Virus record (IMG/VR): IMGVR_UViG_3300031998_000052
Location: 1 to 64,000 of that record
Origin: a virus
Lineage: Duplodnaviria > Caudoviricetes
Direction: 5' to 3' (one strand)
Length of the DNA stretch: 64,000 nt
How positions within the stretch are numbered: position 1 is the stretch's first letter; the number at the start of each line of letters is the position of its first letter. Made by a program: the position numbers and the translations under genes. This document shows positions 1 to 64,000 of this stretch, one piece after another. Below the pieces are notes generated by a model, which saw only the letters and a program-made list of their open reading frames with translations, made no database searches and had not been told where the DNA came from.

Positions 1-170
1 CGGTATGGACCATTACCCCCGGGCCGCTTTCATCCGAAAGAAACGAGTTAATACCAGGCACAAACCCATCCAGGTAAAAGCCCCGAGGGACCCGTTTCCC
101 CATATTATGAGCCTAACCAAGACGGCGTTGACGGTTGCAACCCCCGCTTTATTGCCCAGGGAACCTCTTG

Positions 171-242
171 TAGCCGGTGAAGGAATCGAACCCCCGCCTC
201 CGGGTTAACACCCCGGCGCACTAACCACTGTGCCAACCGGCT
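171..242 (-). tRNA. tRNA-Asn (anticodon GTT)
   Basis: The minus strand folds as a cloverleaf: acceptor AGCCGGT/ACCGGCT, D stem GCAC/GTGC, anticodon stem CCGGG/CCCGG with loop GTGTTAA, T arm GGGGG-TTCGATT-CCTTC. No encoded CCA; atypical G32. Confidence 0.8.
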
Positions 243-249
243 ATCCAGC

Positions 250-564
250 CTAAATGCTCGCGAACAGGGCGGCGTAGTGCTGGGCGCACTCCTCCTTGCT
301 CGTGAAAGCGGCGTTCTCGGTCAGAGTGATGCCGTTCTTGAGGGTGTAGAGGATGACGAAGGAATCGAGAACGTCCTTACCCTGCTCGTTGGCATGAATA
401 CTGGTGGCGGTCACGCGGACCCCCTGGACGGTATTCGACTCAATCTTCTGGGAGGCGTCATTGAAGTAGAACACCTCGTCGCAAATGTTGTACTTGATCT
501 CAATCATGATGTTATTTGTATTAAGGTTTGAATTCGGTTGTTTCATCTTCAAATACCATGCCAA
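250..564 (-). CDS. hypothetical phage protein
   Basis: Part of the tightly packed leftward operon; no recognised motif; true start may be the internal Met. Confidence 0.6.
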   Translation of the reverse strand: MAWYLKMKQPNSNLNTNNIMIEIKYNICDEVFYFNDASQKIESNTVQGVRVTATSIHANEQGKDVLDSFVILYTLKNGITLTENAAFTSKEECAQHYAALFASI

Positions 565-566
565 AC

Positions 567-896
567 TTATCGGTTGTCACCGGAACCCGACAACTTTCCG
601 CGTTCCTGGCGGCTCTTGAGTTTCGCATAGTTCATCTTGGCGATAGTGTCCAGGTCGTAGCCGAGGTCGTGGGCCAGGGTGGCGCAGTACCAGAGAACGT
701 CACCAATCTCCATAGCCACAGCCTGACGCTTCTCATCCGTCAGCACTCCGCCGTCATCACCACGGAGAACCTTCTTGATCTTGTCCGCTGTCTCACCGGC
801 CTCTCCGGCCAATCCAAGAGCGGGATACACGACTTTGTACTTCTCGGGATAAACCGCAGTCTCCAGGGCGTGCTCCTGATACTCATTCAGTGTCAT
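567..896 (-). CDS. MazG-like nucleotide pyrophosphohydrolase
   Basis: MTLNEYQ...LGLAGEAGETADKIKK...EIGDVLWY..LA..LG.DL is the all-alpha NTP-PPase (MazG) signature. Confidence 0.85.
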   Translation of the reverse strand: MTLNEYQEHALETAVYPEKYKVVYPALGLAGEAGETADKIKKVLRGDDGGVLTDEKRQAVAMEIGDVLWYCATLAHDLGYDLDTIAKMNYAKLKSRQERGKLSGSGDNR

Positions 897-1458
897 TCTG
901 TTACGTATTTTTCAAAGTTAATGTCTTTCCTTCCTGCTGGTACATCTCCGGTCTTCCGGCTCAACTCCTGGCGCAAAATGAACAACCTGTCCATAATCCT
1001 GGATATCTCCTTCTTTAACTGCTCAGGATTCATCCGGTGCGGCTCGTCGGTCTGCTTCTCTGGGCCCTTCAATACCCTAACAACAGCCACCAGCATCAGT
1101 TCATTCTCAATTTCCTCATCGGTCCAGCGCCAACCACCGCGCTGCTTCTCATGGAGCATGCGCTGCAAGGTCTTTTCATCACGGCCAAGAATTCTCAGTA
1201 TGTCATCAGCACTTCTCTGCGCTAATTCCTCAGGTGTCATATCTTTGCGGTAATCTGGAAGCCTCCGCCAGGAATACTTCGCACCTCAACCTTCGCCTGC
1301 GGCAGGTCGATGCACTCCTTCCAGACCTCGTTCCACATTCGATCCTTCAACTCCTCAAGGACTGCCTCAGTCACTGCCGACACCTCGTCAACACTGCTGG
1401 CTGTTTTTGTTACTTCCATCATCGGTCGCAAATATACTAATAATTTCTCATTTTCCAA
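893..1458 (-). other. two small hypothetical CDS (893-1240, 1237-1458)
   Basis: Overlapping stop/start codons in the leftward operon; no motifs. Confidence 0.6.
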
Positions 1459-1986
1459 TCCATTCCGTCTTACCCATCACGACCAAAGTTCCCTCCAGTC
1501 CAGAATTCCTAAGGGCTTCGACATTTTGGTACCCGTAGGCCACAAGGGCAGAATCGCACCCGGCGCTTCCTCCCGGGGCCCCATCAGGAAGGCAGAATCG
1601 CACCCGGCGCTTCCTCCCGGGGCCCCATCAGGAAGGCAGAATCGCACCCGGCGCCGGAGAAATAGGATGGCGTCTGCCTTCGGCAGCACGCTCTCCTGCC
1701 ACACCTTGTTACCAGTCCTGGCGAAGATCAGGAGAATCCCGTTCCCATACTCAGCCATCTTCGCGCAGAACTGGCCGAGGAGAGGCTGGCTGTAAGGCGG
1801 ATTGCACCACACGCGCCCGAACCACTCCCGGGAGAGGCCGTCCTGCTCCTTTGTAAAGAAGGTCTCCGCCTTCGCATTACACTCGCAGGCGCAAGGATCC
1901 AGGTCGAACTTACCCAGGGCGTTCACTATCTCCCACGGGGTTCCCCACTCGTCGGTACCCACTGTCTTCTGAAAACTTGTGTCCAT
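1448..1986 (-). pseudogene. phage DNA N6-adenine methyltransferase (Dam-like small phage family), frameshifted near the C-terminus
   Basis: DEW.TP, FDLDPCA and VWCNPPYS (motif IV NPPY) are present. An extra 44-bp unit shifts the frame. Removing one unit restores ...SAGCDSALVAYGYQNVEALRNSGLEGTLVVMGKTEWIGK-stop at 1448 (164 aa). Confidence 0.8.
1547..1654. repeat. 44-bp tandem repeat, about 2.5 copies, inside the methyltransferase
   Basis: GGCAGAATCGCACCCGGCGCTTCCTCCCGGGGCCCCATCAGGAA starts at 1547 and 1591; a partial 20-bp copy starts at 1635. Confidence 0.95.
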
Positions 1987-1989
1987 TGT

Positions 1990-2613
1990 CTATATTTCTT
2001 CAAAAGGTATTCCGTTTATACTTATCTTGCACTTCAAGGTATTCGCGTCCTTAATCAAGAGCGCCCTGGTATTATCCTCATTGGTGATCATTACAGGAAG
2101 ATGCTTCTCCTTAGCCTCACGAAGCATCGCGACAATCTCAAAAGGTACAAATTCAATGTCAACGCGGGGTTCTTCCGGAGGGACGAACTTCACAGGGTTG
2201 CCATCCATGTCAAACAGCCCAATTTTCTCGTTTTCGCACATTTTTTGCAATTTTAGCACACTTTCAGGCAAAAATCGTACCAAAATCGGCTATTTTCGCT
2301 CAAATTCGGAGATTTTAGGACGGATCCAGCAAATCTTCGCATTGCACACACCCCTATCGTCCGGCTCTTCCCAATCGTACCCGATTTCATGAGTATCAGG
2401 CGTGATTTCCGCACCATCAAGGTCTTTCATGTGAATATCCTGGACCGCCTGCCATATCAGCTTCTCCGCCTCGGCGCGTTTCATTCTCGCCCAGGCGTCA
2501 AGACGCTTCTGTTCATCGGTCATCTCAGGAATCAGCGCCTTCAAATTCTCTATGTTTACATCGCACGTGATAGACGCTACGATATCACGGTTCCGTCTCA
2601 ACTCAAAATTCAT
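1990..2613 (-). other. two hypothetical CDS (1990-2283, 2290-2613)
   Basis: Co-oriented, closely spaced ORFs; no motifs. Confidence 0.6.
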
Positions 2614-3317
2614 TCCCAGTACATCCTATTGTCATCAAGCCACTTCCGCTGGTTCTCCTGCACACTGTGTGTCTTACCCCAACTCGCACTCCCGAAGTGA
2701 ACCATATAATCATCAATATACACCTCCTTGCCGGGCAGACCGGCGCCCTGGCACGCCCTAAGCACCCAAGCTCCGGTATCGTCATAGGCCCCAGGCCCAG
2801 GCATCAGCTTCCACGTGTGCCTCTCATTGAAGTACCGGATTCCACACTCCCTCAGCATCGGGACGTTGATCCAGCAGAGGAAGGGCCACACCCTCTCCTT
2901 GTACCCGTATGGCGTCTTGTACACCCGGCGCCACCCGGACCAGGCAAACCTCGTGTCGGCCATCCAGGTATAGTCCTGCTTGAGCAGGATATCAGAGTCC
3001 ATCAGGATGAATCCGTCCGGGAACAGGTCGAAGCAGTAGTCAATCGTCTTGCTGTGCTTCGCGCTCCCCCAGTCGTTCTTCCGCTCCGTGTCACCGAACC
3101 TCTCCGGAAACCCGGCAAGGAATCTCTTGAAGTCAATCAACTGACCCTTCGTGTTGTCTATAATCCGGACACCATTCATAGGAGGAAAGGGCCTCTTGTC
3201 CGAATTGTCGAACACGTTGATGCGCACCTCCTTCCGGCCAAACTTCCGGATGCTCTTCACCAGAGCCTGCGTCAACTCCGGTGTGTTGAAATGAACTATA
3301 AGTACATCCAATACCAT
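2610..3317 (-). CDS. glycosyltransferase, GT-A fold (GT2-like)
   Basis: N-terminal VLIVHFNT..LT..L..SI, VFDNS, and FILMDSD (DxD motif). Confidence 0.7.
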   Translation of the reverse strand: MVLDVLIVHFNTPELTQALVKSIRKFGRKEVRINVFDNSDKRPFPPMNGVRIIDNTKGQLIDFKRFLAGFPERFGDTERKNDWGSAKHSKTIDYCFDLFPDGFILMDSDILLKQDYTWMADTRFAWSGWRRVYKTPYGYKERVWPFLCWINVPMLRECGIRYFNERHTWKLMPGPGAYDDTGAWVLRACQGAGLPGKEVYIDDYMVHFGSASWGKTHSVQENQRKWLDDNRMYWE

Positions 3318-3751
3318 TTTCCGCTCCTCCCATTATGTCTCTGTAACGCCGCCCGGATGGCCTGCGGGGCAAGACCCGTTGCCGCTGCCGCCTCCTTCAC
3401 GCTCCCCCACCTGTTCACCATGGTCCCGTCCGACTCGAACTGGCCGAAGAGGAACGCCCTGGGCTTCGGACCGGCCCTCCTGTCCGGCTCCTTCTCCTCG
3501 GACCACTCCAGGTTATCGGCCACATTGTTCTCCGGGTTGCCGTCCTTATGCACCACGAAGGGCCTCCCTTCCGGGTTCGGTACGAAGGCTCTCGCCACCA
3601 GGTAGGCCACGTACCTCCGTTCCCCGTGCAGGGACACCCAGACACCCCGGACCGGGGTGAGGGCCATGCCGTTACTGAGCACAGACCCGTCCTCACGGAC
3701 CGAGTACCTGTCATCCAGGCGCTTTTCCCTGATGCGCTCAAGCCCCAACAT
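3296..3751 (-). CDS. HNH homing-type endonuclease with NUMOD1-like DNA-binding C-terminus
   Basis: LVARAFVPNPEGRPFVVHKDGNPENNVADNLEW (HNH core) followed by GSVKEAAAATG. Confidence 0.85.
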   Translation of the reverse strand: MLGLERIREKRLDDRYSVREDGSVLSNGMALTPVRGVWVSLHGERRYVAYLVARAFVPNPEGRPFVVHKDGNPENNVADNLEWSEEKEPDRRAGPKPRAFLFGQFESDGTMVNRWGSVKEAAAATGLAPQAIRAALQRHNGRSGKWYWMYL

Positions 3752-3906
3752 GGCTCACCAGCATCGGCAGGTTATCCCAGTCCTCTACGATATATTGCCC
3801 TCCTACCCGGAGAGCAATCATACTCTGTGTCAGAGCATCCACGATGGCCTTCTGTCCGTCATACGTCAGGACCTGGCCCAGATGAAACTTACTCTTGTCC
3901 ATATAC

Positions 3907-4491
3907 TTACAGTTTGATAATTCCCAGTTTCACGAGTTCCCAGAAGCACTTCCTGGTGGCGATGATGTCGGCGAAGGCGTCATGCGCATCCTCGAAGTCG
4001 CATCCGAAGAGCTTGTTGTGCAGCTCGATGAGCTTCGGCCACTTGTACCCGCGTGCGGATGGAATAGCGCAAAAATCGACGCTACTCTTCATAGTGTCGA
4101 TAGTCCTCATGCCGTCGATATAGTCCTTTCCCCACTGCCGCACCAGTTCGGATCCTACCACGTGGGTATCGTAATCGACGTTATGTCCGACCAGGACGTC
4201 AGCCAGCCGGGCAGCTCCGAGGAAGTAGTACACTGCCTGCTTGCACCCCACGCCCACCTTGATTGCCTCCTCGGTTGTGATGCCATGCACGTTGGACGCT
4301 GCCTCCGGGATGACGAACCCCTCCGGCCTGACGATGATGTTGGCCTTGCTGAGCACTCCCTTCCGGTCATCTTCCAGTATCCATCCGAGTTGCACGAGCC
4401 GTGCCGCTCCCCAGTTTTCCAGGTCGGTAGTAGGCGCCGAGTAGTTCCTCGGAAGCCCGGTAGTCTCTGTGTCGAAGAAAAGGTATGTCAT
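3907..4491 (-). CDS. DEDDh 3'-5' exonuclease (DNA Pol III epsilon-like)
   Basis: LFFDTETTG (Exo I), GHNVDYD (Exo II), HDAFADI (Exo III). Confidence 0.9.
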   Translation of the reverse strand: MTYLFFDTETTGLPRNYSAPTTDLENWGAARLVQLGWILEDDRKGVLSKANIIVRPEGFVIPEAASNVHGITTEEAIKVGVGCKQAVYYFLGAARLADVLVGHNVDYDTHVVGSELVRQWGKDYIDGMRTIDTMKSSVDFCAIPSARGYKWPKLIELHNKLFGCDFEDAHDAFADIIATRKCFWELVKLGIIKL

Positions 4492-4504
4492 AATTCACTC
4501 AAAT

Positions 4505-4846
4505 TTATTGGGTGTCCCTCCCAGCAAATTCCGTGCCAGAGTTGAAGTACCAGGAGGCGGTAATGTCCTTCACCTGGTCCACGTCCTTCCGGGCGATTTT
4601 CCTGAGGGACTGGCCGACCGTCACGAATCGCCGGTTGCTGGAGTCCATGACAGCGGCCACCCACTCCTCTTGTTTCTTCACCTTGATCACGTACACGCGT
4701 TGCGCATACCTGAGCGGGATATTATTGACGGGACGGACATCGCGGATAGCCCTTGATACAGTGCCGACCGTGACGCCCAGGAAGGCAGCAGCCTCCTCAA
4801 GATTTTCAAAGACGTGGCCCGGAGCCACAATTACCTGTTTTGCCAT
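4505..4846 (-). CDS. small DNA-binding protein with N-terminal helix-turn-helix
   Basis: FENLEEAAAFLGVTVGTVSRAI. The start was moved to the ATG at 4846 because the longer ORF-track start lies inside the promoter. Confidence 0.55.
   Translation of the reverse strand: MAKQVIVAPGHVFENLEEAAAFLGVTVGTVSRAIRDVRPVNNIPLRYAQRVYVIKVKKQEEWVAAVMDSSNRRFVTVGQSLRKIARKDVDQVKDITASWYFNSGTEFAGRDTQ
4524..4538 (-). promoter_or_regulatory. sigma54-type -24/-12 motif upstream of the exonuclease
   Basis: TGGCACG-GAAT-TTGC on the minus strand, 33 nt from the -12 C to the ATG at 4491. Confidence 0.6.
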
Positions 4847-4873
4847 GCGCCTAATTTTGCGTTTTCCCGCCTG

Positions 4874-4904
4874 CAAATTTAGGGCCAAAAATGGACGAAT
4901 CAAA
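4874..4904 (-). promoter_or_regulatory. Bacteroidetes housekeeping promoter driving the left operon
   Basis: TTTG-N19-TAAATTTG on the minus strand matches the -33/-7 consensus (TTTG-N19-21-TAnnTTTG). Confidence 0.65.
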
Positions 4905-5245
4905 GCGAATCCGGCTCAGAATGTGCCGAAAATGGCACGAAAATGTAGAAAAGTTTCCTATTCGGTATAAGACTACATCGCGTAAAGTGCTGATAATCAA
5001 TGGTCGAAAAGGCCCGATGAAAAAATGTAAAAAATTTCCCTATATATACCCCAGAATTCATACAGTCACCCCCTCTCCAGATAAGCACTACTTTTCTAAC
5101 TTGTATAAAACTACATTTCTTCATCAAGTAAGGCAAGTGATTGATAAATAAGTATGTAAAGGTCGGGTGGGGTGATGTAGTTTCATACAACCCAAGAATA
5201 TTGATTCATCGTGCCGATTTTGGCATGGCAAGGGGGCATTGTAAT

Positions 5246-5260
5246 GCAAAAAGCGTGCCA
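5246..5260 (-). promoter_or_regulatory. sigma54-type -24/-12 motif in the divergent control region
   Basis: TGGCACG-CTTT-TTGCA on the minus strand. Confidence 0.55.
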
Positions 5261-5449
5261 GGCTCAGAAAAAAATAAAAAAAATATTTTTTACTCCCATG
5301 TGGCGTCGCCCCTTGTTTGCCTCAAAACCCCCGTAACCCTTTGTAAATCAATGAGATACGCACTTGAAACGGTCGTAATGCTTTTTTACATTTTTCGTAA
5401 CTCATTGAGTATCAATTAGTTGCGAGTTCTTAAAATTTTTTAAGAAGTG

Positions 5450-5503
5450 CTGCCATTTTGTCAGTTTCCTGCCAGATTGTCAGGTTCCTGCCATTTTGTC
5501 AGT
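5450..5503. repeat. three imperfect 19-bp tandem repeats
   Basis: CTGCCATTTTGTCAGTTTC / CTGCCAGATTGTCAGGTTC / CTGCCATTTTGTCAGT start at 5450, 5469 and 5488. Confidence 0.85.
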
Positions 5504-5584
5504 CCACGCCAAAAATGCCGTGCCAAACTTGTAACTACTTGTATATCAATAAGTTACAACTTTTTTCCCTAATTGTGCCGTTTT

Positions 5585-5600
5585 TGGCACGGGTTGTGCA
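5585..5600 (+). promoter_or_regulatory. near-consensus sigma54-type motif upstream of the first rightward gene
   Basis: TGGCACG-GGTT-GTGCA (one mismatch in TTGC). Confidence 0.4.
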
Positions 5601-5677
5601 ATAGTATAGGCAAACACGGAAAACACAACACGACAACACAACACAACATTTATAAACATTTTTAATAATTCTACATT

Positions 5678-6082
5678 ATGAAACACACTATTTACAATGG
5701 AATTGAAAACCTGACTAAAAAGGAAATCAACAACGGCCGTGCAACTGAAAAACGCAACGTTCGTGCAACTCTTGCGGATTATGTTTTAAGCATTGAAAGT
5801 GCCTATAAACAACTGACTGCAACGGGTTCAACTGCAAGAAATGCGGCAAATGCTTGCAAGGGTACATATAAAACTGCACTTGCTGTGGTCGTAAATTGTT
5901 ACCCGTACCAAACTGCAATGGGTGAACTCTGCACCAAAACGAAAGACGGGTATAAAATCAAGAATTTGAAAGGAACTGCAACGGCTTACAACGTTGTAAA
6001 AACGGCCGTCTGCAACTTTATTGACTACAAGACAGGCCGTAAAACGGAACTTGTTACAATAGTTGAACCCGTAACGGAATAA
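5678..6082 (+). CDS. hypothetical protein, first gene of the rightward arm
   Basis: 134-aa Thr/Ala/Lys-rich ORF preceded by an A/C-rich leader. Confidence 0.65.
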   Translation: MKHTIYNGIENLTKKEINNGRATEKRNVRATLADYVLSIESAYKQLTATGSTARNAANACKGTYKTALAVVVNCYPYQTAMGELCTKTKDGYKIKNLKGTATAYNVVKTAVCNFIDYKTGRKTELVTIVEPVTE

Positions 6083-8054
6083 ACCCGTAAAACATAACCC
6101 GTGCACGGGTGAAACTTTGCACGGGTTCAAATTCTGCACTTTTTGGGACTGCAAGAATTTTCGAAAGGGACTGCACACACGTGCACGAACAAGACAAAAC
6201 CTATTGCACGACTAAACAAGAGGCACCCCGTTAGTGCTGCGATGGGGTTATAGGTAAGCAGTACAGCCCGACTCAGGAAACGCATGGGATAAGTACACCC
6301 AGACGGGGACTGGCGACGGAACGAGAGGAACGGCCGAACGGCCCGATCTCGACTGACTGAACCACGAACGGGATGAGTGGAAAAAGACTTGCAAAGTAGC
6401 ATGGGAGAGGGCGCACAAAGCCACGGGAGGACAACGTGGATAAAGTGCCAATGAATTAGTGTAGGCATCCAGGAGCGGTGTGGCCCGAAACGAGAGACGA
6501 AGGGCGAATGACGCGATGACGGGAGTGAGTCCGAACTAATGATAGAAAAAGTCTGACCGCGAGCGATCGACGGGGTTCAATATCGATGCAAAAACAGATG
6601 GGAGCGGAGCAACGAGGAAACAAGGGTAGAGCGTGGGCCGAATGGGAACAGTTGGAATTGGAAAGAGTCCAACGATGTAGGCAGAACCACACGAATTGTT
6701 TCAGTTTGTTCCGCTTTAATGTTACCGCCCACGGTGGGCGAGTGTCCAAAGTCACTAATAAACAACGGCCGAAGGAGGGCCGAACAAAATGAAAACTATT
6801 TTTGTGGAGCATTCTGTGAACGGGGTGAGTGTGAGCAACACGCCCGTATATGAGAATTATTTTTCAACGATGGCCGAATACCTGGGCAACCACTGCGACC
6901 GGTATAAGGACATCCAGACCGACAGCAGGAACTATCTGAGTTGGTACGACTCCGAACGGGACGAGTGCCATGAGGTATTATATTCAGGGAGGGCAAAACG
7001 ATGAAGTACCGACTGAACGTGATGGCAGCATTTGCCGTTAACATTGAGATTGAGGCGAACAGCCGCAAAGAGGTGTTTGCCGAGTATGACCGACTGCGCG
7101 AACGGGGCGAATTGCCCTGGCGGTTCGTGGACACTATGGACGTCAACTGTGACGAGATAACAAATAATAACAACCTTTAAGCCGGGGACGGGGGTTTAAT
7201 ACCGAACAACGAGAACAATGCGTTATTGGACTATTCATCTTCTGAACGCCGAGGGCGGCAACGAGTACGCCAATGTGGTCGCTGAGAACATCATGGCTGC
7301 TATCGCCTGGGCCAAGAGCCAGTACAAGGTGGGCGATGATGCCATCATCTACGTGAACAGTGAGCCGGTTGCGGTGATCAAGTAGGTGCCACGGGTGTGG
7401 CTGGGTGATACCGGCCACATCTGCAAAGAAACGATTGAGGCGAATGGACAACAATTAAAACAACCAATCGTATGAGCAAAAATGCTGAGAAGGCGATTGT
7501 GGCTCTGTTGATACTGAGCACGATTGCGAACGGAGTGACCGCCGTTGAACTGGTCAGGATGGCCCGTAACGGGTTCGATGTTGAACTGACTGAGGTAGAG
7601 GCCGAGAAACTGATTGAGGCGCAGGAGCAGGCCGTGGAGGATATGAGCGATGAAGATTAAAGAGTATTTGCGTAATCTTAAGAGTGGGGAGGTCGTGAAC
7701 AAGCGCGGCCTCTCTTACTTAAAACGTATCGGGATGATATGGGATTACAGCCAGTGGGGTTATCTGGAGAGCCTGCACATTTTCGGAAAGCACCGGGATG
7801 GTGAGCCTTTCCGGGACGAGTTTTGGCTTGAGGTAAGCCCGAACCGGGCCTGCAAGGATGCGGAGAAGTTGGACGGGGCGATGTATGGCAAGTGGCGCCA
7901 GTGCGGGAGCGCTCGGTGTGAGCAGACGATGGACGAGATGCTGGAGCAGTATGGCCCGCAGGGGCACATAGAGTTGGACGGGATGGTGTTTCGTCCGAAG
8001 TATTTCGACGGCTGTTTCAAGCCGTATTTGGTAAGAGCATAAACTGAAAGGAAT

Positions 8055-9008
8055 ATGGAACAGACATTTAACAAAATCAGCGATACAAAGAGCGGGTATA
8101 AGCGCAACGGTGGTATCGTGTACAAAGAGACAAAGGTGAGAGGGCGAAAGAAAGTAGAGGTGAGCGTCCGGCTTAATGACGAGTGCGGGAATAGAGTTTG
8201 CGACTTCTCCATTACTGGAATGATATGGGAGAAGGCGAAAAATGGCGTGTGGATTGAGGCTGGTGGCGGTTGTTGCCATGACCAGATCCTCAGGTGGTGG
8301 CCGGAGTTTCGGGACTTCGTGGACCTTCACTTGTCGAACCTCTACGGCCAGCCGATGTATCCGACCAAGAACGGCCCTTACATCATCAGGGAGAAAGGAA
8401 TCAATGAGGGCGCAAAGTATCTACGAATCACAACCGCCCTCGCGCGGCAACTTGACACATTCGAGGATGACGAGGATTACTTCGCCTATCAGCTGTACGC
8501 CCTGGGCATCATTGAGCAGTGGGAGCGAGAGGCAAAGGCGGCGATTGCTCACCTTGAGGCCCTGACCGGGTTTGAGTTTGTAAACCCGTACAAGCCGGAG
8601 GAGGAGCGGTTCGTCTTGAGACTATCTGACGAGAAGGTGGCGAAGGTAAAGGCCGACATCGAGAAGGGTTTATACACGCCAAAGGCAATCATGGAGCGGA
8701 TTGAGGCGAAGAGGAAGGCGGTGATGGAGAAGGAGCGGAAGGCTATCGAGGACAGATTCGACGAGACAATCAAGAAAGCCAAGGTGAAGAAGGAAATTTT
8801 CCTCTACCTGTTCGACACGCTCGGAACCACCGATAACATCATCTACTACGACCACACGAATACGGTAGTATTCAACTGGAGCGATCCGCAATTTTCAACG
8901 TACAAGAAGAAATGGACGCAGGAGGAGTTCGTTGACTTCGTGAATAGTGTCGATATGAAGCACTTCCCCAGGGACTGTAAGTTTGAAATCAAAAACATCT
9001 ACAAATGA
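8055..9008 (+). CDS. hypothetical protein, 317 aa
   Basis: Long ORF with phage-like codon use; no function recognised. Confidence 0.7.
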   Translation: MEQTFNKISDTKSGYKRNGGIVYKETKVRGRKKVEVSVRLNDECGNRVCDFSITGMIWEKAKNGVWIEAGGGCCHDQILRWWPEFRDFVDLHLSNLYGQPMYPTKNGPYIIREKGINEGAKYLRITTALARQLDTFEDDEDYFAYQLYALGIIEQWEREAKAAIAHLEALTGFEFVNPYKPEEERFVLRLSDEKVAKVKADIEKGLYTPKAIMERIEAKRKAVMEKERKAIEDRFDETIKKAKVKKEIFLYLFDTLGTTDNIIYYDHTNTVVFNWSDPQFSTYKKKWTQEEFVDFVNSVDMKHFPRDCKFEIKNIYK

Positions 9009-9287
9009 AAACCATCAACAAATCCGAATTACAGGCGATGCTCGGAACTTTTGTCCGGGCAACTCGCGACAGCAGCCGTTCCACCATCCTTGTCTATGAG
9101 AACGGAACGCAACTCCAATCGTACAACACCGTGGTAGAGGCCAGGTGTAAAGGAACTCTGTACCTATACCCGGAGCATGAGTATTCCAAAACAACCTGCA
9201 AGCACGTCACTCAGTGGTGCGGATATTCCACCGCTGAGCGAAGGAGTATGCTTGATAAGGAGCAGGCGGTCTTTGTTGAGAAATAAC

Positions 9288-9482
9288 ATGGAGCGCGTAA
9301 TAGAACAGTTGAGGGCACGTCGGCAGGAGGCCGGTGTTTCCATCGGAGAACTGGCCCGCAGGATGGGCACACCGAGGGAGCGCATCAGTGAGATTGAGAA
9401 TGGTAGGGGCGGATTGACCTTGAAGAGAATGTATCAGTATGCTGAGGCGCTGGGATTAAAAGTAACGATTAACTTTGAGTAA
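9288..9482 (+). CDS. XRE-family (Cro/CI-type) helix-turn-helix regulator
   Basis: LRARRQEAGVSIGELARRMGTPRERISEIENG; start moved to the ATG at 9288. Confidence 0.85.
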   Translation: MERVIEQLRARRQEAGVSIGELARRMGTPRERISEIENGRGGLTLKRMYQYAEALGLKVTINFE

Positions 9483-12403
9483 CAGAATTATGTTTGAATT
9501 ACCTAATAACACGACGCCTCAGGTGCGTCCAGATGTGGTCAACCGATTGGTGGCCGCTATGTTTGAGAAAGGCCATCTTGACTACTGCGATTGGTACGTT
9601 TCTATGGATGGCAAGCCGGGCTTTGCTGGCAAGTGGAGTGGTCCGAGGGGAGAGAATGACAAGCGCAAGTTCGTGGAGTTCACGATGGATGAGCGCCAGG
9701 CTGCTTTTGACGAGTTCAAGAAGAAAGGGTATCACATTGCCCGTGAGGAGTGGTACGGCACGAATAGCAGGCTCTGGTGCTACATCGTCAAGGAGAAAAA
9801 GGACACTCCGGAGGATCACATGTTCCACTATATCTTTTAGGCCATGGAACTGACGAACCTTGAATGGATGGCTCTGCGCACGATGGCGTGGAACCTCTTA
9901 CAGAACGTGAACAGTACGGGAGAGGGTTACTACACAGTGAGTGACACCTTGATTGAGGAGGAGGTGAACCTATTAAAGAAGATAGCAAATGGCAAGTAGA
10001 GTTGTATGGGCAAAGTTCAACTTGCTCAAGGAAATGATAGCGGATGCGCAGGCCGATTTCTACGGAGATGACGAGGATTGGCAGCCTGCTTATCTTGGAA
10101 TCAGTCCTGACTTGGAAGAGTGTGTGATTGAGTATGATATTGCACAGATTCCGGTCGGCTGGCACATCGAAAACGCCTGCTTGGATGCAGAGGAAATAGC
10201 GAATCAATACTTTGACCTTAGATAGTCATGAAAGCGACAATTAAAAACCTGAAAAAGGCACTGAAAGCCTGCGCAAAAGCGCACAACTGCGAGTTCGAGG
10301 ATTATTCCGATGAGGGACAGTTCCTCGTGTGCTCTGAAACACCGGCAACCATCTGCGACGTGCGGATGATTCTCGATTCCTTCTATGGGAGCCATGATGC
10401 AGCGGAGAATAGTGGCTGGGGAAGCATCACTATCTGGCTCGACGAGTCTATGGATAACAACGGAAGAGAGGTGGACATGACAACACTGGCCATGGCTCTT
10501 CCTTACGGCACGAAGTTATGAGAAAGACAAAAGACATTTGGCCCCTTTGGATGGGCATCAGAGGATTCCGTTTCGTCTATCATGGCGATTGGAGTGATCC
10601 TGAGGTCGTATGGCACGGCCACGTTATGAACGCACATGCTCTGGAGGATGCTATGTGGGAGTTGTATGATGAGCGGTGCAAGGAACAGGAAGTCAAGACC
10701 ACTGAGGACGGGTTCGTCCAGTTCTGCAAGGATGAGGTTGAGTGTCTGAGGGAGTATGCGCAGGATTTGATTGACTGCGGTCAGGCGAGGCGGTTCGACG
10801 GGCGCCTGCGGTATCGTACAGATTGGTTTTCAAAGGACGCTCCAGTCCTTCGAGCAATACCTGCGTAACTATGAAAGCAAGGACAAAGACGGAGCGGGGA
10901 GAGATATTCTTCTGCTTCGAGGACTATTATGGGAACAGATTCGGAACGTGGCGCGATATAGCGAGAAACGGCCAGGGCTGCGCATATCTTGTTGGTTACT
11001 TCCGTTCTTACTATGCTGGGTGTGAAGAAAGAATAGATGAGATGGTCTTGACGGGAAAGCCGAGCATGGAAATCATCATGAGATTCATTGACGGATGTAA
11101 AAATGTAATAGAGTCATGAGTAAGAGAAAGACATATCAGGAAAAGATAGACGCCCTCAACGCCAAGGCTAAGGAAGAGATTTATCAAATGCTTTACCAGC
11201 ACGACCTGAGGGAGTTTCAGATGCCGGATGGCGTCTATGTTCTGTCGCAAAAGCCGGGCGGTGACTTTGAGTTCTGCCGTGTGGCATGGGTTGGATTCAT
11301 CAATGAGGGGCATGGCGATGTGCTGTGTTTCGACTACGTGGGCGGTATCGCCTGGTATCAGAATCCTATAATTTGGTGTCAGATTTGTGATGCCATGAGG
11401 AAATCACTTAAATAGAAAAGACATGCAAAAGAGAGTTTTCACAATCGGAGAGCGCGTGTGGTACAATGCGGACCACATGACTGGATGGGGCACGATTGGC
11501 CTTATCAATAGGTCGGATGAGTACAAGCAGTACAACTGCACCGACGATGACATCATAACAGTGGAGAAGGAAAGCGGTGGAGAGATTGAGTGCTGGCCAG
11601 CCAATGTGTATCAGTTGGCTCTTGGCCTGACGTTCTTTGGCAATCCTGTGGTGTGGGATCATGAGAGTGAGGAATATCCGCTGTACTGCCCTGAGATGGA
11701 TGAGAATGTGTTCATGTGTGAAACGGAACAGAACTTGGCCCGCATCACCGATGAGCCTCATTCCTATGAGTTCTATTCTATCGAGGACGGGGTGCTGCAT
11801 GTGAGTGGATACCTGTGGCACGACGAGGACAGAGGATGGGTGCTGACGGAGTTCACGTTCTGCCTCGTCCCCAAGAGTGAGATTCTTGCCTGCAAGGACG
11901 GACTCGGACGGCAGTTCATTGTTGACGGATACGAGCAGGCCGTTACTCAGTACGAAAAGGACGGGCTGACTGCAAAGGAGGCCCTGCGCATCTGCAACTC
12001 TTACAACTTTGGTCAGAGGTTGCTCGACTACTCTGAGATTACAGAAGATACGCCAAACGGAAACTACGTGACAAGAGTGAGATAGTATGGAACAGAAAGT
12101 AACAATCCCGGTGCAGGGGATTCTGGACTGCACACATATTCAGATTTCAGCCGAATACGATAAGGGAGGCTGCAACTATACCCATCGTGGATACTACGTG
12201 ACCATCAAGGCTGTGAAGATCGAGCCTTGCAAGTACGGTGACTTCAACATGATTTCTTTCGCCATGGACTATCCGTATAAGCGATACCTGGTCGAGAGGG
12301 CTGAGCGGAAGAATCAGAAGAAACTGACGCTGTTGGCCGAGAGGGTGAAAGCCAACGCCCAGGCTATCTACGATGCGTTTATCAAAGGTGACTATGCCAA
12401 AGT

Positions 12404-12418
12404 TGGCACGATTATTGC
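12404..12418 (+). promoter_or_regulatory. sigma54-type -24/-12 motif upstream of the beta-clamp-like gene
   Basis: TGGCACG-ATTA-TTGCA, 32 nt from the -12 C to the ATG at 12450. Confidence 0.6.
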
Positions 12419-12449
12419 AGTAGCATAACCAACAAAAACTTACAAGAAT

Positions 12450-13217
12450 ATGAAACAGACAAGCATTGACAAAATTAGCAAGGTGTATGTGGCCTTGCAG
12501 GGCAGCGAGTACGCAAAGTTGGCAGATCTACTGCAAGACGTGATCCGGGCAGAGGCGATGACTCCTGCGAAGGCAGGCAAGTTCAATATCTACAACTACG
12601 TGGCCGACGATGAGATCCGTCCGGCCATGTGTGGCGTGTACCATGACAATGGCATGAAGGTAGCCAGCGATTCTCATCTCTTGATTGCCATCAAGGAGGA
12701 GTACCCGGAAGAGCACGAGGGTACTGTAATCCTGAAAGACGGCTCTTTCGTTGAGATCGAGGAGAATGTGTTGGACCCAGAGGGGCACGTGACAAACACC
12801 ATTAAGCACCGCACCAGCTACGTGGACAAGGACGGTCACAACCATCCCATCTTCCCGAAGTGGCGCGATGTGATTCCCAGCACCGAGAAGAGCGGGTACG
12901 ATGCGTACACGTTCGACCGCGAGAAGTTCTTCAAGTGGGTTGAGGACCTGCGCGTCGCTCACAAGGCCGAGTACGGAAAGGGCGTCAAGTGGTTGCCGAC
13001 GTGGTTCTGTAAGGTTGGTCCGTGCGGTTTCAAGGCTGAGTGGTTCTGTCGCATGATTGAGGCCATGGACTTTCTTGGAACGGACAAGATCTACCTGCAC
13101 TGCGATGGCCGCAGGGCCGCTGTCATTAAGACGGACAAGGGCGTGTGCATTTCGATGCCAGTCATGCTTAATGACAACTTCTCGGAGGATGTCCCAACCC
13201 ATGTAATTCTCGGATAA
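12450..13217 (+). CDS. DNA polymerase III beta-clamp-like protein (domains II-III only)
   Basis: VADDEIRPAMCGVYH..VASDSHLL, IFPKWRDVIP and GFKAEW...ISMPVML resemble the DnaN motifs RP.L.GV, ATDGHRL, YP.Y..VIP and the terminal MP. Confidence 0.55.
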   Translation: MKQTSIDKISKVYVALQGSEYAKLADLLQDVIRAEAMTPAKAGKFNIYNYVADDEIRPAMCGVYHDNGMKVASDSHLLIAIKEEYPEEHEGTVILKDGSFVEIEENVLDPEGHVTNTIKHRTSYVDKDGHNHPIFPKWRDVIPSTEKSGYDAYTFDREKFFKWVEDLRVAHKAEYGKGVKWLPTWFCKVGPCGFKAEWFCRMIEAMDFLGTDKIYLHCDGRRAAVIKTDKGVCISMPVMLNDNFSEDVPTHVILG

Positions 13218-15196
13218 TATGAAAGCGTGGAATATGATCATCGCCATGTTCAGGTGGAGCCTGGACCTCGGCCAGGGGGGATACCTCAAAGTTGAAGATT
13301 ACACAGACGAAGGATACCTTCAAACATACTTCGGTATTGACGCCTACAAGAAAGGAAAGTTCACACCCGGTGAGTGGGTGTACTTCTATGACACCGACAA
13401 CTCCGGCCTCAAGGACGTGGCCGACGAGTTTGGAGAGCCGGACGTGATAGTCTATGACGGGGACTGCGACATCTGGTGCTGGAGGATGGAGAAATGAAGA
13501 AGTGGATAGGCTACGCGGTTATCATCCTTCCGATTCTGATTGTGGCATGGAAGTGGCACGTGTGGGACGGAGGAATCGGAGGACTGATACTCGCAATGAT
13601 TGCAGTGTTCAACTGCACTGTATGGACAGACCATTGTAAAAAACCTAATAAGAAATGAACAGAGACAGACGCAAGCAACTTGAAGAGGCCAAGACCAAGC
13701 TGGAGGAGGCCAAGGAGATCGTGGACCAGTGCAAGGATGAGGAGCAGGAGGGGTTCAACAATCTCAGTGAGGGTTTGCAGTGTGCCGAGAACGGAATGAA
13801 GATGGAGGAGGCCGTAGGGAATCTCGAAACTGCATCCGATTCTATTGAAGAAGCCATCAATTCTATCGAGGAGGCGATGGTATGAAACTTTTGAAGTTCG
13901 GGGGGTTCGTCCTTGAGGACGGCCCCCACGGATATCAATGCGACGTGCGCGGAAGCGTTAAGCATTTCGTGACGGTCGCGTCATGGATTGACTATGTGAT
14001 ACAATTAACAGGTACGAAATATGAAGGCAGAAGAAATCATCAAATTGTTGCAGGAGCACCCGGACGCAAACGTCGTGGTGTGTGACATCAAGTGGCAGAC
14101 ATGTGGGATCAGCGGTGCCCACTATGACGAGCAGTACAACCGCATCATGTTGGACTTTCAGGAGGAAATGTTATGAGAAGGATGAAAGTAAGGGACCTTG
14201 AGGCTTTCCTGGCCGGGTTCAAGAATAAGGACGCAAGCATCAAGATTGTGGATGTGGACGGGGCCGAGTTGGCCGTGTTCGGCATCTGTGAGACGCAGGG
14301 CAACAGCCTGGGCCTCGAAACGCAGGAGGAGTTCCCGGACTCGTGGTTTGACTCTCACGGGAATGAGATTCTTTGGAACCTCGACTGGACGCTGGAGGTC
14401 CGTAGGGTGAAGGACAGTGAGAAGGCTGAAATCCTCATTACGGAGCCTACCACCGGCAATGAGGTTGGTTACAACTTCCGCATCTATGATGGATTCGCGG
14501 TGTGCGACAACGGCCTGCTGTTGAAGTACAAGAAGACCGAGGACCTGACGCAGGAGGAGATCGAGGAGATTGATGAGTATTGCGGGGCCGTGAAAGACTC
14601 GAAGTGCGTCACCCCTCATGATGTGTGCCTCAAGTATGGTGAGGTTTGCGTGCTGCGTGAGGTTATGGACACTACCAATTCTCATGACCGGGCGCTGGTG
14701 GATGCAATCAATGCTGCGTGGACAAGAGGTTATGACCGGTTCCGCACCATCCTCATCGCCCTCTACGACCGCGACTTGGAGGAGATCATGGAGTCGGATG
14801 CTTTCAGTTGGCCGGAAGGCGCTGACACGGACTACGTGTTCACGGACTTGCAGTCGCAGTGGGATGCCTATGCCGAGAACTACCTGATGCACATTGCTGA
14901 CAATCAGGACCTCGAAACAATCCTCAAATTCGTGAAGTTATGACAAACAGGGAAAAGATGGTGGAGGCCAGGCGCCTCCTCAGGGAAGTCAAGAACAGCG
15001 GGTACTGGCCTTATGCCAGCCCGGCTCCGTGCAGCACGGAGGTCAAGATCAAGGAGAACATGGACACGGCCATCGAGAGGATAGACAATGCTATCTTCTG
15101 GCACGACGAAATGTTCGGAAAGACCGGGCGCCCTGACAACAAATGCGTTGGCATGGAAATTGTAGAGAAATAGTACACACACAAACTTACAGAATC

Positions 15197-15499
15197 ATGA
15201 AACAGAAAGTTCAACTTGTCAGCCTCGGCCTGACTGAAAAAGAAGCCGAGAATGTGATGCTCCTCGAATCCAAGATGCTGGAGCAGGCGGTTAAGTTCTC
15301 TTATCGCAAGAAGGACGGCACGATCCGCGAGGCCGTCGGCACCCTCAAGCGCGAGCTTATGAAACTCAAGGACGGGAGCCTGTGGGCGCCCAAGGGAGAG
15401 GCTAAGCCGGAGTGTGCCGAGAAGATCGACTACTTCGACATCGAGGCCCAGTGGTGGCGCCAGTTCGCGGTGGCCAACCTCGTCAGCGTGGAGGGTTAG
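15197..15499 (+). CDS. SH3 beta-barrel / WYL-like small protein (DUF2693 type)
   Basis: VKFSYRKKDGTIREAVGTL...YFDIEAQWWRQF. Confidence 0.7.
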   Translation: MKQKVQLVSLGLTEKEAENVMLLESKMLEQAVKFSYRKKDGTIREAVGTLKRELMKLKDGSLWAPKGEAKPECAEKIDYFDIEAQWWRQFAVANLVSVEG

Positions 15500-18484
15500 G
15501 CTATGATAGAAAAGATCACCATTCAGACCAGCCCAAATGGTCGCTGCTTCTCCGTCAATGTGCGGAAGAATCGGAAATGGGACGAGACCCACGCCCAGTA
15601 TTCAAGGATTACGGACGCGCTCTATGCGAGTGGCCGTCTTCCAGGAACCGGCCAGGTGGCCACCGCTGCTTGGAACGCCTTCTACAAGACAATCACGGCC
15701 CTCAAACTCACCAAGAGGGGGCGTGGTGACACCTATTACAGACTTGTTCAAATAGAGCAGATATGATCAACACCATCACAACCATCCAAGAGATAACCCT
15801 GCAAGCCTACGACTTTGGTATCTATCGTAGGCTCCAGGACGAGAAAGACATGTCCCGTGACCAGATATTCAACCTTTTCGAGGAGTGGGGCAAGGAGTTC
15901 GAGAAGAAGCACGAAGGGTACGTGTGGAACGGAGACTACTACGACGAGATTGACACCTTCATCATGGCTAAAAATGACGCCCTATGAGACAGGAACTTCA
16001 AGAAAGGTTGAGAAAGCTGGAGCCTTACCTGCCTCTGAGCTGGGACTACAAGGACCTGCTCGACATCGCCCAGGAGCAGACCGGCATGGACCGGGATACG
16101 CTCAGGGATATGTACGGAAACTATTCATACGGCCAGTGGGCCAGGGTAATCAATTTCTGTTAGCCATGAAACGCGAAAAGATAGAACTCAATGTACCGTG
16201 GAAGGACTTTCTGTGGGTGCTGGACCGGAGGGATGAGATAGAGAAGGAGACGGAAGGTCTCCGGCATGACATCCCAGAGGAGCACAAGAAATGGGGTGAC
16301 CTGTGGGACGAGAGGCACGAGCTTGACGAGAGGATGGAGAAGATGCGCCCGCACGTTATCCCGGAGGTGGGCGCCACCGGCACGATCCACTGGTATTCCG
16401 ACAGCAGCAAGGCCAAGGTGACCCGTGTGATATCGCCCAAGAAGATTGAGGTCACGGCCTGCGGGCTGTACCACTGCACCAAGATCTATACGTTCCGGTC
16501 CAACGGACACTGGGTCCAGGAGGGCAGCACGAGCCGGGACTGGGCCACGCTCTTCTCATGGGGCCGTGGTTATGACCATTACGACGAATCCTATTAAAAT
16601 TCAACGCTATGAATATTATCGAAAAAATCAACGCCGCTCTTGACAAGCACTTCAAGAGCAACAAAGGTAACATCCAGGCTGATATTGCCTATCCCTGGTG
16701 TGATGATAAGATCCGGCTGGAGGCTCAGCGTCCGTCCAGGGTGGATGTGCGCCACATGTGCGTGTTCATCTTCCGACAGGAACCCTACGTCCAGATGATC
16801 ATCATGGACACCTGGATCTTCACACGCGAGACCATCAATCGTGCGGGAAACCGTTTCAAGGCGTAAGGCCATGGACTACAAGGAAAGATTCATCGCCCTC
16901 ATGAATGAAATGCACCGGGCCGGTATGGGCGGGTGCATCTCCATGGTCATCGGGGAAGGGCTTCGGGAGTGCGAGGCTTACAGTAAAGACCTCGCCCACT
17001 GGGTAAAACACAACATAGATCAACATTGCTAATCATGGAAAAAGTATATCTCATCGTTGACCAGGACGGCGCCACCGTCAACGTGTTCGCATCGCTCGGT
17101 CTGGCTATTGCCGACATCGAGCTTAACAAGGAGCGCATCGTAAAGGAAAACCACAACCCGGAATCCACCCTTACCAACTTCATGTGGGGTGGCCGGGATG
17201 GGAAGAAATACTCCCTGACCATTAAGGAGTGCCCCATCTGCACAGATCCGCACATGGATTACATGGATAAGCCCAGGGACGTCAACGCAAAACTGTAAGG
17301 CCATGGCACGCAGGGTTTACATAAAGGATATCAAGTGTGACCAGCCCGGGTTCATCCAGAAAGGCGGGCTTTTCTCCTTCGCGGACAGCATCATGGTTGG
17401 CCGCAATATCAACGGTATCCGCAGGGTTGCCTTCTACGAGTATGACAAGTTGTGGCAGGCCAAGTGGAAGGATGAGGAGGCTGACATCTCCGTCCGGTGC
17501 GAGACGGACAAGGAGTCCCTTATCTTTCCGGAGGAGGTCATCAAGAACTTCAAGTACCAGATGGAGCAGCACTTCCTCGACAAGGACATCAAGGTGCGGA
17601 CCGAGTGTTACGGTGACACCCAGTCAAGGTACAACATCGACTTTTACTTCTACAAGGAGGATGATGATGCGTGAGACATTCGTATTCCAGCACAAAAAGT
17701 ACGTCCTCAACGTAACCCGCGAGGACTTCAATAACCTGGTACGGATCCGGCAGGTCGGAGGCCACCATGTCTGGACGGTATCAGTGGAGGCGCCGCCCAA
17801 TACGTCCCGCTGGGACCTGGGTGATGCGGCTATTAGTGCGTACCACGATCAACTCGACCAGGTATGTATATCGTAATCTTCATTATCTGCGGATTGGCCT
17901 TCATCCCAGAGATATTTAACGAAAAAAGGTAAGGCTATGACAATGTTCAAAGTGACAGACAAGACCGGTAAATACCTGGTCAGCGCTTTCAGTGACAATG
18001 AGCAGGCGTGCTATGAAGACGTCCGCGATGTTGTCGGTGACGAACTTGCACAGAACGGAATTCCTCTTGCAATAGAGATTTCTTCCTGGGCATCCGTCGC
18101 GACTCTTGGAGAGGTCTATGAGACCGAAAAAGTAAAAGTTGAAGTGGTGGAGGTAGATTAGGCATGTTTTTTGTAGTTATGCTGCTGGCATATCTGGATG
18201 ACATGCTGGCCAGAAGAAAGTAATATGGGAAAGTACGTTTACAAGGTTTACAAAAGGAAGGACATTAAGTGTACCTGCCATGCCGAGGAGGTCAAGTGTT
18301 ACTCTCAGAAGCGCACGGCTGACAAGTTTATCGAGAGGCAGGATGATCCCGACATGTTCTACGTCACGCGGTTCGTAGTGTATCGCAAGAGTGACGGCAG
18401 TACCGGGTATTGCCTTCCTTTGACGTATCTCACAGTCAAGGTTCCCGACGTGTATGCGCACGGGGGCTGGTATTAGTATTTGCC

Positions 18485-19252
18485 ATGAAAAAGAGAAGAG
18501 TCGAAATAAAAACCATTGATGAGCGCAGGCCATACGTACTGTGGCGCCGCGTCTCGACGAAGGAGCAGGGTGACAGCGAATTGGGTCTGTCTGCCCAGAG
18601 CACCATCGCCAAGACGTTCATGGGCCGGGAGCCGGTAGCGACGTACACGGACGTGAGGTCAGGTACGAAACTCAAGGAGTGCTCCGGCCTCTGGGACGCT
18701 ATCGCAGAGTGCAAGGAAAAGGACTACGTTCTGGTGGTGGCGAAGACGGACAGATGCCGTAACGTACAGGAGGCGCTGGATATCTTGGATGCAGTCGGGG
18801 ACCGCAGGCTGATATTCTGTGACCTTCCGTCCTGCGACCGCTTCATCCTCACGGTGATGTTCGCCATGTGGGAGCGCCAGGCTATCATGGGCAGGATCAA
18901 TACGAAGGTTGCCCTTGCAGAGCGCCAGCGCCAGATCAAGGAAGACGGCGGCTTCTTCTCTAAAAGCGGAAACTGGGTCACGCACCTTGGCCGGTCCAAG
19001 GGCTGCGACACCAGTAAGGCCACAGCCGCCGCAGGTGCGGTTGCAGCCGGTAAGTCTCAGGAGTGGAAAGATGATTCCGCTCTGTACTCCTGGGTCACTA
19101 TCCAGGTCCTCAAGCGCAGGCCGAGGAAGGAGATAGTGGCCGACGCCCGGGAACTCTACGAGAAAAACCCGGAGAAATATTGCACACGGAACGGGAGGCC
19201 GCTCACTGCGGCCATCCTCAGCCATTACATTAAAGACATTCAAAAATCATAG
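18485..19252 (+). CDS. serine recombinase (resolvase/invertase catalytic domain)
   Basis: YVLWRRVSTKEQ (catalytic Ser), DVRSG, LVVAKTDRCR. No large-serine-integrase zinc ribbon is evident. Confidence 0.85.
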   Translation: MKKRRVEIKTIDERRPYVLWRRVSTKEQGDSELGLSAQSTIAKTFMGREPVATYTDVRSGTKLKECSGLWDAIAECKEKDYVLVVAKTDRCRNVQEALDILDAVGDRRLIFCDLPSCDRFILTVMFAMWERQAIMGRINTKVALAERQRQIKEDGGFFSKSGNWVTHLGRSKGCDTSKATAAAGAVAAGKSQEWKDDSALYSWVTIQVLKRRPRKEIVADARELYEKNPEKYCTRNGRPLTAAILSHYIKDIQKS

Positions 19253-19257
19253 GAACC

Positions 19258-19803
19258 ATGAAAAAAGTTACAATCGAAATCCCTGAGGGAAAGGCATTGA
19301 AGTTCAAGGACGGCGCCTACGTCCTGGTAGATGACAACGTGATGGAGCGCATCAAGACCTTCGACGATGCGTGCCGCGAAGTGACCGGCAAGTCCGAGGA
19401 GGAGTGGCTGGCCGAGAATGAGACGGATAAGATGGAGCCGGACGTGCTGGCATACCTCAAGATGCGCATCATCGTTGCCGTCCTCAACGAAGGATGGAAA
19501 CCCACGTTCGAGGATGGTGAGACTCGGTACTACCCTTACTACTGGCACTACACCAAGTCCGAGTGGGAGGGCCTGAGCGCATCCAGGCGGAAGGAACTGG
19601 AGCCTACGGTCTGCCTCGTCGGCGGTAGCTCGTCTGACGGGTCGAAGTCGGGGCCGCTCTGCGTGAGCTCGCTCGACGCCTGGTCGGACGCGCGCTCGAG
19701 CCTCGGCGCCCGCCTTGCATTTAAGACGGGGGAACTCGCCCGTTATGCCGGGAAGCAGTTCTTCGACATCTTCAAGAAATTCTACTACGATGGAGTGCTT
19801 TGA
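19258..19803 (+). CDS. remote DGR target protein (181 aa) with a variable region near the C-terminus
   Basis: Encodes VCLVGGSSSDGSKSGPLCVSSLDAWSDARSSLGARLAF, collinear with the TR at 37743-37854. Confidence 0.85.
   Translation: MKKVTIEIPEGKALKFKDGAYVLVDDNVMERIKTFDDACREVTGKSEEEWLAENETDKMEPDVLAYLKMRIIVAVLNEGWKPTFEDGETRYYPYYWHYTKSEWEGLSASRRKELEPTVCLVGGSSSDGSKSGPLCVSSLDAWSDARSSLGARLAFKTGELARYAGKQFFDIFKKFYYDGVL
19608..19719 (+). repeat. DGR variable repeat VR2
   Basis: 112-nt ungapped match to the TR with 18 mismatches, 14 of them at TR adenines. All 12 mismatches in the 3' part are at TR adenines. Confidence 0.92.
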
Positions 19804-20131
19804 AGTATGCGTTCTCCTGAGGGGAACAGTTAGACAAGAGGATCCGCACTGCCCTTCCCAGTGGAGGGGCAGCGGATGCTACGATATTGACGCGCCCGCA
19901 AGCCAGCGGGTGACGGTGACTGTACCTGCCAATAATGAGGGATTGGCGAGAAACCTGGCCAGCAATTATTGCTACGAGGGTGAGGGAGGATGCGAACTTG
20001 AGAGCGTGGATGATGTCGAGATTAAATGCGTCATCCCCTGTGGCGAGTGCGACGATCCTGGCATGGAATTTGATTGGGGAGAATTGGAGGTGGTTGAGGA
20101 TGATGGCCCCGATCCGGATGAGCGTGACTGA
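19790..20131 (+). CDS. acidic Cys-rich hypothetical protein
   Basis: 113-aa ORF overlapping the end of the target gene. Confidence 0.55.
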   Translation: MECFEVCVLLRGTVRQEDPHCPSQWRGSGCYDIDAPASQRVTVTVPANNEGLARNLASNYCYEGEGGCELESVDDVEIKCVIPCGECDDPGMEFDWGELEVVEDDGPDPDERD

Positions 20132-20132
20132 T

Positions 20133-20331
20133 ATGAGGGGGGGGGGTAAATTGGTGCCTGAGATGCTGGCACTGGAACAAGAATGAGAAGAAGTGCGTGG
20201 CTGAGGCCGGAGACTTCTGCAAGGTGTTAAACGATTATTTCAAGAAGAGAGACGATGAAAGCAAAACAACTCATGCTCGGAAACTACGCCCTATACAACG
20301 GGCTGGTTGTACGGGTCCGCAACATACATGA
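20133..20331 (+). pseudogene. small Cys-rich ORF interrupted by a G10 homopolymer
   Basis: ATG-A-G10 gives a 17-aa product. With G9 the frame reads MRGGVNWCLRCWHWNKNEKKCVAEAGDFCKVLNDYF... (65 aa). Confidence 0.5.
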
Positions 20332-21514
20332 TAACGTGTTTCTCGACGGAGAGGATGAGTCTGTCGAGGTTGTGTACGATGACGGCGTTGTCGTTTTGGT
20401 GGATCCTTGTTCGCTTGAGCCGATTCCTCTCACGCCCGAAATCTTGGAAAAGAACGGGTTTTCAAGAAACGGTCTTGATATTGCCATTTTTGACAGGAAG
20501 GGAGGAGATGATTTCGTAGGTGCAGCAAACTTGGAATTTGTCCACGAACTCCAGAACGCCCTTCGCCTCTGTGGAATAGAATACGAAATAACACTTTGAG
20601 ATATGAGCAAAATCAAGATTGGCGCCAAGGTCACGGCGAAAGAGAGTCCTACAAAAGTGACCGTAAGCGGTACGTTCCAGGGATACGAACTCGAAGACCA
20701 GGAGGACCCCACGTCCATCTGCGGGAAGGTCTTCTACGTCAAGGACGGTAAGCTGTACCTTGCACATGTGTACGTTGACAGTATTAAGGTGTGTGATAGC
20801 GAGGATGAGAGGATAAGGAAAGAGTTATTAGATGCCGTTGATAAAGCAAGAGTCTTTGACATTGACAAGGATGTCGCAGATAGATGGACGGCTTGGCTCG
20901 AAAAGCAGAAAGAGCAGAAGCAAGAAATCAAGATTGTTATTCCGAAATTCCGAGTTGGAGATATTGTTATAAAATCCACAAAAGAGAAATGGGAAAACCC
21001 ATGGAAGATAACGCACATCAGAGAAGACGGATATAATATAGAGTCAGTTGATACTTACGGTGGAGGATTTATAGGATTCAGTTTTGAAGGTGAATACGAA
21101 CTTGTAGAGCAGCCCGCAGAGTGGAGTGGGGAAGATGAGTCAGTTGTTAATCTTATTTTAAAAGAATTAGAACAGGACAAGAAGAACCAACCGGATTATA
21201 GTAGGCACTTCACAAGGTTAATTTCTTGGCTTAAGTTCCTTCCAAAAAGATTTAATTTTTCATCAAAGCAAGAGTGGGACGAGAATATTATTCGCAAAGC
21301 CATAAAAGAAGTTGGTTTAACCCAGCACCAAATAGATTGGTTCAAAATCAATGTATTTCCACCCAAGCAAGAGTGGAGCGAGGAGGATGAGGAAAATCTT
21401 AGTGATATAAAGTGTGCTCTTTATGATTATTACGAAGAAGAGCGTGTGGAAGAACTCTATAATATGATCAAGTCCCTCCGTCCTCAGCCTCATTGGAAGT
21501 CGAGCGATGAGTAG
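20255..21514 (+). other. two hypothetical CDS (20255-20599, 20603-21514)
   Basis: The second gene has repeated EWS.EDE-type segments and an AT-richer 3' part. Confidence 0.65.
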
Positions 21515-21976
21515 ATGATAGCTCTCGGTTTAGCAACAAATCTTATTTGTGATAGTGAAATCAAACTGCTTGAATCCTTATACTCTGATCTCAAGAAACT
21601 GATGTAAAACCGTAGGGTGCGTGGTATGTAGATTACCCCGATGTAACTACCTGCTCTCCCATATTGAGGAACGCACCCTTTTTGATTTAGATATGAAACC
21701 AAGAGTAAAAATAAATGGTAAAAGTTATTACCAAGAATGGAAGCCTGGAGATACTGGTGTTGTAGATGGGCATTGCCGAGAGGTTTATGAATTTTCACGT
21801 CAAGAGTCAATTGATTAAATATGTTGCTCGCCATTTCTATGCACTTGGACTTAACACAAAAAAGGATGATTAAGTATGGAAGATTATATCAAAGTTGGCG
21901 AATTGAAGCAGTTCATCTACGACCTCATCAAGAAGGACAAGGCCGAGAAGGACTATGACGAATTAAAGGAGAATTT

Positions 21977-22663
21977 ATGTTCACAGTCACAGTAATAATT
22001 CCCTGCTATAACATGGAGCGCACCGTGGGCGATGCCATCCGAAGCGTCCAGGCCCAGACGTTCAAGAACTGGAACCTGGTGGTCGTTGACGATGGCTCCA
22101 CGGACGGCTCGTGGGAGCAGATCCTGCTGGCCATAGGAGAAGACCAGAGGTGCACGGCGATACATAAGGAGAACGGAGGCGTAGCAGCGGCCAGAAACGC
22201 CGCTATTGAGCGTTCGTGCTCCGAGTGGATACTTCCCCTGGATGCGGATGACAAACTCGCTCCACGGGCTTTATACGAGTATGCCCTGGCCGTGCAACAG
22301 AATCCGGATGCAGACCTCATCGTCCCGTGGGTCCACCACATCAGTCCGGAGAAGGACTGGCTCGTCCGGCGCCAGTGGAAGGGTTATGACTCTCTGCTGC
22401 AAAACAACTGCCTTCCGAACTCCTGCATGTTCAGACGGGCCGGTTGGCAGTATGCCGGAGGATACCGGGACGGGACTATGTACGAGGACTGGGAGTTCTG
22501 GATCAGATATCTCTTCCCGGAGGCGAAGGTGGTGGTTGTCCAGAAGCCGCTCATCGAGTATGCGGTGCGCCCGGGAAGCCGGGTGAGGGAGGCCGTCAAG
22601 AGACACCGCGAGGAGGTGGAGATTATCAAGAAACTAAACCCGGAAATCTATGGCAACGCTTGA
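21977..22663 (+). CDS. glycosyltransferase family 2
   Basis: VIIPCYN, VVDDGSTD, NGGVAAARN, LPLDADD. Confidence 0.92.
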   Translation: MFTVTVIIPCYNMERTVGDAIRSVQAQTFKNWNLVVVDDGSTDGSWEQILLAIGEDQRCTAIHKENGGVAAARNAAIERSCSEWILPLDADDKLAPRALYEYALAVQQNPDADLIVPWVHHISPEKDWLVRRQWKGYDSLLQNNCLPNSCMFRRAGWQYAGGYRDGTMYEDWEFWIRYLFPEAKVVVVQKPLIEYAVRPGSRVREAVKRHREEVEIIKKLNPEIYGNA

Positions 22664-23024
22664 CTACATCAAGGCGCTCTTTACGCCTGATAAGTTGAAG
22701 AAATTCGTTGACGAGAACGTGGCCTGGATGTACGAAGAGACCGAACCTGCGGACGTAATCTCAGAGTCCTTTCAGAACATGTTCGAGAAGGAGATGAAAT
22801 GGCTCGCTTCCTGCATTGACGAGACGTCCAGAAGGGCCATTGAGATGTACCAGAGGTCCGCCCGTCCGATTTTATTTCTCAATGGAGCAGAAAAAGCGCC
22901 AAAGATTCCAGCCGACCCGAACGTATTGCTTCCACTTAACCCTGGAGTAGAAGCAAAGTTCTCGGAAGACATAGCACGCCTTACAGAAGAAATTTTCAAA
23001 CAAACCCAAATACCAAAGTTATGA
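22650..23024 (+). CDS. hypothetical protein
   Basis: Overlaps both neighbours in the operon. Confidence 0.6.
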   Translation: MATLDYIKALFTPDKLKKFVDENVAWMYEETEPADVISESFQNMFEKEMKWLASCIDETSRRAIEMYQRSARPILFLNGAEKAPKIPADPNVLLPLNPGVEAKFSEDIARLTEEIFKQTQIPKL

Positions 23025-23671
23025 GCAAAGAAAGACACAATTTCTTGAAGGAGTACAAACTGTTCAAGGCTTGCGAGAAGGAAGACGCTCTGCGGCAGAA
23101 CATGGAACGTGTGTACTTCCAGGGCGGAAACGCCTACGCTACGGACGCGCACATCATGGTGAAGGTGCCGCTCGCCTACTGCACCACGTTCGAGGACGAA
23201 GAGATCCAGGCCCTCAACGGCTTCTGCATCCACCACAAACTGCTCAAGATGCTGTACGATTTCGATGTCGTCACCATCAAGCGCACGATGGCCGCCGAAG
23301 ATGCCTACGGCAACCTTCTGGAGCAGGCAGAAGAGGTCGTGTACATCAAGGTTGTCTGGCAGGGCCAGCAGATCCGCTTCCGCCTGGAGCGTTCCGACAA
23401 GGAGTTCGTTCAGAACTTCGAGACCATCCTGGCCACCGAGACCGGACACACTCCTATCAAGCAGATCGGTATCAGCCCGTCCAGGTTGAAGCAGATAGCC
23501 GAGGCTATCAATATGGACCACATCAACATGGCCTTCACTACGGCCAAGGATAAGATTTTTATCCGCTCCACCAACGAGGAAGACCAGAAGGCCGGCCCGA
23601 TGGCTATCATCATGCCCATCGTTACGGATGCCACCCTGCCCGGCATGGAGGAGGAACCCGAGGAGGAATAG
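23021..23671 (+). CDS. second beta-clamp-like protein (domains II-III only)
   Basis: LRQNMERVYF..AYATDAHIM, IGISPSRLKQIAEAI and the terminal AIIMPI, followed by an acidic tail. Confidence 0.55.
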   Translation: MSKERHNFLKEYKLFKACEKEDALRQNMERVYFQGGNAYATDAHIMVKVPLAYCTTFEDEEIQALNGFCIHHKLLKMLYDFDVVTIKRTMAAEDAYGNLLEQAEEVVYIKVVWQGQQIRFRLERSDKEFVQNFETILATETGHTPIKQIGISPSRLKQIAEAINMDHINMAFTTAKDKIFIRSTNEEDQKAGPMAIIMPIVTDATLPGMEEEPEEE

Positions 23672-24828
23672 TTTAACCTGGGGCGGAAAAGCCTGGCGTG
23701 AGTCAGGCAGGTGCGTTACTTTACGCTAAAATACAATCCGTGAAATCAGACCATTATGACACGCGCCGCCGCCCCAATTTCTTTCAGTTATGGAGTTCAA
23801 TATTAAGACCAAATACGAAGTCGGAGACAAGGTATGGATTATGGTTGAGAATTTTCCTCAGCGCGTAGCCATCCGAAAGATAACCATCCAGGGTGCAGAG
23901 ATTGACGCCAATGGCGGATCGGAGAATTTCGGAAGGGTAACATACTACCTTGAAGGCATTGACCGGTATCAGGGCTTCTGCGAGGAGCAACTGTACGACA
24001 CCTTCGACCAACTTCGCGACTGGGTTTTCCAAGAAGAATTGAGAGACCAATGAGTTACAAGGAATTTGTTGACCTGGTGGAGAAAATGCGCGAACACCAG
24101 CGCAATTTCTTCACGTTCCGGAAGCAGTACGACCTGGACGAATCGAAGCGACTGGAGAAGATCGTGGACGCCGAGATAAAGAGCCAGAAGGAAGGAGGAG
24201 GGCTGTTCGATGGGGTGTGATTGCTGTCCGAAAAGCAACTACGGGGCCGAGAAGTGTTCGGCCTCTCTCAAGTACCGGATGAACTTCTGCGAGGTTACAT
24301 TTCCGGGTGAAATCAAGGAAGGGCGCGGGTCCAACTACACTGCGCCAAAGAAGAAACGCAAAAAGCACAAGCGATGACAATAATTCGCACTGACCACCCG
24401 GTAGCCAGGAAGACGCACGTCTGCGAAATTTGCGGATGCGCCATCGAGCCGGGCACCAGGTATTTCCATCAGGTCAACGACTATGATGGATTCTGTGACT
24501 TCAAGGCCCATGAGGAGTGTACGGATTATGAGATGTCGAACCGCGAGCCATACGATGACGAGGGATGCGGACCTGACCAGACGGCGTGCTATTTGCTGGA
24601 CGATCTGGAAGATATTCTCGGGAGCCGGGAAGCGGCCAGCAACTTCTATCATGAGCATAGTATGTATGAGTGTGTAAAATTTGTTCAGGAGCATGGAAAC
24701 AGTTAAGTATCTCTGCGAGTTCTTTTTCACGAACTTCTGGCATTGGCTTGGCCTGGTGATCCTCATCGGGTTCGTACCGGCGATTCGGTTTATCAAGGTA
24801 ATTGACAACAGTAAAAACGAAAAGAGTC

Positions 24829-25470
24829 ATGCAGAAGATAATGTTCAATGACCAGTACGGTCTGACACAGGCCGTCCTTGATGGCCGCAAGACTATGACG
24901 AGGAGAGCGGTATCGGCGTGTATCAACAAAAAGGCGTGCTTGTATCGTCAAGAATACTTTGATAATACGCTCGATGCTCTTTCGGTGGAAGATTCATTGT
25001 TGGAGTTTTCCTCTTTCAAGCCCGGCGAGGTCGTTGCCGTGGCGCAGAGTTATATGGATGCGGGAAATGACCCGCACATGTTACAGTTTATTTACATCAA
25101 GGAACCTACTATCCTTCCTTTTTCTGATGGCCTTCCGGTTCTCGGATATGTTGAAGCCCCAATAATGTACCACGCAGGATGGAAGAACAAAATGTTTGTT
25201 CACCCGACAATGATGCCTCACCAAATCCGAATTACGAACATCAAGGTGGAAAGGCTCAAGGACATCAGCGATGAGGACTGCATGAAGGAAGGGATTGTAA
25301 AGGTGCCGCAAGGTTTCTATTCCTTTGAAGGATGGGGAGGAAAAACGACACAATGGTACGCAATGACTCCACGCGATGCCTTCGCAGTCCTCATCAACAA
25401 GGTGTCCGGAAATGGAACATGGGGGTCCAATCCCTATGTGTATGCGTATGAATTTGAACTCGTAAAATGA
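24829..25470 (+). CDS. ASCH/PUA-like phage protein
   Basis: MQKIMFNDQYGLTQAVLDGRKTMTRR...IRITNIKVERLKDIS.EDC..EG...W..NPYV..YEF. Confidence 0.6.
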   Translation: MQKIMFNDQYGLTQAVLDGRKTMTRRAVSACINKKACLYRQEYFDNTLDALSVEDSLLEFSSFKPGEVVAVAQSYMDAGNDPHMLQFIYIKEPTILPFSDGLPVLGYVEAPIMYHAGWKNKMFVHPTMMPHQIRITNIKVERLKDISDEDCMKEGIVKVPQGFYSFEGWGGKTTQWYAMTPRDAFAVLINKVSGNGTWGSNPYVYAYEFELVK

Positions 25471-26178
25471 TTATATCAAAGACGGAAGGACACATTACGG
25501 GCTTTCAGTGGATGGATCCTCAGATAGGCCCGGAGGTTCACGTTCGTTCAGGTCGTGACATTTTGTTTCCGTTCAATCAGGTTCCTCTACCCGCAGATGG
25601 AACGAGGCTTGATAAGTATCGGATGAAAAAAGTAAGAATAACCGTAGAACTGATTGACAATGATTAAGTTTTTTAAGAATCTCTTCCACAAAAAACAGAA
25701 GGTGGAATACGTAGAGGTTTCCATCCATGGCTACCTGGCCAAGGACAGAAACAAGAAGGAAAATTTTTTCAGGGAGGAACCGGAACGAAACCGGGACGTC
25801 TGGTGGTCCAGGGAAAATCCATGGCCGCATGGCCGGTGTTTCAACCCGTACAATAAACTGGAACTACCGCACCGCGACATGTTCGGGGACGCGGTGAAGT
25901 GGACGAATGATCCGGTGGAGTGCGATATCATCTTTAGAATCAAGAAGCCATGAGAAAACTGCTGAATTTCCTGCTCGGCCCGAAGAAGATGAAGGCCCAG
26001 GACGAAGACATCATCTTCGAGGCTCTTGGCATGGTCTATGACGTATGCCATGATGACATCGTTGAACTATCCTTCCGGTATCCGGAGGGTCACGAGGTAA
26101 TTCACGCGCTCAAACTTCCAGGCCACGACCTTCGCATCGGCCAGTTCGTTACGGTGACGTACAGGAAGGGGCGCAAGT

Positions 26179-26193
26179 TGGCACGATAGTTGC
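26179..26193 (+). promoter_or_regulatory. sigma54-type -24/-12 motif
   Basis: TGGCACG-ATAG-TTGCA; nearly identical context to 12404 (AAGTTGGCACGATnnTTGCA). Confidence 0.55.
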
Positions 26194-26494
26194 ATTATGA
26201 AAGCGAGCGAGACACAGATTCTTGGCCCGGGAGATTACCGGATGGCGCCAGGTTATAGGGGCTATGTCCTTCATGGCGTACTCCACGTCGTTCCGTACAT
26301 ACCGAGAGGGATAGCGCCGGATGACAAGCGCTGCCGGGACTGCAAGAACCGCATCGAGGGCCGGAATAAGAGGGGTGCATACTATGACGCCTGGGTATGT
26401 AAGATGCGCCCGAAGGAGGTTTATCATGGCATCCAGTTGTACTACCGGTGCGGAGAACTGGACCATATTTGTCAACACTTTAAGGATAAGAATA

Positions 26495-27379
26495 ATGGCA
26501 CAAAGGACTAAAGACATTTTTACGAGAGACTGGATCATCGAGAACTCAGTTGACATTCTGAGCAACTATGAGCCAGGTGTTTTGACCATCCGTGGACTTC
26601 ACTACCAGTTAGTGAGCCGTGGGATGACGAATGACATTCAGCATTACAAGAGGGTCGTGGCTGCTACCGGCCAGGCAAGATGGGACGGCATCATCCGGTT
26701 CGACGCTTTCAGTGACCGCGACCGTGCGCTGGCCTGCAACACCATCGCCGATCCGGTTGACCTGGAGGAGGAAGAGTCCACGGCGAAGCGCCAGATCAAA
26801 CTCTGGATGGAACACTACTACCGCAACAAGTGGGAGAATCAGCCGTACTACCCGGAGGTATTCATCGAGAAGAAGGCCCTGGAGGGCGTCTTCTACAAGC
26901 CGTGCCTCGCTCATGGAATTGCGCTTGGCGCCTGCAAGGGCTACCCATCCCTCACCTTCCTGCACGACGCTGCTATCCGCTTCCAGGAGGCTGTTGACCA
27001 CGGCAAGATGCCCATCATCCTCTATTTCGGTGACTACGATCCGTCCGGAGAGGACATCCCGAGAGCGCTCAAGGAGAACATCATGAAACTCGGGTGCGAG
27101 GAGATCGAGGTTCGCCGCATCAGCCTCGTCGAGGACCAGGTGATTGCCTGGCACCTGCCGCCCGCTCCCACGAAGGTTACGGACTCCCGCTCTGCCAACT
27201 GGGACGGCCTGGGCCAGGTTGAGTTGGATGCCGTGAAGCCGGAGAAACTTATAGAACTTCTGGACGATGCCGTCGCGGACATCTTCGATGAGGAGTTGTA
27301 CGATGAACTGAAAGACATCGAGAAAGAGGAGCGAGAGACCTACGTAGCAGACATGAAGGAATACGTTCAGAGTTTGTAG
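26495..27379 (+). CDS. Toprim-domain protein, topoisomerase VI A / Spo11-like
   Basis: N-terminal LTIRGLHYQL helix-turn-helix-like segment, EVFIEKKAL (Toprim Glu) and ILYFGDYDPSG (DxD). Start moved to 26495. Confidence 0.7.
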   Translation: MAQRTKDIFTRDWIIENSVDILSNYEPGVLTIRGLHYQLVSRGMTNDIQHYKRVVAATGQARWDGIIRFDAFSDRDRALACNTIADPVDLEEEESTAKRQIKLWMEHYYRNKWENQPYYPEVFIEKKALEGVFYKPCLAHGIALGACKGYPSLTFLHDAAIRFQEAVDHGKMPIILYFGDYDPSGEDIPRALKENIMKLGCEEIEVRRISLVEDQVIAWHLPPAPTKVTDSRSANWDGLGQVELDAVKPEKLIELLDDAVADIFDEELYDELKDIEKEERETYVADMKEYVQSL

Positions 27380-27380
27380 T

Positions 27381-28888
27381 ATGGCATACGTACCTATTCC
27401 CGCAACCGCAGAAGGCTGGCGTAATACCAGCCTTTCTCCTGCTGATATGGAGGCCGTAGCGCTTGGAATCGTGGCCGACGTTGAGCAGAACAACCCGTGT
27501 CTGAGCGCGAAGGATAAGATGCTCCGTTGCGCCCGCCTCGGAATGATTTACAGAGACTATAAAGAACTGAAACATGAATAACCCTTGGCACAATTTTGAG
27601 GAATACGCGCCTCCGAAACCTGACGATAGTACCAGAAATTTTTACTACCTTTGTGAGGTTTCCGGCCTTGAATTTTGCCGCTACGTTGTGCTGATGTACG
27701 ACTGCGACGAACGCTGGTGGATCTACGTTCCGAAGATAGCGGGAATATGGGAAGGTGGCTGGCTTGGCATACCAGATGACATGAAGATACTTCGCTGGAA
27801 ATTCATAGAGCATGAATGAGACTGATACCATTGGGCTGATGACCAACAGCCTTTATTTAATGTCTCAGGCGATGGACCTCATCATGAGGGACTGCGAGCG
27901 CCGGATGGCAAAGAACAAGGAGTGCTTCAAGCAGCAGAAGAAGCAGACCTTCAACCGCTACATGCAGGCCGTGAAGACCGCCTGCATCCTGAATGAAGAC
28001 CTCTGCCAGGACATATACGAGCACGAGTCGAAACGTAACTACAAGGACGTCCAGATCTGGCAGGAGCAGGCCAATGAACTGGCTCGGTTCGTGCTCCTCC
28101 TGGCCGACATTTCGCCCTACATGGACTACGTGAATGAGGTGTTCAAGCACCTGCGGTCCTTCAAGGGCGAGGGTATTATAACCGAGGAAGTTTTGAAAAA
28201 TTTTTATCTTAAGAAGTTATGAAACAAGAAGAAGCACCCAAAGTGAAGAAGCCCGCGAAGATTTTCGTGAGACTGCAAGGAGCCTATGACAACGGCTTTG
28301 TCGGTTCTGCATACGACAGGAAGCAGGACGATATGACCAAGGAGAACACCGTGGAGTACCTGTCCAAGGCCGCTATCATCCAGGGCCTCCTGAACCTCAT
28401 CCCTCAGTTCGAGATGCAGGCGCACCGGGCCGATGCCAACGGCCTTCTCAAGAAGAAGGTACGCGACCAGAAAGCGGCCATCGAAGGCGTCATTAACCAG
28501 ATAGCAAACATGTAGGATGAAACCTACCGAACTGCAAATCAACGACCTGGTTCTGGCCCCCTTCTACGGCCAGATGGTTCCGTCCAGAATCGTCAGCCTC
28601 ACCGAGGACCGGATCATGTATTCTCCGGTGAATCCCGGGCCGCACAAGCCTGGTCCATACGTGAGCAACGGAAGCAACATTGAACCGCTCCCTCTGTCCG
28701 AGGAAGCGCTGGCCATAGAGTTTCCGACGCCGGACACAATCGCCTGGTCCCCGTGCAACTATCCGTCGAGGATTCCTTACTTCCACATCTCGTTCGACCG
28801 GGACGGGACGAAGGTGGAGACAGACATCAACTACGTACACGAGTTGCAGCGGATCCTGCACGTGTGCGGCATCCAGCAGACACTATGA
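27381..28888 (+). other. five hypothetical CDS
   Basis: 27381, 27574, 27812, 28219 and 28517, with overlapping stops and starts. Confidence 0.65.
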
Positions 28889-29106
28889 ACATAGGAAAGG
28901 TATTCAAGAAATTCAGGGAGGAGAAGGGCATCACGCAGCGCTCCCTGGCCCAAGCCCTCAACATCACGCCTACGGCCCTCTACAAGATTGAAATCGGCAA
29001 GAACTGGCCGAAGCAGAAGACCATCGAGGCTTTCCAGATGGTCTCCGGCTACAAGACCGCCCGCCTGTATGTCGAATCGTTTGAACCGCAGGACTATGGC
29101 GCTTGA
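28885..29106 (+). CDS. XRE-family helix-turn-helix regulator
   Basis: FKKFREEKGITQRSLAQALNITPTALYKIEIG. Confidence 0.85.
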   Translation: MNIGKVFKKFREEKGITQRSLAQALNITPTALYKIEIGKNWPKQKTIEAFQMVSGYKTARLYVESFEPQDYGA

Positions 29107-29662
29107 AGTAGAAGTAACACAGGAGACCTCCTGGAAGAGGGCGCTCAATGCGGCCCGTCGCACCGTTGGCAAGGAACCGCTCGACAAGGAACCGAGCCGC
29201 GAGTTCAAACTGAAAAGCCTGTTCGCAGAGCACAGTCAGATCAAACTTGTGGAATACCGAATCGCCTTCAAGGACTTGAAGCAGTGGATCGGCGTTCATC
29301 TGCTCAGGCACCCATTCATCCTTCCGTTTATCCACTCCCAGCGCGATGACCGGCGCAAGAATCCGGTTCCAAGGGACGAGATGCCGCAAGGGTCTCCTAA
29401 CGACCAGGACTTTTACGTCAACGCCCAGGCCGTCATCAACATCTCACGAAAGCGCCTCTGCAACAAGGCGTCGAAAGAAACGAGAGAGGCGTGGCAGATG
29501 GTCAAGGACAAGATGAAGGAAGTTGACCCAGAGTTGGCCACCGTCATGGTCCGACAGTGCGTCTATCGAGGGTTCTGCCCCGAGATGGGATGCTGCGGAT
29601 TCTGCAACACGCCTGAGTATCAGAAGGAGGTTGAAGCCTACCGCTCCGCCAAGCCTGAATAA
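29096..29662 (+). CDS. thyX: FAD-dependent thymidylate synthase-like protein
   Basis: AEHSQI, VHLLRH...SQR, RKRLCNKA..ETR.....M, MV..CVYRGFCPE..CCG are typical of phage ThyX-like proteins. Confidence 0.7.
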   Translation: MALEVEVTQETSWKRALNAARRTVGKEPLDKEPSREFKLKSLFAEHSQIKLVEYRIAFKDLKQWIGVHLLRHPFILPFIHSQRDDRRKNPVPRDEMPQGSPNDQDFYVNAQAVINISRKRLCNKASKETREAWQMVKDKMKEVDPELATVMVRQCVYRGFCPEMGCCGFCNTPEYQKEVEAYRSAKPE

Positions 29663-29666
29663 AGAG

Positions 29667-29700
29667 AAGCCCCGCCAGACCGCAAAAACTGGTGGGGCTT
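29667..29700. terminator. hairpin at the convergence of the two arms
   Basis: AAGCCCCGCCAG-N10-CTGGTGGGGCTT between convergent genes. Confidence 0.75.
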
Positions 29701-29713
29701 CTTCCCGGAGATA

Positions 29714-30124
29714 TCACATCTGCGGGTCGTGACAATGCGGGCACGAGAGTTGACACACAATGTCTGATATTTCCCTTGATATATTGCCGCCAAGATAGGC
29801 AACCTCCTCGCCATACGGGTCCATCCCATCCTCCTGCCCAACGTGCTGTATGATATGGATTATCTCATGCACGATGGAGTCAAGTACCTGCGGACCGGAG
29901 CTTGCCATCCCGACGCCATAAACCGTCCTCCTTATGGGAGGATTGCTGTAAGTGAATCCCTCGTTCAAATATCCGGCCCGGACGTTTTCTGACACCTGAT
30001 GGATGATAGAATCTGGCGCGTCTGCCCAGAGCAGGGCCGACTGGATGCGTTCCAGGTCCCTTGTGTCAAAACAGAAGAGGAACAATACATCCCAGCGCCG
30101 GATATGGACGAGCCTTTCAATCAT
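29714..30124 (-). CDS. hypothetical protein with an HExxH-like motif
   Basis: IVHEIIHII; last gene of the leftward arm. Confidence 0.55.
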   Translation of the reverse strand: MIERLVHIRRWDVLFLFCFDTRDLERIQSALLWADAPDSIIHQVSENVRAGYLNEGFTYSNPPIRRTVYGVGMASSGPQVLDSIVHEIIHIIQHVGQEDGMDPYGEEVAYLGGNISREISDIVCQLSCPHCHDPQM

Positions 30125-30525
30125 TACAGCAGGTCCTCCCAGGGAACGGAAACGCCCTTCGCGTTCAGTTTTGCCAGGAACTCGTCGAAAGCCCGCGTCT
30201 CATAGCCGTCGGGATCGTCGATGTAGTCCTTGACGAATTTCGCCAGGTGGGCCTCGTCGGTGATCGAGGAGCCGAAGTAGTCCGAGCGGGCCATGGCATA
30301 AACATACGGGATGTCATACCCCATATCTTTCTCGACAGTGACGGAGATCCGTTTCAGGACGTCCATCACCTGCTCCTTTTCCATGAATTCGGCCTTCTTC
30401 CCGTTCTGGTCCGTCATCATGGAAACAGCCCAGCGATACATGGGCTTTGAGAAGTGAAAGTCATTAAACGACAGGTATTCACGCATACCCTGAGGCAGTA
30501 TGTCGTAAGAGTCTAACCTTGACAT
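30124..30525 (-). CDS. conserved hypothetical phage protein
   Basis: MSRLDSYD.LP.GMREYLS...HFSK.M..WAVSMM; recalled from Bacteroidales prophages. Confidence 0.65.
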   Translation of the reverse strand: MSRLDSYDILPQGMREYLSFNDFHFSKPMYRWAVSMMTDQNGKKAEFMEKEQVMDVLKRISVTVEKDMGYDIPYVYAMARSDYFGSSITDEAHLAKFVKDYIDDPDGYETRAFDEFLAKLNAKGVSVPWEDLL

Positions 30526-30569
30526 AGTTGTTTCTTTTTAAGGGGCGAGTTTCCCCGCCCCGGTTGTTT

Positions 30570-31708
30570 CTACATGAACCGACCGCGAGAGTCGCGCATC
30601 CGGCGCTCTCCCCACATTCCGCGTTCGCCGTAGCCATCGTGCATAGGGTAGTTCTCCCTCATGCCGTATCCGTCGTTACGCATCCCGTAGAAGCGCTCGC
30701 CGTAGCGGTCTTCCATTTCGCAGGCCAGGTCGTGCATTTCCTCGACGGCTGCACGGGCCTTTTCTGCCGCACGGAAGAAAGCCTCGGCCTCGGAGCCGCT
30801 GTGCTCCCTGCGGCCAAAATCGTAAACTCGGTATCCCATTTTTATTCCTCCTTGGTTTTCTTGCCCAGGGTCTTCGAGATCATCCCGGTCAAGGCCGCAA
30901 TCTGGTCGCTCATTCCGGCAATCTGCTCCTCCAGCTTGTTGATCTTTGCAGACTGCTCGCGCTCCCTTTTCATTTCCGGGTGGAATTCAAGGAGAATCGC
31001 ATCGCAGTTGCTCACGGTCTTCTCGTAGAAGCCCCTCTTTTCCAGTTCGGAAGCGGCCTGGCTCCGCATAGCCCCTATCTCATTCAGGACACCATCTCTG
31101 GTCTCGCTGAGGATAATGCCCCTGTCGGGGAATTCGGCTATGGAAACGTTGGTCGGAATCCTCTGGAACAGTTCGGTCTTCCCGTTCATTTCGAGCGTGA
31201 GATCAAACATCGGGGACATACTATTGATACCGCCTTGCGGCATCTGGAAATTGAACTGCGGAGGGTACTGACTGCTTAGCTGTGCGACCTTCGCGGTTGC
31301 GACGCTCGGGCCATTCTTGAAAATGACGAACACCGGCGTCCCAGGACGTAAATTACTGAGCATGGTTGTTTGTTGTTAAATGATTGGTGAAGTTGTTTGA
31401 AGGACACCGTTATACCAGTCGTAGAAGACTGTGATAATGCCGGTTCCTGTCAGGTCGGCGGCTGTGACTGCCACCCCGCCGAAAGACGTCAGCGCACGGG
31501 TCTGCCCGTTGAGCGTCAGGCGTACCGGAAGTGTTCCGGTCGTACCCTCTGGAATCGCGTCTGCTATGTTGATGGTCAGGTATCCGACCGGTGGAATCCT
31601 CCGGAAACCCAGAGTGAAATCCACCGCGTCGGAACCGACCGTCACACCAGTAGTGCGAAGATACGGGATGCCATTCGCGTTCGTCGTTACATTAACGCAT
31701 CCGAACAT
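30570..31708 (-). other. three hypothetical CDS (30570-30839, 30842-31363, 31376-31708)
   Basis: A Gly/Arg/Met-rich low-complexity ORF, a coiled-coil ORF and a small beta-rich ORF. Confidence 0.65.
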
Positions 31709-31721
31709 AGCATTGCCCTCC

Positions 31722-32648
31722 TTAGAATACGAAACCGTTTCCTCCGAAACCGCCATAACCGTTCCAGCCTCCGTAGAAGCCACCATTCACGTAGGGAGTG
31801 GTGTTCACAGCGGCCAACTGGGGCCACTGGACGGGAACAGTCTGGGGCATCTTGCACTTGATGTCATCCACCTCGCGGGCAATGGGGCTGAGCATGGCCG
31901 CAATCGCGTTGGTCTGGCGGGCGTTATCGGCTTCGTTGCGAAGCTGGGTGATAATCTCTGCCTGACGGTTGATCTCGGCCTGCATCTCGCGTTCCTTCAC
32001 GGCGCAGAACTCGCGGGTCATGTCGGTGTGGAGACCGTTGATGGCGCCTACGATGGAGGCGGTGTTGCGGTCAGCCTGGGACCCGAGGGTGTTGGTCTGC
32101 TCGATGGTGCGAATCTGATTCTGATAGCCCTGCTCGACGGTAAGCTGGCGCATCTCGCAGCAGCACTGACAAAGCTGGCTGGCGATGGCTGCATTGCCGC
32201 TCTGGATGGCGTTGATTACCTGCTGGCCGGTGAGGCCGAGGTTGGCGCCGACAGTGGCGATTGCGCCCTGCACGGTGTTGATGGCCAGGCGCACGCTGTC
32301 GATGTCGCTGTTCAGCGTGGAAGCCAGCAGGCGGACGTCGGAGTCCGTGCCGTTGATGGCCTGGATGATAAGGTCGGTGTTCGCGTTGGCCGTAGCCTGG
32401 GCGCCGAGCGACGCAGCAGCGTTGCCGTTGCCATTGCCGCCCCAACCGAAGCCGTTGCCACCAAGGAATCCAGGGATCAGTCCACCGAGGACGCCACCCA
32501 GGATGCCGGTCAGGAAACCGCCACCGCCGAAGCCGAAGCCGTTACCCCAACCGAATCCATTGTTGCCATTCAGCGCAAAGGCGAGGGGAATGTTGCCCCA
32601 ACCATTGTTCTGGTTGTCGGGCATGATGATGGTTTTATCTTCTGCCAT
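31722..32648 (-). CDS. Gly/Asn-rich protein with a CQCCC motif and coiled coil
   Basis: GNNGFGWGNGFGFGGGG, then QLCQCCCE and QIRTIEQTNTL. Confidence 0.75.
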   Translation of the reverse strand: MAEDKTIIMPDNQNNGWGNIPLAFALNGNNGFGWGNGFGFGGGGFLTGILGGVLGGLIPGFLGGNGFGWGGNGNGNAAASLGAQATANANTDLIIQAINGTDSDVRLLASTLNSDIDSVRLAINTVQGAIATVGANLGLTGQQVINAIQSGNAAIASQLCQCCCEMRQLTVEQGYQNQIRTIEQTNTLGSQADRNTASIVGAINGLHTDMTREFCAVKEREMQAEINRQAEIITQLRNEADNARQTNAIAAMLSPIAREVDDIKCKMPQTVPVQWPQLAAVNTTPYVNGGFYGGWNGYGGFGGNGFVF

Positions 32649-32770
32649 AGTAAATAGCTTTTTTGTTAAATAATTAGGTCCACGAATAGCGCTATCGTCG
32701 ATACAAAGGTCAGCAAAAAGCCCACCCCTATGAAGGAGTGGGCGAAATAAAGATAAGCCGCTGACAATCA

Positions 32771-33058
32771 GTGATGTTTTGTCCAGTTCTTAGGTACAAG
32801 TTTGTGGAAGACGTTGAAGGAGTACATGCTGACGTTCCTCCGGGGCTTCGGGATCATCTTGCGCTTGATGATGCCGTTGACAGCAGCCTTCGATTTGCCG
32901 TAGTGTTCGGCCAACTCGTCGGACGTGGCCCAGATTGGAAGGTTTTCGGAAAGGACGCGGTACATGGCGTCTGTCTGCTCCTTAGTGCAATCACCGCGCT
33001 TGAATTTTGCGCGAAGGAGGTCGAACACCTCCAGGATGAAATCGATTTTCTCGTCCAT
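32771..33058 (-). CDS. small helix-turn-helix protein
   Basis: ATSDELAEHYGKSKAAVNGIIKR. Confidence 0.55.
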
Positions 33059-33456
33059 TATCTGAAAAAGACTTTGTAGGCCGCGATCAGAAGCAATACA
33101 GTCATAACAATAATCACCGCGTTAATAATATATGCTTCCGATACGGTCAGGGTTATGATATAGCAATCAATAAAGCCCACAATTTGCGGAATTGCGGGAA
33201 GAATACATGCTGTCTTGTGCCATTTACAAAGGCGGAGGAGTTTGGATAGAATTAAAAACGCAACGATACAAACAGGGGAAATGTAGAACAGTGTATCAAG
33301 TTGCGATTGGGCCTCCTCTGGAATGAAATTATAGACGGACAGAGTGACGATGCTGAGCGCTGAATAGACGAAAGGAAGAACTTGCACCGCTGTTGTTACA
33401 CGGCGCAACGTATCAACGAGTCTTTTAAGATCTGCTCTTCGGTCTTGGTTGTCCAT
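33058..33456 (-). CDS. membrane protein, about 4 transmembrane segments
   Basis: Four hydrophobic stretches; visibly AT-richer than its neighbours. Confidence 0.65.
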   Translation of the reverse strand: MDNQDRRADLKRLVDTLRRVTTAVQVLPFVYSALSIVTLSVYNFIPEEAQSQLDTLFYISPVCIVAFLILSKLLRLCKWHKTACILPAIPQIVGFIDCYIITLTVSEAYIINAVIIVMTVLLLIAAYKVFFR

Positions 33457-33557
33457 TCTGCGTAGTCTCTACCCTTACGGTCAACTGCGCCTTTGTCTGG
33501 AACATCCTTTTTCCTTTTGGCTTCCCAGCGGCGCCGGTGACACGAATAGTGCTACTT

Positions 33558-33572
33558 GCAACTTTCGTGCCA
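33558..33572 (-). promoter_or_regulatory. sigma54-type -24/-12 motif
   Basis: TGGCACG-AAAG-TTGCA on the minus strand, about 100 nt upstream of the membrane protein gene. Confidence 0.5.
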
Positions 33573-33615
33573 CTCTTGCCGGACCTTGCCGTTATTTTGA
33601 CGCCTGCTTTACCCA

Positions 33616-34251
33616 TTACCTAAGAATCAGATTGTAGGAGGCCGTAAACTCGGCCGAGAAGCCATGCTGGAAGGATTTGTCGGCGAATGTCATGCCGTAG
33701 CCGACGGACGGCGAGAACTGCCAGCGCCCGGACCAGAAGTCCGCCCGGATGCCGGCCCCCAGGTAGAAAGTCCCGGGAAGGTAGAGGCGGCCGCCCACGA
33801 AGGGAGACAACGCGAACTTCGGTGGAACCGGATAGGTATCGGTGATATACTTCGTTTCCTGGAAGGACTTGTGCCAAAGCATCTTCACATCATATCCAGT
33901 AGCCTCGCACTCGTAGGTCTTGTTGTCCGTGAAGTGATACCTGGATATCGGGACGGCGATGTAAGAGGTGTCGTGGTACGTGACGATCTTCGGCTTTGCA
34001 GACAGAGAATCGCGGAACTCGGCCAGGGCCTTCTCGTAATCCTCGATCTGAGAAACGGGGACGAGTTTGAATCCGGCCGGAATTGACGTCTCCTGTGGCT
34101 TGTAGTCGGTTATCGTGTCGCGGATGGTAACAGTGTCCTTCTGCGGCACGGGAATGTTCCTGAGCGCGTTTCTGCGCCCAGAAAGGAAACCTGCCCCGAA
34201 AAGCAGGAGCAGGATTCCAAGGAAGATGAGGACGTCTTTAACCTTGTCCAT
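33616..34251 (-). CDS. membrane-anchored lysis-module protein (spanin-like)
   Basis: N-terminal TM helix, DTVTIRDTI repeat-like segment and a beta-rich C-terminus; lies downstream of the endolysin. Confidence 0.5.
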   Translation of the reverse strand: MDKVKDVLIFLGILLLLFGAGFLSGRRNALRNIPVPQKDTVTIRDTITDYKPQETSIPAGFKLVPVSQIEDYEKALAEFRDSLSAKPKIVTYHDTSYIAVPISRYHFTDNKTYECEATGYDVKMLWHKSFQETKYITDTYPVPPKFALSPFVGGRLYLPGTFYLGAGIRADFWSGRWQFSPSVGYGMTFADKSFQHGFSAEFTASYNLILR

Positions 34252-34424
34252 TATCCAATGAGACCGTTAAAGAACTTCTTGGCCGTAGGGAAGGCCATTG
34301 CGGCCAAAGCGACGACACAGATGGCGATGAACCAGGCTTTGCAGTAGGCTGCGTAGCCGAAGCCACCGATGGCGCCCACGGCATAGGCGCAAAGGCCAAA
34401 GAAATAACCGAATTTTTTGAGCAT
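34251..34424 (-). CDS. 57-aa two-TM protein, holin candidate (not in the ORF track)
   Basis: MLKKFGYFFGLCAYAVGAIGGFGYAAYCKAWFIAICVVALAAMAFPTAKKFFNGLIG. Confidence 0.4.
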   Translation of the reverse strand: MLKKFGYFFGLCAYAVGAIGGFGYAAYCKAWFIAICVVALAAMAFPTAKKFFNGLIG

Positions 34425-34432
34425 AGTTGAGA

Positions 34433-34732
34433 TTATTTAATGAATGGCCACACCAGCGTACCGATGACGCAGTAAAGCCACTCGGGTTTGTCACAGGGGT
34501 TGTCGAAGTCACAATCCTTCGTCTGACTCCGCTTGTAGTGGAGGCCATATAGGGCATTGTGAGTCGCCCACTCCTTTTTCAGTGAATTGTCCGTCCGCTC
34601 GAAGATCTTCTTCTTTCCGTGGATGGACTTGATTTGGTTGAGCGTCTTCTGGAAATCCGCTTTCGGGACAGTATAACTGTCGTAGATGGTCAGGACCGAG
34701 CCGTCCTCGCCGCTGAATTTGTACTTTACCAT
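34433..34732 (-). CDS. hypothetical protein
   Basis: 99-aa ORF in the lysis region. Confidence 0.55.
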   Translation of the reverse strand: MVKYKFSGEDGSVLTIYDSYTVPKADFQKTLNQIKSIHGKKKIFERTDNSLKKEWATHNALYGLHYKRSQTKDCDFDNPCDKPEWLYCVIGTLVWPFIK

Positions 34733-34848
34733 AGTTATGCGATTTTTAAGATGGAATCCTTGTGGCGAGGTTGAACGTCAAGCAAAGGAGCCTGGCATCG
34801 TACCCAACGACGTTGAATACCATGCCAGGTGTTACCTTCGTTATCTGA

Positions 34849-35499
34849 CTACTTCCTTCCATATTTGGCAATATAGTCCTCAATGCCCTGGACGTGAATA
34901 TGGATCATGGCGCCCAGGCCGGCATCGGATTTCAGAAACTCAACGTCATCCTTGTTGTCCTGGAACAGGTTCTCTGTGAGAACGGCAGGGCATGACGTGT
35001 GGCGTAGGATGTAGAAGGCAGACTCAATGTCAGGATCTCCGTCGGTATAGTCCGTTCTGATAGGCTTCTGCTTCCCGCCATTCTTGAACTTTTTGGTGTA
35101 GCCTGCCTTCTCCAATTCGGTGACGGCAACGGCATGGATACAGGTGGCCAGATCGTCCGCTTTCGTCTTCCCTGGTGACGTATAGACGCACCATCCCTGG
35201 GCGTCATGCCACTGCCGGTCCGACTTGGCTGCGTTCACGTGGACGGAAACCAGGATGGCATCCTTTACCTTGTTTGCGCGGCGCACACGCTCCTCCAGGG
35301 AGACGTCCCTGTCTTCCGGTACGAGCAGTTCTGCATCATATCCATCAAACGTGAGAACAGAAACGATGCCCTGAGCACACTTACGCGCCCACTCATACTC
35401 GCGAAAGTAGAGCGGGCTGTTTTTGAGGCCATTGGAAGCGTCCGGGGAACATTTCCCGGGAGTATCTATTCCGTGGCCATTGTCAACCCAGATTTTCAT
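34849..35499 (-). CDS. endolysin, N-acetylmuramoyl-L-alanine amidase (Amidase_3)
   Basis: IWVDNGHG, LEERVRRAN, LVSVHVNA, PAVLTENLFQDN. Confidence 0.92.
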   Translation of the reverse strand: MKIWVDNGHGIDTPGKCSPDASNGLKNSPLYFREYEWARKCAQGIVSVLTFDGYDAELLVPEDRDVSLEERVRRANKVKDAILVSVHVNAAKSDRQWHDAQGWCVYTSPGKTKADDLATCIHAVAVTELEKAGYTKKFKNGGKQKPIRTDYTDGDPDIESAFYILRHTSCPAVLTENLFQDNKDDVEFLKSDAGLGAMIHIHVQGIEDYIAKYGRK

Positions 35500-35523
35500 A
35501 TTTATGTGAGTTGTTTCTATGTT

Positions 35524-36537
35524 TTATATGTTACTAATTATCGTAGCCCAAGGTAAATTAGGAATATCTCCAGACGTAATAAAGGCATAAGATTGGCTGT
35601 TATTCACTCGAATAACGACCTCAATCAACCCTCCGTTTTTCGGCCTACGATACGTACTCAATGACGTCCTTATGTATGCTTGGTTCTCTATATTTATGGC
35701 GTCACTGCAAATATACCCGCCACTTGTCACGTTTATATGTAATCCGCCACCCCAATCATAACCAAACGGGAAATATGGGACAAGGAAAGAAAACCTACAT
35801 CCATCGAGATCGCTGTTCGCCGGTATATGAATATGAACACCATCGCTGTATTGTGACACCTGGCCGGTCAAGTCAATAAATTTTGCCGACGTGGATTTCA
35901 ACTGATAATGATTTTCTGTTGTATTATGAGACGAGCCATAGTTCACGACCTCAGAATACATATAAGTTAAATCGGAATTACCTAAAGCCACAAACGGTAT
36001 GCGAAGACCTCCAGCAAATTCACCGCCATTGCAAAATAGATTTCCATTTTTATCAAATTTGGTTTTTGCATTAGCAGCAAGCGTTGAACCGAGAAAAAGA
36101 GGATAGTTCGTATCACCGCCCATGTCTGCCACAACGGTATCACCATTTTTGACCTGAACGTGTTTTGCTACAAGGCTATTCACGTCGATATAGTCTGCTG
36201 ATATTGCCTGCGCCAGAAGAACCGGCGTTACTATCGGCTGGAACTGGTTTACATCCTCCCAGTACGTGTTGTCACTGAGAGGAATCAACTGATGGTCGGC
36301 CTGGTGTGTAATCTTGCATTTTCTGGCCACGAAAGACGAATCGCCAATCATAGCCATTCCCATATTGCAAGCCACGTCAATTATGCGAACACCATCCGTC
36401 TCAAGAGAAGAGTCGTTCCTGTATTCCTTTCCGTCTTCCCAGAGAGAAATACGATAGGTAATACCTCCATTTCCGGTATCACCCTTTCTGGCCCTTGCGA
36501 CAGTCTGACTGCCTTTAACCTTGACCGTGCCTGCCAT
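35524..36537 (-). CDS. putative tail/receptor-binding structural protein
   Basis: Start moved to MAGTVKVKG (36537). Lies at the distal end of the tail gene block and has an AT-richer C-terminal half. Confidence 0.5.
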   Translation of the reverse strand: MAGTVKVKGSQTVARARKGDTGNGGITYRISLWEDGKEYRNDSSLETDGVRIIDVACNMGMAMIGDSSFVARKCKITHQADHQLIPLSDNTYWEDVNQFQPIVTPVLLAQAISADYIDVNSLVAKHVQVKNGDTVVADMGGDTNYPLFLGSTLAANAKTKFDKNGNLFCNGGEFAGGLRIPFVALGNSDLTYMYSEVVNYGSSHNTTENHYQLKSTSAKFIDLTGQVSQYSDGVHIHIPANSDLDGCRFSFLVPYFPFGYDWGGGLHINVTSGGYICSDAINIENQAYIRTSLSTYRRPKNGGLIEVVIRVNNSQSYAFITSGDIPNLPWATIISNI

Positions 36538-36544
36538 AAGACTC

Positions 36545-36892
36545 CTAATTATCGAGAGAATCCATGACCACATGGGCAATCTCCTTTGCTTTAGCCCTCC
36601 ACTCCTGGAAAGCCTCCAGTTCGGCGGCGTGTTCGGGAGTATCGGAGCCATTGGCCAGGATAGCCTCCACCTGGTCCTGAGGGAACTTGTCGCGGACGAT
36701 AGCAGACACGATCTTGCCGTATTCGACGGCCCCTTCGATGTCCACGTTCTCGAAGACCAGGACTTCAATTTCCTCTCCGTCCACTTCCTTGGTCTCCGTG
36801 TCGTAATCGAAGTTGATGCGGGTGATAGCGCCCTCGCGGAGCACTACGACGCCAGCGGGGACTTCCCCGTTGTAATCAGCATATACTTTCAT
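36545..36892 (-). CDS. hypothetical protein downstream of the DGR RT locus
   Basis: 115 aa ending ELEAFQEWRAKAKEIA; a similar ORF is recalled next to RT in Bacteroidetes phage DGRs. Confidence 0.6.
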   Translation of the reverse strand: MKVYADYNGEVPAGVVVLREGAITRINFDYDTETKEVDGEEIEVLVFENVDIEGAVEYGKIVSAIVRDKFPQDQVEAILANGSDTPEHAAELEAFQEWRAKAKEIAHVVMDSLDN

Positions 36893-37459
36893 AAGTCTAT
36901 AAATTTGTACGTGAATTTTCCTCTTCCGAGATCGACGCGGGTGATGCCCACGTTTTCGACCGGAAACACTTTTTGACCGGCCTGCTCTGCCTTCCGGCAG
37001 TCATCCAGGATGTTCTTCATCTGGAACGAACTGATGGTGAACTTAATCTTCTCTCCGTCTTCCTTCTTCACCATGACCATGTACCGGTCGGTGTTCATCT
37101 TGGACGGGTCCCGCAGGTCCGGCGTTGGCACGTTGGCCTCAAAATCAAGGACCGTGAGGCGCTGGTTCAGCACCTCAAGGATGTTACCTTTCCGGCACTC
37201 AAAGAACTTCTTCCCGTCCTTTGAACTGGCCTTCTCGATAGATATTCCTTTCTCAGCGAATCCCATGATTGGTTGTCCTGTTATTGTTTTCCAGAGTTGG
37301 GCGCAGTCTCCATACATGCACAAGCCCCGGTAACTGTCAATAATTTCCTTTCCTCTTCGACCGCTTGGCCTTGCCGCCTTTCTGAGAGCGCTGGATGGCT
37401 AACCGCAAGTTATCCTCGTCCGCAACCTTCTCCAGGATATGCCCTACTTTTTTCGTCAT
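36889..37459 (-). pseudogene. DGR reverse transcriptase remnant: N-terminus joined to C-terminus, catalytic core deleted
   Basis: The ATG at 37459 gives MTKKVGHILEKVADEDNLRLAIQRSQKGGKAKRS (DGR-RT N-terminus), stopping at 37337. An overlapping frame gives KEIIDSYRGLCMYGDCAQLWKTITG (DGR-RT C-terminus) and continues without a stop into the 125-aa domain 36889-37266. No YxDD region lies in between. Confidence 0.8.
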
Positions 37460-37742
37460 ACAAAGATACGCATTTTTTTATTCCCTGCAATAGTGATACT
37501 GCCCGGGACGTTCGAGAGTGTCCATCGGGGTTCCACGCACGACGCTTACAACGCGCCGGTCAATGGGAACCACACGCTCGGACAAACCTACATTAGCCCC
37601 GCTCGCAGGCCCATACCTCCGGGCCGCTCTCCCGCATACGAGATGTTCTGACTCTCCGGCGCGACCTGCCGCCGGGGTCAAGGCTGAGGAGGTTCGCCGG
37701 CCGGTGTCTATCCGGCAAGGCGATGAAACAGGGTTTTCACTT

Positions 37743-37854
37743 TGTATGGCGGGCGCCGATGTTCGAGTTCGCGTTCGACCAGGCGTTGTTCGAGTTCACG
37801 TAGAGCGGCCCCGACTCCGACCCGATAATCGAGCCACCGCCGACGAGGCAGACC
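37743..37854 (-). repeat. DGR template repeat (TR)
   Basis: Lies outside any gene and is AAC-rich: GTC TGC CTC GTC GGC GGT GGC TCG ATT ATC GGG TCG GAG TCG GGG CCG CTC TAC GTG AAC TCG AAC AAC GCC TGG TCG AAC GCG AAC TCG AAC ATC GGC GCC CGC CAT ACA. Confidence 0.92.
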
Positions 37855-37997
37855 GAAAGAACTGGAACCACCGAGCGTACTATACCCCCTCCTGCCTACC
37901 ACAAATCGGGCGCGGATGCAGCCGCCTTAGGAGCGACTGCCCCGTGCGTCCGTTGTGGATTTGGGTTGGTAAAGATGTTTCAAAGAACTACTGATTT

Positions 37998-39314
37998 TTA
38001 CAGATCGGCCCCATCTACAATGGTCACTGGACCATAATATGCAGGGCGGGCGCCGAGGGCCGAGGCCGAGCCCAACCAGGAGTAGGTCGAGTTCACGCAG
38101 AGCGGCCCCGACTGCGACCCGTAATTCGAGCCGCCGCCGACAAGGCAGACCTGGCCTGTGGCGTTGCCATAGAAGTAGTCAGACCAGGACTTGTTGCTGT
38201 CGCCACCCGTCACGGAAGTGGCAATCATGTCGAAGTATTCACCCTTGGTCATGACCTTGACATATCCCGAGGTGGTCAGGCGAGTCAGTTCGCGTAACTC
38301 ACCGTCCGGATGGGAGGCAAGTTCGGAGGAAGAAGGAAGGCGGTTGCCCTTGTAGATATACACCTCGTCACCGTCCTGCCCGGAGTTGCCGCTGTTACCG
38401 AAGAAGATACCCTGGACAAACTCCCACTGGAGGTTCCACCAGTCCTCGATACCCAGAACAGAGACGTGCGTGGAATCGGCGTTGGCACCAGATGCGATGG
38501 CCACCGTACCGGAGGCATCACCCAGGTCCTTCGTCAGACCGGTAGTCTTGAGGACGGTCGATGCGTTCACGGTATCCCAGGAGAGACCGGAGGCACCACC
38601 TACGCCCTGACCGAGGCTGGCCTGTGCGTTTGCGTTACCCTGGGCCTCAGACAGGCACATAATCTCGAACCAGCGCAGGCAGTCGTAGTCCTTGAGGCCC
38701 CAGTTGGCACCGAAGGACTGGGCTGCGCTGAAATAGTCGCTGATGGTCTTGGACGAGGTGTCGAAGGTGACACCGGAACGGGACACCAGTTTTCCGCTGG
38801 CCAGGGAGCCTTTGTAGGCGCCGATGACCATCCGCTTTCCATTGTCCGCGTTCGCGAGATAGTGGCCGGAGATGGGGAACTCTGAGCACCACAGGTACGG
38901 GATGCTCGTCTCGGCGTCCGTCACCACCAGGTAGTACAGACGGGGAGCGATGACAACCACGGAACCCCTGGTCTCGTCCAGGGTCGTACCGTCGGCGAAG
39001 ACACCGGAGTTGTTCTTGTGCAGTTTGGCCGCACGACCGTTGGCATCCATCAGATACCGGCCCACCTTTGCCTTGTAGGAGTTGTAAGCCGCGATGTTGC
39101 CGATCATGCCCCAGGCGGGGCTGGTCTGCGTTGCGTCCTTGAGAGGGAATCCCCACGCTACCTGGTGGAGAAGTTCCGCCTGGCCTTCGTTCATGGCCGT
39201 CTCGAAGTCCTCCATCGAGATTCGGCGGATGGACCCGCCGATCTCGACGATGAGGCTGTTCGATTTCAGCATGGACGAAACAGACGTTGCTGTTGCTAAA
39301 TTCTTGTTTGCCAT
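37998..39314 (-). CDS. DGR target 1: tail-associated protein with a C-terminal C-type-lectin-like variable domain
   Basis: IGAYKG, GIEDWWNLQWEFVQG and terminal VCLVGGGSNYGSQSGPLCVNSTYSWLGSASALGARPAY; sits in the tail gene block. Confidence 0.88.
   Translation of the reverse strand: MANKNLATATSVSSMLKSNSLIVEIGGSIRRISMEDFETAMNEGQAELLHQVAWGFPLKDATQTSPAWGMIGNIAAYNSYKAKVGRYLMDANGRAAKLHKNNSGVFADGTTLDETRGSVVVIAPRLYYLVVTDAETSIPYLWCSEFPISGHYLANADNGKRMVIGAYKGSLASGKLVSRSGVTFDTSSKTISDYFSAAQSFGANWGLKDYDCLRWFEIMCLSEAQGNANAQASLGQGVGGASGLSWDTVNASTVLKTTGLTKDLGDASGTVAIASGANADSTHVSVLGIEDWWNLQWEFVQGIFFGNSGNSGQDGDEVYIYKGNRLPSSSELASHPDGELRELTRLTTSGYVKVMTKGEYFDMIATSVTGGDSNKSWSDYFYGNATGQVCLVGGGSNYGSQSGPLCVNSTYSWLGSASALGARPAYYGPVTIVDGADL
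38040..38151 (-). repeat. DGR variable repeat VR1
   Basis: 112-nt ungapped match to the TR with 21 mismatches, 13 of them at TR adenines. Confidence 0.9.
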
Positions 39315-39330
39315 AACTTATGAAATTGGT

Positions 39331-40434
39331 TTACATTGTCCATTCAACCTCGGACACAACAACCACGTCCTTCTCGACGCCCTGGATGTCGGTCTCCGTG
39401 GTGGTTATGCTCACCAGGTTCGTGGCCCCGGTGTTGTAACTGGAGGCGGGAACCCTCTTGCGCTCCACCCAGCCGTCCGGGTCCATGACGTGAGACACCC
39501 AGTGGGCGGACGTGATGGTGGTCAGTTCGGTGTTGGTCCGCACGTTCACCACGTAAGCCTGGAGATAGACCGGCTTGTTCGCGTCAACCTCGCGGTTGGG
39601 CGTTCCGGTGGTCGTTCCGTCTGAGTTGCAGTAACGGTGCTCCACGTGATAGTCATCGAGCGTGTCGATGATGCGGATACCGGACCGGTAGATGGGGTCT
39701 GCTCCGTTCTCGTAGTCCGTCTGGCTCTTGTAGAACTCCGCGATGAACAGTTGGGTGCCGTCCACGTCCGCACGGGTGACGGTGATGCTGGCCTGGCCCA
39801 GTTTCTCGGACCAGTGCTTATCGTCCTTGTACCACTTCACGTAGTAGCCGCTCTGGACGGTTCCACCCAGGTACAGGGCCGTGTTCACGGTGGTCTGGGT
39901 GACGGATGCGGTCAACTGCTCGGTGGTCGCATTGATCGAGCCGTAGTACGAGGAGGCACCGACGCTCTGGATCTGAATGTCCACGCTCTTGGTCAGGTTG
40001 TACTCGACACCGGCCCCTGCGGCCACGCAGGTATAGGTGAGGGAGTCGGAGGCCACGTTCGTTGTGCTCGCCAGGTCCCCGATGATTGCAAGGGCGCCAC
40101 TCTGGGCCATTGCAAAACGACCGTCGTTGCTGGCCTTCGTGTACACGACACCACCGATAGTGACCGTGCTGCCCGTGAAGGTCAAGGCCACGTTGTTGTA
40201 GGACCAGGCGTGATGGCTCAGCGTGACTGTGTTGCCACGGGCCGACGTGACATGGGGTGTGATGATAGGAGTCACCTGGCCGGTCCCGGTTCCCCAGGAC
40301 GGGGTGACTACGCCGGTAACGGGGTCAACGCCCTGGTAGAGCGGCACGCCGTTGTTACCGAAAGTGATGAAGAAGGTATCACCGTTGCGCAGGCGCTTGA
40401 CCGTGATACTGTTTTGTGCGCTGTAATTGTCCAT
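39331..40434 (-). CDS. tail structural protein (beta-rich, Ig-like)
   Basis: Thr/Val/Ser-rich 367 aa in the tail block. Confidence 0.6.
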   Translation of the reverse strand: MDNYSAQNSITVKRLRNGDTFFITFGNNGVPLYQGVDPVTGVVTPSWGTGTGQVTPIITPHVTSARGNTVTLSHHAWSYNNVALTFTGSTVTIGGVVYTKASNDGRFAMAQSGALAIIGDLASTTNVASDSLTYTCVAAGAGVEYNLTKSVDIQIQSVGASSYYGSINATTEQLTASVTQTTVNTALYLGGTVQSGYYVKWYKDDKHWSEKLGQASITVTRADVDGTQLFIAEFYKSQTDYENGADPIYRSGIRIIDTLDDYHVEHRYCNSDGTTTGTPNREVDANKPVYLQAYVVNVRTNTELTTITSAHWVSHVMDPDGWVERKRVPASSYNTGATNLVSITTTETDIQGVEKDVVVVSEVEWTM

Positions 40435-40643
40435 TACCAGTCTCCTTTTATGATTAGTTGCTTGATTTCAAATACGTCATAGATCTTCCCGTCGATGACA
40501 CTCGCCCGTTCCTCAAGCGTCTCTCCGGGCAGGATGTTCAGGTCCTTCTCGTTGACTATGACGCGATCGCCGTTGACACGGCACCCCTTGATGGAGATAC
40601 CGGCGCCAGCGGTCTTCTGTCGGTCTGCTATGATGTACAACAT
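40434..40643 (-). CDS. small hypothetical tail-block protein
   Basis: 69 aa with overlapping neighbours. Confidence 0.55.
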   Translation of the reverse strand: MLYIIADRQKTAGAGISIKGCRVNGDRVIVNEKDLNILPGETLEERASVIDGKIYDVFEIKQLIIKGDW

Positions 40644-40645
40644 GA

Positions 40646-41890
40646 CTAATTGAAGATTAAGGTGTTACCGTTCTCGTCAACGAAGATGTCACCGTTCGAG
40701 TCGATGGCTACATCGTGGGCTGGCTTGATCTCGCCCTCAGCCTGGATCTCCATCCAGGAATCATTGTAGGTCTTGCCGATTCCAGTCTTCTCGATCATGA
40801 AGATGGTCTTCTGACCCTCGTTGTGGTACAAATGCTGTTTGTTCACGGTGTCCGTGTACCATTCGATCTTAATGATGCTCTCAGGCTCCTCCACCACTTT
40901 GCCGTCAGAGGAGCACATTACCTCGTCGTAGCGCTCCGTGTCGCTCGGAAGGACGCTCGCGCCGTTCATAGGCACTGGGTTGAAGTCCTGATAGACGCGG
41001 TTCACGCTGAACTGCAACTGCGGGTTCGGATGGTTGCTGTTCGACAGCACGGCGCGCACCAGGAAGTCCTGTTTGGTGATGAGCCGCAGATCCAGGACGA
41101 TGGACGAGTTGCTGATGCTCAGCACCTCCTTGTTGGCCGCAGCCGTTAGTTCCGTGAACGTGCTGGCCCCGTCAACCCGGTACAACTTGACGGTGAACCC
41201 GGTCGTGATGACCTCGCCACCCTTGTACACCTGGACCGGGATGGTGCGCTTGTATGCGTTCTCGTCAGTGGCCGCAGCCTCGGCAGCAGCACTGGCCATA
41301 ATCTTCCCGTGAGCCACCTTGTATTCGTACAGGTGGAGTTTGTCCTTGAAGGGATTGTACTGGATGATCTGGTCCTCGCCGATGCTGATGCTGAATCCGT
41401 CCTCAGACACGTCTTCCGTCGAGAGGATGATGGCATCCGTCTTGATTGGAATCAGCGTGCCCAGGCGGTTGTCAGCAATCACACCCTCGAAGCGCAGGCT
41501 GTACTGCTTGTCCGGAGACACGTTCTGCCGGATAGTGATGGCCCCACGGTAGTTGGTGCTCGAAGTGTCAATCTCGTACTTCGCATCACCGGCACCGTTG
41601 TTGCCCTGCCAGTCAGGATGCTGAGAGATCTCCACATCGTTCACGTACCAGTGCATCTCCGTCAGCAGCATGTTCGCATACTGATTGTGCCACGACCCGT
41701 CAGCAGCGTTGGCAATCACCTCCGGCCAGAACTGGGAAGGGTTGACCTCACGGTCCGGTTCGTACTGACTCTGCACATTTCGAGAATTGAACACCTGCAA
41801 AGCCGGGCGAGTGGGCGTAGTGCACTGTATGGAAACGGCTACGTTCAATGGAGCGTAGTCAACCCTGATTCGTTTCTTGTTGCTTTGCAT
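40646..41890 (-). CDS. tail structural protein
   Basis: 414 aa in the tail block. Confidence 0.6.
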   Translation of the reverse strand: MQSNKKRIRVDYAPLNVAVSIQCTTPTRPALQVFNSRNVQSQYEPDREVNPSQFWPEVIANAADGSWHNQYANMLLTEMHWYVNDVEISQHPDWQGNNGAGDAKYEIDTSSTNYRGAITIRQNVSPDKQYSLRFEGVIADNRLGTLIPIKTDAIILSTEDVSEDGFSISIGEDQIIQYNPFKDKLHLYEYKVAHGKIMASAAAEAAATDENAYKRTIPVQVYKGGEVITTGFTVKLYRVDGASTFTELTAAANKEVLSISNSSIVLDLRLITKQDFLVRAVLSNSNHPNPQLQFSVNRVYQDFNPVPMNGASVLPSDTERYDEVMCSSDGKVVEEPESIIKIEWYTDTVNKQHLYHNEGQKTIFMIEKTGIGKTYNDSWMEIQAEGEIKPAHDVAIDSNGDIFVDENGNTLIFN

Positions 41891-41894
41891 ATCT

Positions 41895-44800
41895 CTATAT
41901 CGTTAAATTGTATTCAGTCTGTGTTCCGTCGTTCACAAGCGCCCTGATGGTGAACAGCGTGCTCACACCAATGGTGGCCAGGTCAGAGTATTGCTGCGTG
42001 TGGACGATATCAATGTTACCGGCGAAGTTCTGCACCTTCGGGAGAAGCGCCCAGGCCGCATCAGCCGCCGGATCACCGGAATCCCTCTCAATCTCCCAGG
42101 CCACTACGTTCGCGGTCTTGTCCTCCCAGCCCTTGTACACCGTGCAACTCACGTGCAAGGTCTCACCGTAAGCCAGCGTGTCCATGCCCTCCGTGTCAAT
42201 GTCTATCCGGTACGGCAGTTCCTCGAACTGCTTGATCACGCCAGACATGTAGATGTTGTTCAGGTAAGCCGAATACCCGGACATGTTCAGGCCGAAGATG
42301 TTCAGGTTCGACAAGTCACCGAACTGGGCACCGATGTTGTTCGCCGTGAACTCCCAAGAGTTGACCGCCTTCAAGTAGCGCTCGTAAGTCCTGGTGCTGT
42401 AACGGGACGTCTGGCGGGTCGTGTCGGAGAAGTTTCCGTAGGCCACGAAGTGCATCTGTGCGCACGGGTGGTGAGTGGTTGTCCAACTGGCGCTGGCCGG
42501 ACGGATAGCGTAGCGGAAGCAGTGGTTATCCTGGGCCAGAATCTCGGTGACGCGGAAGTAAGTGGTATAGAAGCCAGAGAAGGTAAAGTTGCCAATACCG
42601 TCATCGGAATCTGCGAGAGCGTTGGTCTGCTCATTGATGCCGTCGTGGAAGATACCCATGCAGATGTCATCCAGAGCGACCAGACCAATCTCGCCTTCCT
42701 CCAGGTGGAGGTAGATGATGCCGGTATTCAGCATGTTGCCGTTATCGTCGTAGTCCGGATAGACCTGCTCGATGATACCACCGCCCGGAGCACGCCACTG
42801 GTTGCCGACCTGTACGGATGTTCTGTTATAGCGCAGTTCGGGAACCTCCAGCCACTTACGGAGCGTCAGGGAGTCCAGTTCACCGTGGCCAAACTCGTCG
42901 ATATTACCTCCCATGCCGGCCAGCCCTTCCGCGTAGTCACCGAAGGAGGTGCCGGCGGCCATGTTGATCTTTCCGACAGCCGTATCCTCATGCTCCCTGG
43001 ACAGGTAAGATTTCGTCATCGCCCTGGTCGCAGCCTGGGCCTTCTGTACGATGTTGTTTACGTTCGCGATGATCTGCTCGGGGGAAAGCGCTTCGGAGCC
43101 GGAAGAGCGCCCAAGCACACTCTCGGAAAGAACCACCTCGACGGTAGGCAGCATCACGGTGTTGTTGGCCCACGTGATAGTCATGGACCGGATGGCCAGT
43201 TGCAGAATCTCACCACCGGAGAAGCGAGGATCGTAAATCTCCATCACCGCGCCGGTCTTGAGTTTGCTCATCAGCGTCTCTTCCTCATCCTGGGCCAGCG
43301 TGTTGATACGGACGGTATCCAACTGGACCGCCCATGTCGGGTTAGCATAGGACTTTGCGTCCAGGGCGTTCTGCTTGTTCTCGTTCACCTTCTTCTCGGC
43401 CCACTCTACATAGATGTGGGGCATGTCGATTCCGGTGAAGAAGAAGTGGTCCCCGGCCACAGGCTTCGGACTGGTAGCGTTCGGGATATATTTACCAGTG
43501 GACTCAAAGTCTGCATCAGACTTGGCCAGCACCAGGCACCACTCAGAAGAGACGCCATTGAGCGTCTTGGAGCGATCCACTGTAGGCCAGTCCACAATGG
43601 TGAACTCATAGTCGCTGCTGGCCGACATCCAGCCATCAGAGAAAGTGATCTTCGCCTCGTTGCCAACGCGGTCTCCCAGGATAGGCTCCCAGACGCGCTT
43701 CATGTACTCAAGGTCAGTCTCGTTCTGTCCCTGGGTGGTCTGCCAGATGTTCTTTACCCAGATCTTGAAGGTCATGGGGTTGTCACCGGCATCAGAAGCA
43801 TAGGACGAGATGAGGCGCACGTTCTTGATGCCAACCTCGCGGATGGTCATCTTGTCATACGGGTATGCGTTGATGTACGCCTCGATCTTGAGTTTGTACG
43901 TGAAGCCGCCCATCAGGGCTGTGATGGGGAACTCAGCGTTGTCGCTCGTGCGTATGGCAGTAATCTTGGAATACTGCGTATTGATGGAGCAGGAATAGGC
44001 GTAGTTCGGGTAGGAAAGGCCGGACGTGTCGGAACCGAGATGCCAGTTATACCGGATCTCGCCAACGCGGTTGTTCGGAACCTTGAACTCCGGGCCGTAG
44101 AAGGTATGGGACCTGAGCGTGTTTCCGGACGCGAAATTGTGGTTGACAACCATGTCATCCAGGCTGGTCTCCTGCGAGGCGCCGCCGTCATCGCCGTCCG
44201 TTATAGTGCCAATGGCCACCGTCTCGTCAACGCGGCCCATAGGGTTTACCGTAATACCCTGGATGGTCGGATAGATGGTGTCATCGTCCTCCAGTTTGCC
44301 CTGGCGGACTCCGTATTCGGCTATGGAATCATCATCCTTGACATATTCTACCGGAGAGAACTTCGTATCGGTCAAGCCCTTCTGGTATGCCCAGTGCGAC
44401 TGGACGTCGTAAGGCTCAGGAGTGGACGGAACCGGATAATCCGGATTCGCCGGTCTGTTCGGGTTGCGGAGCCATCCCTTCACATAGTAGCGGAAGTTGA
44501 TGTCAAGCAGGCGCTCGAAATATACGTTCTCCAACTCTGCGCAGGCGTCAGGGTCCGGGTCGAAGGCGGTGTTGTTCGGGTCTGCCTTCTTGAAGTACCG
44601 GTAAGGCAGGTTCTGCTCGCCACCACGGCCAAGCAACTGGTTGTAGATGTCGGCATCCTGCAACTGGCGCTCAATCTTGGTGAGGCCACCAGAGTATCCA
44701 TACTGGAAGATGTGGCCCTGGATGGTGTCAACAGTTCCTCCAACATGGATGATGTACTTCTGGTAGGCTTCACTCCACTCAATGCGCCAGATGAGTCCGT

Positions 44801-45317
44801 ACACGTCGTAGATGGCCGGTAGAACGTCCCACAGATAGGTGTACTCAATCTCGACCTCCTTTACCTCCGGATCAAGCGTAGTTCCGGAATCCACCTGAAT
44901 CTCGAAGAGGTTCCCGAAGTAGTAACTGAGAACACGATTGAAGGCCGTGATAAAGTTCTGTGCGTTCAGCCTCAGGGAGGCAATGTACTTGTCCACAATC
45001 ACCGTACCAACCTCCACCTCGGATAGTTCGATGAAGAAATATCTCTTCAGCTCCGAGATTGGATAGGACGTGAAAGTGAGGTCGATGACGGAGCACCTGG
45101 TTGTATTGTCCTTCGTTGCCTGGGGTGTGTGTGTGTTCAGCGTGAACTTCTCGCCGTTGTACTCAACCCACCATTCCGTACCCTGAAAGTCCGGAACCAC
45201 ATCTCCGTCAATCCTCACCTGCGTAGTAATAACGCGATCACCCATCTCTTCAAAAGAGACGGTCGCTTGCGTCAGAGTCGCATAAGAGGGGAGATGTTCA
45301 GTTATTCCAGGAATCAT
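41895..45317 (-). CDS. large tail-tip / hub protein
   Basis: 1140 aa immediately after the distal tail candidate, the usual siphophage position. Confidence 0.65.
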   Translation of the reverse strand: MIPGITEHLPSYATLTQATVSFEEMGDRVITTQVRIDGDVVPDFQGTEWWVEYNGEKFTLNTHTPQATKDNTTRCSVIDLTFTSYPISELKRYFFIELSEVEVGTVIVDKYIASLRLNAQNFITAFNRVLSYYFGNLFEIQVDSGTTLDPEVKEVEIEYTYLWDVLPAIYDVYGLIWRIEWSEAYQKYIIHVGGTVDTIQGHIFQYGYSGGLTKIERQLQDADIYNQLLGRGGEQNLPYRYFKKADPNNTAFDPDPDACAELENVYFERLLDINFRYYVKGWLRNPNRPANPDYPVPSTPEPYDVQSHWAYQKGLTDTKFSPVEYVKDDDSIAEYGVRQGKLEDDDTIYPTIQGITVNPMGRVDETVAIGTITDGDDGGASQETSLDDMVVNHNFASGNTLRSHTFYGPEFKVPNNRVGEIRYNWHLGSDTSGLSYPNYAYSCSINTQYSKITAIRTSDNAEFPITALMGGFTYKLKIEAYINAYPYDKMTIREVGIKNVRLISSYASDAGDNPMTFKIWVKNIWQTTQGQNETDLEYMKRVWEPILGDRVGNEAKITFSDGWMSASSDYEFTIVDWPTVDRSKTLNGVSSEWCLVLAKSDADFESTGKYIPNATSPKPVAGDHFFFTGIDMPHIYVEWAEKKVNENKQNALDAKSYANPTWAVQLDTVRINTLAQDEEETLMSKLKTGAVMEIYDPRFSGGEILQLAIRSMTITWANNTVMLPTVEVVLSESVLGRSSGSEALSPEQIIANVNNIVQKAQAATRAMTKSYLSREHEDTAVGKINMAAGTSFGDYAEGLAGMGGNIDEFGHGELDSLTLRKWLEVPELRYNRTSVQVGNQWRAPGGGIIEQVYPDYDDNGNMLNTGIIYLHLEEGEIGLVALDDICMGIFHDGINEQTNALADSDDGIGNFTFSGFYTTYFRVTEILAQDNHCFRYAIRPASASWTTTHHPCAQMHFVAYGNFSDTTRQTSRYSTRTYERYLKAVNSWEFTANNIGAQFGDLSNLNIFGLNMSGYSAYLNNIYMSGVIKQFEELPYRIDIDTEGMDTLAYGETLHVSCTVYKGWEDKTANVVAWEIERDSGDPAADAAWALLPKVQNFAGNIDIVHTQQYSDLATIGVSTLFTIRALVNDGTQTEYNLTI

Positions 45318-45328
45318 AGGTCATAGAG

Positions 45329-45832
45329 TTAGGATCCGGAGCCAGAACCGGGCTGTGCTCCTCCAAGATTGAAGTTGCACAGGCTCGGCTTATTCACGCG
45401 GATTACCCACTCTACTACCACAACATCATGATCGTTGCCCTTGCTGTCACGCCAGAACTGGGCGGCCAAGGCTATCGGCTTCGGGTATCCCACGATAAGC
45501 ACCTTCTTGTAATCATTGTAGAAAGACACCTGCTTGAAGGTCTTGACTCCATTGGAGTCAGCCGTGTACAGGGCGTCGTTGAAAGCCTTGATTACGGTGT
45601 TGGCGTTGTCCAGGGAACCGTCGGCCTTGACGTAAAATTTCACTTTATAATCAAACGGAGCATCAACCGTCTTCGGGATGATGTTCTCGCCTTCCTGCTC
45701 AGGGTATGTGGTCGTGTCGAAGTCCTTCACGTCGGCGCCCAAGCGGAGGTCCGACGAAACGTACCACAACTTGTAACCGGCGATGGAGTCTTTTATCTGA
45801 CCGTCTCCTATTTTAATTCGGACCGTGAGCAT
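45329..45832 (-). CDS. distal tail (Dit-like) protein
   Basis: Position after the tape measure gene; beta-rich; ends GGAQPGSGSGS. Confidence 0.55.
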   Translation of the reverse strand: MLTVRIKIGDGQIKDSIAGYKLWYVSSDLRLGADVKDFDTTTYPEQEGENIIPKTVDAPFDYKVKFYVKADGSLDNANTVIKAFNDALYTADSNGVKTFKQVSFYNDYKKVLIVGYPKPIALAAQFWRDSKGNDHDVVVVEWVIRVNKPSLCNFNLGGAQPGSGSGS

Positions 45833-46193
45833 GATGCAATTTCTTTAATTCGCAGTTTTCACACTGGCTGTCCAGTTCATCCTCGTGACGAAGGACGGGG
45901 CAACCATCGCCCTCGGCAGTGTACTGGCAATGATTAGCACGACGAATGGACTCGCGCTTGTCATCCAGTTTCTTCTCAAGGTGCTTGTTGTACTCCCGCG
46001 TCTTACGATTCTCGATATCCTGGTCCGCGATGTACTGTTTCTGCATCTCAAGAATCTGGGATACGTTCTGGAGAACATCTGCCTCCTTCTTCTGCTTGGT
46101 CCGCCAGATGCTTGCGAACCATCCCAAAACTGCTGTGACTGCTGGTAATGCTACATCTCGAAGCACATCCAGTATGATAGGACTTCCTTCCAT
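45813..46193 (-). CDS. single-TM coiled-coil protein (holin-like candidate)
   Basis: VALPAVTAVLGWFASIW followed by a coiled coil and Cys pairs. Confidence 0.45.
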   Translation of the reverse strand: MEGSPIILDVLRDVALPAVTAVLGWFASIWRTKQKKEADVLQNVSQILEMQKQYIADQDIENRKTREYNKHLEKKLDDKRESIRRANHCQYTAEGDGCPVLRHEDELDSQCENCELKKLHHAHGPN

Positions 46194-46676
46194 TTATTTG
46201 ACCGCTTGATTAAAAGTGATACACTTCATGTCATCGGAGTCCTCGCCATTGACGGTATTGGAACCAAAGACATACAGAGGGACACGAGTGGTCGAGCCGT
46301 AACGGTGGGCACATTCTACACTCATCTCGCAGCCATTGGCAAAATAAAGCATCGGGATAATCTGCTTTTCGACGTTAAGGCCGGTTCGGATCGTCCCGGT
46401 GCAGTTGTGGAAGACATAGACCTGCTGGGCGTCAAGCACATCGCCGTCAAAGTGGTGGTCGATGAATACACCGGCCAACTCGCAATCGGCAAAGTGCTTG
46501 CGGAGGGTTTCCATACTCGGATAGCCCTCCTCAAGCGCCCAATCTATCGTCTTTTTGTACAAGCCAATCGCTTCTACCCTTGATTTAACCTCCTCAAGGG
46601 CATCGCGATTCTCCTGGCACATGTGGTGTGCCGAAGCCTCACGTCGCAACTGTCTTTTCCATTCGTTATCCATCAT
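46194..46676 (-). CDS. hypothetical protein
   Basis: Start moved to the ATG at 46676, 4 nt after TATCTTTG. Confidence 0.6.
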   Translation of the reverse strand: MMDNEWKRQLRREASAHHMCQENRDALEEVKSRVEAIGLYKKTIDWALEEGYPSMETLRKHFADCELAGVFIDHHFDGDVLDAQQVYVFHNCTGTIRTGLNVEKQIIPMLYFANGCEMSVECAHRYGSTTRVPLYVFGSNTVNGEDSDDMKCITFNQAVK

Positions 46677-46696
46677 GGCACAAAGATACAAAATTT

Positions 46697-49600
46697 TTAC
46701 TTTGTTCCAACGCAATGAGTGTTGGTATTTGCGGCCTTCGGGGTGATCACGCTCTTGAGCATAGACCGCATATCTGCCAGGTTCTCGTCAATCCGCTGCA
46801 TCTGGCCACGGAACGTTTCGTCACCAAAAGTGCTTACGGAGGCGACGGGATTACTATTGGGACTGGTTGCAGGAGCCTTACCCTCGATGGCAGAACGGAT
46901 GGCCGCGACGTCTGCGCTGATGGTCGGCATATAAGACATATAGAAGTTCTGGGTATTGATACCGGCGGCAAGTCCATTTATGCTCTGCTCGGATGCACCA
47001 GCAAGTTCTTTTGATATGCCTGTAAGGCTGTTTCCTGTTCCACGCATGTTTATTCCGGCAGAAGCAAGGCGCTGCATCAGGGCCGTCAGTTCCGCGTTAA
47101 TCAATTCAGTCTTCTTTTCTGTCTCTGCGGCTATGGCGGCAATATCCTTTTCAGATAACTCCTCGCCCTCCTTTGACATCTTGTCAATCATGTCAAAAAT
47201 AGGCTGGAGTTGTTTCTGGACGATGGCGGCGGCCAGAGAGTTGATAACCATATTATCAATCATCTCCTTAAACTTCTCTTTAATAGCACCGGTCGTGTTT
47301 CCGAAAGACTTATAAGCGTCAATCCACGCCTCTGCAAAAGATTTAGCGGCAGAAGTGACATCTGTGCCAGAGAAGAAATTCGCGAGATCATCTTGCATTT
47401 CACGAATCTGCTCCTCTATCTGGTACTTCATATCCTCGTAACTCTTGGCCTTATCCTCATCAGCAGACTTGCCTTTTGCTCTTTCGTTATCAGCCATAAG
47501 TTGATAAGCGGTAGCGGTTGCCATTAGCTTTTCAAGGGAGGCATTATAGTTGTGGATATAGTCTGTTCCGAACGAGTCTTTAATAGCCTTTTCAAGTCTA
47601 TTGTACTCCTTCTCAAGGTTTTTGACTATATCTTGCTGGTTCTTAATTTCATCATCTAACTTCTTGACCTTCAACTTTTGAATGTTGTTGATTATAGAAA
47701 TTATAGACCCTGCGATATCAGCAAGAACGGCAAATCCATTACCGGACTTTAAGTCGTTCCAACCCTTTACTGCATATTTATTGAAGTCGCTCACAAAGTC
47801 AAACCACCCACCTATTTTATTCTCTTCTGACCGGACCTCATTCAACTGGTCTATGATTTGCTGAGTGGATGTGATTAGGTCGTTAACTGCGCGTACAACA
47901 AGTTCTATAATCATAATAACGGAAGCCGCCTCTGCACCAGCAGAAGCCATACCTTCTGCCATTCCTCCCATCGCTTCTCCAGCAGCAGCAGTATCACCAC
48001 CAAGTGATTGCATCAAACCGTCAAGGTTTTCGATGTTCTCCATGCTTTCCCCGCCAAAAGATTTCCCAAACGTCTTTATCATCGAATTAACCCACTCGGT
48101 CTCACTACTGCTTAGAGAATCACCACGCTGCATTTTGGCGGAAATAACCTGGAGTGTATCAGAATAATCCGTCATCCTTCTGATTACACCATCCAATCCG
48201 TCTTTCATATAAGAATGGAACAAATTTGCGTTCTCATTCAGTTTTTTGAACTGCTCGTCAACGGCACGAAGATTCCTTCTGAGTTCGTCTGCGCCAATAG
48301 AACCAGCCTTGAAAGCATCGAGATAGGCTTGACGAAGTTGCCCGCGAACAGTGGCCGCCTCTGTCGTCGTCATCATGTTTATCTCCGAGAAAAATTTGAT
48401 ATAATCATCACTTTCCTTGAAGATATCAAGATTCATTTGTCCCTCAAGCGCACGAATGATTGCTTCGGCCTGATCCCGCAAAGCCTTTTTCTGGTCCTCA
48501 GATAATTCCGGGTTTTTCAGAGATATAGTAAGAGCCTGGCGTATCTGAGTAATTTCATTTTCGGCACGTTTTCTAATTACAGCAATCTTCTGCACACTAC
48601 TGCCGTACTTTGAAACCATGTCAGCAAAATTCTTGACTATTTTTGCGTCCTGTTGCTGGGAATAAGAAGCCATTTCTTTGACAGATTCACGCCACTCCTT
48701 GCTGAACTTGTCAAGATTCTTCAATATGAAGCCCCAGTCTTGCTGCTTGATAGCAATACGCATCTTATCCCAAAGGTCATAATCAGATACGTCAAATGTA
48801 TTAAACGCTTCATTGAGCATCGTTTGAATACGCTCCTTCAAATCATTCCCTACATCGCCATAAACAGACACGGTTAAGGATGTGGCGAGTTCTGCATCGC
48901 CAGTAGAGGACAGAATATCGTTATAAAAATCCCTAACAATTTCTGACTGTTTTAATTCATCTTTCATTTTTATGAAAGCCGCCTCGAAATCAGCCTTCTG
49001 TTGAGACAAATCAAAATCGGTGCGTTCCTTGAAAATATCCGCAAGAAGGTCCTGCCAAGCCTTTAATGTGCGACTTTTCGTATCCTTCGCCAAGATAGCC
49101 TGGACGCCAAGACCGGCCCACGTTCTCCCACCAAGTTTTTGAATCTTTTTAGTTATTTCTTCTATGGTCTTGTCGTACCACGAAAGAACCTCTTGGCGCG
49201 AACCGCTCATTGCGTCAACATCAAAGCCAAGTGCAGCGCCACGGCCACTCATAATACCGCGAGTTTTTGATAAAGCCTCGCTATGTGCCATATATTCATC
49301 AAGGTCCTCGACGCTCTTTCGGAAGTCCTGTACAAACTTTGTCCTGTTTTTGTAAATGAGGATCCAGGGGTCCTGCTGATATCCACCACCTCCAGTAGAT
49401 TTCAACAAGAAGCCGTAAGTCTTCTGCATTTCCTCAAGCGCCTTCTTCTGGTCTTCAAGACTCGAAATCGTGGCTGCGATTTTTTCTTTGAGTTCAAGAT
49501 CTATCGTCTCTTTCAGTTGCTTGTTATAATGCTCAAGTTCCTCATTTACGGACTTGTACTTCCTCGACCATAATCCATACAAATCGACGATGGTTGTGAT

Positions 49601-52600
49601 GTCTTTTAGGTCCTTGTTTGAAAACAGCCCCATCTTCGAGAACGTCTCCTTATCGGAGCCACTAAAGGCCGACTCCATTAGATTAGGAAATAGAGACTGA
49701 ACATTCTTGGCGAGACCAGAGAAAACATCGGAAGTGTATCTTCCTCGCAACTCCTGAAAGTATTCATATATCGTCTGGAGATCCAGTTTGAAGTTCTCAA
49801 ACTCCTCCTTCGCCTCGTCACTTATATTCGGGTCGAGTTCTACATTAGCCAAGGACTCCACTTCCTTGTCTATTTCGCCGATTTTCTTATCTATAAGATC
49901 AATGACGTCGGTCGCATCGTCAAGGACGGAAAGTTCCTTTTCTGTAATGAGGTATTTATTCGCAGAATCACCCCTCAATTTTTCATTAAGGGCGACAAGG
50001 CTATAATACTCCTCTTGCATCTGATGAAGTTTCTCTCCAGCGTCTTCATCCACATCGATTCCAAGAAGAATACCATGTTCGTCCTTAAAATCGGAAGATG
50101 CAATAATCTCCTGTACATAAGCATCCAATTCATCCGGAGAAAGGACGGTCCCATCAGGAAGAATCGGCGTTACCATAATGTTATGCTTTTTCCCCTTGTT
50201 GTCCTCAAAGTCATAGACAGAGGAGAATACAGTGGCGATACCATCACCGGCGTCCTCCCAGCCCTTCTCGACGAGTTTCGCGGCGTCTATAATTGGACGA
50301 GCAAGAAGGTCCGCAGTCGCCTTTGGAAACGCAGCGACCATCTCTTCTCCAAGGCGCTTCATTGCGTCCTTATCATAAGTCTTCAACAAGAGTCCTTGGA
50401 AGTTATCAACAATGTCTTTCGCATAAACGCTCTGAGAAGCAAAGAACTCCTCCATCGCTTCAAGCCTAACACGCTCAGCAACAGCCCAATCGAGTTCAGA
50501 TTGAATCTGATCACGAATTTCTCCGGTCTGCTCCTTAATGGATGCCGATAAGGAATCTTCACGCTCCTTGACAGTCTTCTTTCTCTTTGCGATAGCATCG
50601 AGCGCCTCATCAAGTGTGTTCCATTTTTCGATTTCGTCGTCCGTGAAAATGGGAGACGTTGTGTCACCAACGGTAATGTCTCTCATTTTCTGAATTTGCT
50701 TTTGCCAGGCGTTAAGGCTACTTTCAATTAACTCCGGATGTAATATGCGGTTAAGCGCCTCAATTCGTTTGGCGAGTTTATCATAAAGTTCTTCCTGCTC
50801 TGCGATGCTAACATTGACATCATCAATATCTTTCTTCGCATTTTTCCACTCCTTCGAGTCCAGATATAGATCATTCATTGCCAACTCTCTTTCGAGTCTG
50901 GCGGCGTTTTCTGCAAGCCTCTGGCGTTTCTTATAGAGTTTCTCGATTTCCTTTCCAACCTCTTCTCTCTTGATGCGTTCAGCGTCAAGTTTCTGCTCGC
51001 CACGAAGCCTTATCTCCTCCTCTCGCTGAGTATTTAACTCGCGAAGTTTTTCAATCTGGACGTCAAGAGCATCAGATTCGTTGTCGATACCAATGCCAAC
51101 CTCAGGGAACTTCTCCTGCAATAAAGACATTGTTTGATACAAGCGCCTCGATTCCTTGTCGGTCAATTCCGTCTTGCTTGCAAGAATTTCATACCGAGTG
51201 ATCAGTTTATCGAAACGCTGCACTTCCTTCAATCCTGCCGATGTTCCCTCAATGAGTTCATCAAACTCCTGGAAACTATTGGCAGCATCGTCCGTTCTTT
51301 TTCTGAACAGAAATAGTGCCGCAGCAATGGCGCCAACGGCGGCAACGGCAGCAGCAACCGGACTTGCAACAACAGCAGCCCACAACTTCCAAAAACTACG
51401 TGTAAGGGCATTTGTCGCCACCCTCTGACGCATCAAGGCGTATGTATATGCGTTTACGTTTTTGATTCCACGAACGTTGGCAATAGACTGTGCCTCTTTT
51501 GCCGTCGCCTCCTCAATCTCTGCCATTGCAGCCTGCCTGGTCGCGATTCTCGCTTTTGTCGTTGCGGCATAGTATATGAGCCAGGCAGCGGACGCTCCTT
51601 CTATCAGTTTCGGGACGAGACGAAGGTTTTTGGCGAGGAAGTTTAGTGTTCCGAGAATTATGTTGTTATAAACCTCGAACGTCTTTGTATTACCAACGGC
51701 CTGCAAGCCAATATCATAAGCATCTTTCAGTTTCTCCCATCTACCAGCAAGGGTGGCGGCCTGTTGCTCCTGCATCTTGTAGAACATTCCTCCCTTCTCG
51801 GTTAGATCCTCAAAGATTTCTGCAATCATCGAGAACGGAACCGCACGCTTGGAAATAAGTTCAAAAACATCACTCGTTTTGACAACCTTACCGTTGAGTT
51901 CTGTAAACTTTTCAGCCAACATATCAACAAGCGGTATGCCAGCCTCAGTGAACTGACGGAGTTCCTGACCACGAAGCACAGAGGCGGCGCGAACCTGGCC
52001 GTAAGCAAGGATAAGGCGGTTCATGTCAACGCCAAGACCGGCAGATATGTCTGCAAGCCTCGTCATGGTGGAGAAAAGTTCCTCCTGTTCAATCCTGTAT
52101 GCGGCGAGTTGCTTGGTGTATGTAACCAAATCTTTGATCCTGAACGGAGATTCTATGGCGGCCGCCTTAATCCTCTCAAACAACTGGGCGCCGTACTCCT
52201 CGTCTTGGATAAGATGGCCCAATGCGACTCTCTGATACTCAAGTTCTCCGGTAACGTCTCGGATCTGTTTCGCAAACCGAAGCAGAGAATATATTGAGAC
52301 GTATGCGGCAAATTGTCCGGCAAGGCGGCCAAGTACACTCGACTGCCTTGCAAGAGATGCCGTGTAATTATCCGTTGCCCCCTTAGCCTTCTGCAACTCC
52401 TTCTGGACGCCCTGCAACTGCTTGCGCAACTGCTCATATTTGCTCGAACCAATGGTGGCTTTATTCAGTCTATCAGTAAGAATACGTTCCTGCTCTTGCA
52501 AAACACGAACCGTCTTTACCGTCGTATTAAGAATAGCGTTCTCATACTGACGAGCCTGAGCGCCCTTCTTCTTTAGATCAATAAGGCGTTTTTCCTCTTG

Positions 52601-53038
52601 AATCATCTGCTCAAGAGTCTTCCCGGAACGTTCAAGTTCGGCAGAGACCTTCTTGTAATTTGCCAGGACTTGCTGGGCCTCAGCAGACAAATTACCCTTC
52701 TTGTCAAACTTCTGCTTGGAACCCATATTGGCCCATTGCTCACGAAGATAAGCCAGAGTATTGGATAATTTTCGTATGCTCCCATCATTGGACGCAAATT
52801 GGCGGAACTGGTAATCTGCCGCAGCCAGAGCCTGAGACACAAGTTGTATCTCTTTTGCCGCTTTCTCCCAGTTCTTGCTTCCGATCTTGTATTTTGCCAA
52901 GTTCTCCTGGGCTTTAAGAAGCCTATCATTCAACTTGTTAACACTGCTCTCCAGGGGAGCCATTGCCTTGGGCACACGCGCTGCGGCGTCCGCAAACGCC
53001 TTGTCTATATCAATGACAACAGGTATTTCAACTGCCAT
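46697..53038 (-). CDS. tail tape measure protein
   Basis: 2113 aa helical protein with a tape-measure N-terminal domain (AIESPFRIKDLVTYTKQLAAY, LAYGQVRA..L.GQELRQF) and Ala-rich hydrophobic segments. Confidence 0.93.
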   Translation of the reverse strand: MAVEIPVVIDIDKAFADAAARVPKAMAPLESSVNKLNDRLLKAQENLAKYKIGSKNWEKAAKEIQLVSQALAAADYQFRQFASNDGSIRKLSNTLAYLREQWANMGSKQKFDKKGNLSAEAQQVLANYKKVSAELERSGKTLEQMIQEEKRLIDLKKKGAQARQYENAILNTTVKTVRVLQEQERILTDRLNKATIGSSKYEQLRKQLQGVQKELQKAKGATDNYTASLARQSSVLGRLAGQFAAYVSIYSLLRFAKQIRDVTGELEYQRVALGHLIQDEEYGAQLFERIKAAAIESPFRIKDLVTYTKQLAAYRIEQEELFSTMTRLADISAGLGVDMNRLILAYGQVRAASVLRGQELRQFTEAGIPLVDMLAEKFTELNGKVVKTSDVFELISKRAVPFSMIAEIFEDLTEKGGMFYKMQEQQAATLAGRWEKLKDAYDIGLQAVGNTKTFEVYNNIILGTLNFLAKNLRLVPKLIEGASAAWLIYYAATTKARIATRQAAMAEIEEATAKEAQSIANVRGIKNVNAYTYALMRQRVATNALTRSFWKLWAAVVASPVAAAVAAVGAIAAALFLFRKRTDDAANSFQEFDELIEGTSAGLKEVQRFDKLITRYEILASKTELTDKESRRLYQTMSLLQEKFPEVGIGIDNESDALDVQIEKLRELNTQREEEIRLRGEQKLDAERIKREEVGKEIEKLYKKRQRLAENAARLERELAMNDLYLDSKEWKNAKKDIDDVNVSIAEQEELYDKLAKRIEALNRILHPELIESSLNAWQKQIQKMRDITVGDTTSPIFTDDEIEKWNTLDEALDAIAKRKKTVKEREDSLSASIKEQTGEIRDQIQSELDWAVAERVRLEAMEEFFASQSVYAKDIVDNFQGLLLKTYDKDAMKRLGEEMVAAFPKATADLLARPIIDAAKLVEKGWEDAGDGIATVFSSVYDFEDNKGKKHNIMVTPILPDGTVLSPDELDAYVQEIIASSDFKDEHGILLGIDVDEDAGEKLHQMQEEYYSLVALNEKLRGDSANKYLITEKELSVLDDATDVIDLIDKKIGEIDKEVESLANVELDPNISDEAKEEFENFKLDLQTIYEYFQELRGRYTSDVFSGLAKNVQSLFPNLMESAFSGSDKETFSKMGLFSNKDLKDITTIVDLYGLWSRKYKSVNEELEHYNKQLKETIDLELKEKIAATISSLEDQKKALEEMQKTYGFLLKSTGGGGYQQDPWILIYKNRTKFVQDFRKSVEDLDEYMAHSEALSKTRGIMSGRGAALGFDVDAMSGSRQEVLSWYDKTIEEITKKIQKLGGRTWAGLGVQAILAKDTKSRTLKAWQDLLADIFKERTDFDLSQQKADFEAAFIKMKDELKQSEIVRDFYNDILSSTGDAELATSLTVSVYGDVGNDLKERIQTMLNEAFNTFDVSDYDLWDKMRIAIKQQDWGFILKNLDKFSKEWRESVKEMASYSQQQDAKIVKNFADMVSKYGSSVQKIAVIRKRAENEITQIRQALTISLKNPELSEDQKKALRDQAEAIIRALEGQMNLDIFKESDDYIKFFSEINMMTTTEAATVRGQLRQAYLDAFKAGSIGADELRRNLRAVDEQFKKLNENANLFHSYMKDGLDGVIRRMTDYSDTLQVISAKMQRGDSLSSSETEWVNSMIKTFGKSFGGESMENIENLDGLMQSLGGDTAAAGEAMGGMAEGMASAGAEAASVIMIIELVVRAVNDLITSTQQIIDQLNEVRSEENKIGGWFDFVSDFNKYAVKGWNDLKSGNGFAVLADIAGSIISIINNIQKLKVKKLDDEIKNQQDIVKNLEKEYNRLEKAIKDSFGTDYIHNYNASLEKLMATATAYQLMADNERAKGKSADEDKAKSYEDMKYQIEEQIREMQDDLANFFSGTDVTSAAKSFAEAWIDAYKSFGNTTGAIKEKFKEMIDNMVINSLAAAIVQKQLQPIFDMIDKMSKEGEELSEKDIAAIAAETEKKTELINAELTALMQRLASAGINMRGTGNSLTGISKELAGASEQSINGLAAGINTQNFYMSYMPTISADVAAIRSAIEGKAPATSPNSNPVASVSTFGDETFRGQMQRIDENLADMRSMLKSVITPKAANTNTHCVGTK

Positions 53039-53866
53039 GTTTTTGTTCCTCCTCGATTATGAAAGATTGCAATTTTTCGTCTTCGGTCTCCTCCTGGACC
53101 GGCAGTCCAAAGTTACGAAGAATTTGGTTAATTTCCTTCTTGGACTTCTTGGTCTTCGACACGAGAACCAGCTTTTCTTCCTTCTCATAGTCGTAGTCGT
53201 AGTACCCCTTGTCTATCAGGTACATCTGGACGAGATTAGCAGAGTCCAGATACCAGTAGCGGAGCCACGACCAGAAGTTGTAGTTCCCGTAGATTCCTTT
53301 AATTCGCTCGTTGTGTGTGCTCGCCTCGAAGGCGGGGTTTATTTGTCTTCCTTTTTTATCCCCAAAGCGTCCTTCTCCAGCATATTTATCACGTTCTCCA
53401 GCCTCTCGTGCGCTTCTTTTGCGACTTCGCCAACCGGCCTCATAAACAGTTCGCGTTCCTGCCTTGAGAGTTGCCAGTTGGCTTTGGAAAAACCCACGTC
53501 TTCACTGACGGCCCCCGCTCCGTTGATCATAAACGTGACCTCGTTGCCACGCAGTTGCAGGATGTGCCATTTAATCCACCAGACCCAGGGGAAGAAGATT
53601 GCCCAGTTCCCGAGCAGGTAGTATGCGGCTTTCTTGGAGTGGAGCGAATATAGCTTCCGGGTCAGTCTCTTTGCGGCCTTCTGTGATACGCCTTCCTTCC
53701 CTTTGGCCTCCAGAACCTGCGCCTCCTGTTCCAGAAGGGTGATGCGCTCCTTGACTGCCTGGGCCACCTGGCGCACCTTATAGCGGCGTCCCCGCACCGT
53801 GATGGTGCAGGGAGCCTGGCTAATGGTCTCGTACTCACCGGCTATGAATTTATCCGATTTCCGCAT
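53028..53866 (-). CDS. tail assembly chaperone pair (G at 53339-53866; G-T fusion by -1 frameshift to 53028)
   Basis: Slippery heptamer A AAA AAG at 53357-53351 near the end of G. The -1 frame is open from there through MYLIDKG to the stop at 53028, directly before the tape measure gene. Confidence 0.8.
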
Positions 53867-54806
53867 AGTGTTTCCTCAGGATTTCGTCCAACTCGGGAAT
53901 CCAGCCCTCGGGCGAGTTCTGAATCCAAATCTTGCTCTTGAGAGCATTTTCGATGCACCAGATGCGAGGATTGCTCCGATACACGCCACACTTGAAGTTG
54001 TCCTTATCGAAGTCCAGGGCAAACGGCACCCGGTCGGCAAAGTACGTGTTGAAGTAGATGTTCTCCACGATGTAGGACTGGTGGTCGCAGTCGTACTGGT
54101 CGTAGATGGCCAGCAGCTTGTCCCACTCGTAGTAAACCGGAAGGTGGCAGACATAGTTGTGCAGCGGGAGGTTGTGGTTTACGCACAGCAGGCGCGTCTT
54201 CGCCATATCCCTCTGCCAGGGATTGCTGCTATTGAAGTCACCGCCCATGTCTCGCTGGACAATCTTCGGAAGCAGCACCTCCACCATCGTGAAGTTGTTC
54301 ACGGCATACATGTCATCGCAGGCGTAGATGAAGCCCTTGTGGTCCGGGAACATCTCGCGCACCTTGCGGAACTTATGGACGTGATCCAAATGGCAGGTGT
54401 ACTGACCCTCGACCGGCTCGATACGCGGACAATCGATGAACGTGATATCATCGCCAGTGTCAACGATGGGGTGGTAGTCACCGACAATCACGATGTGATG
54501 CGGCTCCTTGAAGTGCTTGCGCCAGCCGGAAACGGCGTACTCCAGTTCACGGCCCTGGGCCGCAGACGCCAGGTAGGGAATGACAACCAGGATACTGTCC
54601 TTGATAACAGCCGCTTTGGCCTCGTCCATGACGCGCTGAACCTCAGCCTCGTCACCAACAATCACGACACCCTCATCCTTCACATCGGCACCCTCTGGAA
54701 TTTCTTTTTCGTCAACCACGGAAACAGATTCCACCTTTGCGGCGTCAATCTCTTCCGGCTTTTCGGCGGGCTTTTTGCCGCCATTCTTTTTATTGCTTTC
54801 TGCCAT
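53850..54806 (-). CDS. nucleotide-sugar transferase-like protein (GT-A / Stealth-like) inside the tail operon
   Basis: LVVIPY, ELEYAVSGWRKHF..HHIVIVGD and GFIYACDDMY resemble the Stealth/GT-A motifs ELRYSLRS and F.Y.NDD. Confidence 0.5.
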   Translation of the reverse strand: MAESNKKNGGKKPAEKPEEIDAAKVESVSVVDEKEIPEGADVKDEGVVIVGDEAEVQRVMDEAKAAVIKDSILVVIPYLASAAQGRELEYAVSGWRKHFKEPHHIVIVGDYHPIVDTGDDITFIDCPRIEPVEGQYTCHLDHVHKFRKVREMFPDHKGFIYACDDMYAVNNFTMVEVLLPKIVQRDMGGDFNSSNPWQRDMAKTRLLCVNHNLPLHNYVCHLPVYYEWDKLLAIYDQYDCDHQSYIVENIYFNTYFADRVPFALDFDKDNFKCGVYRSNPRIWCIENALKSKIWIQNSPEGWIPELDEILRKHYAEIG

Positions 54807-54827
54807 AACTTACTGATTTTGAATTAG

Positions 54828-54862
54828 AAAAGGGGTGGGGATTTGTCCAACCCTCCACCCCT
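54828..54862 (-). terminator. intrinsic terminator after the major tail gene
   Basis: AGGGGTGG...CCACCCCT stem followed by TTT on the minus strand. Confidence 0.65.
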
Positions 54863-54886
54863 CGGATTAGGTTCTCGTACCCGAGA

Positions 54887-55546
54887 TTAGGCACCAGCTC
54901 CGTTGCCAGAGCCACCGCCGTTGCCGTCAAGGTCCTCAGCGGTCACGCTGCCATCGGCATAGGCAACATCGTTGCCAGCGAAGATAGGCATGACGGTCTT
55001 GAGGTTGGCGGTGTCCACGAATTCGGCGGTCACGACCACGTGGATCTTCCAGATCTTGTCACCCCATGCGAGGGAACCGGCCATCTTCGCCTTAGGGAAG
55101 AACAGTGCCTTGTTACCCTCGTCGTTGGTGATGAGGATAGGACGAACCTTCACAGGGAGCCTGTGGCCGAAGCCATAGACCTTGTGGGTGCCATTGCCGA
55201 ACACGGCGGTGATACCGGACTCGGAGGCAACGATTTCCTCAGCGCCAAGGAAGACCTTGAGGAAGTCCGGCTCCAGATCGGCCAGGTCGAAGGAGAACTG
55301 GTGGGTGCCGTTGGAGGCGACGGAGGTGATGACATCACCCTGCTCGTCCAGAAGGTTGTCGAAGGAAACCTCCTCACCGTCCCAGGAAGTAGAGTCCTGC
55401 ACAACCTGGCCCAGGCTAGCGCCGTTGGTCAGGCACTGTGCAATCGTGGTGTCGGCGGTGATGCCGCCTGTGGGGGCGCTGAACACTATGATGTCACCCT
55501 GCCCCGCGAAAAGCTGCTGAGAGCTACCAAGATTCTTTACAGACAT
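54887..55546 (-). CDS. major tail (tube) protein
   Basis: Position before the chaperone and tape measure genes; beta-rich; ends DGNGGGSGNGAGA. Confidence 0.75.
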   Translation of the reverse strand: MSVKNLGSSQQLFAGQGDIIVFSAPTGGITADTTIAQCLTNGASLGQVVQDSTSWDGEEVSFDNLLDEQGDVITSVASNGTHQFSFDLADLEPDFLKVFLGAEEIVASESGITAVFGNGTHKVYGFGHRLPVKVRPILITNDEGNKALFFPKAKMAGSLAWGDKIWKIHVVVTAEFVDTANLKTVMPIFAGNDVAYADGSVTAEDLDGNGGGSGNGAGA

Positions 55547-55548
55547 GA

Positions 55549-56001
55549 TTATTGCGAGTTAAAATTGTTGTTAGTATGCCACATGAGATTGAGCGAAGTG
55601 GTCGAGTAACCGGAAGTCTGATTCGGTGTGGTGGGTGCGGCGAAACGCTCCATGTCGAACTTGAAGAAGAAATTCTGCGTCTTAGCCTTCTCGACGATGG
55701 TGTCAAACTGCTTGAGAATGTTTTTGACGCGGTTCTTTTTGACGGAGCCATCGTCATTCAGCTTGCAGTACAGACTCACCATCAAGTAGCCGTCGGCGTA
55801 GTTCACCTTTGGTCCGAAGCCTCCTACGTTGCCATTGATGTAGATCACAACAAAGTCATCGGGCAGGTTGTTGGTGGGACGCTCCCAGTCTCCGTAAACA
55901 GTGACGGGCGCAGTGCCGCCGCCAGCCTTACCAACCACGATGCGGCCCTGGAGGAAGTCCCTCAGTTCCACATCCGGGTTTATGTCCGCTGCGTGTATCA
56001 T
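55549..56001 (-). CDS. tail terminator-like protein
   Basis: Position and size in the head-tail joining block. Confidence 0.5.
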   Translation of the reverse strand: MIHAADINPDVELRDFLQGRIVVGKAGGGTAPVTVYGDWERPTNNLPDDFVVIYINGNVGGFGPKVNYADGYLMVSLYCKLNDDGSVKKNRVKNILKQFDTIVEKAKTQNFFFKFDMERFAAPTTPNQTSGYSTTSLNLMWHTNNNFNSQ

Positions 56002-56546
56002 TTGGCAAATCGTCTGTTGACAGCCGCGACGGGCCTTGCGCCAGGATGAGCCTTGACGTACTTGAGGACTTCCATGCCTGTCCGCATTTCTGACTCGAAG
56101 GAATTCTGGAGCCAGTTCAGGTACCCCTTGCGCCTACTCGTCTCATTAGCGCCCTCCGCATAAGGGACGGCAACAATGAGGGTCGAGGAAACACCAGTGC
56201 GCGGGTAAGCCTGCTTGCGGACGGCGCGGATAGCCTCTTCCATACCAACAATCCTCTTCCTGTCGGGGGCGTTCTGCGGCCTGGTTGCTTCTTTCGGCAT
56301 GTAAACGGCGCGTACAACGCGACCGCTCTGAGACACGACGGACACGATACTGTCGTGAAGGTTGGCGGTGTAATACGGCAGCAGGTTTTCATTCTGCTGA
56401 ACATAGTCCATGAACCTATTGTTCGCATCCACAAAGATGCCCTGAGCAGTGCGGTTTACACCATCGGCACATGCGAGCAATTCCTTCTGGAACTGCACGC
56501 TTGCGTTCTTCCACCCTTGCAGATGTCTTCCGTGAGTGTAACCCAT
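55998..56546 (-). CDS. neck / tail-completion protein (HK97 gp10-like position)
   Basis: YTANLHDSI..V and VAVPYA motifs; position in the joining block. Confidence 0.5.
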   Translation of the reverse strand: MGYTHGRHLQGWKNASVQFQKELLACADGVNRTAQGIFVDANNRFMDYVQQNENLLPYYTANLHDSIVSVVSQSGRVVRAVYMPKEATRPQNAPDRKRIVGMEEAIRAVRKQAYPRTGVSSTLIVAVPYAEGANETSRRKGYLNWLQNSFESEMRTGMEVLKYVKAHPGARPVAAVNRRFAK

Positions 56547-56549
56547 TGC

Positions 56550-56885
56550 TTAGTCTCCTTGTGCCTGCTTAAGTTCGATTCTCGTGCATTTGATTCCGGC
56601 CCGCCAGGGCAGGTTGATGTCGCGGACAATCTCGGCAATAGCCTTGATCTGGCGCCCCTGCTCAGTCGTGACCGTTATGGAATCGTTTATCATCACCATC
56701 ACGTCATTTCCGTTGAGATAGACGGTGGGACTCCTGGTTATGATGCTCCGGGAATATCCGGTGCCGCCCTCTTCGTAGAGGCACGGCCCGGAATATACCT
56801 CGGAACGGACAGGGTTGTCCCATTCATCCTTCACTCCGGTCAGGCGCTCGATGACGCATTTATCACGAAACTCGATAGCCAACAT
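56550..56885 (-). CDS. head closure protein
   Basis: Small beta-rich ORF after the connector. Confidence 0.5.
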   Translation of the reverse strand: MLAIEFRDKCVIERLTGVKDEWDNPVRSEVYSGPCLYEEGGTGYSRSIITRSPTVYLNGNDVMVMINDSITVTTEQGRQIKAIAEIVRDINLPWRAGIKCTRIELKQAQGD

Positions 56886-57343
56886 TACATTCGCATCCTT
56901 AATGCCGTTGCATCATACATCTCGCTGCTGGTGACACCATCGTCAACAGTCTCCCAGCCCCATTTCTGTCGCAGGGCGTCGGCGAGGTCCTTGAACCGTT
57001 TCCGGTCAGCCATCGTGATGGTGTAACCACCACGGGAGGCGCGGACATCGCCAACCTGCTCGGTGAAGCCGCCACCAGCAAAAACACCCAACATCGAATA
57101 GTACACGGTCGAAGCAGCGTAGTCGAGGCGCATAGTGTACTCCTCGTCGTTCCTCTCCGTCCTCTGGGTCGTTTCCTCACCAGTCTCCGGGTCGGTAACA
57201 GTCTCATCGTAGTAGTCGATGTCTTCGTCCAGAGGAAGTGGGGAAAGCCCCACCTCCTTCGGACTTCTTGCACATCGGGCTACCACGTTGGCCTGGAGGT
57301 CATATCCGGGCACCAGGCTACGCAGGTAATCTTCGACAGTCAT
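56885..57343 (-). CDS. head-tail connector/adaptor
   Basis: First gene after the major capsid gene; MTVEDYLRSL, and ITMADRKRF...A..L..KWG. Confidence 0.55.
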   Translation of the reverse strand: MTVEDYLRSLVPGYDLQANVVARCARSPKEVGLSPLPLDEDIDYYDETVTDPETGEETTQRTERNDEEYTMRLDYAASTVYYSMLGVFAGGGFTEQVGDVRASRGGYTITMADRKRFKDLADALRQKWGWETVDDGVTSSEMYDATALRMRM

Positions 57344-57364
57344 ACTTTCTTCTGGTTAAGAGGT

Positions 57365-58639
57365 TTACGCGCCCTGTTCGCTACCGGAACCACTGCCACC
57401 GCCACTGCCGCTGCCGGAGCCTTCCGGGGCGGTGTAGGTGATGACATAGAACATCTCCTTCGGGCGGGTAGGCACGCAGAGACCGTAGAACTCGGACCAC
57501 CAGTCCTGAGTCTTCGCTTTCACGTCGTACTCGTACTGGATGATGCCGCGACCCTCGAAGAAGGTGGCGTAGATGGCATCGCCGTCGGGCAGCAGAGCCA
57601 TAGCGGTCTTGATGGTGCCGAGAGGACCTGCGGGATAGAGGACGTAGGTGTCGGCGTTGAAGGTGCGGAAAGCCTTGGTGACAAGTTTGGCGTTGATGCC
57701 CTTGCCTTCCAGGCGCTCGACTGCGGTGAGACCCTTCTTGAACTTGATGTTCGCGAGAGGCAGGCCGATAAGGGCTGCGAAGTTGACCTTGACTTCCTCG
57801 TCGGTGGCGTTGTTTCCAACGATCAGGGCGTTGGCGTCATTGGCCGGAGTCAGAAGCAGGTCGCGACGCATACGATAACCGATCTGCTTGCGGATCACGG
57901 GATGCTCCATATCGTCGAGGAAGGACAGTTCGTCCACCTCCATCATGATGGTGCTCTTGTCGTAACCCTTGCGGATCATGTTGCGGATGGTCTTGCGCAG
58001 GACGGCGATGAGGTCAACGTTGAGGTTGGCCGTATCGGCGGTCTTGTTCTCGGGGTCGGAGAACATGTTCGCGGTGCGGGTGATGTTCTCGTCAGGGACA
58101 GCGGCCATGAACACCAGACCCTTGATACCACGAGGGTTGTTGTTGGCGTCCAGAACGAGACCACGGTTGGAAACCATCTGGTCACGCTGATACAGCATGG
58201 ACAGTTCGTGGGCGTTCTTGATGTCGGTGAGGCCGTTGAAGAGCAGATCCAGGGCATACTCGCGGGCTGTCTGATTCTGGAACTGAATCTTGGACAGGGC
58301 GTCCAGATAGTTCCGGTAATCGTCCGAATCCCAGAAGAAGCGGGCCTTCTGGCAAGGGATGACGCCTTCCGTCATCTCGAATCCCTTGGTACCCAGAGGG
58401 ATGACCTCGGAATCCTTGTCGGCGTAGGTGGCCATCACCTTGAGCTTGTTGGACATCAGCAGCTGCTTGAAGTCGAAGGTGATGCTGGAGTACGGATCCC
58501 AGGAGAAACCGTCGAGGTCCATGTCCTGAGAGTTACCGAAACCGATAACATCGGTTACGTAGAGGTCGAAACTTTCGGCAGAAAGAATACCGGCCTCTGC
58601 CATGAGGGTGCGGAACCCTTTATTGTACTTGTGAGCCAT
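57365..58639 (-). CDS. major capsid protein
   Basis: 424 aa, strongly biased codon use, follows the scaffold and decoration genes; ends APEGSGSGSGGGSGSGSEQGA. Confidence 0.8.
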   Translation of the reverse strand: MAHKYNKGFRTLMAEAGILSAESFDLYVTDVIGFGNSQDMDLDGFSWDPYSSITFDFKQLLMSNKLKVMATYADKDSEVIPLGTKGFEMTEGVIPCQKARFFWDSDDYRNYLDALSKIQFQNQTAREYALDLLFNGLTDIKNAHELSMLYQRDQMVSNRGLVLDANNNPRGIKGLVFMAAVPDENITRTANMFSDPENKTADTANLNVDLIAVLRKTIRNMIRKGYDKSTIMMEVDELSFLDDMEHPVIRKQIGYRMRRDLLLTPANDANALIVGNNATDEEVKVNFAALIGLPLANIKFKKGLTAVERLEGKGINAKLVTKAFRTFNADTYVLYPAGPLGTIKTAMALLPDGDAIYATFFEGRGIIQYEYDVKAKTQDWWSEFYGLCVPTRPKEMFYVITYTAPEGSGSGSGGGSGSGSEQGA

Positions 58640-58654
58640 AATTCTTTTCTCCTA

Positions 58655-59287
58655 TTATTCGTTTTCGTACTCGAAGGTGATACCGGTGATGGCTTCCTTG
58701 TAGAAGTCGAGCATCTCGGGGATGCGGTCTCCAAGGATCTGGCCCTTGGTCACGACAGCGACGGTTCCAGCGTAGGCACCATCGTTGCTGACGTAGATTT
58801 CACGCCAGGACAAACCGGTAGGTTTCTGGAGAGCGACATTGCTGCCAGCGGCCTTGGCCACATACAGCTTGTCACCTTTGGAGAGGGCACCGAGGGAGTT
58901 GGCCTCGATGGCGAAGGAACCGGATTCGGCGTCGTAGGCGCCGATGGCAGCGGCCTTGGTCAGGCCGTCCTTGCTGTCGTTCAGGACGCCGAGGATGAAG
59001 CCCTCCTCGGGGACAGCGTTATTGGTTCCTTTCAGCTTGATGGAAGTGGAAGCGGAAGTGATGGCTTCCTGGACCTCATAGGAATCCAGGAACACAGCCT
59101 TTCCACCCATCACGGGCAGGTAAACCGGAAGTGCGAGAGGAATCTGCGTACCCTTGGGCAGACCGACAAGGCTGACGGTACCACCGGCAAGTTTACGCTC
59201 TTTCACCTCGATCCACACGGGCATCCTTTCGGCAGGATACGCGGTTACGACCGGCTTAAAATGGACGTTTCCAAGATTGTTTCCCAT
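58655..59287 (-). CDS. capsid decoration/cement protein
   Basis: 210 aa between the scaffold and major capsid genes. Confidence 0.55.
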   Translation of the reverse strand: MGNNLGNVHFKPVVTAYPAERMPVWIEVKERKLAGGTVSLVGLPKGTQIPLALPVYLPVMGGKAVFLDSYEVQEAITSASTSIKLKGTNNAVPEEGFILGVLNDSKDGLTKAAAIGAYDAESGSFAIEANSLGALSKGDKLYVAKAAGSNVALQKPTGLSWREIYVSNDGAYAGTVAVVTKGQILGDRIPEMLDFYKEAITGITFEYENE

Positions 59288-59313
59288 TTTTGTGAAAGGT
59301 TACTGGTTAAAAA

Positions 59314-60045
59314 CTACTGTTGCTCGGCAGGCTTGACGCCGTGACGGGCGTCCTGGCGGGCTTTCTCGGCCTTCCAGTCGGTCACGCCCTTCTCGGTGTT
59401 GTTCGGATCAGCCTCGAAAGGCTTGCTCGTATCAACGCCCAATTTGGACACGGCCTTGTTGAAATAGCCTTCTGCCTTCTGGGACAGTTCGTCGGCAGAC
59501 ATCTTACTGCCAGTCGCCTCGTTCAGTTCAGTCGCCCGTTCCCATGCCTCGTCGGCCTGATCTTTGTAATGCTTGGCGTAATCGCCACCAAAGAACTTGG
59601 CCCTGGCGGTTTCAAGAGCGTTCTTCGCTGCCTGATTCGACTCGAACCCGTCAATCTTGTCCTGGAGAGGTTTGACGGCTGCTGCTACTGCGGCCTGGAC
59701 GATGGCGGCGATGTCGCCTTTGCCAGAACCGCTGTCGCCGTGGCCGGAGCCACTGCCGCCGCCAGAACCGTCGCCGGAACCAGATTCCGGGTGTGCTGCC
59801 TTGTAAGCATCAAAAGCACTCTGCGTGGTGGTCCTCTTGGTGATTTCCTGGTCGCGATGCTTCATCAACTCATCGGCAACGAGCCTCATGGTCTCGGCGT
59901 CCGTAAGGGCGGCTTCCACCTGGGACTCTTCGGTGACAGTCTTTTCTCTCGCTGAGGCAATCCTGTCAATAGCCTCGTTACTCAGCCCGAAACGCTTGAT
60001 TTCAGATTTCGCCCTGAGTCCTTCTACGATTTTTTCTTTGAACAT
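59314..60045 (-). CDS. capsid scaffolding protein
   Basis: Helical, charged, with a Gly/Ser linker; start moved to the ATG at 60045. Confidence 0.6.
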   Translation of the reverse strand: MFKEKIVEGLRAKSEIKRFGLSNEAIDRIASAREKTVTEESQVEAALTDAETMRLVADELMKHRDQEITKRTTTQSAFDAYKAAHPESGSGDGSGGGSGSGHGDSGSGKGDIAAIVQAAVAAAVKPLQDKIDGFESNQAAKNALETARAKFFGGDYAKHYKDQADEAWERATELNEATGSKMSADELSQKAEGYFNKAVSKLGVDTSKPFEADPNNTEKGVTDWKAEKARQDARHGVKPAEQQ

Positions 60046-60076
60046 ATATGTGTGATTTAGAAATGATATTCCGGTG

Positions 60077-60154
60077 CAAAAATAGGAGATTTTTTTCAAA
60101 TCAGCAAAGTTTGGCACGTAATTTGTAAAAAATCACCCCTTTTTCGTATCTTTG
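60077..60154. promoter_or_regulatory. back-to-back promoters for the head-tail and terminase-portal operons
   Basis: Minus strand: TTTG(60108-05)-N20-TATTTTTG(60084-77). Plus strand: TTTG(60122-25)-N21-TATCTTTG(60147-54). A sigma54-like TGGCACG-TAAT-TTGTA lies at 60112-60127. Confidence 0.7.
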
Positions 60155-60158
60155 CGGT

Positions 60159-61898
60159 ATGTTTAAACTCAAACAGGAACATGCCGAATTCCCTCCGCTC
60201 TACGAACACGTGGAACGGAAAACCGCAACCGTGAAGGATAAGGGCTGGGATAAAGTTGGCAATTTCGTTCTTCGTGACGGGGTTGACCTCATCCCACAGG
60301 ATGGCCTGCAAGAGAACCTGTGCTGGCTCGAAGCAAACCTGTTCTTCATCTGCGGCCAGGCAACGTCCGGGAAAACCTTCGGCATGATGCTCAAGGGATT
60401 AAACGGTGTCGGTAAGTATGGTTACACTGGCCGTCTCATCAACGTCCGAAAACTCGACTCCAGCAAGGGTACGTCCATGTTCCGTGACGCATCTACCGTC
60501 TGGGGCGAATTCTCCGGGTGTGAGGTGACTTCCGGAGAACTCCCCACCTTCGCATGGCCCATCTGGAATAACGCCATCCAGATGATACACGCCAACTTCA
60601 ACCCGGAGAACCCGAAGGAGTGGGATGATTTCCAGGAGTACATCAAGAAACAGCAGGCGGCATACATCGGAATCGACGAGGCTACGGCCATCGAGCAGTT
60701 CAAGATGTTCGCCTACATGTTCTCCCGTAACCGTGACGCGTCTGGCGTAGAGCCTTGCATGGTTCTATCCTTCAACCCGAAATACGGCCACTGGACAACC
60801 GATTTTCTCGTAACCGGCGGCTACATCGACCCGAAGACCTGGCACATCAGGCCGGAGATGGATGGCAAGAAGCGCTATTTCTATATTAAAGGAGATGACG
60901 CCACTTCCGTCGTATGGGGAGACACCAAGGAAGAGGTTGTGGAGGCCGCACACATCCGCATCAGCGCAGAAGACCGCGCTGCGGGCCTCACGGAGGCAGA
61001 TATGGTCAAGTCCTTTATTCTCATCACAGGATCTGCCGCAGGAAACCGCAAACTGGTTGCCGCTACCAAGGGGCAGTCTGTTGCCAACCTTCACAATGTG
61101 GGCGGCACCCAGAGGGCGGTCCTCTATGAGGCTTACTTCGGACCAACAGAGGATGAGGGCGTCAGCGTGACGGATGCTGACTTCCGGGCGCTTGAGACAA
61201 ACCCGCAGGACGATGACGAGAACATGTACGCAACCATGGATGTGTCTGGAGGTAAACTCAAGAGCGATGATAACCTCATGCTCATCTGGAAAGGTAAGTG
61301 CTGGGTTGGCGTTGAGGCTTTCCGTGGCACCACCTCCGAACTCGTGACATGGATTGACGATAAGCTGGCCTTCTGGGGCGTTCCGAAGAAGAATTTCGCC
61401 TTCGACGCCACCGGCCTTGGTTACTATCTCACGGGCTTCACCGACGGATACGCCATCACGGCCAACAAGACTCCGATTCAGGAGTACGATAAGCAGGGGA
61501 ACCCCGTCACCATCGAGCAATACTTCAACGTCAGGTCTCAGCTTCTGGCCAAGACCGAAGCGCTTCTCAAGACCGGCGCCTATTCGACAACTCTTGACCT
61601 CAATATGCAGATTCCATACGGCAAGAAGGGAGGGAAGCGCCGCATCATAGATATCCTGTATAACGAGAAGAATGTGTTTATGAAGGGACAGAAGAACAAG
61701 AAGATTCTTTACCGAAGCAAGGAGGAGTATATCGCAAGGTTCCACGAGTCCCCTGGCTTGATGGACCCGTTCTCTTACAGGGCCGTCTTTGAACTGGACG
61801 CCAGACCGAAGAAACAGCCCGAGAGGGTGATTGACGATTCGGCCTACCAAGGACTATATCAACAATATGACGGGGGACGCTCCGTCGTTTGGATTTAA
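60159..61898 (+). CDS. terL: terminase large subunit
   Basis: Walker A GQATSGKT, Walker B YIGIDEAT, RNase H-type nuclease YATMDVSG and FDATGLG; precedes the portal gene. Confidence 0.88.
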   Translation: MFKLKQEHAEFPPLYEHVERKTATVKDKGWDKVGNFVLRDGVDLIPQDGLQENLCWLEANLFFICGQATSGKTFGMMLKGLNGVGKYGYTGRLINVRKLDSSKGTSMFRDASTVWGEFSGCEVTSGELPTFAWPIWNNAIQMIHANFNPENPKEWDDFQEYIKKQQAAYIGIDEATAIEQFKMFAYMFSRNRDASGVEPCMVLSFNPKYGHWTTDFLVTGGYIDPKTWHIRPEMDGKKRYFYIKGDDATSVVWGDTKEEVVEAAHIRISAEDRAAGLTEADMVKSFILITGSAAGNRKLVAATKGQSVANLHNVGGTQRAVLYEAYFGPTEDEGVSVTDADFRALETNPQDDDENMYATMDVSGGKLKSDDNLMLIWKGKCWVGVEAFRGTTSELVTWIDDKLAFWGVPKKNFAFDATGLGYYLTGFTDGYAITANKTPIQEYDKQGNPVTIEQYFNVRSQLLAKTEALLKTGAYSTTLDLNMQIPYGKKGGKRRIIDILYNEKNVFMKGQKNKKILYRSKEEYIARFHESPGLMDPFSYRAVFELDARPKKQPERVIDDSAYQGLYQQYDGGRSVVWI

Positions 61899-61910
61899 CT
61901 TTATAGCGCT

Positions 61911-63500
61911 ATGCCAAACATCTCTGATTACATCAATGACTCCAAGAAGCAGTTGTGGACCCGCCGCGTCGTGTCCGCACCTGCCCCGGCGCAGAATCAG
62001 AAGGGAAGGAACAAGCGCCGCTCGGTGGTGCCGCCCGTCGGCTCTTTCATCACCCTGCGGCAGGAGGACTTCCTTAACGAGATTACGCCGAGCGCCCACG
62101 ACATCAACTCCAAGTTTATGTCGAAGCGGCCCATCTACAAAGACACCGGCATCAAGGACTCGAAGGGGCGCACCAAGTGGGAACTCGTCGGTTACGACGA
62201 TGTTGAGACTGTGGCCCTCGGCATCCAGGAGTGCATCATCGGAAAGAAGATCTCACACTTCGCCGGTGACGGATTCTGGACGTCCAACGAGACCGAGGAC
62301 AAGGGGGCTTACGACAAGCTCATCTCCTGGCTCGACATATCCGGCATCTCCAAGTCTGCCTGGCTCCAACTCGTCCGCTCGGTCTTCCGTACCGGAGATG
62401 GCGCCATCTATATCTACCGTGATGACAATGGCATTGACTACAAGGTCTTCGGTTACGAGGAAGGATCCGTCCTCTACCCGAAGGTCGATATCAACGGTAA
62501 CACCACGGTAGCCAGGAAGTACACCTTCGATGGACATGTAACGGTTGACATCTTCAACAGCGAGGGTATGGAGACCTGGATGCAGCTTGACGATGACGAT
62601 GACTCCATTATCCCGAAGGAGAATCGCACCAAGAGCGAAGACGGCTATGTCCTCGTGAAGAAGATGGCGAACCAGGCCGGGAAGAGAGTGCAGTGCATCT
62701 ACTTCCGCGTGCCGGACATTCCGACCGGACCGGCCCAGCTTTCCATCGAGGCCCTGGAGGATGCCTGCTCCTACATGTCAGAGGAAATGAAGAACAGCGC
62801 CTTCCCGATCCTGTTCCTCAAGACCGAAAACCTGGTCAGCCTTCCTCCGTCCGAGATGAACGGAAAGACCATCGGCGTCAAGGGAAGCACGGACGCACTC
62901 GCCCACAGCGACGCCAAGTTCCTCGACCCGCCGGATGCCAGCAACGTGGCCACCATCCACCTGGAGAATCTTTGGAACAACATCGTCCGCACCTGCATGT
63001 CCGTCTTCGTCGAGCCGGATGTTCTCAAGCAGGGCGCCGACTCCAGCACGACCATTAAGATCATGTTTGCGCCCGAGATTCAGTGGTGCCAGAATATCTG
63101 GCCCTACTTCTTCAAGGGGGTACGTGACCTTATGAACGTGATGAAAGCCCTGGTCGGAGCACAGGAGGGTGACGTGAAGAGGTACGAAAAGCTACTCATT
63201 TCCGTCGGCCCGAATGTCTGGATGCCTCAGAACATCGCCGAGCAGGTCAAAAATGAGTGCGACCAGGTGTACGCCCGCATCAAGTCCCGCGAAGCCGCCA
63301 TGGAAGACCTCGGGTCCCAGCATGTCGGTGACTACGGCAAGGTCAAGGAAGAGTGGGAGTACGAACTGCAAATCAAGGCCGAGATTCCCGCAAAGGTCAA
63401 GGCCAAATACGGAGTTGACACCGGAAGCGCCGGGGAAGAGAAGAACCCCAGCAAGCCAGGAGTTGACAACAACAGTTCCGGACGCACGATCCAGGAGTAA
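61911..63500 (+). CDS. portal protein (SPP1-like)
   Basis: 529 aa directly after the terminase; helical, with portal-like WQN...S..TI...F and SRE.AME segments. Confidence 0.8.
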   Translation: MPNISDYINDSKKQLWTRRVVSAPAPAQNQKGRNKRRSVVPPVGSFITLRQEDFLNEITPSAHDINSKFMSKRPIYKDTGIKDSKGRTKWELVGYDDVETVALGIQECIIGKKISHFAGDGFWTSNETEDKGAYDKLISWLDISGISKSAWLQLVRSVFRTGDGAIYIYRDDNGIDYKVFGYEEGSVLYPKVDINGNTTVARKYTFDGHVTVDIFNSEGMETWMQLDDDDDSIIPKENRTKSEDGYVLVKKMANQAGKRVQCIYFRVPDIPTGPAQLSIEALEDACSYMSEEMKNSAFPILFLKTENLVSLPPSEMNGKTIGVKGSTDALAHSDAKFLDPPDASNVATIHLENLWNNIVRTCMSVFVEPDVLKQGADSSTTIKIMFAPEIQWCQNIWPYFFKGVRDLMNVMKALVGAQEGDVKRYEKLLISVGPNVWMPQNIAEQVKNECDQVYARIKSREAAMEDLGSQHVGDYGKVKEEWEYELQIKAEIPAKVKAKYGVDTGSAGEEKNPSKPGVDNNSSGRTIQE

Positions 63501-63503
63501 CAG

Positions 63504-63533
63504 AAAAAGGGGCGCTTCACAGCGGCCCTTTTT
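63504..63533. terminator. bidirectional intrinsic terminator
   Basis: AAAAAGGG...CCCTTTTT hairpin between convergent genes. Confidence 0.75.
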
Positions 63534-63565
63534 CATCCAACTTTATGATTATGAAATTCTCGATA

Positions 63566-63597
63566 CAAAGATACGCAAAAAGCGTGCCACTTCCAAA
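63566..63597 (-). promoter_or_regulatory. nested housekeeping and sigma54-type promoter motifs facing the terminator
   Basis: Minus strand: TTTG(63597-94)-N20-TATCTTTG(63573-66), plus TGGCACG-CTTT-TTGC (63589-63575). Confidence 0.55.
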
Positions 63598-63632
63598 AGA
63601 AATGACACGCACATTGAATATGGTGGTGTAGA

Positions 63633-63986
63633 TTAGAAGGGGTCTTCGCTATCCGGCTGCTGGGATGCGGGGGCGGCAGCAGGCGCCGGAGCAGCGGCCT
63701 GGGCCTGGGCGCCCTCAATAGCCCAATCAAAGCAGGTTACATTGTGATACCACTTGTCGTTGTACTCGCGAGATGAGACGTCGTAGAAGAATTTACCCTT
63801 CTGTCCGACGCGGAGTTTTGCAAACTCCTCGGCGCGATTCGACCGACACTCAAGCATGAGGTTTGACGTGTAGCGGCCATTCTCATACTCAATAACGATT
63901 TTCGCGGTGGCCCAGGGGCCACGGCTACCCATTCCCCGTTCTATCGGGAGGACTTTGGTAATGCGTCCTTCAACTTCATTTTTCAT
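63633..63986 (-). CDS. DUF3127-family OB-fold protein, putative single-stranded DNA-binding protein
   Basis: EVEGRITKVLP...G.W......EY, SREYN.KWY..V..F.W and an acidic DSEDPF tail. Confidence 0.75.
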   Translation of the reverse strand: MKNEVEGRITKVLPIERGMGSRGPWATAKIVIEYENGRYTSNLMLECRSNRAEEFAKLRVGQKGKFFYDVSSREYNDKWYHNVTCFDWAIEGAQAQAAAPAPAAAPASQQPDSEDPF

Positions 63987-64000
63987 CTTCGGTTTTTATT

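Follow-up and report, generated by a model that had tools for sequence, protein, structure and literature searches.

In Bordetella phage BPP-1, the DGR serves a single adjacent target, the tail-fibre CLec protein Mtd, and includes Avd. Sequence is transferred from the template repeat (TR) to the variable repeat (VR) with mutagenesis at adenines, and an IMH at the 3' end of VR sets the direction. For Quimbyvirus, two VRs are described, one of them in a gene downstream of the tail fibres, and the second target is distal, on the opposite strand and termed 'non-structural' (Benler et al., 2021, PMC8008677). A Nature paper of 2025 reports four prophage species with a distal second VR, for which it gives genome maps only (PMC12629997). 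As in our case, this VR was revealed by a search of the genome with TR; its surroundings include non-structural or counter-defence genes, and it was read as part of a phage-host arms race (PMC12629997). Both the layout, a distal opposite-strand second target combined with a three-frame reverse transcriptase (RT), and the idea of an intracellular, anti-defence or host-takeover role for the second target are already in print (Benler et al., 2021, PMC8008677; Nature 2025, PMC12629997). The locus analysed here, VR2, lies in a window of 64,000 nt, the whole stretch under study, from a viral record of 76.6 kb (CheckV 100%). Most probably it represents a remote second target belonging to a phage DGR of the Quimbyvirus type, and we put the probability of this reading, including the mechanism, the role in conflict and the frozen state set out below, at roughly 0.8. 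The same arrangement is known from published work on related Bacteroides phages of the gut, the reading of its function is plausible but not new, and VR2 reveals no new mechanism. What is new for this genome, judged from its alignment with relatives, is the deletion of the RT core.

The locus shares several traits with the Quimbyvirus/LoVEphage type. Its product is homologous to a protein of ~180-195 aa in PHROG 11581 (gp58 of Phocaeicola phage PV4-TP1, PQ571302), VR is placed near the C-terminus and followed by a conserved tail, and it is separated from the RT cassette by many kb, is encoded on the other strand and is not part of the structural module. Likewise, one TR also serves a target in the tail module, and the RT consists of three overlapping frames, here in relatives of this genome. 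Besides the loss of the RT core, the differences concern the neighbouring genes, which include an invertase-like gene, small unknown ORFs and a glycosyltransferase gene instead of the published neighbourhood of methyltransferases, nuclease and tRNA ligase that PV4-TP1 does have, and the terminase: TerL is 26% identical to that of LoVEphage and 38% identical to those of the Parabacteroides phages PF672P1/P2. From the TerL values, we regard this genome as a distinct lineage with the same DGR layout. In comparison to BPP-1, the DGR has a second target besides the one in the tail module, remote and non-structural; a search for an Avd-like gene was negative, and the RT is spread over three frames in the relatives and deleted here. 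The features are compiled in Table 1.

Table 1. Features of the DGR and of the VR2 gene region, in coordinates of the window.
Feature	Position	Strand	Basis or remark
Serine recombinase / DNA invertase-like gene, upstream	18485..19252	+	Pfam Resolvase, phrog_125; same pairing in L019
DGR target gene, PHROG 11581 family, 181 aa	19258..19803	+	ORF, phrog_11581 E=4e-34
VR2, TR-homologous variable repeat	19608..19714	+	Hypervariable codons span 19627-19704
Candidate IMH: GC run GGCGCCCGCC, then TTGCAT	19705..19724	+	Shared with VR1, unlike TR
113-aa gene, downstream	19790..20131	+	Start overlaps VR2 gene end
3' RT remnant: thumb-region end and ~130-aa extension	36889..37357	-	Comparison with relatives
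RT remnant	37337..37459	-	34 native N-terminal codons, junction, six out-of-frame codons, stop
GC-rich spacer from TR to RT start, 283 nt	37460..37742	-	Sequence; syntenic in G001
TR	37743..37854	-	5' third differs from TR of four relatives at five adenines
VR1 target gene, 438 aa, tail protein phrog_5302	37998..39314	-	VR1 at 38040-38151

The target gene is well delimited, as independent gene calls give the same model, and the string of a 255-aa resolvase gene, the 181-aa gene and a 113-aa gene was recovered by an independent gene call on another assembly. The invertase-like gene stops 6 nt before the start of the VR2 gene; the 113-aa product is without a family match. The 181-aa protein begins with a conserved N-domain (residues 1-117), continues with the VR module (118-154) and ends in a helical tail that is likewise conserved (155-181). 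The initial annotation had described a protein free of signal peptide and transmembrane segments that continues about 27 residues past VR, and both statements hold: no transmembrane segment or signal-like N-terminus was seen in Kyte-Doolittle windows of 19 residues (maximum mean 0.98, with a charged N-terminus), and VR ends at residue 154, exactly 27 residues before the stop.

Over 112 nt, VR2 (19608-19719, +) aligns to the reverse complement of TR (37743-37854, -) without gaps, as had been stated, and 14 of the 18 mismatches fall on the 20 adenines of TR (hypergeometric P=3.9e-10). On the 3' side of the invariant GGGCCGCTC block, every one of the 12 mismatches of VR2 is at a TR adenine (P=4.4e-9), compared with 12 of 15 in the same part of VR1 (38040-38151, -), which makes VR2 the cleaner copy, in agreement with the earlier description. 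The count of 12 out of 12 given there is correct, but its last two members should be set apart: 19715 and 19717 fall within the GARLAF codons, invariant in 69 homologues, and are by this comparison a fixed difference between the IMH of VR and the IMH* of TR and not the result of mutagenesis. For the syntenic relative G001, all 16 mismatches between TR and VR2 are at adenines (P=2.6e-14). The 5' part of VR2 contains four non-adenine mismatches to its own TR (19627, 19634, 19637, 19645), which vanish when VR2 is compared with the TR common to four relatives; they arise because the TR of this genome, and not VR2, has changed, at five adenines. Against the consensus TR of these relatives, VR2 shows 15 differences, 14 at adenines and one that copies a polymorphism of its own TR. 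In the four relatives, TR reads GGT AAC TCG (A/G)AT AAC GGG TCG AAG at this site, and the changes in our genome (37812-37854, -) are AAC>GGC, AAT>ATT, AAC>ATC and AAG>GAG. This TR looks as if it had itself been adenine-mutagenised or converted from a VR.

In the 3' part of VR1, three mismatches to TR are not at adenines, and one of them equals the TR base of the relative L009, so that VR1 was either last rewritten from an older version of TR or has drifted; VR2, unlike VR1, matches the present TR. The distance from the VR1 gene to TR is only 144 bp.

Natural variation of the family gives direct access to the question of adenine specificity. A word-indexed search returned 1836 homologues of the 181-aa protein, and an exhaustive search yielded 1404 clusters at 50% identity. 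Among 69 homologues with 58-90% identity, which were used for the entropy analysis, entropy exceeds 2 bits at 11 codons, and 12 codons are variable (124, 126, 127, 130, 135, 137, 139, 140, 144, 146, 148 and 149). All 12 correspond exactly to the adenine-bearing codons of the relatives' TR, and hypervariation is confined to them. At the DNA level, 25 of 107 columns vary between five VR2 alleles from different contigs; these comprise all 22 TR-adenine columns and three more at which the cognate TR itself is polymorphic and each VR2 has the same base as its cognate TR. The selective pattern is equally distinct. Between this genome and G001 (~76-82% nucleotide identity), the scaffold outside VR has a dN/dS of 0.16 with a dS of 0.45, and within VR there are 11 nonsynonymous and no synonymous codon differences. 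Taken from these alignments, the VR2 family is an active DGR target in nature that is hypervariable at the TR-adenine codons. The hypervariable protein postulated in the initial annotation is hence borne out, and so is its placement as a second target remote from TR. Homologues in DGR-free phages with one and the same VR2 and no adenine-specific variation had been named as evidence to the contrary; this is not what was found: the variation tracks the TR-adenine codons.

Behind the GC run GGCGCCCGCC, VR1 and VR2 continue with yTGCAT (CTGCAT in VR1) and TR continues with ATACAA in every genome examined, and the point of divergence between VR and TR is the same in PV4-TP1. This split is a candidate for the IMH/IMH* distinction that would give DGR homing its direction. 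A perfect hairpin with a 6-bp stem and a 4-nt loop directly follows the IMH of VR1 (38014-38029, -; z=-3.2), and its stem is kept in the relatives. After VR2 of this genome, the corresponding candidate hairpin does not reach significance (z=-0.5), and it is absent from G001. The spacer between TR and the RT start presumably represents the 3' part of the DGR RNA. The only Rfam match in the window is a tRNA.

Concerning the family, the match of the 181-aa protein to phrog_11581, a group of unknown function, spans residues 21-176, and tblastn finds 'hypothetical proteins' of LoVEphage, PV4-TP1 and BI-TP1 with 34-36% identity over 81% of the query (E 1e-5 to 2e-11). For gp58 of PV4-TP1, a 107-nt VR (L014 6267-6373) matches a TR (L015 770-876) with mismatches only at adenines, and this TR adjoins the RT of that phage. 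Pfam gave no match for the 181-aa protein, nor for 107 members of its family and nine fused forms of greater length; the fused form P0237 is the exception. PF03781 (FGE-sulfatase) and PF07603 (Lcl_C) have no match in the genome at E<=10, and the ESM Atlas returned only unnamed viral clusters for the 181-aa protein. A profile search against PDB sequences gave a chance match only (E 0.7).

A structure prediction for a CLec-type fold had been proposed as a check. Using an alignment of 107 sequences, AF2 reached a mean pLDDT of 81.5 and a pTM of 0.71, with a confident N-terminal beta-hairpin and helices (residues 12-117) and two C-terminal helices (158-176). In VR itself (122-149), pLDDT is below 50, so that the N-domain and the C-terminal helices are modelled with confidence but the CLec fold is unconfirmed. 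The model from the single sequence was useless (pLDDT 45). An hhalign comparison of the family with an FGE-type CLec profile built here is not significant (E 0.004-0.012, probability <10%); within this weak match, the VR alignment is ungapped and colinear. Using HHpred, Benler et al. (2021, PMC8008677) reported a CLec domain in the Quimbyvirus homologue. The chimeric relative P0237, encoded on a 5.2-kb contig in ENA, shares the N-domain as far as the residue at which VR begins; from there on it continues as a full CLec domain of the FGE-sulfatase type (PF03781, E=4e-31). Because of this fusion, the N-domain can be regarded as a separable module that is able to carry different variable modules. 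One might go further and see in PHROG 11581, with its at least 1404 clusters at 50% identity, a very large non-structural class of DGR targets of Bacteroidota phages, in which a variable cassette of ~40 residues, and not a complete CLec, is grafted onto a separable helical N-domain, as an 'adaptive' counter-defence binder against variable proteins of hosts or rival phages. We consider this extended reading speculative and rather doubtful.

In the genome, the - strand at ~33.6-59.3 kb holds the genes for structure and lysis, namely those of endolysin, tail proteins, tape measure and major head protein, followed by portal and terminase on the + strand. The VR2 gene, 18.0 kb from TR, is on the + strand, opposite to TR, VR1 and all tail and head genes. 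Further downstream are a GtrB-like glycosyltransferase moron at a distance of 2 kb and a topoisomerase-like gene. The motif TGGCACG-N4-TTGC occurs in six exact copies (4524, 5246, 12404, 26179, 33558 and 63575; 0.07 expected), each apparently pointing along local transcription, and the VR2 gene belongs to a + strand block flanked by the copies at 12404 and 26179.

The non-structural setting claimed earlier applies here and in four other lineages, as the gene is found among early, DNA-metabolism and moron genes throughout. In L019, the family member follows a resolvase gene near a dUTPase gene, in another lineage it precedes a DnaB/AAA_24 helicase gene, and in PV4-TP1 it lies among methyltransferase, radical-SAM and RtcB genes. 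In L017 (6001-6552), the member P0112 takes second place next to a divergently oriented HTH_3 repressor gene at one end of a prophage. P0112 represents 22,898 member sequences in one 90% cluster, and its prophage end adjoins bacterial sulfatase, GH2 and OmpA genes. In none of the five lineages examined was a family member found among structural genes, which supports a role outside the virion. The gene context thus fits a non-structural role, as far as gene order can indicate it.

The local peculiarity of this genome is the state of its RT. The RT region is full length in four relatives. In relatives (L005 9588-11032; L009 5853-7297), its reading passes from frame 0 to +1 and then to +2. A comparison of G001 and L009 shows no indels across 1.45 kb, with the ratio of synonymous to nonsynonymous substitutions best in frame 0, then 1, then 2. 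The frame of the synonymous-substitution signal switches at ~nt 590 and ~nt 860, and each later frame begins with a conserved ATG; because of these start codons, the three frames may also be translated separately rather than joined by two frameshifts. In PV4-TP1, PF00078 is matched twice, by two different open frames of 275 and 111 aa. In contrast, our genome has neither a PF00078 match nor a YxDD motif in the whole record. A gap of 874 bp relative to G001 and L009 removes the RT core, with the junction between 37358 and 37357 and a few bases of microhomology at this point. Upstream of it, beginning with the ATG at 37459 (-), 34 codons can be aligned to the N-terminal part of the RT in G001 and L009; past the junction the frame is lost, and the remaining sequence corresponds to the last part of the thumb region and a C-terminal extension of ~130 aa. 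This post-thumb extension is still open as a 144-aa ORF (36889-37323, -) and has no family match. No PF05635 match was found in the genome at E<=1, a profile that a divergent accessory protein could escape; since no Avd-like gene was found, the extension might be the accessory part. The deletion was seen in one assembly and rests on it, as the junction was found in no other IMG/VR contig. With the core deleted, VR2 cannot currently diversify in cis, and by this comparison it is a frozen allele unless a co-infecting relative supplies the RT.

From these observations, we propose the following course of events. In the intact relatives, TR RNA would be reverse-transcribed by the RT of three overlapping frames with misincorporation opposite adenines, and the cDNA would replace any VR with a matching 3' IMH, whatever its site or strand. 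Such a replacement would rewrite 12 codons of a protein of ~180 aa, with a theoretical repertoire of ~8e12 variants for the ancestral TR and ~1e10 for the TR of this genome. The product would most likely act as a non-virion ligand binder in phage-host or phage-phage conflict. In our genome, the 874-bp deletion has taken the RT core, and VR2 remains frozen unless a co-infecting relative gives the RT.

That TR and VR2 are merely an ordinary dispersed repeat or a recombination product is a view to which only the absence of an RT from the record would lend weight. It is refuted by the adenine specificity (P 4e-10 to 3e-14), by population variation confined to TR-adenine positions and by a dS of 0 in VR against 0.45 in the scaffold, and we regard its probability as negligible. 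A more serious objection concerns the frozen state, as a co-resident related phage could provide the RT in trans and keep the DGR active. TR, the spacer and the two VRs with their IMHs are all intact, VR2 equals the present TR at every non-adenine position of its 3' two-thirds, and related phages with a full-length RT co-occur in similar samples. However, the record itself offers no RT and DGR RTs act on their cognate RNA; moreover, the drift of the own TR at five adenines and the three non-adenine mismatches of VR1 both fit decay. Continued activity in trans thus appears improbable to us.

The second set of alternatives retains the DGR and assigns a different role to the protein. It might be a virion-associated accessory adhesin, a decoration or tail-tip add-on, with VR2 binding host or mucus like VR1. 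Most phage DGR targets are adhesins, the use of one TR for VR1 and VR2 means that both sample the same sequence space, and a weak match links the VR module to the C-terminal end of the tail protein phrog_5302 (E=5e-4), although this match is to be expected because of the shared TR. Against a place in the virion stand the position in early, replication or moron blocks in five lineages, the strand opposite to all tail and head genes in this genome, and fold matches to virion proteins that do not rise above noise, so that we see only a small chance for it. Somewhat better founded, though still unlikely, is a lysogen-expressed sensor or exclusion factor, which would guard the prophage-carrying cell against other phages rather than act in lytic counter-defence. 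Bacteria are known to possess conflict sensors diversified by DGRs, in the very abundant P0112 lineage the gene is next to a repressor at a prophage end, and a glycosyltransferase moron lies close by here. Relatives are temperate, as is the case for LoVEphage (PMC8525569). The position beside the repressor, however, would suit early lytic genes equally well, and the 181-aa protein has no effector domain and no match to defence families in a comparison that left out PADLOC. We consequently retain the non-virion ligand binder of a Quimbyvirus-type DGR as the preferred reading.

For Quimbyvirus and LoVEphage, the literature already asks what benefit is derived from hypermutating a small protein that probably acts outside the virion. 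To this question, our data add a distant lineage with the same two-target layout and a very large target family, with a separable N-domain and a short variable module, whose hypervariation lies at the TR-adenine codons in the lineage examined. They also add a natural RT-deletion variant in which both targets would be frozen. In comparison to its RT-intact relatives, this variant could serve as a natural control for effects on fitness and host range.

Follow-up and report, generated by a model that had tools for sequence, protein, structure and literature searches.

A probably frozen and decaying DGR, short of its RT core, in a Quimby-like Bacteroidales phage

Introduction

What becomes of a DGR when its RT is lost? 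The question is raised by a locus in which a TR, a spacer and two VRs stand together with two short remnants of a DGR RT. It lies in a 64,000-nucleotide stretch of viral DNA (the window; positions 1 to 64,000 of the IMG/VR record IMGVR_UViG_3300031998_000052). The complete record is 76,630 bp long, is estimated to be a complete genome and belongs to a Bacteroidales gut phage. A first-pass annotation, made from the letters alone, described the copy as a non-autonomous DGR and offered two readings: retrohoming had been frozen, or the element was served in trans, like a MITE, by an RT encoded elsewhere. DGR surveys generally begin from the RT gene, so RT-less remnants of this kind would be missed and under-counted. 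Here we compare the locus with its intact relatives and conclude that it is probably a recently inactivated, decaying and frozen DGR of a known type.

Results

Layout of the DGR cassette

The genes of the DGR cassette are on the minus strand throughout, and the gene order (target gene, TR, RT, C-terminal domain, 115-aa gene) is the same in the window and in the clade of relatives with a three-frame RT described below. The second target lies elsewhere, on the plus strand. The features, in window coordinates, are:

37998..39314, minus strand: target gene 1, 438 aa, tail-protein-like (phrog_5302 'tail protein', E=3.4e-35), with VR1 at its 3' end
38045..38151, minus strand: VR1, a direct repeat of the TR with 81-82% identity
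37743..37854, minus strand: TR, the repeat shared with VR1 and VR2, with five adenines altered in its 5' third
37460..37742, minus strand: 283-nt spacer from the TR to the RT start, 98.6-100% identical to sister loci L098/L099
37461-37468, minus strand: TATCTTTG, inside the spacer, immediately upstream of the RT ATG
37337..37459, minus strand: RT N-terminal remnant ORF, 40 aa, made of 35 RT codons, 5 out-of-frame codons and a stop
37355..37359, minus strand: deletion junction, the CGAAG microhomology core, placed by sister alignment
37267..37350, minus strand: RT C-terminal remnant, 28 codons, aligning with the end of sister-RT frame C
36889..37266, minus strand: 125-aa C-terminal domain ('X'), a free-standing ORF with its ATG at 37266 (phrog_19665)
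19258..19803, plus strand: target gene 2, 181 aa, with VR2 at its 3' end
19607..19714, plus strand: VR2, a repeat of the TR, 18 kb from the cassette

Both VRs thus sit at the 3' ends of ORFs. The TR is positioned 297 bp downstream of VR1, and orthologues of target gene 1 are found directly upstream of the TR in all sisters. A Pfam search with target gene 1 returned no match, as did a blastn search of the locus against the GenBank phage collection. The target protein and the 125-aa protein served as queries for collecting relatives, together with look-ups of exact proteins.

All the parts that the first-pass annotation had listed as retained (TR, spacer, both VRs, TATCTTTG and an intact 125-aa extension with its own ATG) could be located. 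Its treatment of TATCTTTG as a general retained cis part has to be given up: as a candidate conserved cis element, the motif is present in 3 of 50 distinct upstream sequences and is confined to the nearest relatives. TAnnTTTG is retained in the nearest subclade only. More distant three-frame loci (for example L024:2950-3000, L021 and L030) repeatedly show, 15-40 nt upstream of the RT ATG, a short hairpin whose loop is CUGAA-rich (GGTCTGAAGAAGACA-like). It may be part of the DGR RNA spacer; another sequence occupies this place in the window's subclade.

An 874-bp deletion spans the catalytic segment of the RT

The window lacks 874 bp of DGR RT relative to the sister loci L096, L098 and L099, which are 98.5-100% identical to it on both flanks of the gap. 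The missing stretch begins at RT codon ~36, stops short of the final 28 RT codons ahead of the C-terminal domain, and takes in both +1 frameshift sites together with the catalytic segment, whose DD motif was located in the sisters. The 35 residues left at the N terminus are identical to those of L098/L099 (E=1.8e-16 against a sister RT). The 28 C-terminal codons read without a stop into the 125-aa ORF, in a frame different from that of the N-terminal remnant. In the intact sisters, CGAAG occurs twice, 874 bp apart, within an imperfect direct repeat (10/13 positions match); the window retains one of the two copies. The first-pass annotation had set the junction at around 37345-37360, a range that contains the core, and the sister alignment that it recommended for sizing the deletion and seeking microhomology gave both answers.

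With RVT_1 (PF00078), phrog_1423 and the sister's own RT ORF as queries, no other RT was found in the 76.6-kb record. PF00078 alone is a weak test here, as even the intact RTs of this clade score only E 0.0012-0.017 on RVT_1, and the search was for this reason repeated with the other two queries. Where a DGR is defined by an RT with an intact catalytic core, the window offers 35 + 28 codons. The core of the RT has been cleanly deleted, the gap covering the catalytic segment, and catalysis by this copy is impossible, in keeping with what was first proposed.

Intact relatives encode the RT in three frames

In the intact relatives, the RT is divided into three segments that lie in three frames and are linked by two +1 shifts. 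Segment A comprises ~195 residues, segment B ~88 residues with the catalytic DD motif, and segment C the thumb and the 125-aa domain. This arrangement is present in all but a few of 45 viral loci, across segment A identities from 100% to 36%, and in nearly all of 25 genomic loci; cultured isolates that carry it include Bacteroides acidifaciens, B. intestinalis, B. oleiciplenus and Paramuribaculum intestinale. All three segments are conserved as protein, and more distant RTs (≤31% identity) are encoded in one frame. A three-frame RT with two proposed programmed frameshifts has already been published for Quimbyvirus (Benler 2021, PMC8008677).

This organization bears on how the window's remnants are to be read. 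The N- and C-terminal parts of the RT differ in frame in intact relatives, so the out-of-frame join is not purely the product of the deletion; loss of 874 bp (1 mod 3) leaves the two parts one base out of register. The earlier description of about 34 and about 30 codons joined out of frame is therefore close in its counts (35 and 28 were found), while the frame offset that it attributed to the join is partly inherited.

Both +1 shift sites (for example L004:8436-8450 and L004:8700-8720) have AGG or CGG in the old frame in most of ~50 distinct sequences. AAG-AGG-N is the most frequent form, and the overlapping GGN supplies the new frame's first conserved Gly. Near its shift site, each of frames B and C also opens with an ATG, and in one contig product (P0028) shift site 1 is fused in frame. 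A 'hungry codon' cause of the +1 shifts was considered and set aside as speculation, AGG not being rare in the phage's long ORFs (9.3 per 1000). One relative has an additional frame change within segment B (L029:3560-3890; frames 1, 3, 1) and 4 non-adenine TR-VR mismatches, and is possibly another decaying RT.

The junction recurs, and a second RT core was lost independently

The exact 40-aa remnant product, which can arise only from this junction, is also encoded in ENA ERZ27257204 and Logan SRR9008937. The adjoining target gene of the ENA contig encodes 424 aa, not 438 aa; the Logan contig has the same downstream gene order as the window. A further contig, L085 (Logan SRR17889447; L085:2935-3215), has the same junction, including the AGG directly after the core, with a variant of the 40-aa ORF. 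L085 additionally lacks the equivalent of window 37865-37521, which removes the TR and most of the spacer, and of window 37241-36923 (~319 bp), which removes most of the 125-aa domain; its RT stubs carry further changes and a frameshift. Losses that take in the TR and the greater part of both spacer and extension indicate that the cis parts are not maintained by selection. Scans of viral and metagenome contigs with junction words of 25 and 24 nt gave no match, the window's own record being possibly excluded from these scans and L085 differing by one base within the word.

A second deletion is seen in L048/L049 (IMG/VR 3300027374_000051 and 3300027542_000004), which are one sequence in two samples, one of the contigs being 96.6 kb long. 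Compared with the 99.8%-identical L117, a prophage copy in Paramuribaculum intestinale DSM 100749, this sequence has lost 384 bp between repeats that overlap by 16 nt at the junction (L048:3594-3609). What is lost corresponds exactly to segment B, and the C-terminal domain is left standing as a separate ORF. TR and VR1 of L048/L049 differ by 14 adenine and 0 non-adenine mismatches. As this deletion is independent of the one in the window, clean loss of the RT core has occurred at least twice in the clade.

The present TR has not been copied into either VR

In most three-frame loci, TR and VR1 show 0 mismatches at non-adenine positions. Among the close sisters, this is the case for 7 of 10, with 1-2 such mismatches in the remaining three. 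Mismatches in the relatives are mostly confined to adenines, which speaks for the published view of an active three-frame RT. Adenine bias is also strong in the window's own pairs, with 11-15 adenine mismatches each. VR1 differs from the window TR by 8 non-adenine mismatches and by 11-14 adenine mismatches, the latter number varying with the alignment span used. VR2 differs from the window TR by 4 non-adenine mismatches, each at one of the altered adenines of the TR. We also compared both VRs with a consensus TR, defined as the TR common to four close intact sisters, from which three more sisters deviate by one non-adenine base each. Against this consensus, VR1 has 14 adenine and 5 non-adenine mismatches, and VR2 has 14 adenine and 0 non-adenine mismatches.

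The window TR differs from the consensus at five positions, all of them consensus adenines (hypergeometric P=0.00025). In the 5' third of the TR (window 37812-37854), AAC has become GGC, AAT-AAC has become ATT-ATC and AAG has become GAG, with no other base altered. This five-adenine pattern looks RT-made, or like the result of VR-to-TR gene conversion; since all five changes fall at adenines, an RT would have been needed at some time. The five lineage-specific changes are absent from both VR1 and VR2, which means that the last rewriting of either VR came before the TR changed. The fit of VR2 to the consensus TR, free of non-adenine mismatches, indicates that VR2 was rewritten not long ago, and VR1 appears to have drifted through ordinary substitution. 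The VR1 of L085 departs from the consensus TR by 11 non-adenine mismatches, some of them in a run that alters a conserved Trp codon. The annotation's suggestion of frozen retrohoming fits these data, both in the non-adenine mismatches and in the VRs that lack the TR's changes.

The C-terminal RT stub has two window-specific changes, Trp to Leu and His to Gln, and the Trp is kept in nearly every locus of the three-frame clade examined. No change as yet separates the N-terminal stub or the 125-aa domain from the matching parts of the nearest sisters, which argues that the deletion is recent. Relaxed constraint on the C-terminal stub, considered on the basis of dN/dS against L004 and L005, was rejected because closer intact sisters show that most of the differences predate the deletion. 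The 125-aa domain has too few changes for judging selection after the deletion.

Divergence across window 36500-40500 is mosaic. Against L004, pS rises from 0.075-0.16 in the tail genes to 0.4-0.5 in the RT and beyond; the comparison with L096 shows the opposite trend, with 95.9% identity upstream and 98.6% downstream (L093-L096 were also compared). A recombination breakpoint is located near the TR/RT.

A frozen DGR and the alternatives to it

Considered together, these data make it probable that the window carries a DGR of known type that was recently inactivated and is now frozen and decaying in a Quimby-like Bacteroidales phage. Inactivation would have come about by the 874-bp deletion, between short imperfect direct repeats that share the CGAAG core and are placed in Lys/Arg-rich, purine-rich coding sequence, presumably through replication slippage or microhomology-mediated recombination. 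Retrohoming would then have stopped, so that the two target proteins would be frozen and now changing by ordinary mutation, and the RT stubs, TR, spacer and C-terminal domain would be neutral leftovers in the course of being lost. Some observations stand against a frozen element: VR2 has been rewritten fairly recently, the five adenine changes in the TR point to an RT at work at some stage, and the window and L085, which share one junction, differ in VR1 at 13/22 TR-adenine sites. The VR1 differences reflect either recombination of target alleles or some homing after the deletion.

Continued activity could in principle be supplied from outside. In the MITE-like version put forward in the first-pass annotation, the window TR would be copied into the VRs by the RT of a co-resident prophage or of some element in the host. 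The TR, the spacer, the GC-rich 3' end of the repeat and both VRs are intact in the window, near-identical phages with an intact RT are present in other assemblies, and for a Bordetella phage avd, TR and brt work when supplied in trans from a plasmid (PMC5758913). However, neither VR agrees with the window TR at the five altered sites, and VR1 adds another five non-adenine mismatches; the phage record holds no second RT that our searches could find, and the TR and most of the spacer are gone from L085, which has the same junction. A non-autonomous element would keep its cis parts under selection and remain active after loss of the enzyme; in the window, the VRs have not been rewritten from the present TR. 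Trans service of this kind is thus very improbable, and our data do not support it. A variant in which RT-less carriers are 'cheaters' is also unlikely, though less so. Here the RT and TR of co-infecting, near-identical sisters would occasionally rewrite the window's VRs, making the window's own TR dispensable. If true, this would explain why VR2 fits the consensus sister TR perfectly and the window TR does not, why the junction carriers differ at so many adenine sites in VR1, and why L085 can dispense with its TR; the repeat ends are also identical between the window and the sisters. Yet the non-adenine mismatches of VR1 to the consensus TR, five in the window and 11 in L085, speak against recent rewriting, and rewriting before the deletion explains the fit of VR2 equally. 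Frequent recombination, as seen in the mosaic divergence, can shuffle VR alleles; with divergence varying several-fold along the locus, recombination of target alleles accounts for the VR1 differences as well as rewriting by sisters does.

Two further readings concern the junction itself. The 35 N-terminal residues, the 28 C-terminal residues and the domain might be fused by a putative +1 shift into a new small gene: the junction (window 37351-37360) reads AAG-AGG-A, the commonest shift-site motif, the same AGG is present in L085, and the shift sites of relatives most often have AAG-AGG-N with a Gly codon next in the +1 frame. Against this, L085 destroys the fused frame and most of the domain, frameshifting at the motif is itself only putative, and AGG is not rare in the phage's own ORFs. 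We consider a new gene extremely improbable, and the AAG-AGG-A at the junction may be coincidental. The record is a metagenome assembly, and an RT intact in the real genome might have been collapsed by the assembler. The repeats, however, share only five exact bases, far below assembler word sizes, which makes such a collapse impossible, and the junction is found in three other ENA/Logan assemblies, one with extra deletions and substitutions of its own. An assembly artefact therefore has next to nothing in its favor. An RT core lost by deletion, followed by decay of what was left, remains our preferred account of the locus.

The 125-aa domain is probably a nucleic-acid-binding module of the RT

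The 125-aa protein is identical in at least 22 contigs, most of which have an intact RT, and a profile search with the domain recovered 242 representative clusters. Single-ORF proteins of 410-583 aa bear the domain at their C-terminal end, and RVT_1 was detected in 9/9 of those scanned. What had been called an extension is thus a usual C-terminal domain in this RT family. Each three-frame locus examined has a Met that coincides with the domain boundary or immediately precedes it, and nearly all single-ORF proteins inspected have one near the boundary, which is compatible with a putative internal start.

Pfam and PDB sequence searches with the domain gave nothing significant, and Foldseek gave nothing at E≤0.001. 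The AF2 model (mean pLDDT 77.6) comprises a beta-barrel and one helix. Its best fold matches by VIA-align are OB-fold single-strand-binding proteins, led by the PRD1 SSB P12 (Z 5.5, rmsd 3.2, 89 residues aligned) and including Rim1 (Z 5.0), with many SSB/PriB structures at Z 4-5. An Atlas feature score of 0.95 links the domain to viral clusters with PF17427 on 21% of members (13-21% across clusters), and its language-model neighbors include viral clusters partly annotated as phi29-type SSB. The model and these similarities suggest that the domain is a probable nucleic-acid-binding module of the RT, possibly SSB-like. Its near-complete loss in L085 argues against an essential role outside the DGR.

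Discussion

A pseudogenised DGR is expected biology, and the DGR concerned is of a known type. What the locus adds is a natural series, running from the intact sisters, through the window with its RT core deleted, to L085, in which RT core, TR and C-terminal domain are all deleted. Together with L048/L049, this series shows the death of phage DGRs via clean microhomology deletions in purine-rich, Lys/Arg-coding stretches. The matched active and dead genomes allow one to ask what becomes of receptor-binding genes once hypermutation stops. As comparative evidence, the series also favors a functional three-frame RT, as has been proposed in print.

The closest known system is the DGR of Quimbyvirus and the 'Quimbyviridae' (Benler et al. 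2021, Microbiome 9:78, PMC8008677). In both cases the phage is a Bacteroidales phage of ~75 kb, VR1 lies in a gene that follows the tail-fibre genes, and VR2 lies distally, on the opposite strand, in a small non-structural gene. The window's intact relatives share with Quimbyvirus an RT in three overlapping frames; in contrast, the window itself is without the RT core and both shift sites. The counterparts of the targets in Quimbyvirus have C-type lectin domains (Benler 2021, PMC8008677). The likeness of the window to the 'Quimbyviridae' is one of genome size (76.6 kb) and DGR layout alone. The N terminus of its RT is only ~44-45% identical to the copies in Bacteroides prophages, and its nearest genomic relatives are in Cryptobacteroides and Bacteroidales MAGs.

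The DGR of Bordetella BPP-1 (brt, avd, TR, mtd) has the same basic design, in which a tail receptor-binding gene has at its 3' end a VR fed by a TR, change is specific to adenines and the repeat has a GC-rich end. It differs in that the window has no avd-like gene between target and TR and has two targets. In addition, the RT of the window's clade bears a C-terminal beta-barrel domain and is read in three frames in the relatives, and is deleted in the window.

The window also resembles the degenerate or 'inactive' DGRs of a metagenome survey (Roux et al. 2021, PMC8144416), in that its VRs are without sign of current diversification. That survey judged inactivity by the variation seen in populations around DGRs that have an RT (Roux et al. 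2021, PMC8144416). In contrast, the window shows the cause of inactivity, and the later steps of decay, directly.

Follow-up and report, generated by a model that had tools for sequence, protein, structure and literature searches.

A decayed diversity-generating retroelement of a rumen phage with an adenine-specific, variable-repeat-like patch in its template repeat

The window analysed here, by which the whole 64,000 nt stretch of DNA under study is meant, comprises bases 1–64000 of a 76.6 kb IMG/VR phage record (IMGVR_UViG_3300031998_000052), which belongs to a rumen phage and is estimated to be complete. Repeat searches revealed three copies of a stretch of ~111 nt in the window, which make up a diversity-generating retroelement (DGR) with a template repeat (TR) and two variable repeats (VR1 and VR2). 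The TR core of 111 nt, reading GTC TGC ... CAT ACA on the minus strand, was located at 37743–37853 from the repeat families and alignments. As shown by alignment in the coding orientation, the TR copy is A-rich, with AAC codons, in its 3' two-thirds, and VR1 (38040–38150, minus strand) and VR2 (19609–19719, plus strand) differ from it at those adenines, with 12 of the 18 3' adenines changed in each. VR1 lies at the 3' end of target gene 1 (37998–39314, minus strand; 438 aa in the ORF list), which lies downstream of the tail genes, and VR2 is contained in the distal target gene 2 on the opposite strand (19258–19803, plus strand; 181 aa). The target gene 1 family has 105 homologues with diversified C-termini, the last ~35 residues being hypervariable, and a Pfam search of both target proteins gave no match. 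A serine-recombinase or DNA-invertase-like gene (18410–19252, plus strand; Pfam Resolvase, PHROG 125) lies upstream of target gene 2, its end being 6 nt ahead of that gene's start, and elsewhere in the window a 44 nt unit is found in perfect tandem duplication at 1547–1634.

On the 3' side of both VRs lie a GC-rich block and a stem-loop. The distance from the end of VR1 to the stop codon is 45 nt; the GGCGCCCGCC block is followed, 10 nt downstream, by a 6 bp stem with a 4 nt loop. This hairpin, ATGGTC-CAGT-GACCAT at 38020–38035 on the minus strand, is a putative stem-loop of the target-recognition type, and VR2 has a comparable stem. The 3' side of the TR is different: it is followed by a GC-rich spacer (37460–37742, minus strand) that extends from the TR to the start of the reverse transcriptase (RT) gene and is conserved in relatives, as seen against L002, and only a weak AT-rich stem is present at the place that corresponds to the VR1 hairpin. 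Within this spacer, positions 37619–37725 (minus strand) gave a full-length match to the Rfam RT-3 RNA that is sub-threshold (16.2 bits, E = 0.61, below the gathering score).

Next to the TR, where a DGR carries its RT gene, only a remnant is found in the window: a 40 aa ORF at 37337–37459 on the minus strand, with its ATG at 37459. Alignment with L002 showed that ~874 nt of the RT gene is absent, with the deletion junction at 37358/37357. The intact RTs of the relatives (L002:2438–3316, minus strand; L001:5217–6110, plus strand) are short ORFs of 292–297 aa with no match to Pfam RVT_1 and with NCDD instead of YxDD, and in L002 the conserved motifs appear, by eye and in this one relative, not to share the frame of the ORF start. 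A PF00078 search of the whole 76.6 kb record gave no RT match, which is uninformative since this model also misses the RT ORFs of L001 and L002, and a scan for the YxDD motif was negative and likewise uninformative, since the intact family RT has an NCDD box. The evidence for the loss of the RT is therefore the alignment with L002. On this evidence the element in the window is a decayed member of the DGRs and not a non-member, and it is to all appearances dead in cis, or frozen, because of the lost RT sequence.

The original prediction concerned the 5' third of the TR, which it described as adenine-mutagenised, with four codons that differ among the three copies. Re-alignment on the coding (minus) strand reproduced these codons exactly: at TR codons 7, 9, 10 and 13, the TR reads GGC/ATT/ATC/GAG, VR1 reads GGC/AAT/TAC/CAG and VR2 reads AGC/TCT/GAC/AAG. 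It had also proposed an ancestral AAC/AAT/AAC/AAG, from which the present TR codons are obtained by five substitutions, in order A>G, A>G, A>T, A>T and A>G. The altered letters are at core positions 19, 20, 26, 29 and 37, corresponding to window positions 37835, 37834, 37828, 37825 and 37817, all within 37812–37854, and they delimit a patch at 37817–37835 (minus strand) that is defined by the TRs of relatives and by statistics. At four sites A is found in at least one VR where the TR has G or T, an inversion of the usual DGR polarity to which the original prediction had pointed. In its 3' two-thirds the TR is intact, again in line with the prediction, with 18 of 18 adenines kept there.

The ancestral state was examined using seven TRs of relatives, obtained by pattern scans of IMG/VR and JGI metagenomes and by a protein-guided scan, so that eight TRs including that of the window were compared. 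The proposed AAC/AAT/AAC/AAG is found exactly in the TRs of L002, L012 and L009. In L001 the four codons read AAC/GAT/AAC/AAG, with A kept at all five patch sites, and in the distant L016, L018 and L019, from a second clade with target proteins that are 66% identical to those of the first, they read AAC/AAT/AAC/AAC. Thus, A is present at all five sites in seven of the seven TRs, and none of them carries GGC/ATT/ATC/GAG, an outcome in favour of the original prediction. Two Logan contigs from two other studies that cover the patch (X4 and X5) also have the ancestral letters at 37817, 37825, 37828, 37834 and 37835 in the TR slot. A search for TR-encoded peptides among longer proteins returned only P0001 and one VR2 protein; P0001 is a distant TR translation that reads N-S-N-N at the patch codons. 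An RT-based search of viral contigs and a pattern scan for the second clade found only contigs that were already known, and a distant blastn search of the TR and spacer against a GenBank phage collection gave no match.

The VRs of the window point in the same direction. Set against the inferred ancestral TR, VR2 has no mismatch at a non-A position; set against the present TR it has four, which all fall within the patch, and the state of the window TR is for this reason taken as derived. VR1 has eight non-A mismatches to the window TR and five to the inferred ancestral TR. These five lie outside the 5' third (CTT, GGC, TCC, TTG and TCG), so that the clean pattern in which mismatches are confined to the 5' third applies to VR2 only. 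They are unique to the window genome and three of them are non-synonymous; the window VR1 protein reads S-W-L-G-S, where 57 sibling alleles, with a single exception, have A-W-S-x-A/S. Outside this part, the window target protein 1 is ~98% identical to its siblings. Import of VR1 together with its upstream segment from another lineage was considered and is ruled out by the ~98% identity of the cluster-1 siblings there, and because of this identity the five extra non-A changes are regarded as specific to the window. They may reflect evolution of the binding site by point mutation after the death of the DGR, a putative reading.

The patch is absent from both VRs of the window, and changes at A only do not lead from the present TR to either of them. 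In the relatives, by comparison, six VR–TR pairs were available, each with no non-A mismatches, and in these 3–4 of 6–7 5' adenines and 10–14 of 18 3' adenines are changed. The non-A markers of the relatives' TRs (codon 3 as CTC, CTG or CTT; GCT and TCG in L002; GAT in L001) are present in their own VRs along the whole repeat. Since these pairs are free of non-A mismatches and the TR markers are copied over the whole length, full-length homing is the norm in this family and the window is the exception. The central rule of DGRs is a one-way flow of sequence from an invariant template to variable copies. The window departs from this rule, in that its TR has five derived changes at A sites and its VRs keep the older state.

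Relative to the inferred ancestor, the window TR is changed at five of seven adenines in a 19 nt stretch, at none of the 18 adenines 3' of it and at none of the 86 non-A positions. The probability that all five changes would fall on A, which makes up 25 of the 111 positions, is 6e-4, and the hypergeometric probability that five changed adenines would all be among the seven most 5' is 4e-4 (21/53130). The density of change is VR-like, with five of seven adenines altered in the patch compared with the 3–4 of 6–7 given above for the 5' parts of relatives' VRs, and the patch letters (G, G, T, T and G) can be set beside the A>N spectrum of these VRs (G 37, T 29 and C 24). The patch sits between the two longest blocks of TR/VR identity, at core positions 1–18 and 38–52. 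As far as can be read from its letters, the window TR is a mosaic with a VR-like 5' third and a pristine remainder, and the description of its 5' third as adenine-mutagenised is upheld.

These figures bear directly on one alternative, namely that ordinary point mutations accumulated in a TR that was neutral after the loss of the RT, or that selection fixed the four codons. The deletion of the RT would indeed have left the TR unconstrained, and the five window-specific non-A substitutions in VR1 show that point mutation has acted at the locus. However, a process of this kind would have to place five of five changes at A within 19 nt, sparing all 86 non-A positions and the 18 3' adenines, with a probability of about 4e-4 to 6e-4 for each aspect, and two of the five changes are A>T transversions. 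The nearest relative seen, the X5 contig, shows six other differences in ~440 nt of TR and flank, from which only ~0.3 changes would be expected in the patch. Selection meets the further difficulty that a TR has no phenotype of its own once the RT has gone. We therefore consider drift or selection extremely unlikely as the source of the patch.

A second alternative is that the 5' third was recombined in from an unsampled lineage in which the TR normally reads GGC/ATT/ATC/GAG. These phages are mosaic, and the identity of the window to its relatives varies from 74% to 100% along the target gene; several related DGR phages are also present in the same samples. Against such an import stand the adenines at all five sites in seven of seven sampled TRs, from two clades with target proteins of only 66% identity, the position of the TR adenines among the best conserved letters between the clades and the lack of any linked non-A differences in or beside the patch. 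An import would moreover merely move the same A-specific event into another lineage. It thus appears unlikely to a high degree, if slightly less so than point mutation.

The third alternative is an artefact of assembly or population, by which a VR variant present in the population was built into the TR slot of the contig. The record is a metagenome assembly, populations of this family are hypervariable in their VRs, and the same sample contains several related contigs of TR/VR-like sequence (X1 records 2–7). An independent Logan assembly at k = 31 of the probable source sample, however, contains a contig of 1028 nt at depth 30 that takes in the TR flank, the TR, the spacer and VR1 and is free of differences from the window; the TR and its flanks are reproduced over 491 nt. 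The two graph switches needed for a chimera would require shared 30-mers, and the longest exact TR/VR matches in the window genome are 15 and 20 nt, which makes a de Bruijn-graph chimera at k = 31 unlikely. In addition, the patch starts 18 nt past the TR-specific 5' flank, so that single 31-mers must join this flank to the first changed letters. The patch is known from one genome in two assemblies, probably of one sample, which lends the artefact some room, and the comparison is one between assemblies; on balance an artefact is judged very improbable. In the same rumen samples several other contigs have a nearly identical TR/VR 3' part with different flanks, from which it follows that several related DGR phages co-occur, and co-infection or action in trans is conceivable from these sequences.

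As a further check, the original prediction suggested a search for TR differences confined to ancestral A sites, and such a restriction was not borne out: the other seven TRs differ at four A positions and seven non-A positions, with no significant A bias. The change in the window TR is accordingly best described, from these alignments, as a single lineage-specific burst and not as the general mode of TR change. Between the two clades the TR adenines are almost perfectly conserved, whereas more than a dozen differences are counted at non-A positions. Because of this conservation it is apparent that loss of adenines from TRs is normally selected against, and the survival of the patch in the window would fit a dead element. 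Single-codon losses of adenine do occur in relatives: AAT>GAT in L001 (TR at L001:4891–5001), AAC>ATC in L016 (L016:2999–3109) and AAC>GTC, a double change, in L019 (L019:2997–3107). In each case the new letter is also found in the phage's own VR or VRs, which is suggestive of elements that stayed active, or exchanged sequence with a VR, after the change in the TR.

With respect to mechanism, the original prediction named two routes, integration of mutagenised cDNA back into the TR or recombination of the TR with a VR, and this general proposal is supported by the location of all five changes at A, by their VR-like density and by the ancestral letters in the TRs of relatives. In all likelihood, adenine-mutagenised DNA made by an RT replaced the 5' third of the TR by homology-driven recombination, the donor being either cDNA or a sibling genome's copy of a VR. 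The diversified sequence would have been made by the element's own RT or by that of a co-infecting relative, and it would then have entered the TR DNA by homology-driven recombination and not by canonical IMH-directed homing, because such homing would be expected to rewrite the 3' part first. The 5' end of a VR is recognized by homology only, whereas the 3' end requires the GC block, the IMH and the stem-loop (PMC5703328). Canonical IMH-directed self-homing into the TR is rejected as an unlikely route, as the 3' part would have been rewritten and yet 0/18 adenines are changed there. A point against this reading is that the RT needed to produce mutagenised DNA is now absent, so that any order of events is a presumed one.

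Two donors are compatible with homology-driven replacement of the 5' third. The donor may quite possibly have been the mutagenised cDNA itself: its 3' end, which corresponds to the 5' end of the TR, would integrate by homology alone, only this half of the reaction would be possible at the TR, and repair would leave a patch in the 5' third. It could equally have been a VR allele of a co-infecting sibling genome, a possibility to which we attach much the same, rather tentative, weight, in which case a short-tract gene conversion from VR to TR would have taken place between the two identical blocks. Conversion in cis from the present VR1 or VR2 is ruled out, as neither of them matches the patch or could have arisen from the present TR through changes confined to A. 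Where recombineering serves to integrate DGR cDNA, both TR self-mutagenesis and RT-independent TR/VR recombination were observed (bioRxiv 10.1101/2025.03.24.644984).

A search for a donor among 104 natural VR alleles (58 of VR1 and 46 of VR2) found none with the patch (G-S-I-I-G-S-E) and none with an unmutated 3' part. Exact-pattern scans of viral and genome contig collections yielded no second copy of the patch, an exact scan of the genome contig collection for the naive 3' part of the TR found nothing, and a PHROG scan of ten early ORFs found no single-strand annealing protein. In a sibling of the same clade, the target protein P0120 (412 aa, from a Logan contig of 3101 nt) terminates in ...GARHTK*, the translation of the TR's 3' flank with every adenine unmutated. 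Because P0120 ends with the TR's own flank, it implies, at the level of this contig, a DNA-level crossover between VR1 and the TR with deletion of the ~297 nt between them, which would represent another route of DGR decay and speaks for TR/VR recombination within this clade.

One contig comparison would speak for exchange in a further phage. The X5 contig (34,117 nt, from another study and a nearly identical phage) appears in this comparison with the ancestral TR but with the window TR core, over 107 nt, in its VR1 slot. This conflicts with P0111, the only family protein on record from a Logan contig of that length, which has an ordinary diversified VR1. The word share of X5, 0.51, fits better with the absence of the TR core from the VR1 slot, and one difference that should have been listed (T>A at 37826, in the VR1 piece of X1) is missing from the comparison that gave the X5 row. 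If the identity in the VR1 slot were true, DNA-level exchange between the TR and VR1 slots would be proven and the route from VR to TR would be favoured; in view of the conflict with P0111 and the lack of an unmutated 3' part in the 104 VR alleles, this row was set aside as evidence.

Focusing on known systems, there is a close likeness to the DGR of Quimbyvirus ('Quimbyviridae'; Benler et al., 2021, Microbiome 9:78, PMC8008677), a Bacteroidales gut phage of ~75 kb, and this likeness is one of architecture only. Both elements have one TR and two VRs, one at the C-terminus of a post-tail gene and the other in a small gene that lies at a distance on the opposite strand. The Quimbyvirus RT is short, atypical and read in more than one frame (PMC8008677), to which the L002 motifs, apparently out of the frame of the ORF start, may correspond. 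Two targets with the second distal and on the opposite strand are present in the window, and the change of frame in the RT was seen, by eye, in L002 only. Unlike Quimbyvirus, the window has lost the RT core and its TR carries an A-specific patch; non-A positions were reported as nearly perfectly conserved in the Quimbyvirus paper, and a change in the TR is not described there (PMC8008677). The DGR of the Bordetella phage BPP-1 (Naorem et al., 2017, PMC5703328; Guo et al., 2011, PMC3240598) shares with the window the A-to-N differences between TR and VR, a GC-rich 3' block common to both, a stem-loop after the VR and a 5' boundary that is set by homology only. In BPP-1, however, the TR is protected by IMH* and is invariant, whereas the window TR has VR-type changes at its 5' end only, which is the opposite of the outcome of IMH-anchored homing.

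A parallel to the proposed mechanism is DGRec (bioRxiv 10.1101/2025.03.24.644984), in which A-mutagenised cDNA made by the RT overwrites the TR locus when integration is driven by homology through RecT recombineering. The A-specificity expected of such self-mutagenesis is seen, as judged from its letters, in the window TR. DGRec is engineered in Escherichia coli, where an annealing protein has been added and mismatch repair switched off, whereas the window would be a natural phage case, with a tract of 19 nt and no annealing protein among the ten ORFs scanned. In the survey of Wu et al. (2018; PMC5758913), 23% of DGRs have non-A mismatches between TR and VR, which were attributed to misincorporation by the RT, errors of integration or independent mutations, and the window would score as such an element. 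The difference is that for the four patch mismatches the outgroup TRs show that it is the TR that changed, at former adenines.

In conclusion, the system described here is of a known kind, namely a Quimbyvirus-like DGR that has lost its RT; the state in which it is found, in one genome, is not one that is described for natural elements in the literature searched. Non-A mismatches now separate the VRs from the TR, and four codons can no longer be fully randomized; the predicted permanent reduction of diversifiable positions is moot in this element, in which ~874 nt of the RT gene has been lost. A natural template with a VR-like, adenine-only patch, polarized by seven outgroup TRs, indicates that the one-way rule can break in the wild. 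The broader reading, that DGR templates are not truly invariant in nature and that their own adenines are rewritten at low frequency by their own cDNA or by back-copying from a VR, is a speculative one and perhaps doubtful as yet, and the single-codon losses of adenine in L001, L016 and L019 may hint at recurrence in the family. If it is true, DGR-type mutagenesis also drives the evolution of the TR itself, and many non-A-to-N mismatches reported by surveys would go back to it. If it is general, some of the non-A TR/VR mismatches that lack an explanation, present in about a quarter of DGRs, would have a concrete origin, DGRs would have a way to lose or adjust their range of diversification, and the homology-driven half of cDNA integration would predict changes in the TR that are biased to its 5' end. 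DGR-calling tools that demand A-only mismatches would mis-score such elements.
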